A stretch of DNA of 64,000 nucleotides, from positions 14,446,001 to 14,510,000 of the forward strand of contig NC_090346.1 in assembly GCF_035084215.1 (NCBI RefSeq), read 5' to 3'. The notes under the pieces were generated by a model, which searched no databases, was not told the origin of the DNA, and saw only the letters and a list, made by a program, of their open reading frames with translations. This stretch comes from Heptranchias perlo (lineage: Eukaryota). A program made the position numbers and the translations under genes. Shown here in pieces: positions 1-64,000 of this stretch; within the stretch, counting starts at the first letter, position 1, and each line of letters starts with the position of its first letter.

Positions 1-1781
1 GAAACCATACCCCAGTAAGGAATCAACACCTTCAGGAGATGTGGGAGCAAATTGGCAAAAAAATAAGGAAAGCTCCCTCCAGATTAGAATGAATCTACTT
101 TGGCAGTTAAATCTTTAGAAAAATACAATTTCCAAGTTGAAAATGGCAATTTCCAAGCATAGTGGAGTACCAACAAGGTGTGCAACTGAGTGCAATGCAA
201 ATTTGTAGCCACAATTTCTCACAAAGCTGTACCTGTGGCAGAGATAGAGAAGAATTAAAACACCTCTCTGTGGGGGTCAGTGGGTAGTGCAACAGGTTAA
301 ATAGCTAACACTGTTGCTTCACCACAAGCTGCAGTTTGGATCCAGCATAGTAGGTAGGATGAAACTTTTCTCCCTCTAGCAGCCATTAGGGATCCAACAC
401 TGCCATTTTGGCAGTGACACAACATATTAGTGGCCTAGGGAGTGGCCTGGGCCTTACTCCCCAACTAACCCTTACAATTAGGCATGGTGCATAGCATAGG
501 AAGAACCAGAGAAAAGACAGCTTGAACAAAAAGATCATAATTTTTTCTATAAAAAGATTCTTAGACACCCCCAATCAACAGCAGTAGTAACAAGGTCTAC
601 AAATCCTTAATTTGGACACAAAATTCACATTTAAAATACAAAAATATCCCATCAAGCTTTGAAAATATGCACTTCCTTTAAACTATACCTATTTAAACCC
701 TCATTTAGATCACAGTTCATCCACTGATCATAAAACTATAGCAAGTTATTAGTTGTGCATCTGTTGACATGTAATATATAACAACTGCATTGAAAAGTGT
801 AGTATACAACAAATATTCCTAAAGTATTCATTTTGATGTATGAAACAGATTTTAATGCCTCAATTTTGGGGGAAAAGGGAAAATTCTATATTTATAGTGA
901 GTTTGCATCCTGTACCGCATTTGTGGTGCTCATTAAAGCTCGTTTGGTGAGTGCACCAAGGTTGGTGGTACCTTTGAGCAACCAGCCAAAAACAAATCAC
1001 TGTGATGGGTACAGTCGCCTTTTACAGGCTTTTTGGATCTGCTCTTTAGTTTGTATCCAGTCAAACCATCTAAACGCGTGTCAGTCACCAAGACGTTTTG
1101 CAAAGGCTCAGGATTTCTCAAGACTGGCGAGTAAACGAATCGCATGTTGCAATTCTAATCTTGGATAAGAGCTTGCGTTTACTCAGCTTCTAAACTGTTA
1201 CGAATTATGCCTTTTTTTGCATTAAAGTTGAAATAAATAGAATAAGAAAATCATTGACTAAAAGAATGCATTGACACAAACGGTTCAAGCTGGTGCCAGG
1301 AGCGACCAGCGTCCAACAAGGACCAAGGAGGAGAGGGCAATCTGATTGCTCCTAAGCTCCGTTCCTCTCAATCGCTTTCAGTAGCTGCAAAACTTGATAA
1401 ATTAATTTGTCCAAAAAATTATAATAAACCTCTTTGGGCCGTTTCGTTTTCAAATGACATTGCAAAAATGTAAACAAACATTTTTCTTTTGGGCGGAAAC
1501 CATTACGCTATGCGTCACCCTGAAAAAACATTTAACAGGCACTGTCCTAATAATTTAAATGACTACCTCCCTCGTTATTTTTTAAAAAGATAAAAACTAA
1601 ATCCAGAAAGTCGCTGAAGCAAATTAAATGCCAAAAGATGACGCGACATCTTCATGAGGAGATTGATTTAGAAACAACAACAAACAAAAAATGCTTATTT
1701 TACTTCAGGAATAAAGTGAAAGATTATAAAGCAAGGTAGATTTGAGGTGTTAGGGTTGACTATGCGGTGTGAAGCGCTCAC

Positions 1782-1833
1782 CTATACATTGTCCTACAGG
1801 AGTACTGTACGGGTTCCCAATGAAGAACTCCAT
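1782..1833 (-). CDS. TOM1L2: TOM1-like protein 2, first coding exon (rest of gene lies left of the window)
   Basis: Reverse strand ATG GAG TTC TTC ATT GGG AAC CCG... = MEFFIGNPYSTPVGQCI, then phase-1 donor G|GTGAG. Matches the recalled TOM1L2 VHS N-terminus (MEFLLGNPFSTPVGQCLE). Adjacent to DRC3 as in human. Confidence 0.9.
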
Positions 1834-1839
1834 CTTGAT

Positions 1840-2320
1840 GCTTCCCCCCCAAACATCCAATGGACGCGGGTGACGTCAACTTTGTCTCAATCTAGCTTGA
1901 TAGCGCAAGTGTCGGGGAATGTTCCCGCCTCTCCTTCACCCTGATTGACTAACGATCCGCACTCTGCCATTTCCCTTGTGTTTATTGGTCAACATCCACG
2001 TCAATCAATCTTTTTATCAAGTTAGTTTGCCTTCATGCTTGGCGTGATTATTTTGCCCATCCCTCTCTCCATTAAAATTATGCCTTAAGTAGCATGTTTT
2101 TATTTCATTTTAAATTCTTTGCCTAAGATGCTAAAATAATTACTAATTAAACCCGGTACGAAATCCATATGATGATGCTGCTGCTGCTGTGGGGAAAAGG
2201 CTCTGGTCACGTGATGTTTATCCTAGCAACCGTGTGAAGCTGGGCCCAGGCAGGCGTTATCTGAGGATCCACGTGAGATGATTAATTCCAGTCAAATTAA
2301 AAAATAAAATAATTCGAAGG
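1840..2320. promoter_or_regulatory. Bidirectional TOM1L2/DRC3 promoter
   Basis: CRE TGACGTCA 1871-1878, ATTGG 1984-1988, E-box GTCACGTGA 2206-2214, RFX-type CCTAGCAAC 2222-2230. Locally CpG-enriched and between divergent genes. Confidence 0.7.
2231..2319 (+). other. DRC3: Probable non-coding first exon of DRC3 (5' boundary approximate)
   Basis: Consensus donor AAG|GTAAGT at 2319/2320, just downstream of the RFX motif. The first coding exon has its own acceptor at 6438-6439, so an upstream exon is required. Confidence 0.6.
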
Positions 2321-2714
2321 TAAGTATTGACTCTAAGCGCTACAGATTTGAACTATCAGGTGATTATGCGTTCGTTATTTTTCAACTTCCAGGTGGTAGA
2401 TGATAACGTCTGTGATAGGAGAGTTTACCTGTTATTTGCAGCATTATGAATTTATACAACTCTGCGTTGTCCCATGTGATATTATCTCAGACTTTTAATC
2501 GCAAAAAAGGAAAATATTGAGGAGAAAAGATACATGAAATATTGTGTGGTGTTGTGCAGAGTCAGAAGAATGATACCAGGGAATATAATGTTAAAATAAG
2601 GAAGCTTGCGACCTAAACGTGATTACTTTGTGCTAAGTTGTTAGTTTATAGAATGGCTGCCACTTAGTGCGATATTAAAAAAAATACATTTATAGAATCA
2701 TGATATAACACATA

Positions 2715-2950
2715 GTACATAAAAGGGAATCCAAAAGTCTTCACTAGGCATATAAATAGTAAACGAGTCATAAGAAAAGGGGTGGGGCCGATTAGAGACC
2801 AAAAGGGGGATATACGCACGGAGGCAGAGGGTATAGCAGTAGTACTAAATGAGTACTTTGCATCTGTCATTACCAAGGAAGAAGATACGGCTAAAGCCAC
2901 AGTAAAAGAGGAGGTAGTTGAGATACTGTGTGGGAGAAAAATTGATAAAG
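2715..2950 (+). mobile_element. Old CR1 ORF2 fragment
   Basis: Translates to KGNPKVF..HINSKR..GVGPIRDQKG..VLNEYFASV, the CR1 APE-RT linker also seen near 16.4 kb. Confidence 0.75.
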
Positions 2951-2951
2951 A

Positions 2952-5859
2952 GGACCGCTAGGCACCGGACACGACAAAGGCAAACCAAGCCCAGTCGACC
3001 CTGCAAAGTCCTCCTCACTAACATCTGGGGACTTATGCCACAATTGGGAGAGCTGTCCCACAGACGAGTCAAGCAGCAGCCTGACATAGCCATACTCACA
3101 GAATCATACCTTTCAGCCAATGTCCCAGACTCTTGCATCACCATCCCTGGGTATGTCCTGTCCCACCGGCAGGACAGACCCACCAGAGGTGGCGGTACAG
3201 TGATATACAGTCAGGAGGGGGTGGCCCTGGGAGTCCTCAACATTGACTCCTGACCCCATGAAATCTTATGGCATCGGGTCAAACATGGACAAGGGAACCT
3301 CCTGCTCATTACCACCTACCGCCCTCCCGCGGCTGATGAATCATTCCTCCTCCATGTTGAGCATCACTTGGAGGAAGCACTGAGGGGAGCAAGGGCACAG
3401 AATGTACTCTGGGTGGGGGACTTCAATGTCCATCACCAAGAGTGACTCGGTAGCACCACTACTGACCGAGCTGGCCAAGTCCTGAAGGACATAGCTGCCA
3501 GACTGGGCCTGCGGCAGGTGGTGAGCAAACCAACACGAGGGAAAAACTTACTTGACCTCATCCTCACCAATCTATCTGTCGCAAATGCATCTGTCCATGA
3601 CAGTATTGGTAGGAGTGACCACCGCACAGTCCTCGTGGAGACGAAGTCCTGTCTTCGCACTGAGGATACCATCCAACGTGTTGTGTGGCACTACCACTGT
3701 GCTAAATGGGATAGATTCAGAACAGATCTAGCAGCTCAAAACTGGGCATCCATGAGGCGCTGTGGGCCATCAGCAGCAGCAGCAGAATTGTATTCCAGCA
3801 CAATCTGTAACCTCATGGCCCGCATATTCCTCACTCTACCATTACCAACAAGCCAGGGGATCAACCCTGGTTCAATGAGGAGTGTAGAAGAGCATGCCAG
3901 GAGTAGCACCAGGCGTACCTAAAAATGAGGTGCCAACCTGGTGAAGTTACAACTCAGGACTATATGCATGCTAAACAGCGGAAGCAACATGCAATGGACA
4001 GAGCTAAGCGATTCCACAACCAACGGATCAGATCAAAGCTCTGCAGTCCTGCTACATCCAGTCATGAATGGTGGTGGACAATTAAACAACTAACGGGAGG
4101 AGGAGGCTCTGTAAACATCCCCATCCTCAATGATGGCAGAGTCCAGCACGTGAGCGCAAAAGACAAGGCTGAAGCGTTTGCAACCATCTTCAGCCAGAAG
4201 TGCCGAGTGGATGATCCATCTTGGCCTCCTCCCGATATCCCCACCATCACAGAAGCCAGTCTTCAGCCAATTCGATTCACTCCACTTGATATCAAGAAAC
4301 GGCTGAGTGCACTGGATACAGCAAAGGCTATGGGCCCTGACAACATCCCGGCTGTAGTGCTGAAGATTTCTGCTCCAGAACTAGCCACGCCTCTAGCCAA
4401 GCTGTTCCAGTGCAGCTACAACACTGGCATCTACCCGACAATGTGGAAAATTGCCCAGGTATGTCCTGTCCACAAAAAGCAGGACAAATCCAATCCGGCC
4501 AATTACCGCCCCATCAGCCTACTCTCAATCATCAGCAAAGTGATGGAAGGTGTCGTCGACAGTGCTATCAAGCAGCACTTACTCACCAATAACCTGCTCA
4601 CCGATGCTCAGTTTGGGTTCCACCAGGACCACTCGGCTCCAGACCTCATTACAGCTTTGGTCCAAACATGGACAAAAGAGCTGAATTCCAGAGATGAGGT
4701 GAGAGTGACTGCCCTTGACATCAAGGCAGCATTTGACCGAGTGTGGCACCAAGGAGCCCTAGTAAAATTGAAGTCAATGGGAATCAGAGGGAAATCTCTA
4801 CAGTGGCTGGAGTCATACCTAGCACAAAGGAAGGTGGTAGTGGTAGTGGTTGTTGGAGGCCAATCATCTCAGCCCCAGGACATTGCTGCAGGAGTTCCTC
4901 AGGGCAGTGTCCTAGGCCCAACCATCTTCAGCTGCTTCATCAATGACCTTCCCTCCATCATAAGGTCAGAAATGGGGATGTTCGCTGATGATTGCACAGT
5001 GTTCAGTTCCATTTGCAACTCCTCAGATAATGAAGCATTCTGTGCCCGCATGCAGCAAGACCTGAACAGCAAGTAACATTCGTGCCAGATAAGTGCCAGG
5101 CAATGACCATCTCCAATAAGAGAGGGTCTAACCACCTGCCCTTGACATTCAACGGCATTACCATCACCGAATCCCCAACCATCAACATCCTGGGGGTCAC
5201 CATCAACCAGAAACTTAACTGGACCAGCCATATAAATACTGTGGCTGCAAGAGCAGGTCAGAGGCTGGGTATTCTGCAGCGAGTAACTCACCTCCTGACT
5301 CCACAAAGCCTTCCCACCATCTACAAGGCACAAGTCAGGAATGTGATGGAATACTCTCCACTTGCCTGAATGAGTGCAGCTCCAACAACACTCAAGAAGC
5401 TCGACACCATCCAAGACAAAGCAGCCTGCTTGATTGGCACCCCATCCACCACCCTAAACATTCACTCCCTTCACCACTGGCGCACAGTTGCTGCAATGTG
5501 TACCATCCACAGGATGCACTGCAGCAACTCACCAAGGCTTCTTCGACAGCACCTCCCAAACTCACGACCTCTACCACCTAGAAGGACAAGGGCAGCAGGC
5601 ACATGGGAACAACACCACCTGCATATTCCCCTCCAAGTCACACACCATCCCGACTTGGAAATATATCGCCGTTCCTTCATTGTCGCTGGGTCAAAATCCT
5701 GGAACTCCCTAACAGCACTGTGGGAGAACCTTCACCACACGGACTGCAGCAGTTAAAGAAGGCGGCTGACCACCACCTTCTCTAGGGCAATTAGGGATGG
5801 GCAGTAAATGCTGGCCTCGCCAGCGACTCCCACATCCCATGAACGAATAATAAAAAAAA
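2952..5859 (+). mobile_element. tRNA-headed LINE family (APE+RT, CR1/L2 group), copy 1, 5'-truncated and degenerate
   Basis: APE motifs ([28 protein letters not shown]) and RT motifs ([31 protein letters not shown]); A-rich tail at about 5847-5859; stops and frameshifts. Confidence 0.95.
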
Positions 5860-6457
5860 TAATCTTGCTTCAAAAACTGATCGTTCTAATTTTTCAATTC
5901 TTCCCAGTCTGTATGGCTCAGTACTACATTACGTGGTGCAGTTATCAATTGAGCCAATGGATATTTGTCAGAGTTCAACCGCAAGGCGGCAGCAAAAGAC
6001 ATATTTTTCGACTCCCTAACCAAGATAAGGCAGTAAATTGAAGGCAGACAAATCTGATGGATGTGATAATAACACGTAAAAGGCTCAAGCATCACTTGGA
6101 CCCCTTGTAATTTGCTTCTGCCTATTTATTGCCTCATTCACAAAAACAGGATATACTATTTATTTTCACTAGACACCATCCACAAACAAGTGGAGAGGGG
6201 AGTCACTCCCATATTTCTGCAAATGGAGTTGTGCAATCATCCATTGAGAGGTGTGTGAGAGTATCTGAGGGTGAGCTGCCCTTCAGCTTTCCCTCTCTAC
6301 AGAGAAGGGTTGAGCCTGTCCTCGGTGCCAACCTCCGACAGTCCTGGCAGCATTTGTAGTTTGTTCATTATACTGTTATACAAAAATTGAATATTTGTTC
6401 TGACGTATATGTTTAAAAAAATGTTTTCTTCTTTTTAAGTGAACACAACTGTTCAAA

Positions 6458-6617
6458 ATGAGCCGGCCGAATAAAACAATTGAGCCCAGTGTCATAGATG
6501 ATGAAATGCTGCAAGAGGCAGTGCAGAAGCAGGGACCACCAGGGAGAGCAGGACAGATAGCCAAACTGGAAGGAATTGACTTCAAAGATGTAAAACATCT
6601 TCAACTTGATTACCAAA
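6458..6617 (+). CDS. DRC3: DRC3 coding exon 1
   Basis: [53 protein letters not shown]; acceptor AG 6438-6439, donor GTATG 6618. Confidence 0.93.
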
Positions 6618-9600
6618 GTATGTTTTAGGTCTACACCAGTGACTGTCCTTCATGAGCTTGATGAACAAGATGTTGATAGTTTATGGTATAATTACTGCAG
6701 GTATACTGATAAACAATCTGCAGTTGATTGCCAGCAAATATACATATGTGGAAAAAAATGTATTCCTCTGTTGCTAAAGCCCACTTGGATCTGAAAGGAC
6801 TGTGATTATCATGTGACTGTTAAGTTTACTTCATGAATATAAGTTGTTAATATAGAAGATGTCCCAAGTGTTGCAGAGAAGGGGTGGCGGTGTGGAGCGG
6901 GGCGGGGGGCGAGTTGGAGGTGGAGGAGGAGAGGAATAGAATCTGAGGTACAGTCAGAGAGTTAGAGGAGGTGACCGAAAGCTTGATTGAAGAAATGGAT
7001 TTTTAAGAAGGCTTTAAAAAACAGAGGTTTAGTGAGGGAGTCCCAGAGAGTAGGGCCAATGTGACTGAAGGCTCTGCCACCAACAGTGAGGTGAAGGAGA
7101 GCCATTGTCAAAGGACTTGGGCGTGGGAGGAAACTTAAGGCTGAAGGAAGTCGCAGAGGTATGATGGGTTGAGGCTGTGGAGAGATTTCAAAACGAGGAT
7201 AAGGATTTGAAATTCAGTATATTGGGAGACGGGGCCAATGTAGTAATTTTTTCCCCCTTCAGAGTCCTCATGTCAGTCAGTCAGCAGAATGGGGATGGGA
7301 TCACCCCGCGTGGCTAGGTACAAGTCTGGGATCGAGTGTGCGCGGGGCAGAACAGGATCCAGATCTGAGGATTGCAGGTCTGGGTACAGGCTTCAGCCTC
7401 GGTATCAAACAGTTGAGAGACACAGCAGGGCTTGGGGGTGGCGCTCCAGCCCAGTCCAGACACAGTGTGTCCTGAGGGTCGTCACGAGAAGCCTGGGAGA
7501 AAGTGCTTCATCACTTTATTAAACCCTTTCCTTTTTTTTTACTTGCGTCCAACACCATGGAACATCACTAATTCTGGAAAAATAAGTTTAGAACAACTGT
7601 GAATACTGGAAATCTGAAATAAAAACAGAAATCTAGAAATCCACATCAGGTCGATCAGCAACTGCAAGAAATTGTAAGGGAAAATTATCTTGAAAAGGAG
7701 TCTCACCCTCAAAAAGAAAATATTTGTGTAGGTATTCATTTTAGGATTTTAATTTTTGTTGTTCCAAAAATGTTATTACTGTAAAATCTCCGATTTATCT
7801 CCCTGGTGTAGATATACTGAAGATCGACAACTTGTGGCGGTTCAAAACACTGACCAAACTCCAGCTGGACAGTAACGTCATTGAAAAGATTGAGGGACTG
7901 AACACGCTGACCAACCTGGTTTGGCTAGGTAAGTGTTGAAGAACTCAGTATATCACACACCTTGGCTTTGTTTTCTTTCAGCTATATTTTTGATTTTTAA
8001 AAACATTTCAGCCAGGGACATGACAGATCAGCCATGATCTAATTGAATGGTGGAACAGGCTTAAGGGGCTGAATGGCCTACTTCTGTTCGTATGAGTCAG
8101 GAGCACTAAAATCAGGCTCCACTGATATACGCACTTTCCAGCAGGAACATGTGTGTCCGTCATGTGAAGACCAAGTTCACTGTTGGTGGACAGAACACTC
8201 GCTGTTTAGATTCATGCAAAAAAGCCTCTTGGGCAAGGAGGGCACCCAATGTCATGAAAGCGAACCCCAACATGAGTTACACCTTCTGAGAGGAGGGGGG
8301 GAAAGTGAAGGAGGAAAAATTTGGAAGAAAAAATTCTCTTAAATAAAAATGTTTTGCATTTGTACAATTTATACAATGGCTTGAGAGATCTCGCACAGCA
8401 TTTTCCTTTTCTTCAACCTCCATTCAGATGGTAGCCTTTGAAAATTGAGAAGACCTTGCATTTCTATAGCGACTTTCATATCCCAAAGTGCTTTACAGCC
8501 AATTAATTACTTTTGACATGCAGTCACTGCTGTAATGTAAGCAAATGTGAATTTGTGCACAGCAAGATCCCACAAACAGCACTGAGCTAAATGACCAGAT
8601 AATCTGATTTAAGAGGTGTTGTTTGAGGGATAAGTGTTTGGCCAGGCCGTCAGGTGAACTCCCCTTCTTCCTCTTCAAATAGTGCCATGGGAATCTTATG
8701 TCCGACTGAACTGGCACACAGGGCCTCGGTTTAACATTTCATCCAAAGGACGTCTCTCTCTGACTGCAGCGCTCCCTCAGTACTGCACTGAAGCATCAGC
8801 CTGGATTATGTGCCAAGTCCTGGAGTGGGGCTTGAACATACGACCTTCTGACTTCCTTTTAGTGCGTTGAGTCAGACAGGGATTCTCCATTGGAAGAGTT
8901 GCCAAATATGTTCGTACATGAAGCTGCGGGCTGTAATTCCTGCACCCCATGCCAACATTTTGCTGTGTCAAACCTGTGGAAATTATAAGATAAATGAACT
9001 GTTAAAACACAGCAGATGCCCCATTCCCTCTTTGAGCGAACTGCCATTGGCAAATTATACCCATTCATAAGTGTAAAGGTTCCTGCTCTTGGTTGCTGGG
9101 TATTTGTTCTGTACAGGCCCTGAGTTCAAATGAGTGGTTAGGATCTGGAATGCACTGCCCGAGGGGGTGGTGGAGGCAGATTCAATCATTGCCTTCAAAA
9201 GGGAACTGGATAAGTACTTGAAAGGAAAAAATTTGCAGGGCTACGGGGAAAGAGCAGGTGAGTGGGACTAGCTGGATTGCTCTTGCATAGAGCCGGCGCA
9301 GACTCGATGGGCTGAATGGCCTCCTTCCGTGCTGTAACCATTCTATGAGTAGGGTGCTTCTTGCTTTGCAAAATCAAAGATAGAAAGCAATCCCGCTGGT
9401 GGATATCAGTAACTGTCCAAACCCTCACATGAAGATTAGCCACCTGGGCAAAGTACTGGAGAGCTGACAGTGCTCCTGGAACTATACGTTAGGAGAGGGG
9501 ATAATTGGGGAAAAAATGCTTGATTTGTTTTTTTTTCTTCTAGATTTATCCTTTAATAACATTGAGATGATCGAAGGTCTAGATGAATTGGTTAAGCTGG

Positions 9601-12600
9601 AAGACCTCAGTCTGTACAGTAACAGAATTTCCAATTTTGAAAACATGGACTCGTTAGTAAACCTACAGATCTTCTCTATTGGAAAAAATTACATTGATAA
9701 GCTGGAAACTGTAAGTAATTTGATTTAAGTGGAGCCCATCCTTCCCTCCCACCACCCCTAATATTCTGTCTGGTTTATCAGTGTTTTCTGATTAATTTTT
9801 AGTGCTTAGTATTTCTGCGCAGTTTTCTAGATTACAATAATGTTATTCTTACAGATTATCTACCTAAGGAGATTTAAGAGGCTGCGCACACTGAACCTGG
9901 CTGGGAATCCTATCTGTGAGGATGAACGGTACGGTATGTACATTCCAGCCTACCTGCCTAACCTGATGTACCTGGACTTCAGATTAATAGATAAGACCAC
10001 AGTAAGTGTTTAATAGCAATGGACCAGAGGTGAAATTGATGTTGTAATGAGATACTACTTGTGCACAATTAAGGATTTGTTTGATTGAACATAATACACA
10101 TTTGGCACCCAATTTTGTAAGTTTGGAAAATTATTCAAACAAAATGAATTGCAGCCAAATCTTGAGTGATGATTTAGGGTTGTGCTGTCCAATGTTCTGT
10201 ATCATGCAGTGATATGGAAGGGCTTCAGGTCCATGCCTCCCCACATGGATTCCAATCCTTTTGTACCATTAAGGGAAAAAACTATATGAAACTCATTAGT
10301 CTTGAGAATTTCCATTGCAACCATTTGATGAAAATTTTAAACCACCAAATAATTGCATTCCAAGTATTATTAATCTGAGAAACTCAGATATATATATATA
10401 CTGGCAGCTTGAAGTTTCCACCAATTTTCTCCCCCAACCACATCCTTTCCTAATTGCGTTGAATCCTTGCTGAGGTATAATTCCAACAATGGCAGCCATT
10501 CTCCAATACCTCACTCGGGTGGCCATTCTTCATATGTGAGCCCAAACTATGAGTGCTTGCAGGCCATTTGGGTGCAGGAGGTACCCCAGCCAAGCCCAAA
10601 CCTGTTCTCACCTGATGTCCACACACAAGCCCGACCAGCAGGAATCACTGGATAGCGATCAGGGGCAGGAACCTGGCTGATTTCCTTGACCTTAAAGCAC
10701 AGACCTTAAGGTATGCTACGGCTATTATAGCACCCCTACTTCTGCCTTGCCTGAGATCAGCTTACTCAGCACAAAACTGGGGATCAGATGTGGGACCTTC
10801 AGGTCTGCGTGGCTCAGATAATTCAAAAGTCAAAATTAACGGCAGTGGGAATATCAAGTGTTAAGTTTTATTAAATGTACATTGTGTCCTGTAAGGGACG
10901 GGTTGGTTTATTCCTTCATTCAGATTTATTTTGTTGCCTATCGTTTGCAGATAATTTCAAACCATCATCAATTTCTTAAGCAGACCTCATTAAAGTCTTT
11001 GATTCAGGTTGATGCAATTTGTGGTTACATTTTGCAGTGTGTGGGGAGGTGATGGCCTACTACTGACATGGAAAGTAGTTCAGTTAACCGCTGTATTGCT
11101 GGCTGCAAGCCTGCCTTATATTTTTACATTTGGATATAGCCTCCCTGGCAATATCCTACACCTTTCTATGTCAGGAAGAAATGAATGTTGTTGGTAAAGA
11201 GTGGGAGTGGTGGAGGGGGCAAATCCGCCAAACTGCAGACTACATGTAATAAATATAAATACTTTCTTTACATACACCACCCCAAATGCTTTGTAAACAC
11301 TGTGTTAAGATTTATGAGCCACCAAGCACACAATTCCAGCCATATCTGATTGGTAACAGTCCTTTTTAAGAATAAAATAAGGCTCCCCTTATTGCTCAGC
11401 TGCTCAAGGCCGTGAATTAATGAACCACACAGAACAGTGAGGCTCAGGTTCCATCTTCAGTCTGCGCTGAGTTACCTGATCTAGTAGTAGAATACTACAA
11501 TTGGTCTCCTAATCATTCTCCAACAACCCAGGGGATGAGTATTGTCGAGAAATTGGGCTCAGCTGTGATGTCTCCTATGCTCAAATAGCCCATTGACATT
11601 CAATGTCTAGACTCACAAATGGATGGCCACCATGCACTCATACCCCAGCAAGGAGTCCACATCTTTCAGCAATGGGGAGGGGAGAAATTAACAGGAAAAG
11701 GAGCAGAAAATATAAAATAAAGTCAGCCAAACTGTATTCTGCGCTTTAAGAACACTATTTGATGCAAGTAAATGATGCTTTCTATACGCCATCACTAGTA
11801 CAGCCGGACAGAGTAAGGAAACAAATAAAACATGTTTTTGAAAAGTTGCAGGGTGTTAGAGCAGCAACATGCTGTGCTGAGGGGTCGTGGAATGTGGGCA
11901 AACACGTAAAGATCTTCCATCCAGAATTCCTGACTGCAGCCGTGCCTTAGGCTTGGCTCTACCCACAAGGAAGGAGAGAACATCATCCCACACCTTTTAG
12001 ATGTCAGCCGTGGGGGCTCAGTTGGTGGCACCCTCTGAGTTCGAAGGTTGTGCGTTCAAGCCCCAATCCAGAGACTTGGGCACAAAGTCTAGGCTGACAC
12101 TCCAGTGCAGTACTGAGGGAGTGCTGCACTGTCAGAGGTGCCATCTTTCGGTTGAGACAAAGTACTTTTGAAGTGTAGTCACTGTTGTAATGTAGGAAAT
12201 GTGGCAGCCAATTTGCGCACAGCAAGGTCGCACAAACAGCAATGTGATAATGACCAAATAATCTGTTTTAGCGATGTTGGTTAAGGGAAAGATGTTGGCC
12301 TGGAGACCAGGGAGAACTCCTCTGCTCTTCTTCGAAATAGTGCCATGGGATCTTTTATGTCCTTTACAACAGTGACTATACTTCACAAACACTTTTTTGG
12401 CTGTTAAACGCTTTGGGACGTCCTGAATTCATGAAAAGCACTATTTAAGTGCAAGTCTTTCATTTTGAGGCAGCCAGTTTTACAATGGCAGTGGCAGAGA
12501 TCTGGGAGCAATTACCTGCCTCACATGCTGGGACAGGGATGCTACCTGACTCAGAGTGATCAAAGAAAGTGGAAGGGAAGAAAATGTGTTTTGCAAAAGT

Positions 12601-15600
12601 CTTGAATTGAAGAATCTCTATTTGTTAAAGAAAGAAATGGCTTTTCAAATGCATCGCAGTGCTATTGCGAATCTGGTGCACCGTGAAGGTGTGGCGTTTA
12701 AAAAGCTCGAGAAGATTAGGTTGGAAGAAGAAGAGCTGGCTTCACATAAGGTAGGCAAACCTCTTGTATCGTTAATTAAAGCAGTGCAATCTGCAATCAA
12801 ATCTTCACGAAATATTTCTCTTAACAAACATTCAGTTCCTTTATTTTAGATAAATGTTTGTGTCAACTGATCTTGGTCAAGGAGGCACTAAAATTGGCCT
12901 GGTCTAGGGAAGGGAAAATGAAAATCAGATACACTTTCCACTCGTAAGCCCTGTCCATTGACCTCTGCTGGAAAGTACACATGTGGATGTTGTATGAGGA
13001 CAGGATCGGACACCGTTGTGACGCCTTCCCACAGTTGAATAACGTGTCCATGCCCAATCTAGGCTCACACATGAAGAAGGGTTATTTGGGAGGACTGACT
13101 GCACCCCAGCATGATTCGGCACCTTAAGGAGAGAAAATTAAAGACATAACAAGTTGGGAGCACTGATGCACAGTGACATCGGAGGTAGCAGGTTCACTTC
13201 CTCTCATGGGGGGGCGCGTGCAGAGTGGAAAAGATGGAGGCAGAGTTGTCACAAGGCATCTCCCCTTGCATTACATTATTACGTACCCTATGATCACACA
13301 GAAAATTCCAAACATCACCATATACTTAGCAATACTGTGGAGAGACTGGAGGTCTGTCTAATTTTGCATTTAATCATTTATTTTCTCCCGACTGGTTTCT
13401 GCAAACTCTTTTTATTTAAAAAAAACTAAATGCTGCTGCTGCTGCTGACTATAACACTGCAGATTGGCAGCATTTCTGTGATTATAATAAAAATAGAACA
13501 AGCTACAGAGCATTTGCAAATTCTCCACTTCCAATGGAAATTCAAGTCCTGTGGCCCACCAGATGTAACTCCCCTCCTTACTGGGATGCGGGGTGGTGGG
13601 GGGGTGCGGGTGGGGAAGCAGGGTCTCTTTGGAGTCCCCAAGATGAGATGTCTGGCAATGAAAGAGGAGAACTAAGACAACCATCCTCTGTGGTAGATTT
13701 TTAAAATCTGATACCTGAGCCAGGTGAGTCTGCAGTACACCAGGGCAATGTTGATTGACTGGCCATTCTGGATCACTAATGGAACCCGGAGGGGCAAACC
13801 TGTTGACGCTGGCTGGGATTCCTCCTATGCAGTTCCAAATAATCCTGTAAGCCAAAGCCTGAGTGGGTAAGTGTCCTACCTAGACAAACAGTGGGAATCC
13901 ACCAGTGCTCTGTGCTGGTAAACTTTGCAGTGTTAGCTGGTTAAATTCCAGCAATACTCTTGGAGGTTCTTAAGCCTCGGTTCTGCTGACCTGCATCTAA
14001 ACTCTTTTTACTTGGGTAAGTGAGCAGTGTCCCCATGGGGAGAGAATGTGCACTCCATATCAGACAATCATAAGCTTCTGTCTGGATTCCTCAAGAGTTT
14101 AGTTTGGAGACTCTTGAACAGGGTGACACCTGCACGTGTCAGCTCAGCTAATGAAAAACTCTCACCTGATGGCTAGGTAGATAAATGTACAGCATGGTTT
14201 GTTACTGACCAAGAACATTCTTGGTTTGATCCCAAGTCAGGTCCCTTAAGTCGAAGTAACTTCTTTAGTACCATCGCTCCTTGAATAATAACCTCCACTA
14301 ATTGTTCCACATCCACCTCTTGTTCCACAGTTTCAATATCCACCTTATCTGTGAAAACTGAGGTGAAGTACTTCATACTGCCTCTTTAACCTTTCTAATC
14401 TTCCCTTTTGTAGCTTTCCTATATTGTTAAGAGCTAAGGGAAGAAAATCAGAAAAAGAATTGAGTAAAAAAAAGTGCAGAAAATGGAATTGTTACATAAA
14501 GGGATCCAATTATCCAAACAGTTTGAGAAACCTCCCAATTTGGATAAACAAATAATTTTGATAACTCGTTAATTGCAATGGAATACTGCATTATACGGTA
14601 TTAATTCTGCACAAAACATACAATATGGTGACGTAATTATGCACACAGGGTATGCTGAGAGGACCAGTGGTTTTGCTAACCGTTCAGTTGGGGTAAGCAC
14701 TTTCCACTATAGTAGAATTGTTCTACAAGTGAGGAACACTCAGATTGTGAATACAAACACTCGCACTGCACTGCGATTCTTTAATCACTCCACTGGAAGT
14801 TGAAGCTGTGCTCAAAATTGGTCTGTAGCTCCTCCTGCGGTGGGGTGAATGTTTCTTGGTTTAATAACTCCTTTCTTTGCTTAAGGCTGCCTACGTAGAA
14901 TATCTGAATGGACCCGGTCTGTTTAACTCTATGTTTACAGAAGATCCTGAAGCACCAAAGCTTTTACTGCTACCTGGAGTGTCAGAATTCGTGGAAATAT
15001 ATCCCTTTACAAGTGTGATGTATGTATTGAGCACGTTAAAGGGGCACTGTTGTTGCATCCAACTTAATCTTAATATGTTTGCTCCATGTTCATTTAATAT
15101 TTACACCCATGGGTAACATACTGGGGTTTACAAAGTCACACACAAGAACGATTTTGTGCAGGTGGTTAGTAAAGCCCAATGCCACCAAAACAATTCCAAG
15201 CACTCCCCTTGAACTCAATCCTGTTCTCATCTAACATCCACTTCCAGCAGGGCTCATTGGATGATTTCCCCTTCCCTAATCAGGAGTGCTGAGAGCATTC
15301 GTAATGTCTTTACTGTTGGTCTGGGCCAGCACAGATCTGCGTTCAAACTTTCCTGATCTGTATGGCTCAGCTGCTGTTTGGATTAACTTGCTGAGCCATT
15401 GGGGGAGTCTCCACTGGTGAACTTTCTGAAAGGAATTAACTGAGCCACTTCGTCTTTTTTAACATTAGAAACTTGAAAACAGTTCAGCCGCTCTTTAAAC
15501 TTTAGAGCCTGTTAGCAGGTTAAGGCAGGGAGTAGCCAAGCCTTATAGAACAGGAAGATCCCACATGCGATAATCACTTTGTGCTGAGTTAGCCAATCTC

Positions 15601-18600
15601 AGCTGGGGCAGCAGCACAATTTACCTTAGCACCCTGGGTTAGGGAGGAGAGAATCATCCAGGGTTCCTACTCCTGATCATTACCCAGAGATCCCCGTTAG
15701 AAGTGTAGATGCCAGATGGGGATGAGATCTAGTTCAGCTGTGATGCTCCTTGTGATAGAATAAGCTGCAAACATTCACTGTCTAGACTCACACACAAAGT
15801 GTGACCACTTGGTTGAGGTATTGGAAGGTGACTGGCAAACGTGCCCCAGAGAGGGAAGAAGAGTTTAATTTTTTTTTTAATAGTTGGTATTGCACCTGAT
15901 GCAATGCCAAAAAGATTCAGAACATCTATCCAATAGTGATCATAACATGATCCAGTTCAATGTAGTGTTTGAAAGGGAAAAAAGTGAATCAGCTGCTAAG
16001 ATTCTAGACTTGGGCAAGGCCGACTTCAATGGGATGAGACAGAGACTGTCCACAGTAAACTGGGCAAATCTGTTAATGGGTAAAACGACTGATGATCAGT
16101 GGGAAATGTTTAAAGAAACATTTAACGTGATACAGAATCAGTTTATACCCCTGAGGGGCAAGACTCTACTTGCCAAAAAAAACAGCCATGGACAACTAAA
16201 GAGGTAAGGGACAGTATAAGACATAAGGAAAGGGCATACAAAAAGGCAAAAAATGGCACAGATCCTGGCGAATGGGAAAGATACAAAGGGTCACAAAACA
16301 GATAGTAAGAGCTACAAAGAGAGTATAAAAAGAAACTCGCAAGGGATATCAAAACCAATACGAAGAACTTTTATAGTTATATTAGGAAAAAGAGGGTGGC
16401 CAGGAGCAGTGTTGGCCCCTTAAAAACTGAAAGTGGGGATATTGTCATTGACAATGGGGAAATGGCAGACATGTTGAACAATTACTTTGCGTCAGTATTT
16501 ACAGTAGAAAAAGAGGATAGCATGCCGGAAATCCCAAGAAAACTCATATTGAATCGGGGACAAGGACTCGATAAAATTAACATAAAGCAACAGTAATGAA
16601 GAAAATAATAGCACTAAAGAGTGACAAATCCCCAGGACCAGATGGTTTCCATCCCAGGGTTTTAAAGGAAGTAGGTGAGCACATTGCAGATGCCCTAACT
16701 ATAATCTTTCAAAGTTCTCTAGATTCAGGAACTGTCCCTCTAGATTGGAAAACTGCACGTCACTCCGCTTTTTAAGAAAGGAGAGAGAGGGAAACCGGGG
16801 AATTATAGACCAGTTAGCCTAACATCTGTTGTGGGGAAAATGCTGGAGTCTATAATTAAGGATAGGGTGACTGAACACCTCTAGAATTTTCAGTTAATCA
16901 GAGACAGCCAGCAGGGATTTGTGAAAGGTAGGTCGTGCCTGACAAACCTGATTGAATTTTTTGAAGAGGTGACTAAAGTAGTGGACAGGGGAATGTCAAT
17001 GGATGTTATTTATATGGACTTCCAGAAGGCATTTGATAAGGTCCCACATAAGAGACTGTTAGCTAAGATAGAAGCCCATGGAATCGAGGGAAAAGTATGG
17101 ACTAGGTTAGGAAGTTGGCTGAGCGAAAGGCGACAGAGAGTAGGGATAATGGGTAGGTACTCACATTGGCAGGATGTGACTAATGGAGTCCCGCAGGGAT
17201 CTGTCTTGGGGCCTCAATTATTCACAATATTTATTAACGACTTAGGTGAAGGCATAAAAAGTCTCATATCTAAGTTTGCCGATGACACAAAGATTGGTGG
17301 CATTGTAAGCAGTGTAGATGAAAACATAAAATTACAAAGCGATATTGATAGATTAGGTGAATGGGCAAAACTGTGGCAAATGGAATTCAATGTAGACAAA
17401 TGTGAGGTCATCCACTTTGGATCAAAAAAGGATAGAACAGGGTACTTTCTAAATGGTAAAAAGTTAAAAACAGTGGATGTCCAAAGGGACTGAGGGGTTC
17501 AGGTACAAAGATCATTGAAGTGTCATGAACAGTTGCAGAAAATAATCAAGAAGGCTAATGGAATGCTGGCCTTTATATCTCGAGGACTAGAGTACAAGGG
17601 GGCAGAAGTTATGCTGCAGCTATACAAAACCCTGGTTAGACCGCACCTGGAGTATTGTGAGCAGTTCTGGGCACCGCACCTTCGGAAGGACATATTGGCC
17701 TTGGTGGGAGTGCAGCGTAGGTTTACTAGAATGATACCCGGACTTCAAGGGTTAAGTTACGAGGAGAGATTACACAAATTGGGGTTGTATTCTCTCGCGT
17801 TTCAAAGCTTAAGGGGTGATCTGATCGAAGTTTATAAGATATAAAGGGGAACAGATAGTTTCTCTCTATCCACCCTATTTTCGCTGGTTGGGGATTTTAG
17901 GAGTAGGGGGCACAGTCTAAAAAATTAGAGCCAGACCTTTCAGGAGCGAGATTAGAAAACATTTCTACACACAAAGGGTTGTAGAAGTTTGGAACTCTCT
18001 TCCGCAAATGGCAATTGATACTAGCTCAATTGCTAAATTTAAATCTGAGATAGATAGCTTTTTGGCAACCAAAGGTATTAAGGGATATGGGCCAAAGGCA
18101 GGTATATGGAGTTAGCTCACAGATCGCAGAGCAGGCACAAGGGGCTGAATGGCCTACTCCTGTTCCTATGTTCCTAGTTGCAGTTATACTGCTCATCGTT
18201 TGTTGTTGAGGCTCAGAAACCACTCTGCAGAAACTCACAGATGTGCAGCATGATTGCAGTGAAATGTAGCAGTGGCAAAAAAAAATGAAACGCAATGAAT
18301 TTAGTTATTAGTGAAAGTCAGATTTCAGAAAATCAAATGCAACCTGGGATATGACATCCTTTATAATCCACACATGAGAGCGTCCTTGACTATTTACCAC
18401 ATACAAGGTTGAGTTCGTCAAGATTTGCCAGGTGATCTTTGATTACGGACTCAAAGGATTTCATGCACGTGAGAAGGAAATGGAACATTTTTTGGAATGC
18501 TTGCGAGAAGCAAATGAAGAAAACCAGCAAAAGGGAGTAAACATCATCAAGGCATTTGAGGACAAGAACAAAGAGGTAAGGAGGCAAATCATGAAGTAAA

Positions 18601-21600
18601 AACAGAAAATGCTGGAAATACACAGGTCAGTCAGCATCTGTAAGGAGAAGAGAGAGGTTATTGGTGTTTTGGGTATGCAACTGAAGCAAGTACTGATGTG
18701 TTGAAGTGTACTTTAAATGAAGGATATGGCCAGGGAACAGAGGGACCTAGAAAATGCATGCCAAGGAGAGGTGTGATACCATGTCTATCAGTTAAGTGAG
18801 ACCGGTGTTGTCCTTTATCATTTATGTAGGTCCACCTCATAAGCTTTCACAAATACACTTTCAACCAGCTATCATCAAGCATTTCATTTAAACAATTGTT
18901 TTTCTTAAACATTGTAGACTTTTTTTATTCGTTCATGGGATGTGGGCGTCGCTGGCGAGGCCGGCATTTATTGCCCATCCCTAATTGCCCTCGAGAAGGT
19001 GGTGGTGAGCCGCCGCCTTGAACCGCTGCAGTCCGTGTGGTGACGGTTCTCCCACAGTGCTGTTAGGAAGGGAGTTCCAGGATTTTGACCCAACGACGAT
19101 GAAGGAACGGCGATATATTTCCAAGTCGGGATGGTGTGTGACTTGGAGGGGAACGTGCAGATGGTGTTGTTCCCATGTGCCTGCTGCTCTTGTCCTTCTA
19201 GGTGGTAGAGGTTGCGGGTTTGGGAGGTGCTGTCAAAGAAGCCTTGGCGAGTTGCTGCAGTGCATCCTGTGGAAGGTACACACTACAGCCACGGTGCGCC
19301 GGTGGTGAAGGGAGTGAATGTTTTGGGTGGTGGATGGGGTGCCAATCAAGCGGGCTGCTTTATCTTGGATGGTGTCGAGCTTCTTGAGTGTTGTTGCAGC
19401 TGCACTCATCCAAGCAAGTGGAGAGTATTCCATCACACTCCTGACTTGTGCCTTGTAGATGGTGGAAAGGCTTTGGGGAGTCAGGAGGTGAGTCACTCGC
19501 CGCAGAATACCCAGCCTCTGACCTGCTCTCGTAGCCACAGTATTTATGTGGCTGGTCCAGTTAAGTTTCTGGTCAATGGTGACCCCCAGGATGTTGATGG
19601 TGGGGGATTTGGCGATGGTAATGCTGTTGAATGTCAAGGGGAGGTGGTTAGACTCTCTTGTTGGAGATGGTCATTGCCTGGCACTTATCTGGTACGAATG
19701 TTACTTGCCACTTATGAGCCCAAGCCTGGATGTTGTCCAGGTCTTGCTGCATGCGGGCTCGGACTGCTTCATTATTTGAGGGGTTGTGAATGGAACTGAA
19801 CATTGTGCAATCATCAGCGAACATCCCCATTTCTGACCTTATGATGGAGGGAAGGTCATTGATGAAGCAGCTGAAGATGGTTGGGCCTAGGACACTGCCC
19901 TGAGGAACTCCTGCAGCAATGTCCTGAGGCTGAGATGATTGGCCTCCAACAACCACTACCATCTTCCTTTGTGCTAGGTATGACTCTAGCCACTGGAGAG
20001 TTTTCCCCCTGATTCCCATTGACTTCAATTTTACTAGGGCTCCTTGGTGCCACACTCTGTCAAATGCTGCCTTGATGTCAAGGACAGTCACTCTCACCTC
20101 ACCTCTGGAATTCAGCTCTTTTTGTCCATGTTTGGACCAAGGCTGTAATGAGGTCTGGAGCCAAGTGGTCCTGGTGGAACCCAAACTGAGCATCGGTGAG
20201 CAGGTTATTGGTGAGTAAGTGCCGCTTGATAGCACTGTCGACGACACCTTCCATCACTTTGCTAATGATTGAGAGTAGACTGATAGGGCGGTAATTGGCC
20301 GGATTGGATTTGTCCTTTTTGTGGACAGGATATACCTGGGCAATTTTCCACATTGTCGGGTAGATGCCAGTGTTGTAGCTGTACTGGAACAGCTTGGCTA
20401 GAGGTGCAGCTAGTTCTGCAGCACATGTCTTCAGCACTACAGCTGGGATGTTGTCGGGGCCCGTAGCCTTTGCTGTATCCAGTGCACTCAGCCGTTTCTT
20501 GATATCAAGTGGAGTGAATCGAATTGGCTGAAGACTGGCTTCTGTGATGGTGGGGATATCGGGAGGAGGCCGAGATGGATCATCCACTCGGCACTTCTGG
20601 CTGAAGATGGTTGCAAACGCTTCAGCCATGTCTTTTGCACTCACATGCTGGACTCCGCCATCATTGAGGATGGGGATGTTTGCAGAGCCTCCTCCTCCCG
20701 TTAGGATGAGTGCATCTCCAACAACACTCAAGAAGCTCGACACCATCCAAGATAAAGCAGCCCGCTTGATTGGCACCCCATCCACCACCCTAAACATTCA
20801 CTCCCTTCACCACCGGCGCACTGTGGCTGCAGTGTGTACCATCCACAGGATGCACTGCAGCAACTCGCCAAGGCTTCTTCGACAGCACCTCCCAAACCCG
20901 CGACCTCTACCACCTAGAAGGACAAGAGCAGCAGGCACATGGGAACAACACCACCTGCACATTCCCCTCCAAGTCACACACCATCCCGACTTGGAAATAT
21001 ATCGCCGTTCCTTCATTGTCGCTGGGTCAAAATCCTGGAACTCCCTTCCTAACAGCACTGTGGGAGAACCGTCACCATATGGACTGCAGCGGTTCAAGAA
21101 AGCGGCTCACCACCACCTTCTCGAGGGCAATTAGGGATGGGCAATAAATGCTGGCCTCGCCAGCGACGCCCACATCCCGTGAACGAATTTTAAAAAAAAG
21201 TTGCTTAATTGTCCACCACCATTCACGACTGGATGTGGCAGGACTGCAGAGCTTTGATCTGATCCGTTGGTTGTGGAATCGCTTAGCTCTGTCCATTGCA
21301 TGTTGCTTCCGCTGTTTAGCATGCATGTAGTCCTGAGTTGTAGCTTCACCAGGTTGGCACCTCATTTTTAGGTACGCCTGGTGCTGCTCCTGGCATGCTC
21401 TTCTACACTCCTCATTGAACCAGGGTTGATCCCCTGGCTTGTTGGTAATGGTAGAGTGAGGAATATGCCGGGACATGAGGTTACAGATTGTGCTGGAATA
21501 CAATTCTGCTGCTGATGGCCCACATTGCCTCATGGATGCCCAGTTTTGAGCTGCTAGATCTGTTCTGAATCTATCCCATTTAGCACGGTGGTTGTGCCAC

Positions 21601-24600
21601 ACAACACGTTGGATGGTGTCCTCAGTGTGAAGACGGGACTTCCTTTCCACAGGGACTGTGCGGTGGTCACTCCTACCAATACTGTCATGGACAGATGCAA
21701 TTGTGACAGGTAGACTGGTGAGGACAAGGTCAAGTAAGTTTTTCCCTCGTGTTGGTTCGCTCACCACCTGCCACAGGCCCAATCTGGCAGCTATGTCCTT
21801 CAAGACTCGGCCAGTGGTGGTGCTACCGAGCCACTCTTGGTGACGGACATTGAAGTCCCCCACCCAGAGTACATTTTGTGCCCTCGCTACGCTCAGTGCT
21901 TCCTCCAAGTGGTGCTCAACATGGAGGAGGACTGATTCATCAGCTGAGGGAGGACGGTAGGTGGTAATCAGCAGGCGGTTTCCTTGCCCATGAGATTTCA
22001 TGGGGTCCAGAATCAATGTTGAGGACTCCCAGGACTACTCCCTCCTGACTGTATATCACTGTACTGCCACCTCTGGTCGGTCTGTCCTGCCGGTGGGACA
22101 GTGATGGAAGAGTCTGGGACGTTGGCTGAAAGGTATGATTCTGTGAGTATGGCTATGTCAGGCTGTTGCTTGACTAGTCTGTGGGACAGCTCTCCCAATT
22201 TCAGCACAAGTCCCCAGATGTTAGTGAGGAGGACTTTGCAGGGTCGACTGGGCTTGGTTTGCCGTTGTCGTGTCCAGTGCCCAGTGGTCCGTCCGGTTTT
22301 ATTCTTTTTATGACTTTTTGTAGTGAGATTTTACAACTGAGTGGCTTGCTCGGCCATTTCAGAATCAACCACATTGCTGTGGGTCTGGAGTCACATATAG
22401 GCCAGACCGGGTAAGGACGGCAGGTTTCCTTCCCTAAAGGACATTAGTGAACCAGATGGGTTTTTACAACAATCCGGTAGTTTCATGGCCAACATTACTG
22501 ATAGTAGTATTTTAATTCCAGATTTTTAATTAATTGAATTTAAATTCGCCAGCTGCCGTGGCGGGATTTGAATTTATGACTCTGGATTTTTAGTCCAGGC
22601 CTCTGGATTACTAGTCCAGTAACACAACCACTATGCTACCGTACCCTGTGATGGGGTTAGGGCACCAGGTGGCGTGATACTGAACCATACAAACCCTCAG
22701 CCTATGCTGAGTTTGCAGATCTCAATCAAGGCAGCAGTTGGGACACTAAATTGGCCTCCGTCCCTTTACCAGCGGGGATCACTGGATAGCAATCAAGATT
22801 GAGAACCCTGCCTGATTTTCTTTTTCCCCCCTCTACTGAGGCCGGTTGTAGCAACCACACTGCTGCCTTAGCTGAGGTCAATTAACTCAATACAGACCAG
22901 AAATCGAACCTGGAAACTTCCTGCTTGCTGTCTGTTTTTAACCCAATAAGCCACAGGGGACGATATGCTGAAATGGCTGTCTGCTGATCCTAATTTTGCT
23001 GAAGAAGATGGAGGGGAGCCCTGATACAGGGCTTTAAAATATTTAAAGGCATCGATAAGTTGAAGTAAACAAGCATTTTAATTTGGATGATGAACACAGG
23101 ATTAGAGAACACAAGTACAAAATTAACAAGTTCTGAGCAAGGTTTTAAAAAAAAAAACTTTCTCCCACAGCATGCAGTATAGACTCTCAGACAACGGTCA
23201 GATGACACCTTTACAAAGAAGCTGCATCAATATCTGTTGTTAGAGGTCTGAAAGTTAGAGATATGAACAGCCCTGCTTGATCTTTATCCAGGGCTGTAGA
23301 GGAAGGAACTTATTATCCTTAAATTAAGGAGGTCCACAGATAGTGTGGGTAGGAAGTCCAGTCTGCAGTAATCATACATGGGTCTGGATGGAGTAGAATG
23401 ATGGGCCGAATGGCTTTTTCTCAATTTGGACTTTATGTTCTGACTTTTGGTGTTTTGTCTGTTATTGAAACAACAACTTGCATTTATATAGCGCCTTTAA
23501 CGTAGTAAAACGTCGCAAGGAGCTTCACAGGCGCATAATCAGATAAAATTTGACACCGAGCCCTGTAAAGAGATACTAGGACAGGTGACCAAAAGCTTGG
23601 TCAAAGAGCAAACACCAACTTCAAAGTTTTCCATGGTTGGAGGGTTAGAAGAGGTGTTACCAGTTTAAACCTAAAACCAGAAACCTCAATAATATTTTCC
23701 TACATTACAACAGTGACTACACTTCAAAAAGTACTTAATTGGCTGTAAAGCACTTTGGGATGTCCTGAGGCCATGAAAGGCGCTATATAAATTCAAACCC
23801 TATCCTTTAATAATATACCATACCTTGTGAGACTCCTTCTGTGGTATAAATATACGATTGCTGTATTGCTGCCAATGCAATATAATATTTATAAGTGGAA
23901 CTGATTCTGTAAGACAAGTAATAGCCATGTGTTTAATGCACAATTAGCTCTCTGACTTCCATGAATATTGTATTACATCAGTAGATGAGTGTCCTGCTTT
24001 TGTACAGGCCCATTGGTGCTCAAGGGAATGATTTTTTATTTTTTTTTGTATCAACTTTTCTAATGTCCAAATGTATGGGATAAATTCTGTATTTAGCACC
24101 TTGTACATCAAGTAGCAATTTAATCTCTTAAAATATGCATAGGCTATTACTGCCTCTCACAGTCCATTTCTTAAAGTTAATAAATATTCCTGTGAAAATA
24201 CAGAACTAGATGTAGCAAAGCAGAAAGATGTTCATAATTCTTTGCTGCTGGATAAGAAATAGGAGCAGGAGTAGCCCATACGGCCCCTTGAGCCTGCTCC
24301 GCCATTCATTAAGGTCATGGCTGATCTTTGATTTCAACTCCACTTTTCCACCCTATCCCCATATCCCTTGATTCCCTTAGTGTTCAAAATCTAACGATCC
24401 TCAGTCTTGAATATGCTCAACAACTGAGCATCCACAGCCCTCTGGGGTAGAGAATTCCAAGTATTCATGGCCCTCATTCCTCCTCATCTCAGTCAAAAAT
24501 GTCCAACCCCTTATCCTGAGTCCATCTCCCCTAGTTCTAGACTCTCCAGCCAGGGGAGACATCCTTTCAGCATCTACACTGTCAAGCCCTCTTAGAATCT

Positions 24601-27600
24601 TATATGTTTCAATGAGATCACCTCTCACCCTTTTAAACTCCAGAGAGTATAGGCCCATTCTATTCAATCTTTCCTCATTGGACAACCCTCTCATCCCAGG
24701 ATGACCGGGGTCTTAATGGTGAGACTCCTCCTTTATTCAAAGACTATGCTTTAATATTTTTCTTGTTTTTCTTTATTTTCTTTTTGTAGTTTTTTTTCTC
24801 TCTCTCCCTTTATCTTTTCCTTTCTCTTTCCTTTTGCTTTCTCACTCTCCCATTGCTATTTTTTTTTTCTCCTGCTTGCTTTTTCTTTCTCTCGCTCTTC
24901 ATCTTTTCCAATTTTTCATTGTTTCTGGTCACTTATTTTCCTTTTCAAAGCACTGCTACCTCAATAGTGGTTGGAATTAGTGACAATGAGCATTTTGTAT
25001 TTTTAAAAAATATATATGCCCTTCTTTCCTGTATCTGCGATCAAATCCAATTTAGTTTACAGGTTGGAGATTTGATTTATCAAACTTACTCTTAGGTAAA
25101 AGAGTAGCCAGTATATTTGGATCCAAAGGTAACTGCTGACTACTAGTTTCTTTGTGCAGCATTTTAATCAAATACAGCACATCACTGACTCCCTACGTCT
25201 AGAGAGTGTGATTCTGCAGCTCAGGGCAGCGCTCAATCAGCTGTGGAGCAGACTGATGAACCTGGAGATGCAGCTGGTTGACCAGCTGGAGGTAAGACAC
25301 GACAGATTTCTCATTGTAGCGAACTATTTCCTGATGTGATTTTAAATATCCATTATGGTCAATGGAGGAGTTTAAACCTCCCCTGCAAGTGATGATTGCG
25401 TGCTGAGAAACTGTTCCATAGCTCTGCAAGTGCTAGCAGGCCTCTACTATCTCATTTGTAAGAACTTTCTTCATGTATGAACTTAGACACCTTGAGTATT
25501 GACAAACTGTTCAACCATCAGGAGGTCACAGCCAAATCTGATCCTGCCCAGTGTAGGACTAAATCAAGATTGAAGAGTAAGAAAGAAGACCTGCTAATCA
25601 GAAGGTAGTGATTGGGTGACACCAACCTTGGATTTTAAAGCTTGGAGATTGTAGGGGGAAGAGGCAATGGGCTGAAGGAGTTCCACAGTTCTGAGGCTCT
25701 GGGACAGAATGAGATAGAGTAGGAGATTGAATCTTGATTTCAATACTGTGAGGATGCATTTTGGTCAATATATTAGGGAGATTCTTGAGAAGGGAGCAAA
25801 ACACTGGTTAGTTTGCAGTATGTGTTTCAGCTGCTAATTTTAATGCTTTTTTTTTGGTTGGTTTTGCAGGAAACAACTAGGGATTTTGAACGAAATATTT
25901 CAGAAATGGTTTCAACTTACGTTGAAAATGTACAAGCCCTATATCCTTTGACGTAAACACTTCATTGTCAGCAAAAGTTAACTTAAGTACATAAGAAAGC
26001 ATGGAATGAGAAAAGGTCATTGATCCCATTAAGCCAGGTCCTTTCACAGACCTGTTGTGGACTCTACCTATTCTATTTAGACACCTGAGGGAATGTTCTG
26101 CATAAATGCTCCTTGATCCTCAAAAGATATTCCAACAAAATTGTGGAATATTCATCCAATGCCACATCTCATCAGAGGAACCATTCCATTCCATAGGGTG
26201 TTTGATAATCTCAGCACATCCTTATAACCTTTAATCCTGATCCTAATCAGATATTTATCTTTTTTGAATTTAATTGACATAGTATCAGCTGCAATTGCCA
26301 AGAGTCCACTAGTCTGTGACAAAAAAATCCTTCTAATCTCTAGTCTTCCTTGAGGTCTACTGATTTTGAAGCTGCATCTCTAATTCTGCACACAGTCCAA
26401 CTTAAATAGTCTACATATGTTGACATTATCTACACTGCTCAGAATTTTAGGCTAGCATCATGTCTTCCTTCCAATTTTCTTCTTTCCGATGAAAAACTTT
26501 CTTGTACTATAAGATATACAATATCAAACTACATTTAATGTGTTTCTTCAGATAATTAACTTACATTTTAATCTAGCCACATATAGGCTGAAATGTGTAC
26601 CATTTTCTGTGGAACATCACATCCTCTTGCCTTATAAATACAATGTAGAAGCTACCTTTTGACTTGTGTGTCCTCCAAAATGGCTATGTTAAAATCCACA
26701 CATGAGCTTCCCCAATGTTCAGTAGGAACGCGTGCCATATAGTCTGGTACTAAACCATACAGATCAGGAAGATCCTAGGTTTGATCCTGGTTCTGTGTGG
26801 AATTATCTGATCTGAGCGGGGGCAATAGTTGGGACCCTAAAATTGACCTTAGGGAAGGGAAAAATCAGTCAGGGTTCCTACTCCTGATTGCTATCCGTTG
26901 ATCCCTGCTGGAAAGTGTGGGTGTCAGGTTAGAACAGGGTCAATCAGAATCTGTACTACCCTCCCTGATCAGTAGCATGCTGACACCCACTGTCTAGGTT
27001 TATTCATGAAAAGTGAACACTTGGGTGAGATACGGTGTCCCAAAACCGTACCCAGCAAAAAGTGCATGCCTTCAGAAGAGGAGAAAATAGGTGGGGGAAA
27101 TAAAACAAAAGATATGATTATCAGTAGAATCTTGCTATCTATCCTAAATATATTTCTGAATTAAATGGGAGTGCACTTCTGTCCTTTGGAACCTTAACAT
27201 AATCTACAATAGCTCAGTGCCGGGACTTGGAGAACCATCACAACGAGGACATGTTGGAAATCGCTATAAGCAGTTATGAAAAGATGGGAAAGAATGAGGG
27301 GGAAGAGGAAATGCCAGAAGAACTCCGAGCAGTAAGAGAAGGGTTTTTCCTGCACAATGACATTCTACGTTTATATTTGAAAAAGCAAAAATTTGATTGA
27401 GTTTCTACACACTTGAACAATAAATACTCTGCAGAAAATGCAATGTTTGGTGTTTCTGGAGGGTATTTTCTCTCTTCCATTCCCTTGGCCCCCTAGAGGA
27501 GCATGGGTGAGTGGCATGTACGCAGGCTCTGCCAATGCTCCTCAGAAGCTGGTTCCGTGGAGATGCGCGAGCGCAGCCCAGAATGATGCTCCATCTCGTT

Positions 27601-30600
27601 TCCCCTTTCCCTCCCTGGCATCACTCTATGACACATCCACTCTACACTTCCTCCTGTCTCTCCAGCAGCCTCAATCGGATGTGATACCACAGATCAATGA
27701 GAAAACAATTCAGCCCCTTTTCAACCACCATTACAAGCACACACTCCACCTCAACCCTTATTTTGTCCATTCTTCCCAGCCTCCTTTCCTGCTATCGTGG
27801 TCTACCCTGCTCTGCGTACTCCCTCCAACTAAGCCCCACCCCAGTATTGCAGCTCTGGCTCTACCCCCGATCTTAAGTGCAGCAGCCAGCTCCCCACCCA
27901 ATCCCAAGCCCAATTGTTAGCAGCTAGCTCTCTGACCAGCCCAGTCCCAAAGGCAGCAACCAGCTCCTGCATGACTTCAACTACAGCCAATCTGCTTGGT
28001 CCCACCCGAAGGTAGGTAGAGAGTAAACATTGGGCGTCCATTTAAATGCAATAGAATGGCAGCATTGTTTTACTTTTTGTATTAGACACACACTTTATGT
28101 CCTTTGAGGTATTTGCATTGTAATTTTTAAGTTTATGTAATTTACAATATTGATCTATTTAAACAACAATTTATAATACTGGAATAATTCAACTATTTAA
28201 TGTGCATATATAAAGTCTTGCATATAGCACATACTTCCTCTAAATGTCACTTACTTCCTACAACACCTCGCGCATTTCATTAATGACAACCGTACTGTTA
28301 TAAAACATCAACCCTTCACCATGAGCAATGTCATGGGAGATCCGCTAATATAAGATTTTATTTATGTCCCATGTTGATTGGTCCGTGCTAGCCATGTGAC
28401 TGGTAATTATTATTGTTCACATGATTACCAGAGATCAATCTGCCACTCCTGTTCCGGTCATCATTTTACAGCCAACCCCAACCCCCACCTCCTTGCTCTC
28501 TCTGCGCCAACAGCCCATGCCAAGGCAACAAGACAAACTAAATGCCAACCCACTGTTCCCAGAGAAAGACCAGATCATTTCTGCAGCTATCACTAGAGCC
28601 ACCTGCACTTCAAAAGTAATTAATTGGCTGCAAAGCACTTTGGGACATGATGAAAACGTTAAAAAGTGCTATATAAATGCAAGCGTTTTTTTATTACCAA
28701 ACACATGCTTTATCAGCACATAACATGTTTTCTTTGTTTCTTTTATACAGCTCTTTGTAGATAAGGATACAGTCGTCAATACGGTTAATGCATCACATGA
28801 CCTGCACCTGCTTAAGATTGACAACCAAGAAGACAAAATGGTGACTAGGGCAAATGGCTGGGTCACTGATTTGATTGAGAAGGTAAGGACAACCAGAATG
28901 GTTTAGTTCTGTGTTATTTTTATGTATGGTTCAGATGAATAAGCACACAAAATTTGAAGTTAAAGGGCCCATCAGCTTGATATTGTACTGTGGTAAAGAC
29001 TGGAAGTCAGTAACAGTTCAAAATGCAGTGATTGAACTTTAATTCCAGGTACATGAAATAGGTATAGGGTGAATCCTGTGATAGCTGAGAAATGTAAATG
29101 CATGATATGGGACTATCTCTTCCTCGAAGGTCCTAGAATTAAAGAAAGAAGAAATAAAGTACTTGCATTTATATAGCACCTTTCGTGACCTCAGGATGTC
29201 CCAAAGCGCTTTACAGCCAATGAAGTACTTTTGAAGCGTAGTCACTGTAGGAAACACGGCAGCCGGTTTGCACACAGCAAGGACCCGCAAACAGCAATGA
29301 GACAATGAGCAAGGGACTAGTAAGAAGGAGGAATTAAAGGAAATTAGTATTAGTAAAAAATAGTGCTGGAGAAATTAATGGGACTGAAAGCCGATAAATC
29401 CCCAGGGCCTGATAATCTGCATCGCAGAGTACTAAAAGAGGTAGCCATGGAAATAGTGGATGCATTAGTTGTCATTTTCCAAAATTATACAGATTATGGA
29501 ACAGTTCCTGCAGATTGGAGGGTGGTAAATGTAACCCCATTATTTAAAAAAGGAGGGAGAGAGAAAACATGGAACTACAGACCGGTTAGCCTAACATCAG
29601 TAGTGGGGAAAATGCTCGAGTCTATTATGAAGGATGTGATAACAGGACATTTAGAAGATATCAACGGGATTAGACAAAGTCAACATAGATTTATGAAAGG
29701 GAAATCATGTTTGACAAACCTACTGGAGTTTTTTGAGGATGTAACTGGTAGAATAGATAAGGGGGAACCAGTGGATGTGGTTTATTTGGATTTTCAGAAG
29801 GCCTTTGATAAAGTCCCACATAAGAGGTTATTGTGCAAAATTAAAGCACATGGGATTGGGGGTAATATACTGGCATGGATTGAAAATTGGTTAACAGACA
29901 GGAAACAGAGAGTAGGAATAAATGGGTCTTTTTCGGGGTGGCAGGCTGTGACTAGTGGGGTACCGCAGGGATCAGTGCTTGGGCCCCAGCTATTCACAAT
30001 ATATATCAATGATTTGGATGAGGGAACCAAATGTAATATTTCCAAGTTTGCTGACGACACAAAACTAGGTGAGATCGTGGGTTGTGAGGAGGATGCAAAG
30101 AGGCTTCAAGGTGATTTAGACAAGTTGAGTGAGTGGGCGGGCAAATACATGGCAGATGCAGTATAATGTGGATAAATCTGAAGTTATCCACTTCAGAAGG
30201 AAAAACAGAAAGGCAGAGTATTATTTAAATGGTGATAGATTGGGGAATGTTGATGTACAAAGGGACCTGGGTGTCCTTGTACACCAGTCACTGAAAGCAA
30301 ATATGCAGGTGCAGCAAGCAGTTAGGAAGGCAAATGGTATGTTGGCCTTCATTGCAAGAGAATTTGAGTACAGGAGTAAGGATGTCTTACTGCAGTTATA
30401 CAGGGCCTTGATGGGACCAGACCTGGAGTATTGTGTGCAGTTTTGGTCTCCTTACCTAAGAAAGGATATACTTGCCGTAGAGGGAGTGCAGCGAAGGTTC
30501 ACCAGACTGATTCCTGGGATGGCAGGACTGTCGTATGAGGAGAGATTGGGTCGACTCGGCCTGTATTCACTCGAGTTTAGAAGAATGAGAGGGGATCTCA

Positions 30601-32107
30601 TTGTAACATATAAAATTCTGACAGGGCTAGACAGGCTGGATGCAGGAAGGATGTTTCCCCTGGCTGGGGGGGTCCAGAATGTGAGGGGTCACAGTCTCAG
30701 GATATGGAGTAGGACATTTAGGACTGAGATGAGGAGAAATTTCTTCACTCAGATGGTAGTGAACCTGTGGAATTCTCTACCTCAGAAGGCTGTGGAGGCC
30801 AAGTCACTGAATATATTTAAGATGGAGCTAGATAGATTTCTAGACACAAAAGGCATCAAGGGGTATGGGGTGGGAGCGGGAATATGGTATTGAGATAGAG
30901 GGTCAGCCATGATCATATTGAATGGCGGAGCAGGCTCAAAGGGCCGAATGGCCTACTCCTGCTTCTATTTTCTATGTTCTATGTTCCTATAATGACAAGA
31001 TAATCTGTTTTGGTGATGTTGAATGAGACATTAATATTTGCCAGGACACTGGGAAGAACTGCTCTGGCTCTTTTTCAGATAGTGCCATGGGATCTTTTAC
31101 TTCCACCTGAGAGGGTAGACAGGGCCATGATTTAATGGCTCATCCAAAAGATGGCACCTCCAACAGTGCAGCACTCCCTCAGTACTGCATTGGAATGTTA
31201 GTTTAGATTATGTACTCAAGTCTCTGGAGTGGGACTTGAACGCGCAACCTTCTGACTTAGAGGCGAGAATGCTGCCACTGAGCCACAGCTGGTCAGTGTA
31301 GTGTTAGCAGATTCCATTATAGGAGCATTACAGTTGGTTCCAGAACCCCTTGGTGGGGGGAGGGAATCAGGCAGAGACTCTTGCTCCCGATCATGGTCAT
31401 TGAGACCTGTTAGAAGAGCGCTCTTGTGGGAATCTTGTGTGAGGACAAGATCGGTCTTGGTTGTGACACCTTCCATAGCTGAATAGCCTGCCAACATGGG
31501 CAAGGTATTGTTGGGGGGGGGGGGGGGGGGGGACGCGTGCAACTAGCACCTGTGGAACTGGACCTCAGTGAAAGCCAGCATATTCAGGGAAAGAAATAAA
31601 GAAAATTGGGGGTTGGGGGAAGAAGGAAACAAAATTAGATACAGGACCTAATGGCAACTCAAATGTTGGGCAAACTGTTGGGGGAGGAATGGATTTATTA
31701 TCCTACACAAATAAAACAGAAAAAACCCAGGGGCAATAAAGGGAAAAAGTACCCTGGAAAATTCCTCTCCGACCCCCCCCTCCCCACCCCCCTACCCCCC
31801 TCCCAGGCGATCGAAACCAGTCCAGGAGATCACATGGACCAAACCGGTCTTTAAGCACTTTCTCAGTTAGAGGCGGACACATGGGGTTGGAGAAGGGAGG
31901 GTTATACAGGAAAGAATATATCTTGAAAAATAAGGGTGGAGGATAAATGTTTTAATTTGCAACGCAGTAACCTGCTTGTTTATATTTTTTTTGTAGCTGC
32001 ACACAGACGAAATAAACCGTAACCGTAAGCGAGTTTTGGAAATTAACATCTACATCCACCACTGGCAGGATGAGCTGGATTTCCTTGAACTCCAAGACAT
32101 GAATTGA
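6458..32107 (+). CDS. DRC3: Dynein regulatory complex subunit 3 (LRRC48), complete 12-exon CDS, 1569 nt, 522 aa
   Basis: join(6458-6617,7812-7928,9544-9710,9855-10001,12631-12750,14886-14998,18401-18575,25160-25291,25870-25940,27208-27331,28751-28882,31997-32107). Phases are consistent with no internal stops. N-terminal LRRs then coiled coil, colinear with recalled human DRC3. Confidence 0.95.
6857..7240 (-). mobile_element. L2-like LINE 3' remnant
   Basis: Reverse-complement similarity to the L2-type 3' end at 56450-56815. Confidence 0.6.
7812..7928 (+). CDS. DRC3: DRC3 coding exon 2 (LRR)
   Basis: [38 protein letters not shown]; AG / GTAAG boundaries. Confidence 0.95.
8455..8860 (-). mobile_element. 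Deu-domain SINE copy
   Basis: Reverse complement of the 44285-44724 family. Confidence 0.8.
9544..9710 (+). CDS. DRC3: DRC3 coding exon 3 (LRR)
   Basis: [55 protein letters not shown]; TAG / GTAAGT. Confidence 0.95.
9855..10001 (+). CDS. DRC3: DRC3 coding exon 4 (LRR cap)
   Basis: [49 protein letters not shown]; CAG / GTAAGT. Confidence 0.95.
12004..12462 (+). mobile_element. Deu-domain SINE with inverted middle segment
   Basis: Head +, about 12160-12362 -, tail +. Confidence 0.8.
12631..12750 (+). CDS. DRC3: DRC3 coding exon 5
   Basis: [40 protein letters not shown] (40 aa, same length as the recalled human segment); AAG / GTAGG. Confidence 0.88.
14886..14998 (+). CDS. DRC3: DRC3 coding exon 6, followed by a U12 AT-AC intron
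   Basis: [37 protein letters not shown](I); donor ATATCCCTTT at 14999. Confidence 0.9.
15918..18175 (+). mobile_element. CR1 (HER1-like) LINE, 5'-truncated, inside a U12 intron
   Basis: [45 protein letters not shown] motifs; tail ggggctgaatggcctactcctgttcctatgttcc. Confidence 0.93.
18401..18575 (+). CDS. DRC3: DRC3 coding exon 7
   Basis: [58 protein letters not shown]; branch TCCTTGAC 18383-18390, AC acceptor 18399-18400, donor GTAAGG. Confidence 0.92.
18920..22646 (-). mobile_element. tRNA-headed LINE family, copy 2, full length with Pol III head, interrupted by a nested fragment
   Basis: Same APE-RT. T tail at 18920. The 5' end reads GGGTACGGTAGCATAGTGG (A box 22638-22628), B-box-like AATTCAAATCC 22574-22564. 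Confidence 0.95.
20705..21199 (+). mobile_element. 3' fragment of the same LINE family inserted antisense into copy 2
   Basis: Interrupts the host sequence cccgttag|ttgtttaatt seen intact at 52515-52532; carries the ORF end, 3' UTR and A tail. Confidence 0.93.
24255..24700 (-). mobile_element. CR1 (HER1-like) 3' fragment
   Basis: ORF 24401-24694 [21 protein letters not shown] plus CR1 3' UTR. Confidence 0.88.
24765..24945 (+). repeat. Pyrimidine-rich low-complexity tract
   Basis: Almost entirely T/C. Confidence 0.8.
25160..25291 (+). CDS. DRC3: DRC3 coding exon 8
   Basis: [44 protein letters not shown]; CAG / GTAAGA. Confidence 0.92.
25870..25940 (+). CDS. DRC3: DRC3 coding exon 9, followed by a U12 AT-AC intron
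   Basis: [23 protein letters not shown](L); donor ATATCCTTTG at 25941. Confidence 0.93.
26730..27100 (+). mobile_element. Second, older tRNA-SINE-like family (representative copy)
   Basis: Recurring motif cagggttcctactcctgat...cctgctggaaagtg...tgtctaggctcaca. Degenerate copies near 10475-10815(-), 11390-11700, 12865-13140, 15175-15405(-), 15530-15865, 22655-22960, 31310-31620, 33270-33500, 35545-35810(-), 38885-39210(-). Confidence 0.65.
27208..27331 (+). CDS. DRC3: DRC3 coding exon 10
   Basis: [41 protein letters not shown]; branch CCTTAAC 27192-27198, AC 27206-27207, donor GTAAGA. Confidence 0.93.
28751..28882 (+). CDS. DRC3: DRC3 coding exon 11
   Basis: [44 protein letters not shown]; CAG / GTAAGG. 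Confidence 0.95.
29158..31300 (-). mobile_element. Deu-domain SINE split by the CR1 insertion (29158-29310 and 30990-31300)
   Basis: The halves join in register (acagcaatgagacaatga / ataatgacaagataatctg). Confidence 0.8.
29312..30989 (+). mobile_element. CR1 (HER1-like) LINE, 5'-truncated, inserted in a Deu-SINE
   Basis: RT ORFs 29363-30166 and 30129-30893; tail ttctatgttctatgttcctat; SINE halves on both sides. Confidence 0.95.
31997..32107 (+). CDS. DRC3: DRC3 last coding exon
   Basis: [36 protein letters not shown]-stop (TGA 32105-32107). Confidence 0.95.
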   Translation: MHTDEINRNRKRVLEINIYIHHWQDELDFLELQDMN

Positions 32108-32853
32108 TCCCTAAATGTAATGTGAAGGCAGGGGGGGGGGAGGAGGAGGAGGGAGGGATGGCACCCTGTGGCTGCCAGAATCTTGAGTTGCTGTGAGTGT
32201 TGTGTTCTTTTTATAACGGCTGATATTCTGTTTAGGCTCTGGTGTAACCAGATTTAAATTGGAATATTGTAATACTAAGTTTTTAAAATTTGTTCCCCCC
32301 TCCCCCTTCCCACCACATGAAGGTGCCGCCTGTACAGCCAGACAGCTTCTCTAGTTCACTGCCCTCTCTGATCAGTGATTAGAACCCTTATGATACAGAG
32401 ATATTGAAGAATCGATGCCTCCCCATCAATGACCCCACTACAAGCCATGGTGCAAAACCACCCCATCTCAGTGGAAATACAGCGGGTGCTCCTGGGACTT
32501 GACCATAACCTGTCTGGTTAGCCAGTGCTGTACTTTTTCTTAGAAATCCCCAGGCCTGGGAATTGACTTCTAGCCACTATTTTTAGCAGCCTCTAAAACT
32601 GCATTTGTTTCAGCAAATGAACATTTGTCATTGTACTGGAGAACATGCATTACTTCACTTGCATATCTCCTACTCAAGCTCATTCTTCCTAGTATTCCTC
32701 ACCTCTCTGTCTGTCCTTCCTTCTACAATCTACACACTTAAATCCCAAGCGTGGTGCTTCCTAACCACTACTTCATTTATCACATGTTCTTTCCTACTCC
32801 TTTCAGCCTTGGTGGAGTTCTGAACTGTGAGCCTTATCCCTGGTTTTCTCAAT

Positions 32854-32960
32854 AATAAAAACACAATGCTTGCATTTTGTTCTGTGGCAAGAGTGGCATA
32901 TTTTAAAATATCTGACAAATAGTGGCTGGAGTTTTCTTTAAACATCAGAATATGAATAAA
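32854..32960 (+). terminator. Candidate DRC3 polyadenylation signals
   Basis: AATAAA at 32854-32859 and 32955-32960, downstream of the stop. Confidence 0.45.
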
Positions 32961-34394
32961 CTATACCCTATACATTTTTCAAAAACCCACCTTTTTAAAA
33001 AAGAGCCTTTGCTTTCCTTTACTAACCTTGCCTTCTCTCATTTTGCAACACTGAATGCTAGATTGAGTACCTGTGTAAATTGACATATTATAGTATCAGT
33101 TCAATGCATTGATTGCTTAGTGTTAAAAGGATGCAAAACTGTAAATTAGAGAAAATTGTTCCACTGATCTTTTCTTTGTTTTGTAAATGCATCATTTTAT
33201 GTTTGAAAGTCATAACATGACCTGGTACAGAGCAACTCTATAAAAAGGGGCAGGTTCAAACACGCATCACCCTCCGTTGCACTGAGCTACACAGACCAGG
33301 CCGATCATTGGTCTGTGTGAGAGTTAGCTGATCTCTTCTGGTTCCAGTGTGAAGTGCTAAAGTCCTCCTGGGTGGGGGGTAACCGGTAACCAACATTCAG
33401 TCATACGTGAACTGTGGTCATTTAGATAGGTACCAGATGAGGTGTCTATAGAATCCTACCCTCCTGAGCTCCACAGGAGAAAAAGGGAAGAAAACTGGGG
33501 AACATAGTACATATAAAGGAAGTGATAATAGAAGACCCATTCTATGATGATATGGAGCACCCCAGTAATTCTAGTAGGATTCCTGTGCTCTCCGATCACA
33601 ATTGTTCTGTACCATCACTCAGTCCCATAGAAATGTGGGCAAGCAGACTATAATCTTACCATCTCCAACAGCCATGTCAAAAGCCAATCTCTTAACCTTT
33701 CATAGAACCAATATGGAACACATGATCAGATCATCTACCACACGTTTGATTGTGCTCATTCAATATGAAGTTAACTTGAGAAAAGAAATCTGAGGTGCTG
33801 TTGCTGGATCTCATTGCCAAGAAAGGCACTTTTATGTAGGGACTTTAATACAGCAAAACATCTCAAAGCACTTCACTAAAGGAGGAGGAAATTGGACACC
33901 AAGTGACAGTGGTAGAAGAGTTAGGGGAAATGGCTGAAGCAAAGTCAAAGATGTTTGGAGTTGGGAAAGAGATATAAAATATAAAGGGGTTTAGGAAGAA
34001 AATTCCAAACTGCAATTTTCAAGCTCTGGAGTGAAAGAAAACACATGCCTTTTTAAATTTACAAACCCAAGTGGTGAGTATTAAATTCCAAAATTATGTC
34101 AGGGCAGGAAAAAAAAACAATTCAACTAATAGAGGCAATGTGCACCACTGGGTGGTGACGTGGACTGGAAGGGACAAAGTGGAGTTCTTGCAGTGAATAC
34201 ACTGAGCATCATCAAAATATATAGTACTTGAGATAAAAATGGAAGGTGACTGACTGTTCCCTCTGTGGAATGCACCACCTGCTACTGTGATTGTGACTTG
34301 TTTTTGTCAGTTCCCAATCACATATGTTAAGAATAATGCATAATATTCCCTAGATCACTGTATTTTAAAATCATTCAAGCCTTGGCAGTGTTGA

Positions 34395-34502
34395 TGATTG
34401 TAAACAATTTTACAACACCAAGTTATAGTCCAACAAATTTATTTTAAATTCCACAAGCTTTCGGAGGCTTCCTCCTTCCTCAGGTGAACGGTATGGAAAT
34501 GA
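34395..34502 (-). mobile_element. Penelope-like terminal repeat fragment
   Basis: Short insert carrying a minimal hammerhead followed by AATAAA. Class assigned from the known link between such hammerheads and Penelope-like elements. Confidence 0.6.
34449..34488 (-). ncRNA. Minimal type I hammerhead ribozyme motif
   Basis: UUCAC-CUGAGGA-A-GGAGG(AAG)CCUCC-GAAA-GC-UU-GUGGA: core boxes, 5-bp stem II, palindromic AAGCUU stem III, stem I UUCAC/GUGGA. Confidence 0.7.
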
Positions 34503-34845
34503 CTGGACTGGCAGAAGAAAACCTTATGAAAAATCATTTAATCCTTAATTTCTATGCAAAACTTTTAAAATTCATGTTATTCACATGAATAGATGTACTG
34601 CTTGTTACCTCAAAGTTCTTTTTTTTTCCCTTTTAATTATCATTAATCCCTAAAGTTTCATGAAATGAGTTAATGAATTCACCGTTTACAGGTGTGTTTT
34701 TTTAAAAAGGAGGCATCAACTCCCAGTGAACAGGACTGTTCAACAGGCAGAACACTTTTTATTTTTTAAATTACGGACTATCATGTACCCATCCGGGGAA
34801 AAAAATTCTGCAGTTACATGAAAGCTGGACAGACGATCAGTCGCT

Positions 34846-34983
34846 TCAGTCCTGCAGTAGCTTGTGTTTGACAGTGGAGCTCTCTGAACACAGATGGACG
34901 AACAAGGTTCCTGCAGCCGTGCGGGATCGAAGCTCATGGAGGTCGTAGTCATGCGCCCATTCAACGTTTCCCCAACACTCAAT
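34846..34983 (-). CDS. ATPAF2: ATPAF2 exon 8 (last)
   Basis: IECWGNVEWAHDYDLHELRSRTAAGTLFVHLCSESSTVKHKLLQD-stop; minus-strand AATAAA at 34758-34763. Confidence 0.95.
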   Translation of the reverse strand: MECWGNVEWAHDYDLHELRSRTAAGTLFVHLCSESSTVKHKLLQD

Positions 34984-37900
34984 CTATAGAGGAAGAAGGA
35001 AAAAAAAGTGTCCCCTCTATGCTTATAACATTGCCAGACCGATCACCGTTTAAGTCTCAACCAGTGTGAAAGATTAGCACAGTTTGTGCCTGAAAGGGTT
35101 GTGGAGGCAGGAACCCTCACAACATTCAAGAAGCATTTGGATGAGCACTTGAAATGCCATAGCATACAAGGCTACGGACCAAATGCTGGAATATGGGATT
35201 AGAGTAGACAGGGCTGATGGCCGGCGCGGACACGATGGGCCGAAGGGCCTCTATCCGTGCTGTATGACTCTATGACTCTGAGATAAAGGACATTATGAAA
35301 CAACTGGACTTGCTTGTCGTCTGGGTATGTTTACGGTTTAAATACACAGAACCTGCTCGCTCAACCACCCAAGGGCATGACTCACAGCCACAATTATCAT
35401 GGGTTTGAGACCCAAGGTCATCCCCCACTCGCTTGCCTTAAAAAGAGTAAGTCTAACAAGATTGCACTGTTGGAATTGACATTTGCAATTCAACTCTCAG
35501 CAAAGTTTACACAAACACAGTGATGAATATTTTTATTTATATGAACTACCATCCCCATGTCTCAGAGGCTGTCTTCCTATTCATTTGGTACCGCCATCCA
35601 AGTGGACATTATTTATGCACAAGCCTAGACAGGGTGTGTTGACAGGTTATTCAACCGTGGGAGGGGCATCACAGCCATGGCCAATCCTGACCTCACCATG
35701 CACTTTCCAGCTGGGGTCACGGGACAGAGATTTAGGAGCAGGAACCATGCTTGATATTTTTCCCGCCCTTTTCTAGCCCAGGTGCACTGTGATTAAGTGT
35801 AGAGCCTCCACTTAAATCCCCTCCAAATCATACACCATCCAGACTTGACCTGTATCGTTGTTCCTCAGTCACTGGGTCAAAATCCTAGGACTCCCGACCT
35901 AAGCACCATGGGAGCAACTTCACCACATAGACTGCAGCAATTCAAGCAGGAGGCCCACCACCACCACCTTCTCAACAGCAACCAGAGATAGGCAATAAAT
36001 TCTGGCCTTGCCAGCGACATCCATAGCCCAAGAATGAATAAACAAAAAAAATCAATCATGGGATCTTCCTGGTCTGTATAATTCAATCCCACACCAGGCA
36101 GGGCCTTTACTTACTGAGCTAGAGGGGACATGGTGAGATTTTATGTATCCTTTATAAAAATAAAACTATTGTGCTAAAAAGTGTTATCTCTCATCACAAA
36201 CTCAGCTATATCCCCAGTTACCCTACCAGAAGCGAGCTCGGGCTCAGCTTGCTCACCTCGAGCCGAGCACCTCATGGTGAAACAGACCCAGTAAGAAACC
36301 ACTCCTCCATTGGGTCACGACTGTAACCCAAAGGTCCCTCGCTCACCGGGTTTGTTAAGGGAATGCACAAACCAGGGAACAGCCACATGCAGCCCAAGCT
36401 TTGCTTCACAGTGAGAGGGAACAGAAAGCCAAACCAATGTCAGCCAGTAAGTATAGGCCCGTGGATTGGAGGAGGGGAGAAGACGCGCCCAGTCCCCACC
36501 GATATACTCCGTACCTGATACTGTTCTTCTAGCCGAGACAGCAGCACAGCCTTCTCTACATTCAAGTTTCGGTCAATTAGATTTAATGAAAGAACCACTG
36601 ATTTCAGCTGATGGATGATATACTCCAGACCTACAAAAAAAAAATCAAAGGGAGAAGCAAGCAGAGTCAGTGAGTTCAATAAGCATTTCTCCTAGTCAAT
36701 TACTACATTTTTAAAAAAATTACAAGGAGTACCGGGAAAAAAAAGTGAGGAGTGAATACTTTGCGCTCAAATGACTCTTAAACATTGTTTTAAGTTTTAA
36801 CTTTTGGTCCAGAGTATTCAGCTATGACAAAGAGTGAAGTGATCACACACCCACTAGTGCCCAGGAATTGTAAGAGGAGAGGTGTTGCTCAAAGGTCTCC
36901 TTGGACTCCTTTGGAATGTTTGGTCCCAAGATACTTGTGGAAGAGCCAATCACAACATTATATCTGTTGGAATAAAACATAGATTAGTATTAAACAAAAC
37001 AAAATCAGCAAGCTGGCAGTGAAAGAGTATTAAAGGGTGGTTCCATTTTATTCTGAGTGAGTCCCTCCATCACTGTCCGACAAAAGTGGCCAAAAGCTAT
37101 CGCAAGAACTCTGTCTCTGTACAACTGCTGCCTAGCTGACACAATTCCCGACCAAGGCTCTTAACTAATACAGCAATTGCGTGACCCTTTGTATTCTCCC
37201 CTTCAGCAGGTAAGGCTACCTTGCTGCAGATGAGGGGCGTTATTGGCCCACTGCTGTCCCACATTGAGCACCTAGGACGACCCCTTCCACTCACCTGTTT
37301 TCTATCCACTCGATGACTGGATCCCATTCATTTCTCTGGAGCTCCACTAAGCCGGGCGGCTCCTCCACTCTGTAACTATACATCAACAAACACAAATAAG
37401 TGTGGATAAAGAAGGCCCAGTTTAAGCTCATCCAACTAAGAAAGGCCCTGAAGTCACCCCTTTGCAGCATCCAACTGTTTCTCATCCCTTGTCTTATGAT
37501 TCTCACTGCCCTCTTACTATTAAAGTACTGAAACAATTTCTTATTGTTACGTTTTGCATCTGCACCTATGCTTTTTCCAGATCTTTTTGCTCCTCTGACC
37601 AACCTCTCAACCTTGTGTTTGCATGTTCCTATGTTCATCCCAGTGAACCCCTTCTCCATTCTCCCTGCAGGATTTGTAGGGGTCTTTTTGTGATTATCTT
37701 AAATTTGTTCCCTCTTCCACTGAGCAGTGGAAACGTTCGATTATTTTATCATAACCGATCTGAATCTTGAAGGTCACCCCTTAACCTTTTTGTTCCTAAT
37801 GGAAAAAAGCCCAAACTTCTCAAATCTACTTGAAGTTGCCACCTTTAATGCCTGTGTGATTGCACACCACACTGCCCTGCTCCTCTACTTCATCTAAAGT

Positions 37901-40900
37901 CTCATCATTTAAGATGTATTTTTGTTGGGCAAGGGTATCAAAGGATGTGGAGCAAATGCAGGTAAATGGAGTTGAGGTACAGATCAAACTGAATGGCGGA
38001 ACAGGCTCAAGTTGCTGAATGGCCTACACCTGTTCTGAAGTTCCTATGCATTTCCTTTCTCAAGTCTTACTTTCAAAATGTATTCCTTCACATTTTTCTA
38101 CATTAAACTACATCGGCCACCTATCTGCCTACCTAGCCTCCCTATCTGTGTCCTGCAGTTTTTCCACAGTTCTCGTCACCATTAGTCAACCCCCACCACC
38201 CCAACAAAAGAATCGGTGCCAGAAGCAAATTTCAATATTGTTCCTTCAATTCCTAAGTCCAGATAATTTATGCATATAATAAATAAGTGCACGCAGAAAT
38301 TCGACAATCTCACCCACAACAAACATCACTTACCAGACGGTGTCTGTGTCCAGGTATTTAAGAGCCGCCCTAATCAACTGTTCTTTTGTTCTTTGTGTGG
38401 GATTATCCAGTGCAGTGTTGCATAAAGTTGTCTAATCAAAGAGAATATCATCCAGTTTAGCTTCAGGTAATCATAATTTTCCTACATAATAGTCACTGTA
38501 CTTCAAAGACATTCTGACTCCTGTGTCAGTAAGGTATTTTGAATTGCTTGGGAATTTCTCTGTACAGTTCAAATTGGCTTTCTTCATAAAAGTATGATCC
38601 AGAAAATTTGCATATGTGACACCCAAGGTATGGCAGACATAAACATATGCTAGACATACCCTTTTTATATTATTAATAATAATAATAATTAGAGAAATAC
38701 ATCTCAATGAAGTCTCCCCCCACCCCTCCCAACATCTTCTCTCTAGACTGCAATACTTAATCCTTGCCCATACTCGTCCTTTATACTTTGGGACACTGGT
38801 TTATATTGTGACCCCCTGACAAAAAGTTAGTGATACTGGTTTCTTTTTATAAAAAACGACTTGTGTTTCTGATAGTAGCACCTTTTTTCCTAACCCGATT
38901 TTGCCTCCTCATCTCCTGATGACGCTGACTCTTGCTGATTGACACCTCCACAAGTTCCAGAAACTATCGCACCTACACGAGACCATTGGCAGGTTATTTA
39001 ACTGGAGAATCACCAGAACCACTTCTGACCCTGATCCTGTCCTCACCCAACACCAATGCATACTTGCTTTCCTGCAGGCACCTGGTTGATTCCCTTCCCC
39101 AGTCCGTGGACACTGAGGCCAATTATAATGTCCCCACCGCTGCCCTGGTGCAATCAGCTAACTCAGTACAGACCAGGGACCTTCCTGGTCTATGTGGCTC
39201 TGTACCACAGTGTGTCCACTTTGCCAGGCATGAAAGGTTTAAGAAGTTCATAAACTCCAGTCAATAAAAAAACAATTAAAACCAGACTCTACCAGGTGCA
39301 TCGTGAAGAACTGCAGTGTGTCTCGCTGAGACTCCCATTCCGTGGCGACAGCGATTGCCAGAACTTCGCTGGGGACCGTGAACAACTTGCCCTGAGGCGT
39401 CTTCAGCTTCTTGCGGTCCAGGTTTATCTCAAATGCTCCTCCTGCAACGGCAAAAAACAGTCCCTTACAAAGTCAGAGCAAAACCCATCGTACAACCTGG
39501 ACGTTTAGACCTTCACCCGGATCATTGTGCCTCCTTGAAACAAGTCCAGTCAGCACAAGAATTCTTTGTTGTAAACATCGATCCTTGATATACATGCTCT
39601 GACAGTTTAACAGATACATTAATTTCAGTAACAGGACCACTGCATTACTATACCAGACGATGGATTTTTTCCTTTCAAGAAATATGTTTACTGTCACTGA
39701 CCACTCCTTAGTTGATGCTTTAATTAGATGGATGAAATAAGAGCGTAACACACTTCTGGCTGATTCATATGAATTATTTTAAATAGAATAGAAATACAAA
39801 TGCTTACATCAGAATTGGGCACATTAAAATTACTTTGCTCTGGCTCAGCTTTAAAACTGTCAACAGCTGAAGCCAACCGTGATACCGAACACTTCAATTA
39901 ACATTTTTTCTGTAGGTGCGGCCATGTTGCCTAGATTTACATCTGAGCGGAGCATTGTTCCCGCAGCAGTTGGAGCTGAAGCAGCTAGTAGTGACAGGAA
40001 TCTGGCATAACAAAAATAGGAAAGGTTCACAAACTGTGCAAATCCCACGTCTATATTTGCCAGTGTCTCAAGACTACGTTCTGGGAATTTACTAATACCC
40101 TGGAGGGGAGAAGTGATTTGGGACGGTATGACACATAGAATCATACAGCACAGAAGGCGGCCATTCGGCCCATCGTGCCTGTGCCAGCTCTCTGAAGAGT
40201 TACCAATCAGTCCTACTCACTCCCATGCTCCTTCCAATTTGCCCAGCAAATTTTTCCTTTTACCCAGACATAAATCCTACAAATGTCTACACTTGCCCCA
40301 TGTAATTTGACATTGCTGCTCTAATAATGCAATTTTCCATTAAAGGTCTTGGTCATATCCTTTTCTGAGGGAATAAGATTTATAATTGCAGTTCCCAGAA
40401 TAAATCACTTGCTCTGCTAATACTTGGGAGGTTACCAAGCGTACTGAGGTTGTGCTAACAGTTCAGTAATCAGCTCGGTATTGTGTTTCAGGACTTTAAA
40501 GATTAACCAATAGATGCAAATATCCTTCAGCTGACTAACTGCACACACCCTGATTGGCACTTTCATGGCTATGCAGATATCTGTTCTTGACCACTCTTGG
40601 TTACATTTCTATGGACAGATTAGTCACACTCGTGAGTGACCTTCCCAACACTGAGAGCATTTACACAACACCCTACCATATCTTAGAAATGTCCTAAAGA
40701 GCCTCACATAGAGCAGATTATGTAGGTAAACGTGGTGTCAACTTTGCACATAACAAGGTCCCAGAAACAACACAGAGATAAATGGCCCAGTTGGTCTATT
40801 TTTGATGGTGTTGAGGGAAGAATGTTGGCCAGGACACTGAAAGAGTCCCTGCTCCATTTTGAATATTTCCCTGGGTTTTCACTGCCCAACTGAACCACCA

Positions 40901-42481
40901 GAATAGGACCACAGTTTTAACATGTCATCCGTAGGATAGCATCTCTGTATTCCCTCAGCATAAAGAGTAGTGGAAATCTTTCCCCCAAAAAGCTGTGGAT
41001 CCTGGGGGGGCAATTGAAATTTTCAAGACTGCGATCGACCGATTTTTGTTAGGCAAGAGTATCGAGGGATATGAATCAAAGGCAGGTAAATGGAGTTGAG
41101 GTGCAGGTCAGATATGATATGATCTAATTGAATGGCAGAACAAGCTCGAGGGGCTGAAAATGGCCTACTCCTGTTCCTATGTCCGATAATGCTGCACAGT
41201 TGCCCAGAAATTGGTTACAATGGTGGTTAGGGGTCAATTTGTTGTGCGGCTGAAAAGGATACAACATTTAAAAAAACAATCTTCAATCGTAAGCGTCAGA
41301 TAGAACAGAAATCTTACCTTCCCCTTGAGAAATGCTAACATCCTGATAAAATTTCTTCCGTTCTAGAAGAGGTGCAAAATTCAAAAGAGAAATCGGAAAA
41401 GTTATTTACCTGCTAAAAACTTGCACCGTAGCAACAATGTATCCATGCAGTATGCCGTTAATACGGTGCAGAAATTCCAGGAAATTAAGGCATGAGTGAC
41501 TTACGCCATTACGTATGTCAAGCCATAATTTCCTGGGATCTTGCGATTCTCCCCAGAGACCCTCACCGAAAAAGTTGAACAGCTAATTATCATAGCTCCG
41601 CCCCTACCCACCCTATTAAAATCAACAGCAAGATTGAGTTTGCTAAATTAACACCACTGTGATCGTCACAGTCACTTAGACTGTTATAAAAAGGCACTTG
41701 AGAACTCAGGATCACTAACCTAGTCAGTCAATCACTCACCAGGTTGCCTGTGAGTAACATTCTTTTTTACTGATTTGTTCTAGGAACTTCATTTAGATCT
41801 CTAACCTCAATTAAATAATAAGATAAATATTTTGGCATTATTTTTATGTTAACATTTGTTGAACTTGTGTGCTAAGTGGTCATGAAATACGGCTGGGGAT
41901 TACACGCAGTTCAGAAGACAAGCCTATGCATACGGGTCTCTCAACACTGATTTATATGGAAAGAAATTGCATTTATATAGTGCCTTTCACGACCTTAGTA
42001 CATCCCAAAGCACTTTAAACCCAATGAAGTACTTTTGAAGTGTAATCACTGTTGTAATGTAGGAATCGCTACAGCCAAATTATGCACATGAAGATCCCAC
42101 AAACACCAATGTGATAATGACCAGATAATCTGTTTTCGTGGTGTTGGTTGACCAACCTCTCCTCCGAAAGACGGCACCTCTGGCTGTGCCGCACTCCCTC
42201 CCTCCCTCCTGCACGGAGAGTGTCCGCCTGGATTATGTGCTGAAGTCTCTGAAGTGGGACTTGAACCCACTGACTCAGAGGCGAGAGTGCGGCCACTGAC
42301 ACCTTGTATTTGGTGCCCGCTCTCGATCCTCTCGGTGTCATTTTATACTCTGTTCCCACAGCTCCTGTCACTCACCTGTTGCCGGGTACCGCCGCCTCCA
42401 CTCCGTCATCCTTCCCATCACCTGGCAACCAAGCCCAGGCCTCAATACGGCGGGCGCCCGAGCCCAGAAGCGGGCCAACAT
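34846..42481 (-). CDS. ATPAF2: ATP synthase mitochondrial F1 complex assembly factor 2 (ATP12 family), complete 8-exon CDS, 846 nt, 281 aa
   Basis: complement join(42376-42481,41318-41362,39293-39441,38334-38431,37295-37375,36851-36963,36515-36630,34846-34983). All introns GT-AG with consistent phases. Motifs ERKKFYQDVSI, LKTPQGKLF, TTLCNTALDNP, WGNVEWAHD. Confidence 0.95.
35087..35280 (+). mobile_element. CR1 3' end, (ctatgact)n-tail subfamily, in the last ATPAF2 intron
   Basis: Essentially identical to 53974-54175. Confidence 0.9.
35850..36052 (+). mobile_element. Degenerate 3' fragment of the tRNA-headed LINE family
   Basis: gggtcaaaatcctaggactccc...ggcaataaattctggccttgccagcgacatcc plus A tail. 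Confidence 0.8.
36515..36630 (-). CDS. ATPAF2: ATPAF2 exon 7
   Basis: LEYIIHQLKSVVLSLNLIDRNLNVEKAVLLSRLEEQYQ; TAG / GTACGG. Confidence 0.95.
36851..36963 (-). CDS. ATPAF2: ATPAF2 exon 6
   Basis: YNVVIGSSTSILGPNIPKESKETFEQHLSSYNSWALV(G); CAG / GTGTGT. Confidence 0.93.
37295..37375 (-). CDS. ATPAF2: ATPAF2 exon 5
   Basis: YRVEEPPGLVELQRNEWDPVIEWIEN(R); TAG / GTGAGT. Confidence 0.95.
37465..38280 (-). mobile_element. Degenerate CR1 fragments in ATPAF2 intron 4 (mixed orientation)
   Basis: KRNNKKLFQYFNSKR linker motif, RT remnants, and a plus-strand CR1 tail at 37915-38050. Confidence 0.55.
38334..38431 (-). CDS. ATPAF2: ATPAF2 exon 4
   Basis: TTLCNTALDNPTQRTKEQLIRAALKYLDTDTV(C); TAG / GTAAGT. 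Confidence 0.95.
39293..39441 (-). CDS. ATPAF2: ATPAF2 exon 3
   Basis: GAFEINLDRKKLKTPQGKLFTVPSEVLAIAVATEWESQRDTLQFFTMHL; CAG acceptor. Confidence 0.95.
41318..41362 (-). CDS. ATPAF2: ATPAF2 exon 2
   Basis: (E)RKKFYQDVSISQGE(G); TAG / GTAAGA. Confidence 0.93.
41960..42300 (-). mobile_element. Deu-domain SINE in ATPAF2 intron 1 (another tail fragment at 42917-43082)
   Basis: Family match. Confidence 0.8.
42376..42481 (-). CDS. ATPAF2: ATPAF2 exon 1 (Arg-rich mitochondrial presequence-like)
   Basis: MLARFWARAPAVLRPGLGCQVMGRMTEWRRRYPAT; donor G|GTGAGT; in a CpG-rich segment. Confidence 0.82.
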
Positions 42482-42499
42482 CCTCTCTAAACGCCCCGC

Positions 42500-42850
42500 A
42501 GTAAAGTTAAAGACAGCCCTGCCTCTCACACCAGAGCGGCCGCGGCTCTGTGCACGTTATTGTTCGCCCGCCGGCCGCCCTTCGGTTCCTCGGCTCCAAA
42601 AGACATTCACAAGGGCGCCGCCATTGACCCGACCTTTCACCCCTGCAAACCCCACCCACACGCGTCACCGACCAATTGATCGACGTCTTCGCTATCCAAT
42701 CACACCACGAGATTTGACTGTCAATCAAGCTGCTGGAAGGCGGGGCTCCAGTTTGAACCGACTGTTTCCCGCCCTTTCCCCAGTCTGATGGGCTGCTGCA
42801 CCACGTGGCTCTGTTTTTGTCTGCACTTTCCAATAACTCGGCGTGTCCCC
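42500..42850 (-). promoter_or_regulatory. ATPAF2 CpG-island promoter
   Basis: CpG-rich; YY1-like GCCGCCATT 42617-42625, CCAAT 42672-42676 and 42696-42700, GC box 42739-42745, CACGTG 42802-42807. Confidence 0.7.
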
Positions 42851-43467
42851 TCCCTGGTTTTTGTCTCTCAGGTTACAGCTTAATCTCTGCATAAAACTAG
42901 AAATTATTGTTAAAGAAAGAACTTGCTTTTCTATAGCGTCTTTCACAACTTCAGGACATCCTAAAGCACTTTACTGCCAACGAATCACATTTGAAATGTA
43001 GTCACTGTTGTAATGTAGGAAACGTGGCTGCCAAATTGCACACAGCAAGATCCCACAGACAGCAATGAGATAAATGATCATTCCAACAGACTCCCACTAA
43101 ACTTATGGCAGAAGTCCACCAAAACAGCCATGGGTTGTTGGGAGTTGTGTGGTGAGATTGTTCCAGCATGTTCCATGCCTGCGTGTAAGAAAGTGAATGA
43201 ATGCGCGAGTGGGGAGCTAGACATAAGTTTGGGGAGGCTCCTATCACCTCCTATTGGTTCCAGGCCCAGAATTTGGACTGACTTCTCACCACATCATTGA
43301 TGTGCTGGGCCCTCTCTGATCTCCTTTCGCTGCGGGCTGTTATTTGCTGTCTTCTGCGAGTAGATAGAAAAGAGAATGAGAAAAAATGAGAGATGTATGT
43401 CATTTGACTGCCCGTGCGCTACCTCACGTGAGTTCCTGAACATGCAGCATGCAGGCAGCTAGTGTTA

Positions 43468-43692
43468 GCAACAACAACTTGCATTTATATAGCATCTTTA
43501 ACGTAGTAAAACATCCCAAGGCGCTTCACAGGTGTGTTATCAGTCAAAAAAATTAACATTGAACCAAAGAAGGAGATATTAGCACAGTTGATCAAAAGCT
43601 TGGCCAAACAGGTAGGTTTTAAGTAGCATCTTAAAGGAGGAGAGGGGGGTGAAGCAGCAGAGAGATTTAGGGAGTTAATTCCAGAGCTTAGA
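43468..43692 (-). mobile_element. L2-like LINE 3' end
   Basis: (caa)n-cttgcatttatatagc tail; related copies at 23468-23608 and 33825-34010. Confidence 0.75.
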
Positions 43693-43744
43693 ACATGCTT
43701 GATGTCCGTAGCTTGTAAGATTTAATGGACAATAGTGTTACACA

Positions 43745-44027
43745 GGGCAAGGGCAACAGGCTCATGGGAACAATATCACCTCCAAGTTCCCCTCGGAGTC
43801 ACACATCATCCCGACTTGGGTCTTATATCAGCCATTCCTTCATCATCGATGGGCCAAAATCCTGGAACTCCCGACCTAACGGCACTGTGGGAGCACCTTC
43901 ACCACACGGACTGCAGCAGGTTCAAGGCAAAGGCCCACCACCATCTTCTCAAGGGCAACTAAGGATGGGCAATAAATGCCGGCCTTGCCAGTGATGCACA
44001 CATCCCCAGAATGAATTTTTTAAAAAT
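43745..44027 (+). mobile_element. 3' fragment of the tRNA-headed LINE family
   Basis: Matches 5585-5850, including the gggcaataaatgccggccttgccag tail. Confidence 0.85.
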
Positions 44028-44284
44028 CCGGCACTAGTGCAAGGTGCCATGCAAAAACATGGATATATGTGGGCATTTGGAAAGTAGATGAATAGTTGGC
44101 AGACTGCTAGGCATGTTACCTCCGGCGATACTGCACCAAGCTTACAGTGCTGTTGGCTTGTATTGTAAACTAATACTATTTAAGGTAGGCAAAATGTGAG
44201 CATATCTGCCCTAACGATCTTTCAGAGACCAGCAAATTTCTTCCTCATCCGTTCCCTCAAACTCATCTTTTCTCACCACAGCTT

Positions 44285-44724
44285 TCAACTGTGGCTCAGT
44301 GGGTAGCACTATCACCTCTGAGTCAGAAGGTCGTGCCTTTGAGCTCCACTCCAGAGACTTGAACACAAGATCCAGGCTGATTCTGAGGGAGTGCTGCACT
44401 GTCGGAGGTGCTGCCTTTCAGATGAGATGTTAAACCGAGGTCCCTCAGGTGGATGTAAAAGATCCGATGACACTATTTCGAAGAAGAGCAGGGGAGTTCT
44501 CCCCGGTGTCCTGGCCAATATTTATCCCTCAACCAACATCACTAAAACAGATTATCTGGTCATTATCACATTGCTGTTTGTGGGATCTTGTTGTGCGCAT
44601 ATTGGCTGCTGCGTTTCCTACATTACAACAGTGACTGCACTTCAAAAAGTACTTCATTGGCAGTAAAGCGCTTTGGGATGTCCTGAGGTCATGAAAGACG
44701 CTACATAAATGCACGTCTTTCTTT
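44285..44724 (+). mobile_element. tRNA-derived Deu-domain SINE (SacSINE1/AmnSINE-like), representative near-complete copy
   Basis: A box TGGCTCAGTGG, Deu core gatgagatgttaaaccgagg...ccccggtgtcctggccaa, L2-type tail. Confidence 0.85.
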
Positions 44725-46059
44725 CTGCAGCCGGTTACCTTGGCTGCTCTGGTGCTTCTCTTAACTGGATGGATGTTCCTTTGCTCCAAATAGGAGCACC
44801 CTTCTAGAGAGGACTTTCTGCAGAACAACCTTCAAAGCTACAGCTTCAAGAGGGGAACAGTCTCCTCCGTCCTATTGGTGGAGCCATTTCTCCGCCCTCA
44901 GTAACAGGGCAGATTTAACGGCAGCCCTTGAAAAGCTGCTGGCCTCAAACCCTGGCGCATTCCTAGCACGTCATTGGATGTCGGTCAAGAGTGCTGGTAA
45001 ATGAGGTCAATTAGCAGCACTGATCCCACCGCCAGAGTGGCAGAACTGTGCAGTGAAGAGGCAGAAAATGATAGCCAGCCGCTCAGTAATTGCAGGAATA
45101 GTGTACATCTTGTGCATCTGCTTCAGTCCCTTAAACAACACCCGTCTAAGTCAGTTCCACTCCCTCGTTCCTAATTTATCAGCAGCCCATTAGCTGAGTG
45201 CTAGCTGATTGAATATTGTGAGCTGCTTTTAAGGATCCTCTTCTATCCCATTACTGGCAAGTGCACTCATCCTGCAGGTCGTAAACTCACTTTATATCCG
45301 ACCGAAAGCACTTTGCTGCTGATGGAATTGGAACAAAGTGATCTTTGTATCTAACGTTATCCTTAAATGCCACTTAAGATAACTGACCCTGTGTCTTTGA
45401 AAATATATATCGCCTTTTTAAAAAAGTAAAATCAAAAATGTAAACTCTGTTGATTTTTTGAGTGCTTTTTGAAGTATTTCAATGTCTACTAATTTAATTT
45501 AAACGTTTCTGTACGTCATTAAGGTTTATTTTGTTCTGAATAAATTTGGATCTCGTTTTACCCTTTCTATTCCTTTAAAAAAAGATGTATTTTCCCAGCA
45601 TGATTTTTAGTTGCCTTTCTTCCCCTTTTAAATTTGACTTGTTTTCTTTCGTGACCCAAATCTTGTTCAGCTTGAGCCTCTCTCTACCTGTGATCAAACT
45701 TGGCCACTCAGAGTTATGGTCTGTTTGTGTGGGACCAGAGAGGGAAAGATGGTAGAAAGAATTTGGCTAAAAGTTAACCATGAAACAGCAACGAGAAATG
45801 AACCGTTATTATTTCTGACTGATCCTACCTTGTCAATTGAAAGTAAACAAGTAGGTGTGCATTCTTTAGATGGATGAAAGTGAGGGAATTCAAATCCCTA
45901 CGGATAGGATAAAAAGGAGAGCCACGACAGTGTCTTTCTTCACACAACATACTGAGCAGCGAAGGGGGGCAGGTATCGTATTCCGCAGTAAGCTGTAAAC
46001 AGGTGAATACTTTGTTACGATTTGAAAGAAAGAAAGAACTTTCACAAATCAAAAGAAAA

Positions 46060-46102
46060 ATACAGTGGATGCTGGAAATCTGAAACAAAAACAGAAAATG
46101 CG
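46060..46102 (+). repeat. Short dispersed repeat (possibly Penelope-derived)
   Basis: gatgctggaaatctgaaacaaaaacagaaaatgc; also at 7603-7670 and 18595-18660. Confidence 0.5.
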
Positions 46103-47140
46103 GGTGTTTTTGTGACTGGAAGGTTGTTTCCAGTGGGTCCCGCAGGGGTCAGTACTAGGTCCCTGGCTTTTTGTGGTATATATTAATGATTTAGACTTAA
46201 ATGTAGGGGGCATGATTAAGAAGTTTTCAGATGATACAAAAATTGGCCGTGTGGTTGATAGTGAGGGGGAAAGCTGTAGACTGCAGGAAGATATCAATGG
46301 ACTGGTCAGGTGGTCAGAAAAGTGGCAAATGGAATTCAATCCAGAGAAGTGTGAAGTAATGCACTTGAGGAGGGCAAACAAGGCAAGGGAATACAGAATA
46401 AATGGGAGGATACTGATAGGTGTAGAGGAACAGAGGGATGTTGGAATGTATGTCCACAGATCCCTGAAGGTAGCAGGAAAGGTAGATAAGGTGGTTAAGA
46501 AGGCACACGGGATACTTTCCTTTATTAGCCGAGGCACAGAAGAGAAGAGCAGGGAGGTTATGCTAGAACTGTATAAAACATTGGTTAGGCCACAGCTTAA
46601 GTACTGCGTACAGTTCTGGTCACCACATTACAGGAAAGATGTGATTGCACTAGAGAGGGTACAGAGGAGATTTATGAGGCTGTTGCCAGGACTGGAGAAT
46701 TTTAGCTATGAGGAAAGATTGGATAGGCTGGGTTTGTTTTCTTTGGAACAGAGGAGGCTGAGGGGAGATTTAATAGAAGTGTATAAAATTATGAGTGGCC
46801 TAGATAGAGTGGATAGGAAGGACCTATTTCCCTTAGCAGAGGGGTCAATAACCAGGGGGCATAGATTTAAAGTAATTGGTAGAAGGATTAGAAGGGAGTT
46901 GAGGAGAATTTTTTTCACCCAGAGGGTGGTGGGGGTCTGAAACTCACTGACTGAAAGGGTGGTAGAGGCAGAAACCTTCAACTCATTTAAAAAGTACTCG
47001 GATATGCACTTGAGGTGCCATAACCTACGAGGCTACAGACCAAGAGCTAGAAAGTGAGATTAAGATGGATAGCTCTTTTTTGGCCGACACAGACACAATG
47101 GGCTGAATGGCCTCCTTCTGTGCCATAACTTTCTATGATG
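46103..47140 (+). mobile_element. CR1 LINE 3' part
   Basis: ORF 46173-46940 ([29 protein letters not shown]) plus 3' UTR. Confidence 0.92.
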
Positions 47141-47397
47141 TAAAAGATCGCATGACACCATTTCGAAGAAGAGCAGGGGAGTTCTCCACAGTGACCAGGC
47201 CAATATTTATCCCTCAACCAACATTAAAGAAACAGATTATCTGATCATTATCACATTGCTGTTTGTGGGAGCTTGCTGTCCACAAATTGGCTGCTGCATT
47301 TCCTACATTACAACAGTGACTACACTTCAAAAGTACTTCATTGGCTGTAAAGCGCTTTGGGACATCCTGAGGTTATATAAATGCAAGTTCTTTCTTT
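47141..47397 (+). mobile_element. Deu-domain SINE 3' half
   Basis: Family match, directly after a CR1 tail. Confidence 0.8.
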
Positions 47398-47731
47398 AAT
47401 AGAGCAGCTGATAATAGCTGATGCCAGGCTGACCCTCCTCATAGGTTTTCTGAATAATGTAATAGAAACATAAGCTGCTTACAGGGTGACTGCTAGTTCA
47501 TCACAGCTTTGCTTTGGAGACGAAGGATTGGACCATAACTGGATTTCCCTTTGTGTTGTTCGTTAAATGATAGGTTTAATAAAAGTGTAAAAGTTGCCGC
47601 AATTACATTATTATATAAGTTGTTGCCAGTTCCTCAGCACTTTTTAGGGCCTATCGGTTCCTGAGGCTGCTGCAGATTAAGCCTGCTGCACCGATACGAC
47701 TTTCGGTGGACAGTGATATCGCACTGAGACT

Positions 47732-47750
47732 CTGCTGCCACCTGGTGGTC
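47732..47750 (-). promoter_or_regulatory. Candidate CTCF site
   Basis: GACCACCAGGTGGCAGCAG, close to the CTCF core, in non-repeat sequence. Confidence 0.5.
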
Positions 47751-48960
47751 CTGCTTCAAATCTACAACTAATAGGTCAGCAAAAAAAGTGTTTATTGTAG
47801 CTTTAAAAATGTTAATTAAAATGGATTTCTGATTTTTAAATGCTGTGAATCTCTACTGGCTGCAATATTAAACCAATAGTATTGTTTATTATAAACTCCA
47901 GCTGTAGCACAAGGGGACACAGGTACAAACTAATAAAAGGTAAATTAAGGACATAATTAGGAAGTTCTTCTTCACAGAGTGATCAACTTGAAATTGATTT
48001 CCAGAGAGAATAGTGGAGGTGGTATCCTTGGAATCATTTATAAAACAATTAGACGCCGTAATGGAGGGACTTCACGGTCTTTCTGAATGGATGAATTAAG
48101 TTGGCCACTCGGCGTTCCTTATGGATAATTATTTTGCGATCTTGTGGTTTATCAGCCTTGCAGTACCACCGAGTGTCTGTGAGTGGCGCAATTGTATCAT
48201 AGATCTGTAGTGAGTAGCTCGACAGCGTCACCAGTAGGACATGAGAGACACTGCAGCTTTTTAAAAAGGGGTTTTGGGGTTTACTTTTTATAATTGGAAT
48301 GTTCCTCTAAAATTTAGCAAAGGTGTTCGAAGTAATCATGGTTTGCTACATGCTGCATAACTTCACAGTACAAAAAGGACACTTGTACCAATCTAAAAAA
48401 CCAGCAAAAGCTGACAACTCAAAAATGACCCTCAATAGAAGCATTTGACACGTGGAGACAAGTAATTGTACTGAAAATTCAGTGAGACCGTTGCAACTTA
48501 AGCTGCAGGTACATTCAACATTGCTCTACTCATATTGAAAAAACATATGGGTAGGTAAAAGCCAAATATGAGGTCCATATTTTAAAGGCACAAGATTTAG
48601 TTGAGATGTAGGTATCTATAACATACCCTCCAAAAATGTTGATCTTTGACACTTTATTTGGTGCCTTTTTCATCTAAAAATGGATATTCCTTCAATATTA
48701 TTGAAATATATCTCTACTTACCATTTGTGAATTAATTTAATTCCTTAAATTATAAAGCTTATTTCTTCTGGTTGCAGCAAATAATTTATTACTGGGAGAT
48801 AAAAGTTTTAATTATTTGCTTTTTAAAAAAAATTGCAAATTAGCAACTTTTATCAACCATTTGTGTTAGTTTGACTCAGTAGCTCTCTTGCCTCAGAGTC
48901 TGATGTTTGTGGGTTCACATCCCCCTCCAGGCTTTAAGCACATAACCTAAGTTGACATTT

Positions 48961-49185
48961 CAGTGCAGTACTGAGGGGGGGCAGTGGTATCAGAGGGGCA
49001 GCACTGAGGGAGTGCTATACTGAAGGAGGGGCAGTACTGAGAGAGTGCTGTGTTGTGGGAGTGGCAGTCCTGAGTTGTGCTGCACTGAGGGAGTGCTGCA
49101 CTGTCGAAGGGGCAATACTGAGGGAGTGATGCACTGTTGGAGGGGCAGTACTGAGGGAGTGCTGTACTGAGGGAATGCTGCACTG
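48961..49185 (+). repeat. 33-bp tandem repeat amplified from the SINE Deu domain (continues 50229-50270)
   Basis: gcagtactgag-like starts at 48965, 48998, 49031, 49064, 49112, 49145. Confidence 0.85.
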
Positions 49186-50228
49186 GACTAGTGGGGTACG
49201 GCAGGGATCAGTGCTTGGGCCCCAGCTATTCACAATATATATCAATGATTTGGATGAGGGAGCCAAATGTAAAATTTCCAAGTTTGCTGACAACACAAAA
49301 CTAGGTGAGATCGTGAGTTATGAGGAGGATGCAAAGAAGCTTCAAGGCAATTTAGACAAGTCGAGTGAGTGGGCAAATACATGGCAGATGCAGTATAATA
49401 TGGATGAATGTGAAGTTATCCACTTTGGAAGGAAAAACAGAAAGGCAGAGTATTATTTAAATGGTGATAGATTGGGAAATGTTGATGTACAAAGGGACTT
49501 GGGTGTCTTTGTACACCAGTCACCGAAAGCAAACATGCAGGTGCAGCAAGCAGTTAGGAAGGCAAATGGTATGTTGGCCTTCATTGCAAGAGGATTTGAG
49601 TATAGGAGCAAGGATGTCTTACTGCAGTTATACAGGGCCTTGGTGAGACCACACCTGGAGTATTGTGTGCAGTTTTGGTCTCCTTACCTAAGAAAGGATA
49701 CACTTGCCATAGAGGGAGTGCAGCGAAGGTTCACCAGACTGATTCCTGGGATGGCAGGACTGTCGTATAAGGAGAGATTGGGTCGACTCGGCCTGTATTC
49801 ATTCGAGTTTAGAAGAATGAGAGAGGATCTCATTGAAACATATAAAATTCTGACGGGGCTAGACAGACTGGATGCAGGGAGGATGTTTCCCCTGGCTGGG
49901 AGGTCCAGAAAGAAGGGTCACAGTCTCAGGATACGGGGTAGAACATTTAGGACTGAGATGAGAAGAAATTTCTTCACTCAGAGGGTGGCGAACCTGTGGA
50001 ATTCTCTACCACAGAAGGCTGTGGAGGCCAAGTCATTGAATATATTTAATATGGAGCTAGATAGATTTCTAAACACAAAAGGCATCAAGGGGTATGGGGA
50101 GAGAGCAGGAATATGGTATTGAGATAGAGGATCAGCCATGATCATATTGAATGGCGGAGCAGGCTCGAAGGGCCGAATGGCCTACTCCTGCTCCTATTTT
50201 CTATGTTTCTATGTATGTTTTTATGTTT
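49186..50228 (+). mobile_element. CR1 (HER1-like) 3' part inserted in a SINE-derived tandem array
   Basis: Open ORF 49175-50122 nearly identical to 29950-30893; (ctatgttt)n tail. Confidence 0.95.
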
Positions 50229-50723
50229 CTGTCGGAGGGGCAGTACTGAGGGAGTGCTGCACTGTCACAGGTGTCGTCCTTCAGATGAGACTTTAAACTG
50301 AGCTCCTGTCTGCCTGTCCAGGTTAAAGTTAAAAATCCCACACCATTATCCAAACAGGAATAGGAAAAGTGCTCTGACCAATGTTCTTTCCTTGACCAAA
50401 AACACCCAAATAAAAATAATTAGCTGGTCATTCATCTCATTGCTATTTGTGGGATCTTGCTGTGTATAAATTGTCTGCAGCACTTGCCTACGTCACAACA
50501 GTTTGTGCACTTTAAAAATGAATTTGGAAGAACTGTTTTGAGACGTTTTTCAGAGACATGATGGCATTCCCTCCCGAACCACCTTTTCTGGCTTCTTTTC
50601 TTTCCCATACCCCCAGCCACTGACCTCAGCTTCTCCCCTATCTTCTCATATGCCCTCCCCTGAAAGCACGACTCCTTACTTTTCCCCTGTCCTCCCATCC
50701 CCCGCAAAAAGTTCCACGACAAA

Positions 50724-53700
50724 TTTTTTTTTTTTTTTTTTATTCGTTCACGGGATGTGGGCGTCGCTGGCGAGGCCAGCATTTATTGCCCATCCCTAAT
50801 TGCCCTCGAGAAGGTGGTGGTGAGCCGCCTTCTTGAACCGCTGCAGTCCGTGTGGTGACGGTTCTCCCACAGTGCTGTTAGGAAGGGAGTTCCAGGATTT
50901 TGACCCAGCGACAATGAAGGAACGGCAATATATTTCCAAGTCGGGATGGTGTGTGACTTGGAGGGGAACGTGCAGGTGGTGTTGTTCCCATGTGCCTGCT
51001 GCTCTTGTCCTTCTAGGTGGTAGAGGTCGCGGGTTTGGGAGGTGCTGTCGAAGAAGCCTTGGCGAGTTGCTGCAGTGCATCCTGTGGATGGTACACACTG
51101 CAGCCACAGTGCGCCGGTGGTGAAGGGAGTGAATGTTTAGGGTGATGGATGGGGTGCCAATCAAGCGGGCTGCTTTATCTTGGATGGTGTCGAGCTTCTT
51201 GAGTGTTGTTGCAGCTGCACTCATCCAGGCAAGTGGAGAGTATTCCATCACACTCCTGACTTGTGCCTTGTAGATGGTGGAAAGGCTTTGGGGAGTCAGG
51301 AGGTGAGTCACTCGCCGCAGAACACCCAGCCTCTGACCTGCTCTTGTAGCCACAGTATTTATATGGCTGGTCCAGTTCAGTTTCTGGTCAATGGTGACCC
51401 CCAGGATGTTGATGGTGGGGGATTCGGCGATGGTAATGCCGTTGAATGTCAAGGGGAGGTGGTTAGACTTTCTCTTGTTGGAGATGGTCATTGCCTGGCA
51501 CTTATCTGACGCGAATGTTACTTGCCACTTATGAGCCCAAGCCTGGATGTTGTCCAGGTCTTGCTGCATGCGGGCTCGGACTGCTTCATTATCTGAGGGG
51601 TTGCGAATGGAACTGAACACTGTGCAGTCATCAGCGAACATCCCCATTTCTGACCTTATGATGGAGGGAAGGTCATTGATGAAGCAGCTGAAGATGGTTG
51701 GGCCTAGGACACTGCCCTGAGGAACTCCTGCAGCAATGCCCTGGGGCTGAGATGATTGGCCTCCAACAACCACTACCATCTTCCTTTGTGCTAGGTATGA
51801 CTCCAGCCACTGGAGAGTTTTCCCCCTGATTCCCATGGACTTAATTTTACTAGGGCTCCTTGGTGCCACACTCGGTCAAATGCTGCCTTGATGTCAAGGG
51901 CAGTCACTCTCACCTCACCTCTGGAATTCAGCTCTTTTGTCCATGTTTGGACCAAGGCTGTAATGAGGTCTGGAGCCGAGTGGTCCTGGCGGAACCCAAA
52001 CTGAGCATCGGTGAGCAGGTTATTGGTGAGTAAGTGCCGCTTGATAGCACTGTCGACGACACCTTCCATCACTTTGCTGATGATTGAGAGTAGACTGATG
52101 GGGCGGTAATTGGCCGGATTGGATTTGTCCTGCTTTTTGTGGACAGGACATACCTGGGCAATTTTCCACATTGTCGGGTGGATGCCAGTGTTGTAGCTGT
52201 ACTGGAACAGCTTGGCTAGAGGCGCAGCTAGTTCTGGAGCACAAGTCTTCAGCACTACAGCTGGGATGTTGTCGGGGCCCATAGTCTTTGCTGTATCCAG
52301 TGCACTCAGCCGTTTCTTGATATCACGTGGAGTGAATCGAATTGGCCGAAGACTGGCTTCCGTGATGGTGGGGATATCGGGAGGAGGCTGAGATGGATCA
52401 TCCACTCGGCACTTCTGGCTGAAGATGGTTGCAAACGCTTCAGCCTTGTCTTTTGCACTCACGTGCTGGACTCCGCCATCATTGAGAATGGGGATGTTTG
52501 CAGAGCCTCCTCCTCCCGTTAGTTGTTTAATTGTCCACCACCATTCACGACTGGATGTGGCAGGACTGCAGCGCTTTGATCTGATCCGTTGGTTGTGGAA
52601 TCGCTTAGCTCTGTCTATAGCATGTTGCTTCCGCTGTTTAGCATGCATGTAGTCCTGAGTTGTAGCTTCACCAGGTTGGTACCTCATTTTTAGGTACGCC
52701 TGGTGCTGCTCCTGGCATGCTCTTCTACACTCCTCATTGAACCAGGGTTGATCCCCTGGCTTGTTGGTAATGGTAGAGTGAGGAATATGCCGGGCCATGA
52801 GGTTACAGATTGTGGTGGAATACAATTCTGCTGCTGCTGATGGCCCACAGCGCCTCATGGATGCCCAATTTTGAGCTGCTAGATCCGTTCTGAATCTATC
52901 CCATTTAGCACGGTCGTAGTGCCACACAACACGTTGGATGGTGTCCTCAGTGCGAAGACGGGACTTCATCTCCACGAGGACTGTGCGGTGGTCACTCTTA
53001 CCAATAATGTCATGGACAGATGCATTTGCGACAGGGAGATTGGTGAGGACAAGGTCAAGTAAGTTTTTCCCTCGTGTTGGTTCGCTCACCACCTGCCGCA
53101 GGCCCAGTTTCGCAGCTATGTCCTTCAGGACTCGGCCAGCTCGGTCAGTAGTGGTGCTACCGAGCCACTCTTGGTGATGGACATTGAAGTCCCCCACCCA
53201 GAGTACATTTTGTGCCCTTGCTACCCTCAGTGCTTCCTCCAAGTGGTGCTCAACATGGAGGAGGACTGATTCATCAGCTGAGGGAGGACGGTAGGTGGTA
53301 ATCAGCAGGAGGTTTCCTTGCCCATGTTTGACCTGATGCCATGAGATTTCATGGGGTCCAGAGTCAATGTTGAGGACTCCCAGGGCCACTCCCTCCTGAC
53401 TGTATATCACTGTACCGCCACCTCTGGTGGGAGGACCCTAGGCAAGACAGAGGGTCAGAGGGATCTTGGTGTGCAAGTTCACAGATCCCTGAAGGCGGCG
53501 GAACAGGTAGATAAGGTGGTAAAGAAGGCATATGGGATACTTGCCTTTATTAGCCGAGGCATAGAATATAAGAGCAAGGAGGTTATGATGGAGCTGTATA
53601 AAACACTGGTTAGGCCACAGCTGGAGTACTGTGTGCAGTTCTGGTCGCCACACTACAGGAAGGATGTGATCGCTTTGGAGAGGGTGCAGAGGAGATTCAC

Positions 53701-54712
53701 CAGGATGTTACCAGGGCTGGAGCGCTTCAGCTATGAAGAGAGACTGGGAAGATTGGGTTTGTTTTCCTTGGAGCAGAGGAGGCTGAGGGGGGACATGATT
53801 GAGGTGTACAAAATTATGAGGGGCACAGATAGGATGGATACTAAGGAGCTTTTTCCCTTCGTTGAGGGTACTATAACAAGGGGACATAGATTCAAAGTAA
53901 AAGGCGGGAGGTTTAGAGGGGATTTGAGAAAGAACTTTTTCACCCAGAGGGTGGTTGGAGTCTGGAACTCACTGCCTGAAAGGGTTGTGGAGGCAGGAAC
54001 CCTCACAACATTCAAGAAGCATTTGGATGAGCACTTGAAATGCCATAGCATACAAGGCTACGGACCAAATGCTGGAATATGGGATTAGAGTAGACAGGGC
54101 TGATGGCCGGCGCGGACACGATGGGCCGAAGGGCCTCTATCCGTGCTGTATAACTCTATGACTCTATGACTCTATGACATACCCAGGGATGGTGATGGAA
54201 GAGTCTGGGACGTTGGCTGAAAGATATGATTCTGTAAGTATGGCTATGTCAGGCTGTTGCTTGACTGGTCTGTGGGACAGCTCTCCCAATTTTGGCACAA
54301 GTCCCCAGATGTTAGTAAGGAGGAACTTGCAGGGTCGACTGGGCTTGGTGTTTTGCCGTTGTCGTGTCCGGTGCCTAGTGGTCCGATGCCGGGTGGTCCG
54401 TCCGGTTTTATTCTTATTATGACTTTTCGTAGCGAGATTTTACAACTGAGTGGCTTGCTAGGCCATTTCAGAGGGCAATTAAGAATCAACCACATTGCTG
54501 TGGGTCTGGAGTCACATATAGGCCAGACCGGGTAAGGACGGCAGGTTTCCTTCCCTAAAGGACATTAGTGAACCAGATGGGTTTTTACGACAATCCGGTA
54601 GTTTCATGGCCATCATCACTGATACTAGTATTTTAATTCCAGATTTTTTATTTAATTAATTGAATTTAATTCATTAATTGAATTTAAATTCGCCAGCTGC
54701 TGGGGCGGGATT
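50724..54712 (-). mobile_element. tRNA-headed LINE family, copy 3, near full length (ends inside the B box), young
   Basis: T18 tail 50724-50741. ORFs 51791-53410 and 50796-51869 are separated by one frameshift near 51840. The 5' leader matches the copy 2 leader. Confidence 0.95.
53432..54178 (+). mobile_element. Young CR1 3' fragment nested in LINE copy 3
   Basis: Open ORF to 54088; tail (actctatg)3; interrupts the host APE domain. Confidence 0.95.
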
Positions 54713-55116
54713 CTCCCCTTCCTCTCACCCTCCCACCCCCCCCAAGAAAATACGCTGCTCCCAGTTTCTCCACCTACAGTGTACAGTGATATTTAACCAC
54801 TTACAGCAGCGGTGATGACAGGAGGCAGGAGTTTGGGAACGGAGCTGTACGGGGAGGTGCTTCCTGCCCTGATTTTTATCCACTAACATGGGCAAGCAGA
54901 CAGTGCCCCCAAAATACTAATTGTCTATGTCAAACACAAATGGTTGGTATCTATGAGAGGGATAAACATATCTGCTGAATAGGAGTTCCATGGAGCCTGA
55001 AATCAGGCATCCGCCCCGTTCTCGGAGGGAAGGGTGGTGGGGAGGGTCAGTTTAAAATCCGGGCTTATATATTTTAAATATCTGAGATGTGACTGGTTAC
55101 CGTGCTAGTTGTCAGT

Positions 55117-55575
55117 GTCAGCCATGGCTCAGTGAGTCGCATGCTCGTCTGAGACAGAAGGTTGTAGGTTCAAGCCCCACTTCAGAGACTTGTGCACAAA
55201 ATCCAGGTTCACACTCCAGTGCAGTGCTCGGGGAATGTTGCACTGTCGGAGGTGCCGTCTCTCAAATGAGACATTAAACCGAGGCCCCGTCTGACCTCTC
55301 AGGTGGAGGTTAAAGATCCCATGGCACTTTTTAGAAGAAGAGCAGGGGAGTTCTCCCCGGTGTCCGAGCCAAATTTAATCCTCAACAATACCTAAAAACA
55401 GGTTATCTAGTCATTATCACACTGCTGTTTGTTGGATCTTGCTGTGCACAAATTGGCTGCTGCATTTCCTACATTACAACAGTGACTACACTTCAAAAAG
55501 TACTTAATTGGCTGTAAAACGCTTTGGGACGTCCGGAGATCATGAAAGGTGCTATATAAATGCAAGTCTTTATTT
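55117..55575 (+). mobile_element. Deu-domain SINE copy
   Basis: Head with A box and GGTTCAAGCC B box, Deu core, tail. Confidence 0.85.
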
Positions 55576-56449
55576 TCCTCAGGTTGCAGAAAATAGGCAT
55601 TCCAATCTGGTATGCGAAAGGGGCAAATTTCAAAGGCGCTATTCTTTGCAGATGTGTTTTGAATGCAAAGCAAGTAGAAACCTTTTACCACAGATTAGGG
55701 GATTTGTCCTGTAATCTGTCAGATTACAGTAAAATGCCTGGTAATGCAGCAAACGGGCAGTCCTTTCACATCTGAAGGAAATTCAGGAAACCTTTCCTTT
55801 AAATTGATAAACTTTGTTTCCAATGTGGAAGGAACCTTTTATTTCCCTTTTTCTAATGTTTTAACTTTTAAGATACATTGCCCACTAACATCTCCTGTTT
55901 ATAAATCCTGTGGATTTTAAAAAATCTGGTGCAATTTTGAGAGATACATATTTGAGTTCCTTTGTTCCTAGATGAACTTCAAAAGGGCTTGGATTGTACA
56001 GTGTAGTCCATCTAATTTGAAGTGGCTTATTGTGGGGAAAAAAAATTGAAATTAGCTGGCAGCAGAGATAAATTGAGTTTAATGGTGTTTCAATGAAACG
56101 GCACGGAAACACTTAAAATGCCATAAAACATCAAACAACAACTATTAAAGTCAAAACGACAGGGCTGTACAAGCTGTCCAGCACAAAGTTCAGTCGTTTC
56201 ACAAAATAATCTGTGACTGTGGTTTGCTTCATTGGTCCCCAGAACTGCCAACTCTGTTTAGCAGGGAGAAAAAAGTTCCAGCCAGACATCTGGCTTAGTC
56301 ATCAGCCAATTCCTCAGCAATCGCACATAAACGGACACGGTGGCTTTGGTGGAGGCCAGTTCCTCCTCCGTCTGCTCCTAGGGTTCGTTTGCTTGCACTC
56401 CCATGGGCGGTAGCATCCTTCCACGAAACGCAACAATATTTCTTATCTT

Positions 56450-56815
56450 GCTCGATTTTAAAATTCTCTTTAACCTCCTCCACCCCTACAACCCTCTGAG
56501 ATCTCTGCTCCCCTCCAATTCTAGTCTTTTGCGCATCCCCGATTTTAATCGCTCCACCATTGGAGGCCGTACCTTCAGCTGCCTTGGCCTTAAGCTCTGG
56601 AATTCCCTCCCTATACCTTTCCTCCTCTCCACCTCTCTCTCCTCCTTTAAGACGCTCCTTAAAAACTACCTCTTTGACCAAGCTTTTTGGTCACCTGTCC
56701 TAATATCTCCTTATGTGGCTCAGTGTCAAATTTTGTTTGATAATCGCTCCTGTGAAGCGCCTTGGGATGTTTTACTACGTTAAAGGTGCTATATAAATGC
56801 AAATTGTTGTTGTTG
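56450..56815 (+). mobile_element. L2-like LINE 3' end
   Basis: GGRTFSCLGLKLWNSLP..SLSSFKTLLKNYLF L2-type C-terminus plus gtgaagcgccttggg...gctatataaatgc(ttg)n tail. Confidence 0.85.
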
Positions 56816-57479
56816 CGGTGTGCAAATTTTTCTTTTCAAAACCAAAAATGGACGTGGAACTCACTGCATGTACAAACTCTCGCTGTCAGCTCTGATTTAA
56901 AGGGATACGGTCACTTAAAGGTAAATGGCTGCATACAGTGGCAAATATATCTGTAGACAGCCAACTGTTCAATTTGACATTTGATGGTGGCTTGGAAGGA
57001 TCCAGCGGCTGAAATGTTTAATGTTTGTCCAAGAGATGAGCCTCCCCTGTGGTGAAATTATCAGCAGCTCAGCTTGCAGGAGCTGGCAGCCTCACCTGTG
57101 AAGCAGAAAGCAGCAAAGGCAGGTCTCCTGTGACATGTACTGGTAGGTGTGGCAGGGTCTGTAAAGTTGGGTCTTGGGATAGTGATGGGTGTGAGCATAA
57201 TGATATCATTGCACCTGCATTTGTTGCCTCCCCCATGAAACCATCTTCCTCATCCAGATCATGCAGAGCTATCAGACCCTCAAAAAGGAATTCCTATCTT
57301 CATCACTTTGGTGCCATTTAAATTGCAGCAACTATCAAGAATACTGAAGGAAAGCATCGGCAAAAGGAAACAAACAATGAAAATATGAAATGGCACACTC
57401 TCCAAAAATTACAACCAATACATGGAACAAAATGCAAAGAATCTTGAATGCTAATTGAAAAAAAGTCGCATTTAGGAAA

Positions 57480-57895
57480 GAAAGAACTTACATTTAAATA
57501 GCTCTTTTCACGACCTCAGGACGTCCCAAAGTGCTTTACAGCCAATGAAGTACTTTTGAAGTGTGATCACTGTTGTAATGTAGGAAACGCAGCAGCCAAT
57601 TTGCACACAGCAAGATCCCACAAACAGCAATGAGATAAATGACCAGATAATCTGTTTTAATAATATTGGTTGAGGGACAAATATTGGCCAGGACACCAAG
57701 AGAACTCCTCTGCTCTTCTGCGAATAGTACTGTGGGATTTTTTACATCCACCTGAGAGGGCAGACATCTCACCCAATAGACGGCATCTCCAACAGTGCAG
57801 CACTCCCTCGGCACTGCACTGAAGTGTCATCCTTGAACACACGACCTTCTGACTCGGAGGCGAGAGTACTATTCCTGATCCATGGCTGACACTTG
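57480..57895 (-). mobile_element. Deu-domain SINE copy
   Basis: Family match. Confidence 0.8.
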
Positions 57896-57917
57896 GCAGA
57901 CAAAATACAGACACGAG

Positions 57918-58650
57918 GTTTATCAGATTCGGGGTTACCAGTGAGCGAAGTTAGTGAGTAGCATTAGGTTCAGGGTTAATGCATTCAGAGTTATCATGTT
58001 TGGGTTAATTTTGGTCAGTGCTGCTGGGTTCAGGGTTATTTGGCTCATAGTTATCAGGTTTGGGGTTATCAGGCTTAGAGTTATTAGGTTCAGGGTTATT
58101 AGGCTTGCAGTTATCATATTCAGGGTTTATTAGGCATAAGGTTATCCGCCTCACTAATATCAGGTTGTGGGTTGTCAGACTCTGGATTATGAGGCTCAGA
58201 GTTATTAGATTGAGGATTATCAGATTTAGGGTTATCAGGCTCAGGGTTTCTTAGCCTTGGCATTATTAGGCTTTGCATTAGCCAACAGTGAATTTCATTT
58301 GCAATTTCTAAGCCCAACTTCTCAATCTATCCAGATCCCTCTGCACCTGATCAGGCTGCTCTTGATTCTTTGCCCTCCCCACCCCACCTTGGAGTTATTG
58401 GAAAAGTTTTCTCTCGATTCCCATTTCCAAATCATTGATATACGTTGTGAATAGCAAAGGTCCCAGGACTGATCTTTGGGGATATTAGTGAGCAGGGTTA
58501 TCAGATTAGTTCTGGGTTATGAGGATCAGGGTTAGCAAACTTTTGATTATTAGGTTCAGCTTGTTAGGTTTGGGATTAACAGGATTATGGTTTTTGTTTA
58601 TGGTTATTGGTCTTGGTTACCAGACTCGAAGTAATAATGCTGTGGGTTAT
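57918..58650 (+). repeat. Degenerate 15-bp tandem repeat (AGGGTTATCAGGTTC)n
   Basis: Recurring gggttat/aggtt; overlapping ORFs show a 5-aa period (LITLN, VIRLR). Confidence 0.75.
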
Positions 58651-59420
58651 TAAGCTCTGGATTCTCGGGGTGTTAGCAGGCACAGGCTTGACGCATCTGG
58701 AATTACTAGGTCTATCAGGCTTGGGTTAGTAGTGGAGACCTTTAAAATCAGATTTGACCAATATATGTAATAAATCAGTAAAACACAACTTCTGCCTGGT
58801 TCCTCTCTCTTTTCAGAAGTTTCCCCCCCCCCCCCCCATTTAGTCATGACCCTTACCTTGGCATCTGGGAGGCAACACGTCATTCTGGCTGTGGGTAATG
58901 GGAGTCCTATTGATAATCACAGACGCCTCGATGTTCTCCTACTTTACATACAATCATACCTGTGTCATTACTAAAGGTTACATCTGGAATAACCTTCATC
59001 TGCATTAACTGTTTGACAAGCTAAGTAGGGAAGCAATCCTGTGCCACCTCAAGAAACCGACACAACACCTTAGCTTTTCCTCCACTGTTTTCCTACATCT
59101 TATCTGGGTAATGGAGATTCTCCTTGTTTACAGGCCTTCCTGATCTGTGAAAAATATTTCATCTTCTCTCACTTCCTGTCCAACATCCAATAATTTCTTT
59201 CTTTTGCATCATTGACCTCAATCCACATTGTTTCTGTTGCATCACCCGAGTCACTCATATAATTTCTTTCTGTGCGGTGTTCTCTCCTATTCCTTCTGTA
59301 GGCTCCGTGCTTCTGTATTTTGATCTGCCCAATATCCTTGCTTACCTTAGTCACTGCTATTCCTATTGCATTACATTTTTCCTCAGGACCTAGATTTCAA
59401 ATTACCATTTGCTTCACATG
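58260..59420 (-). mobile_element. Highly degenerate CR1 remnants (RT, ORF1-like and APE pieces)
   Basis: RT-like remnant 58260-58490; TCCLPDAKVRV resembling CR1 ORF1 esterase VCCLPGARV near 58850-58883; ETMWIEV APE-like piece. Confidence 0.5.
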
Positions 59421-59724
59421 TTCCTAGCGTGTGTATACAATACTTAGCTCTTCAATTTTGTTTTTCTTTTTACCCCCCACATTTCCTTGTTGCAGACTCA
59501 CCCTTTCCTTAGTATTAATGTATATTGAAAAGGTATGTTTAAATGTGGGAGGCCATTTGGCTCAACTGGCTCATCCTTGCGCAGAAACCTACTGTCTCGA
59601 CGTAGCATTCAACTGCCCATTGAATGACTCCACTTTGCCCCCACTACCCGACCTGGGTATTAAACGTTCTTTTTTTGGAGTGCTTCCTGAACTTGCCTGT
59701 TACCAATTGGTACCATTGGTTCTA

Positions 59725-60140
59725 ATTGGGTTCAAGTTCCACTGCAGAGACTTAAGCATAAAATCTAAGCTGACACTCCAGTGCACTACTGAGGGAGAGC
59801 TGCACTGTCGGATGTGCCATCTTTCGGATGAGACGTTAAACCAGGCCCCATCTGCCCTCTCAGGGGGACGTAAAATATCCCACGGCACTATTTTGAAGAA
59901 GAGCAGGGGGAGAGTTCTCCCTGGTGTCCTGGCCAATATTTACCTCGCAACCAACATCACTAAAAAATAGCTTATCTGGTTATTATCACATTGCTGTTTG
60001 TTGGACTTTGCTGTGCCCAAATTGGCAGCTGTGTTTCCTACATTACAATGGTGACTACACTTCAAAAAGTACTTCATTGGCTGTAAAGTGTTTTGGGATG
60101 TCCTGATGTTGTGAAAGGTGCTACATAAATGCAAATTATT
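59725..60140 (+). mobile_element. Deu-domain SINE copy
   Basis: Family match. Confidence 0.8.
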
Positions 60141-61647
60141 TATTTCTTCCGTGTCCTAGTCATGGTTTAACTTGAAACAGTGCTTTGAATTAACCTCCTC
60201 TGAGACTAAGGATCAGCTTTGTGGCCTTTCTCTGCATTACTTCCACGGGTTTAGATGTTTCCTGTGGGACTCAACCACCCAGTTACCAGTGGCTCCACCA
60301 ATTAAACTGTTCCATAAAAAGGCAGAATTTATAAGATTGACAACACTCTTAATGCAATGTTTACGATTCAAAGGATTCTTGTTATCTCATCTATGGAGGT
60401 GGGAGATTGTTTCGTCAACAGGATACTAAAGAAACTAGGACTACTTTCATGTCCACAAACCAGTAGTTTGAAAAAAATCTGAAGCAGTCATGTGCTTGCT
60501 TTCATGATCATTGAATGGTAGCTGTAACCACAGCAACCACCCCCTCATGACTGCCTCTGAAGCATCTACAAAAAAAAATCACTATACTAAGGTGAAACCT
60601 CCACTCCATTCTTATGAACACAAAAGTGCAACAAATACATTGTGGGACACTGTTCATGAAGCTGTCAAAAACCATGCTCACTTGTGAAGGATTGCATAAC
60701 TCGCTCATGACTTAGTTGCTGGTGAGAAACGGTCCTCATGAATGGAACATGGCTGTCCTCCATATTTGGTATCATTTGCCTGCATTACAGTAGCCACTAT
60801 GTGTGAAAGTAATTCTTTGTATGTGAGGCCCCTTAAAGCATTCCTAAGGTGTTACGAGATGCTATATAAAGGAATGTTCTTTCTTTCTATTCCCTATTGC
60901 TATATTGTCCTGGGTTATAATCAGGTCCCTCCCCAAACACACAGTAATCACAAACTGAGCAAATGCCCAATTTGCATTTGATGTGCTAAAGATCTCCAGG
61001 TCTGCCTCAACGAAGGACCATAAAGACTTTTCCAGAACCATTCAATACCTTTAGTTTCCAATTTAACTCTTCTACACAGCTCATACCAGACACTCACTTT
61101 AGTTTGCTTCTTTCTTTAGCTTTTTCCACAGTTAATGTCCCCACTTATGTGGGGGGGGGGGGGGCGGTGGAGATGAAGTGCAAAGAGAAAGATTGGAAGG
61201 TGGTAACCTGCTCTAGCTATTGCAAAATGATTTTCTTGAGCCAGCAGAAGATGCAAGATTATCTTGCAGTTCCTTTCCCCCTTGATTAAAAAAATTAAGG
61301 AATTTGTTGTGTGGCAATTTGCCAACATAAGCCAGTTCCCTACCATTCCCACCCATATAATTTTCAGAGGCAAGGGGACATGCAAATATCTCCCAGTGAA
61401 CAAAATTATATGCAACATAGAACAGTAATTATTTTGGGCAAGCTTTAAACTTGACAGGACAGGCAAAGACTGGTATTGCTTGGCCATTAATTAAAATTCC
61501 TATCTCTTCCCTTGTATAGATGTCAATGGTTATAGGCAAAATCAGTTGAGACAGTCTCATTGCAGTTCATATTGGCCATAGGTCCACATACATTGTGCTT
61601 TGAGAACAATAAACTTGAGGGGAAAGCTGTCTTCTAAGCAGATAAGT

Positions 61648-62108
61648 CAGTGTTAGCTATGGCTCGGTTGGTAACTGAGGTGAGTCAGAAGGTTAGTAGT
61701 TCAAACCCCATCCAGAGACTTGAGCACATAATCTAGGCTGATACTCCCAGTGCAGTACTGAGGAAGCGCTGTACTGTTGGAGGTGCTGGCTTTTGGATGA
61801 GTCGCTAAACTGAGACCCTGTCTGCTCTCTCAGGTGAATATAAAGCATCCTACGTCACTATTCCAAGAGCAGGGGAGTACTTCCCAATGTCCTGGCCAAT
61901 ATTTATCCCTCAACCAACATCACTAAAACAGATTATCTGGTCATTATCACATTGCTGTTTGTGGGATCTTGCTATTCACAAATTGGCTGCCACATTTCCT
62001 ACATTACAACCGTGACTGCACTTCAAAGTATTTCATTGGCTCTAAAGTCCTTTGGGATGTCCTGAGGTTGTGACAGGCACTATATAAATGCAAGTTCTTT
62101 CCTTTCTT
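61648..62108 (+). mobile_element. Deu-domain SINE copy
   Basis: Family match. Confidence 0.85.
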
Positions 62109-62279
62109 TCAGATAAAATCTATCCCTGAACTGTTGGAAACACCAACATAGATCAGGGAGAAAATACAATGGGATAATTTTAAATAAAATATTTTTCAGT
62201 TAAAAACGTGTAAAAAAGAGGCACAGGTCGCAAAAATGCCAGACGTTGGTCTCTGCAGCAGGTTCAGGCCACCCATTGG

Positions 62280-63185
62280 GGACAGGATGATTCTAGAACG
62301 AAGTGTTTAAACCAGGGGACGGGCGAGGCGACGAGCTGCTCATCTACACTGAGGCCTACAGAGTGGCGGCAGGGGAACTCCTTGGGAAACACCGGGGAAA
62401 TATAAAAAGATCCGTTTACGCCAGCCCAGGGCCGCATTGCGCACAGCTCCCGGGACCGTGTCGCCATAGCAACCGGTCGTAATATAGCTAGGCGTGGGCG
62501 GATGTTGATCAACTGCCCAGGCCTAAGGTATTTATAAGGGGTTCGGGGCTGGGGGGGGAACCGGGCGTGGCCCAGAAACTCTGAGGCCGGGGCTATGCAG
62601 TCAGAGACTACCAACCTCGGCCTGAACGCCTGCAGGAAACCCTTAGCAACAGGATCCGGAAGTGTCGCGTTTTATGCCATTCAAATCTCTGACACCCCCC
62701 ACCCCCATATGCCAGGTCCGACGGGTGACTGACAGCTCTCTGGCCAATCATAGAGGAGTCTGGCAAAGGGTCCAGTGCTTGACCAATGAGGATTGATGAA
62801 GTGGGCGGTACTTCCGGCATCTCGGCGAGTTTGTTTCCCTCCCCCCGCAACGCTCCCGATCCCGGGACCGGCGGATGATTGGCAGCTCTGTACAACCAAT
62901 CGGAGAGGCGGTTGGGCCAAGGGACTGGCGCTCGGCCAATGAGGGTGGAGGGAGTGGGCGGCACTTCCGGCAGTGCGGCCAGTTTGCTTCCCCCCCCCGC
63001 AGCGCTATCGCCTGACGACCATCATCCTTTGCCGACACTATGGGCTTTTCTTCATATAAATAATCGGAGCCGCGACGGTGGCGGGCGGCGCTTTGGGGGC
63101 GGAAAGCGGTGGTGGAGGAGGCGCGGGGACAGCTTGCGGCCCGAGGTTGCGCGGTGGCGCTAGTGCTTGTGGTGCGGCTCCTGTC
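62280..63185 (+). promoter_or_regulatory. USP22 CpG-island promoter
   Basis: X-box GTCGCCATAGCAAC 62460-62473, ETS CCGGAAGTG 62656-62664, CCAAT at 62744, 62783, 62896 and 62936, GGGCGG at 62803 and 62956, ACTTCCGG at 62810 and 62963, TATAAA 63055-63060. Confidence 0.8.
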
Positions 63186-63305
63186 ATGAGTCCGGCCGGG
63201 TGCTCCCATGTGAACAGTTTTAAGGCGGACAATTGGAAGCAGAGCCTGCGAGTGATTTACCAGTGCTTTGTGTGGAGCGGGACTGCGGAGAGCAGGAAAA
63301 GGAAG
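63186..63305 (+). CDS. USP22: Ubiquitin carboxyl-terminal hydrolase 22 (SAGA DUB module), first coding exon
   Basis: [40 protein letters not shown], donor AAG|GTAAGG. Matches the recalled USP22 N-terminus ([36 protein letters not shown]). Confidence 0.93.
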
Positions 63306-63325
63306 GTAAGGGCCTGGCTGGTGCT

Positions 63326-63362
63326 GGGGTAGGGGTAGGGGTAGGGGTAGGGGCAGGGGCAG
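63326..63362 (+). repeat. (GGGGTA)n/(GGGGCA)n G-quadruplex-forming repeat
   Basis: Six GGGG runs with 2-nt loops, 20 nt downstream of the USP22 donor. Confidence 0.85.
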
Positions 63363-63426
63363 TAGCCGGGCTCGGTCCTAAAAGGGCAGCCTTACACAGG
63401 GGGAGCCTCTCATTGGGACTGAGTAG

Positions 63427-63707
63427 CAGGGATACTGGGGGAGCCTCGCACACTGGCACAGGGATACTGGGGGAGCCTCGCACACTGGCACAGGGATACT
63501 GGGGGAGCCTCGCACACTGGCACAGGGCTGCTGGGGGAGCCTCGCGCACTGGCACAGGGCTGCTGGAGGAGCCTCGCACACTGGCACAGGGCTGCTGGGG
63601 GAGCCTCGCGCACTGGCACAGGGCTGCTGGGGGAGCCTCGCGCACTGGCACAGGGCTGCTGGAGGAGCCTCGCGCACTGGCACAGGGCTGCTGGGGGAGC
63701 CTCGCGC
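63427..63707 (+). repeat. 32-bp GC-rich minisatellite
   Basis: Unit gagcctcgcrcactggcacagggmtrctgggg, starts at 63441, 63473 and so on. Confidence 0.95.
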
Positions 63708-64000
63708 GGGCTGGGGCAGGGATGGCGGGGGCAGCCTCGCGCGGGCTGGGGCAGGGATGGCGGGGGGGAGCCTCGCGCGGGCTGGGGCAGGGATGGCGGG
63801 GGGGAGCCTCGCGCGGGCTGGGGCAGGGATGGCGGGGGGGAGCCTCGCGCGGGCTGGGGCAGGGATGGCGGGGGGGAGCCTCGCGCGGGCTGGGGCAGGG
63901 ATGGCGGGGGGGAGCCTCGCGCGGGCTGGGGCAGGGATGGCGGGGGGGAGCCTCGCGCGGGCTGGGGCAGGGATGGCGGGGGGGAGCCTCGCGCGGGCTG
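63693..64000 (+). repeat. 36-bp G-rich minisatellite (runs off the window)
   Basis: Unit gagcctcgcgcgggctggggcagggatggcgggggg; gatggc at 63756, 63792, 63828. Confidence 0.95.

Follow-up and report, generated by a model that had tools for sequence, protein, structure and literature searches.

The window, a 64-kb stretch of the Heptranchias perlo genome, contains three copies of one retrotransposon. By its sequence, this element is the elasmobranch Zenon LINE, a CR1-group retrotransposon of sharks and rays. The copies and their features are as follows:

2952..5859, plus strand: copy 1, headless, 5′-truncated at element nt 407
18920..22646, minus strand: copy 2, with its entire head; a nested inverted 3′ fragment of the Zenon family lies at 20704-21199
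22628..22638, minus strand: putative A box of a type 2 Pol III promoter, copy 2 (element nt 9)
22564..22575, minus strand: putative B box, copy 2 (element nt ~71), with one mismatch in this copy
50724..54712, minus strand: copy 3, 5′-truncated at element nt 78, with a CR1 fragment inside, a frameshifted ORF and 98% identity to the full copy L038
50724..50795, minus strand: short 3′ tail of copy 3, with AATAAA and poly(A)
50796..54439, minus strand: APE-endonuclease and reverse-transcriptase (RT) frame of copy 3, split by the insertion and the frameshift (973 codons when intact), without sense-strand T4
53438..54175, plus strand: nested canonical CR1 3′ fragment, in opposite orientation to copy 3
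54430..54433, minus strand: conserved in-frame GCUA that could base-pair with the loop below; candidate non-AUG start region
54440..54442, minus strand: in-frame TAA immediately 5′ of the ORF (older subfamilies read TAC or TAT here)
54443..54712, minus strand: segment of copy 3 that lies 5′ of this TAA
54455..54461, minus strand: 7-nt hairpin loop CUAGCAA, predicted from folds to resemble a tRNA anticodon loop; preserved in 45 of 59 copies

The intact element is 3.33 kb long and comprises a head with an A and a B box, a structured leader of ~350 nt, a single 973-codon endonuclease-RT frame and poly(A); both boxes were identified by comparison with the type 2 box consensus. Within the window, the head is complete in copy 2 only; copy 3, which begins at element nt 78, has no A box. 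We counted more than 46,000 Zenon 3′ ends in the H. perlo genome. In keeping with a Zenon assignment, we found one ORF encoding an APE endonuclease and RT (Pfam PF14529, PF03372 and PF00078), no ORF1, and a poly(A) tail. Elasmobranch Zenon LINEs were placed in the CR1 group by PMC13343379, with rows that include dogfish, white shark, catshark, whale shark and stingray. These LINEs likewise lack ORF1, encode APE and RT, carry poly(A) and measure 3.24-3.31 kb, and seven named consensus rows from five species match our leader over the first 400 nt of each (by eye). The rows contain the head, but the main text of that paper describes neither it nor the avoidance of T-runs, the lack of an AUG and the derived SINEs reported here; the words tRNA, polymerase, promoter, IRES and translation have no occurrence in that text. 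Lepidopteran Zenon-derived elements have neither tRNA homology nor a Pol III promoter, according to an excerpt of PMC6740152. No relatives of the element were found in the viral contigs searched, and a word-index homologue search returned 21 proteins.

An earlier note on this DNA had claimed that the sense strand of the three copies contains no run of four or more T (T4). We found this to be correct: T4 is absent from copy 1 (2952-5851), from both parts of copy 2 that flank its nested insert, and from copy 3 (54176-54712 and 50742-53437). Its approximate count of 19 sense-strand A4+ runs in copy 3 was reproduced, and its T4+ positions in a control CR1 (29475, 29729, 29791, 29929 and 30441) were exact. 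T4 was likewise absent from 35 of 39 young copies; in the other four it lay in nested inserts (L040 and L045), occurred once in L056, which carries an insertion of ~110 nt, or occurred once in the body of L042. Twelve of 20 older copies lacked T4 (9 runs in total), and the oldest subfamily, at ~78% identity, had 9 runs in 18,481 nt.

Comparison with codon-shuffled sequences, which the note had proposed, gave a divided answer. For copy L038, zero T4 had a probability of 0.082 when synonymous codons were shuffled, 0.125 when codon order was shuffled, 0.113 in a first-order Markov model and 0.013 when bases were shuffled. Because the synonymous shuffles reach zero T4 in 8.2% of runs, the absence of T4 is by itself borderline. 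In contrast, the depletion of TTT was clearly significant: the ORF contains 5 where 14.4 are expected (synonymous shuffle, P = 0.0004), and no trinucleotide of the element is more depleted than TTT (O/E 0.26), not even those containing CpG. Codons ending in T are also avoided where they would create TTT: they were used at 5 of 40 such positions and at 193 of 484 elsewhere (P = 0.0005), and the corresponding control for A was non-significant (37/75 versus 182/325, P = 0.31). Degenerate T-signals numbered 4 on the sense and 46 on the antisense strand, and Phe makes up 1.85% of the ORF compared with 4.18 ± 0.97% across 140 homologues, one of which is lower. The absence of T4 gains among shared variants (0/117; 0/150 against the oldest subfamily; 0 among 40 listed of 280 in other organisms) is uninformative because too few are expected.

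Relatives without a detectable head, a further comparison raised by the note, show no comparable depletion. From 160 loci we retained 119 related ORFs; the 41 others had a longest ORF of <450 aa, N inside the ORF or no blastp match. None of the 119 was free of T4 (median density 6.6 per kb, lowest 0.35), nor was any of 12 canonical CR1 copies of the same genome (73 runs in 29.8 kb, 2.45 per kb). The O/E of TTT was 0.24 in the ORF studied here, against a median of 1.12 and a next-lowest value of 0.51 among the relatives. L130, a poly(A)-tailed headless relative, has 20 T4 runs within its ORF; the T4-poor relatives without a detected head (L211, L288 and L257) have one run each, although for L211 and L257 the available contig goes no further than the start of the ORF. 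No A and B box pair was found near the ORF start of the 119 relatives, a weak result because the ORF lies at or close to the end of many contigs; with the same proviso, a leader blast among the 160 loci returned nothing beyond one 47-nt match (E 0.005). The Zenon ORF has the lowest T fraction (0.194) of the 120 compared, and the T-run effect is therefore partly compositional. Since the relatives and CR1 copies are undepleted and the TTT and codon-context tests are significant, we consider it well supported from these comparisons that selection has acted against sense-strand T-runs, coinciding with a conserved A/B-box head.

The A box at nt 9 and the B box at nt 71 have tRNA-like spacing close to a fixed 5′ end; 34 of 39 young copies extend into the A box, and 4 of 6 long copies within an unselected 264-kb stretch begin at nt 1-2. 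The same head opens all seven elasmobranch Zenon rows (five species), whose first 400 nt lack T4, and two hagfish rows and one coelacanth row have no such head and contain T4+ runs over the same length (all by eye). The leader fold has a z of -3.1, with the head in a long predicted stem with the body, and this 5′ stem shows compensatory changes between species (by eye). Because the A box lies within the predicted stem, its conservation may be structural. ARAGORN found no tRNA in the window, and no cloverleaf was found; Rfam, which may be missing newer IRES subtypes, gave no match in the window at E ≤ 0.1. Assignment of the leader to the Deu domain of DeuSINEs (SacSINE1, AmnSINE1) was rejected, the published Deu alignment matching a different SINE in the window. 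When 15 copies of that SINE were made into a profile, the leader gave no hit, and 4 of 300 shuffled sequences appeared in the output.

As for internal terminators, T4 is absent and there is one TCTTT (nt 567-571), present in 35 of 39 young copies versus 3 of 18 older ones and thus gained by the young copies. In mammalian SINEs, TCTTT is a moderate terminator that stops about half of transcripts (PMC8466645, excerpt). Among the counted 3′ ends, T4 directly precedes poly(A) in 6,451 cases versus 39,931 without it (~14%). Such ends resemble those of T+ SINEs; T-runs in this position can also grow with age by A-to-T change (PMC8466645, excerpt). T-runs directly after poly(A) were uncommon (2/61).

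These findings are best read as an autonomous Zenon LINE that is probably transcribed by Pol III and translated from a non-AUG start. The tRNA-type promoter, the T-run avoidance and the lack of an in-frame AUG before the first enzyme domain together make a rare natural Pol III mRNA likely. TFIIIC and Pol III would start transcription at the fixed first G, 8 nt 5′ of the A box; the purging of T-runs would allow Pol III to read through 3.3 kb, and termination would occur at a T-run at or past the tail. The RNA would be uncapped, and we therefore propose that the structured leader recruits ribosomes. LINE proteins copy their own RNA by target-primed reverse transcription, and the Zenon protein would do the same. 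The earlier note had inferred selection for Pol III read-through, in support of its tRNA-head model. Of this, the T-run avoidance and the coincident A/B-box head stand; that Pol III is the cause we infer, and the TCTTT of the young copies counts against it.

The autonomous element could instead be made by Pol II, from an internal promoter or by read-through from a host gene. The head would then be a captured SINE serving in RNA structure or as a promoter for short derivatives, and T-runs would be avoided for another cause, such as U-rich processing or decay signals, innate sensing or base-pairing to the poly(A) tail. As a rule, LINEs are transcribed by Pol II (PMC5786205, excerpt), an AATAAA lies close to the 3′ end, the head is occupied in the long predicted stem, and the young copies tolerate TCTTT in a sequence of low overall T content. 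We nevertheless consider this explanation unlikely. Poly(A)-tailed headless relatives show ordinary T4 density (L130 with its 20 ORF runs), the avoidance is specific to runs and to strand, and the 5′ end and B box are fixed across sharks and a ray; cap-dependent scanning, moreover, would meet nine AUGs in the leader and no in-frame one.

Very improbable, in our view, is that T4 is missing by chance from a T-poor, C/A-rich coding strand, unrelated to the head. Although zero T4 has a probability of 0.08-0.13 under codon and first-order models and no ORF compared has a smaller share of T, chance does not explain why TTT depletion persists after control for codon usage and amino acids (P = 0.0004), why the context test is significant and its A control is not, or why the oldest subfamily is depleted too, to a degree unmatched by any relative. 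Hardest to credit is RNase P-like cutting of a long Pol II read-through RNA at the tRNA-like head, which would yield an uncapped RNA with a constant 5′ end and make Pol III unnecessary. It would leave the T-run avoidance and B-box conservation unexplained, no cloverleaf was found and the head pairs with the body in the predicted fold, even if the 5′ end is near the expected mature-tRNA start (A box at nt 9) and other LINEs obtain their 5′ ends through cleavage.

The first in-frame AUG of the ORF is codon 250. Codons 1-249, the endonuclease part, are under purifying selection: shared non-CpG variants are 14 synonymous to 4 nonsynonymous, versus 74 to 204 among private variants (P = 2e-5). Because these codons lie upstream of Met 250, initiation is presumably not at an in-frame AUG. 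Among endonuclease-bearing relatives, 47 of 54 have a Met at the domain or ahead of it. Selection persisted once the upstream in-frame TAA had arisen (15 synonymous to 2 nonsynonymous variants). Several amino-acid changes shared by one young sublineage count against the overall reading. The in-frame GCUA is kept in 48 of 59 copies, in 10 of 17 from the oldest subfamily (plus 3 CpG-decay forms) and in supplement rows of all five species (by eye); its 4-bp pairing with the hairpin loop is possible and conserved, with no covariation. In the alignment, decayed copies yield little covariation. Translation would most likely start at or just 3′ of the in-frame GCU, paired with the anticodon-like loop.

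Regardless of the polymerase, it is possible, if somewhat doubtful, that translation starts at an AUG and is recoded into the ORF. One route would be read-through or reinitiation past an in-frame Met-Ala-stop at nt 325; AUG GCC UAG CAA is in frame there, and older subfamilies are without the second stop. However, 47 of 59 copies have this second in-frame stop and selection persisted in those lineages (15:2), and some oldest-subfamily copies have GTG at 325. The other route would be a -1 frameshift out of a +1 frame that overlaps the ORF and begins at AUG 296 (found in 19 of the 22 copies from the young and older groups) or AUG 380 (in 6 of 7 elasmobranch rows, by eye). This frame is open across the ORF start, where conservation between subfamilies partly fits both frames. 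Yet the oldest subfamily has AUG 296 in 1/11 and AUG 380 in 0/11, four shared variants (nt 372, 433, 465 and 474) are silent in the ORF frame and amino-acid-changing in the +1 frame (read by hand), and no conserved slippery site was seen by eye.

Initiation at GCU would resemble that of the type 6 IRES of dicistrovirus intergenic regions (PMC12221177), a class raised as a possibility for non-LTR elements (PMC3894237). Common to both would be a non-AUG start (probable here) and a loop able to mimic anticodon-codon pairing (predicted here), along with an A-rich linker and GCU at the start region. In contrast to type 6, the Zenon leader has no Rfam match and the further pseudoknots PKII and PKIII were not identified; GCU is the first decoded codon in types 6a-6d (PMC12221177), whereas in Zenon it would be the paired codon. 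Factor-poor tRNA-mimicking IRESs of the proposed type have so far been described only in RNA viruses. R2 offers a second parallel: as proposed for Zenon, its RNA lacks its own Pol II promoter, is uncapped and has a structured 5′ region translated without a conserved AUG. Unlike Zenon, R2 depends on Pol I, which transcribes it together with rRNA, and on a ribozyme for its release, and its endonuclease is restriction-like.

With tRNA-derived and T+ SINEs, as excerpted from PMC8466645, the element shares an A/B-box head, a fixed 5′ end, AATAAA and, in some copies, a T-run before the A-tail. Such SINEs lack internal terminators, and Zenon has no T4 but does have TCTTT in 35 of 39 young copies. Unlike those SINEs, it is seven times longer and encodes its own endonuclease and RT under purifying selection. 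Taken furthest, and offered tentatively from sequence patterns, Zenon may be an autonomous vertebrate retrotransposon wholly outside the Pol II/cap system, with a 3.3-kb Pol III transcript, terminators purged across sharks and rays, a tRNA-mimicking factor-poor IRES, and SINEs shed by ORF deletion with a ribosome-binding body. The prevailing view is that Pol III makes short non-coding RNAs and that LINEs need Pol II. If true, a natural 3.3-kb Pol III messenger, encoded by tens of thousands of copies, would overturn this division of labour and provide a model for uncapped-RNA translation in a vertebrate.

Deletion of the ORF has given rise to 450-nt SINEs several independent times. Only these derivatives are short, non-coding and non-autonomous; the full element, with its 973-codon ORF under purifying selection, is not. 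Because the full LINE already carries the head, ORF deletion alone yields a SINE. The derivatives resemble bipartite LINE-derived SINE bodies and internally deleted elements (excerpts of PMC5786205 and PMC6740152) in being short and made of LINE 5′ and 3′ ends. In the model of those excerpts, however, the deletion comes first and the Pol III head is acquired later, whereas here the head precedes the deletion. Such a direct route from LINE to SINE through one deletion bears on open questions about the origin and function of SINE bodies (PMC5786205 and PMC4824008, excerpts). Exact leader-to-tail joins numbered 34 + 492, versus 4,564 leader-to-ORF joins; recurrent SINE types retain 9-20 nt of the ORF start, and leader-to-tail joins were found too in contigs of three other organisms.

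Zenon is a known LINE family. The available part of PMC13343379 reports an ORF1-less, poly(A)-tailed element of this name from sharks and rays, hagfish and coelacanth, with zero mentions of tRNA, polymerase, promoter, IRES or translation in that text; CR1-Zenon is named once in the available part of a preprint on the whale shark. No autonomous LINE driven by Pol III was found in literature titles and abstract openings, a scope outside which most subscription papers and Repbase entries lie. We found that full Zenon copies (3.30-3.34 kb) are organized as follows:

Head: begins at a fixed G, with the A box at nt 9 and the B box at nt 71.
Leader: 350 nt.
ORF: one frame of 973 codons, encoding APE endonuclease and RT.
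Tail: 55 nt with AATAAA, then poly(A).

A search of the H. perlo genome took 3,077 candidates to 40 scored copies at 98-100% identity; among the 39 analysed, the frame is unbroken over at least 968 codons in 10, and 34 reach the A box. Four of six long copies in an unselected 264-kb stretch start at nt 1-2. Exact patterns identified at least 46,382 Zenon 3' ends and at least 4,564 leader-ORF junctions in this genome, and 34-76% of the element's words occur in sequencing runs of seven organisms and a fish metagenome. Within the window, copy 2 has the whole head and copy 3 starts at nt 78, without the A box. Copy 2 also carries an inserted, inverted 3' fragment of the family (20704-21199), and inverted tail pieces lie next to L058 and other copies. 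We compared the supplement rows of PMC13343379 by eye over their first 400 characters: this head and leader open all seven elasmobranch rows available (five species), none of which contains a run of four or more T (T4); two hagfish rows and one coelacanth row contain such runs, and such a head was not seen in them. Elasmobranch Zenon has a conserved type 2 promoter head.

The earlier note had counted zero sense-strand T4 in the three window copies once their inserts are set aside, roughly 19 runs of A4 or longer in copy 3 and, in its CR1 control, T4 at five places (29475, 29729, 29791, 29929, 30441); our recount agrees throughout, with 19 for copy 3. The comparison it proposed, with synonymous-codon shuffles, gave a divided answer for a natural copy (L038): zero T4 is borderline, arising in 8.2% of shuffles, but TTT is clearly depleted (5 vs 14.4, P=0.0004). 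The other three nulls gave zero T4 at rates of 12.5% (codon-order shuffling), 11.3% (first-order Markov) and 1.3% (base shuffling). This result is borderline because the nulls preserve features that are already adapted, namely codon usage and the amino acids, and TTT is the clearer measure of depletion. Codon context bears out the suspected avoidance: T-ending synonymous codons are chosen at 5/40 sites where TTT would arise vs 193/484 elsewhere (P=0.0005); applied to A, this test shows no such effect (P=0.31). The sense strand holds 4 interrupted T-signals, the antisense strand 46. The protein contains 1.85% Phe vs 4.18 +/- 0.97% in 140 homologues, and lacks FF and FL pairs, as does only 1 of 129 homologues.

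Nor are relatives without a detected head equally depleted, the outcome the earlier note named as adverse. Related loci in metagenomes and MAGs, where the DNA is presumably that of hosts, numbered 160, and we compared the 119 with an ORF of at least 450 aa. All 119 contain T4 (median 6.6 per kb); TTT observed/expected is 0.24 in Zenon, the set's median is 1.12, and the lowest value after Zenon is 0.51. Twelve canonical CR1 copies from H. perlo hold 73 T4 in 29.8 kb. Older Zenon is still depleted, with 9 T4 runs across 20 copies; the oldest subfamily has 9 per 18.5 kb. On the other side of the question whether the depletion exceeds chance, no ORF in the compared set is poorer in T than that of Zenon; three relatives contain a single T4, and young copies have gained TCTTT at nt 567-571, which the available part of PMC8466645 describes as a moderate terminator in mammalian SINEs (the available part of PMC3141230 also treats non-canonical terminators). 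Two of these three, L288 and L211, are distant relatives that end in poly(A), have missing or truncated 5' ends and carry their one T4 in the ORF; the TTT z of L288 is -4.4.

Of the proposed selection for Pol III read-through, then, the T-run avoidance stands, whereas Pol III as the transcriber is something we infer, and consider probable. T4 directly precedes the A-tail in 6,451 3' ends and is absent there in 39,931. The only position at which the family often has T4 thus coincides with the expected site of a terminator, a likeness to T+ SINEs. The support is weak, because T-runs before A-tails can lengthen with age by A-to-T change, according to the available part of PMC8466645.

Zenon has also repeatedly given rise to SINEs by deletion. 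The genome contains 526 exact leader-to-tail joins; the 30 inspected belong mostly to elements of ~450 nt with a 5' end identical to the LINE's. Several recurrent types share leader variants with the youngest LINEs and still carry 9-20 nt from the beginning of the ORF, indicating derivation from the LINE by deletion. Similar joins occur in contigs of three other organisms (B, C, D). In the L092/L093 region (joined position ~238760-239060), a SINE of an older form carries the Zenon leader without its last hairpin and has a T7 run before its A-tail. We rejected the leader as a Deu domain; by the PMC7245038 supplement alignment, that domain belongs to another SINE of the window, abundant at 15 copies >250 nt in 264 kb:

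55110-55590, 44387-44724, 57476-57809, 59729-60145 and 61681-62107: tRNA-headed, SacSINE1-like SINE; body matches the published Deu domain.

The first in-frame Met of the Zenon ORF is residue 250, past the endonuclease; 47 of 54 endonuclease-bearing relatives have a Met at or before that domain. In codons 1-249 of 59 copies, shared non-CpG variants are 14 synonymous vs 4 not, and private ones 74 vs 204 (P=2e-5); among the differences listed, other organisms' variants are 8 vs 3. This part, which contains no in-frame AUG, is therefore translated. Read-through from an AUG at nt 325 is opposed by an in-frame TAA just upstream of the ORF in 47/59 copies, since TAA-bearing lineages stayed under selection (15:2). 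A -1 frameshift out of an overlapping +1 frame is a rival explanation.

For the final hairpin of the leader a 7-nt loop, CUAGCAA, is predicted; its shape is that of an anticodon loop, and an in-frame GCUA 12 nt downstream is predicted to pair with it. GCUA is retained in 48/59 copies; the oldest subfamily has it in 10/17, plus three CpG-decay forms. By eye, it is kept in 5/5 species amid variable flanking bases, in the ORF frame in four (the dogfish row is one base off, in an A-run). The pairing resembles PKI of type 6 IRESs in the available part of PMC12221177, but spans only 4 bp, without covariation, and the structure has no Rfam match. A predicted tRNA-mimic IRES acting together with Pol III transcription would be a doubtful combination.

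In L031-L069 and L290-L309 (young and older copies), inner CTAG and GTAC positions deviate from the common letter at 0.087 and 0.055, 7-12 times more than CATG and GATC (0.008, 0.007). This excess, which affects the hairpin loop counts, may stem from faulty assembly or from a mutation hotspot. Four annotated shark protein models (P0002, P0009, P0016, P0017) contain fused Zenon ORF pieces at 79-84% identity, probably through annotation error or exonisation. Window positions 63399-64000 form a GC- and CpG-rich tandem array of 32-nt period.
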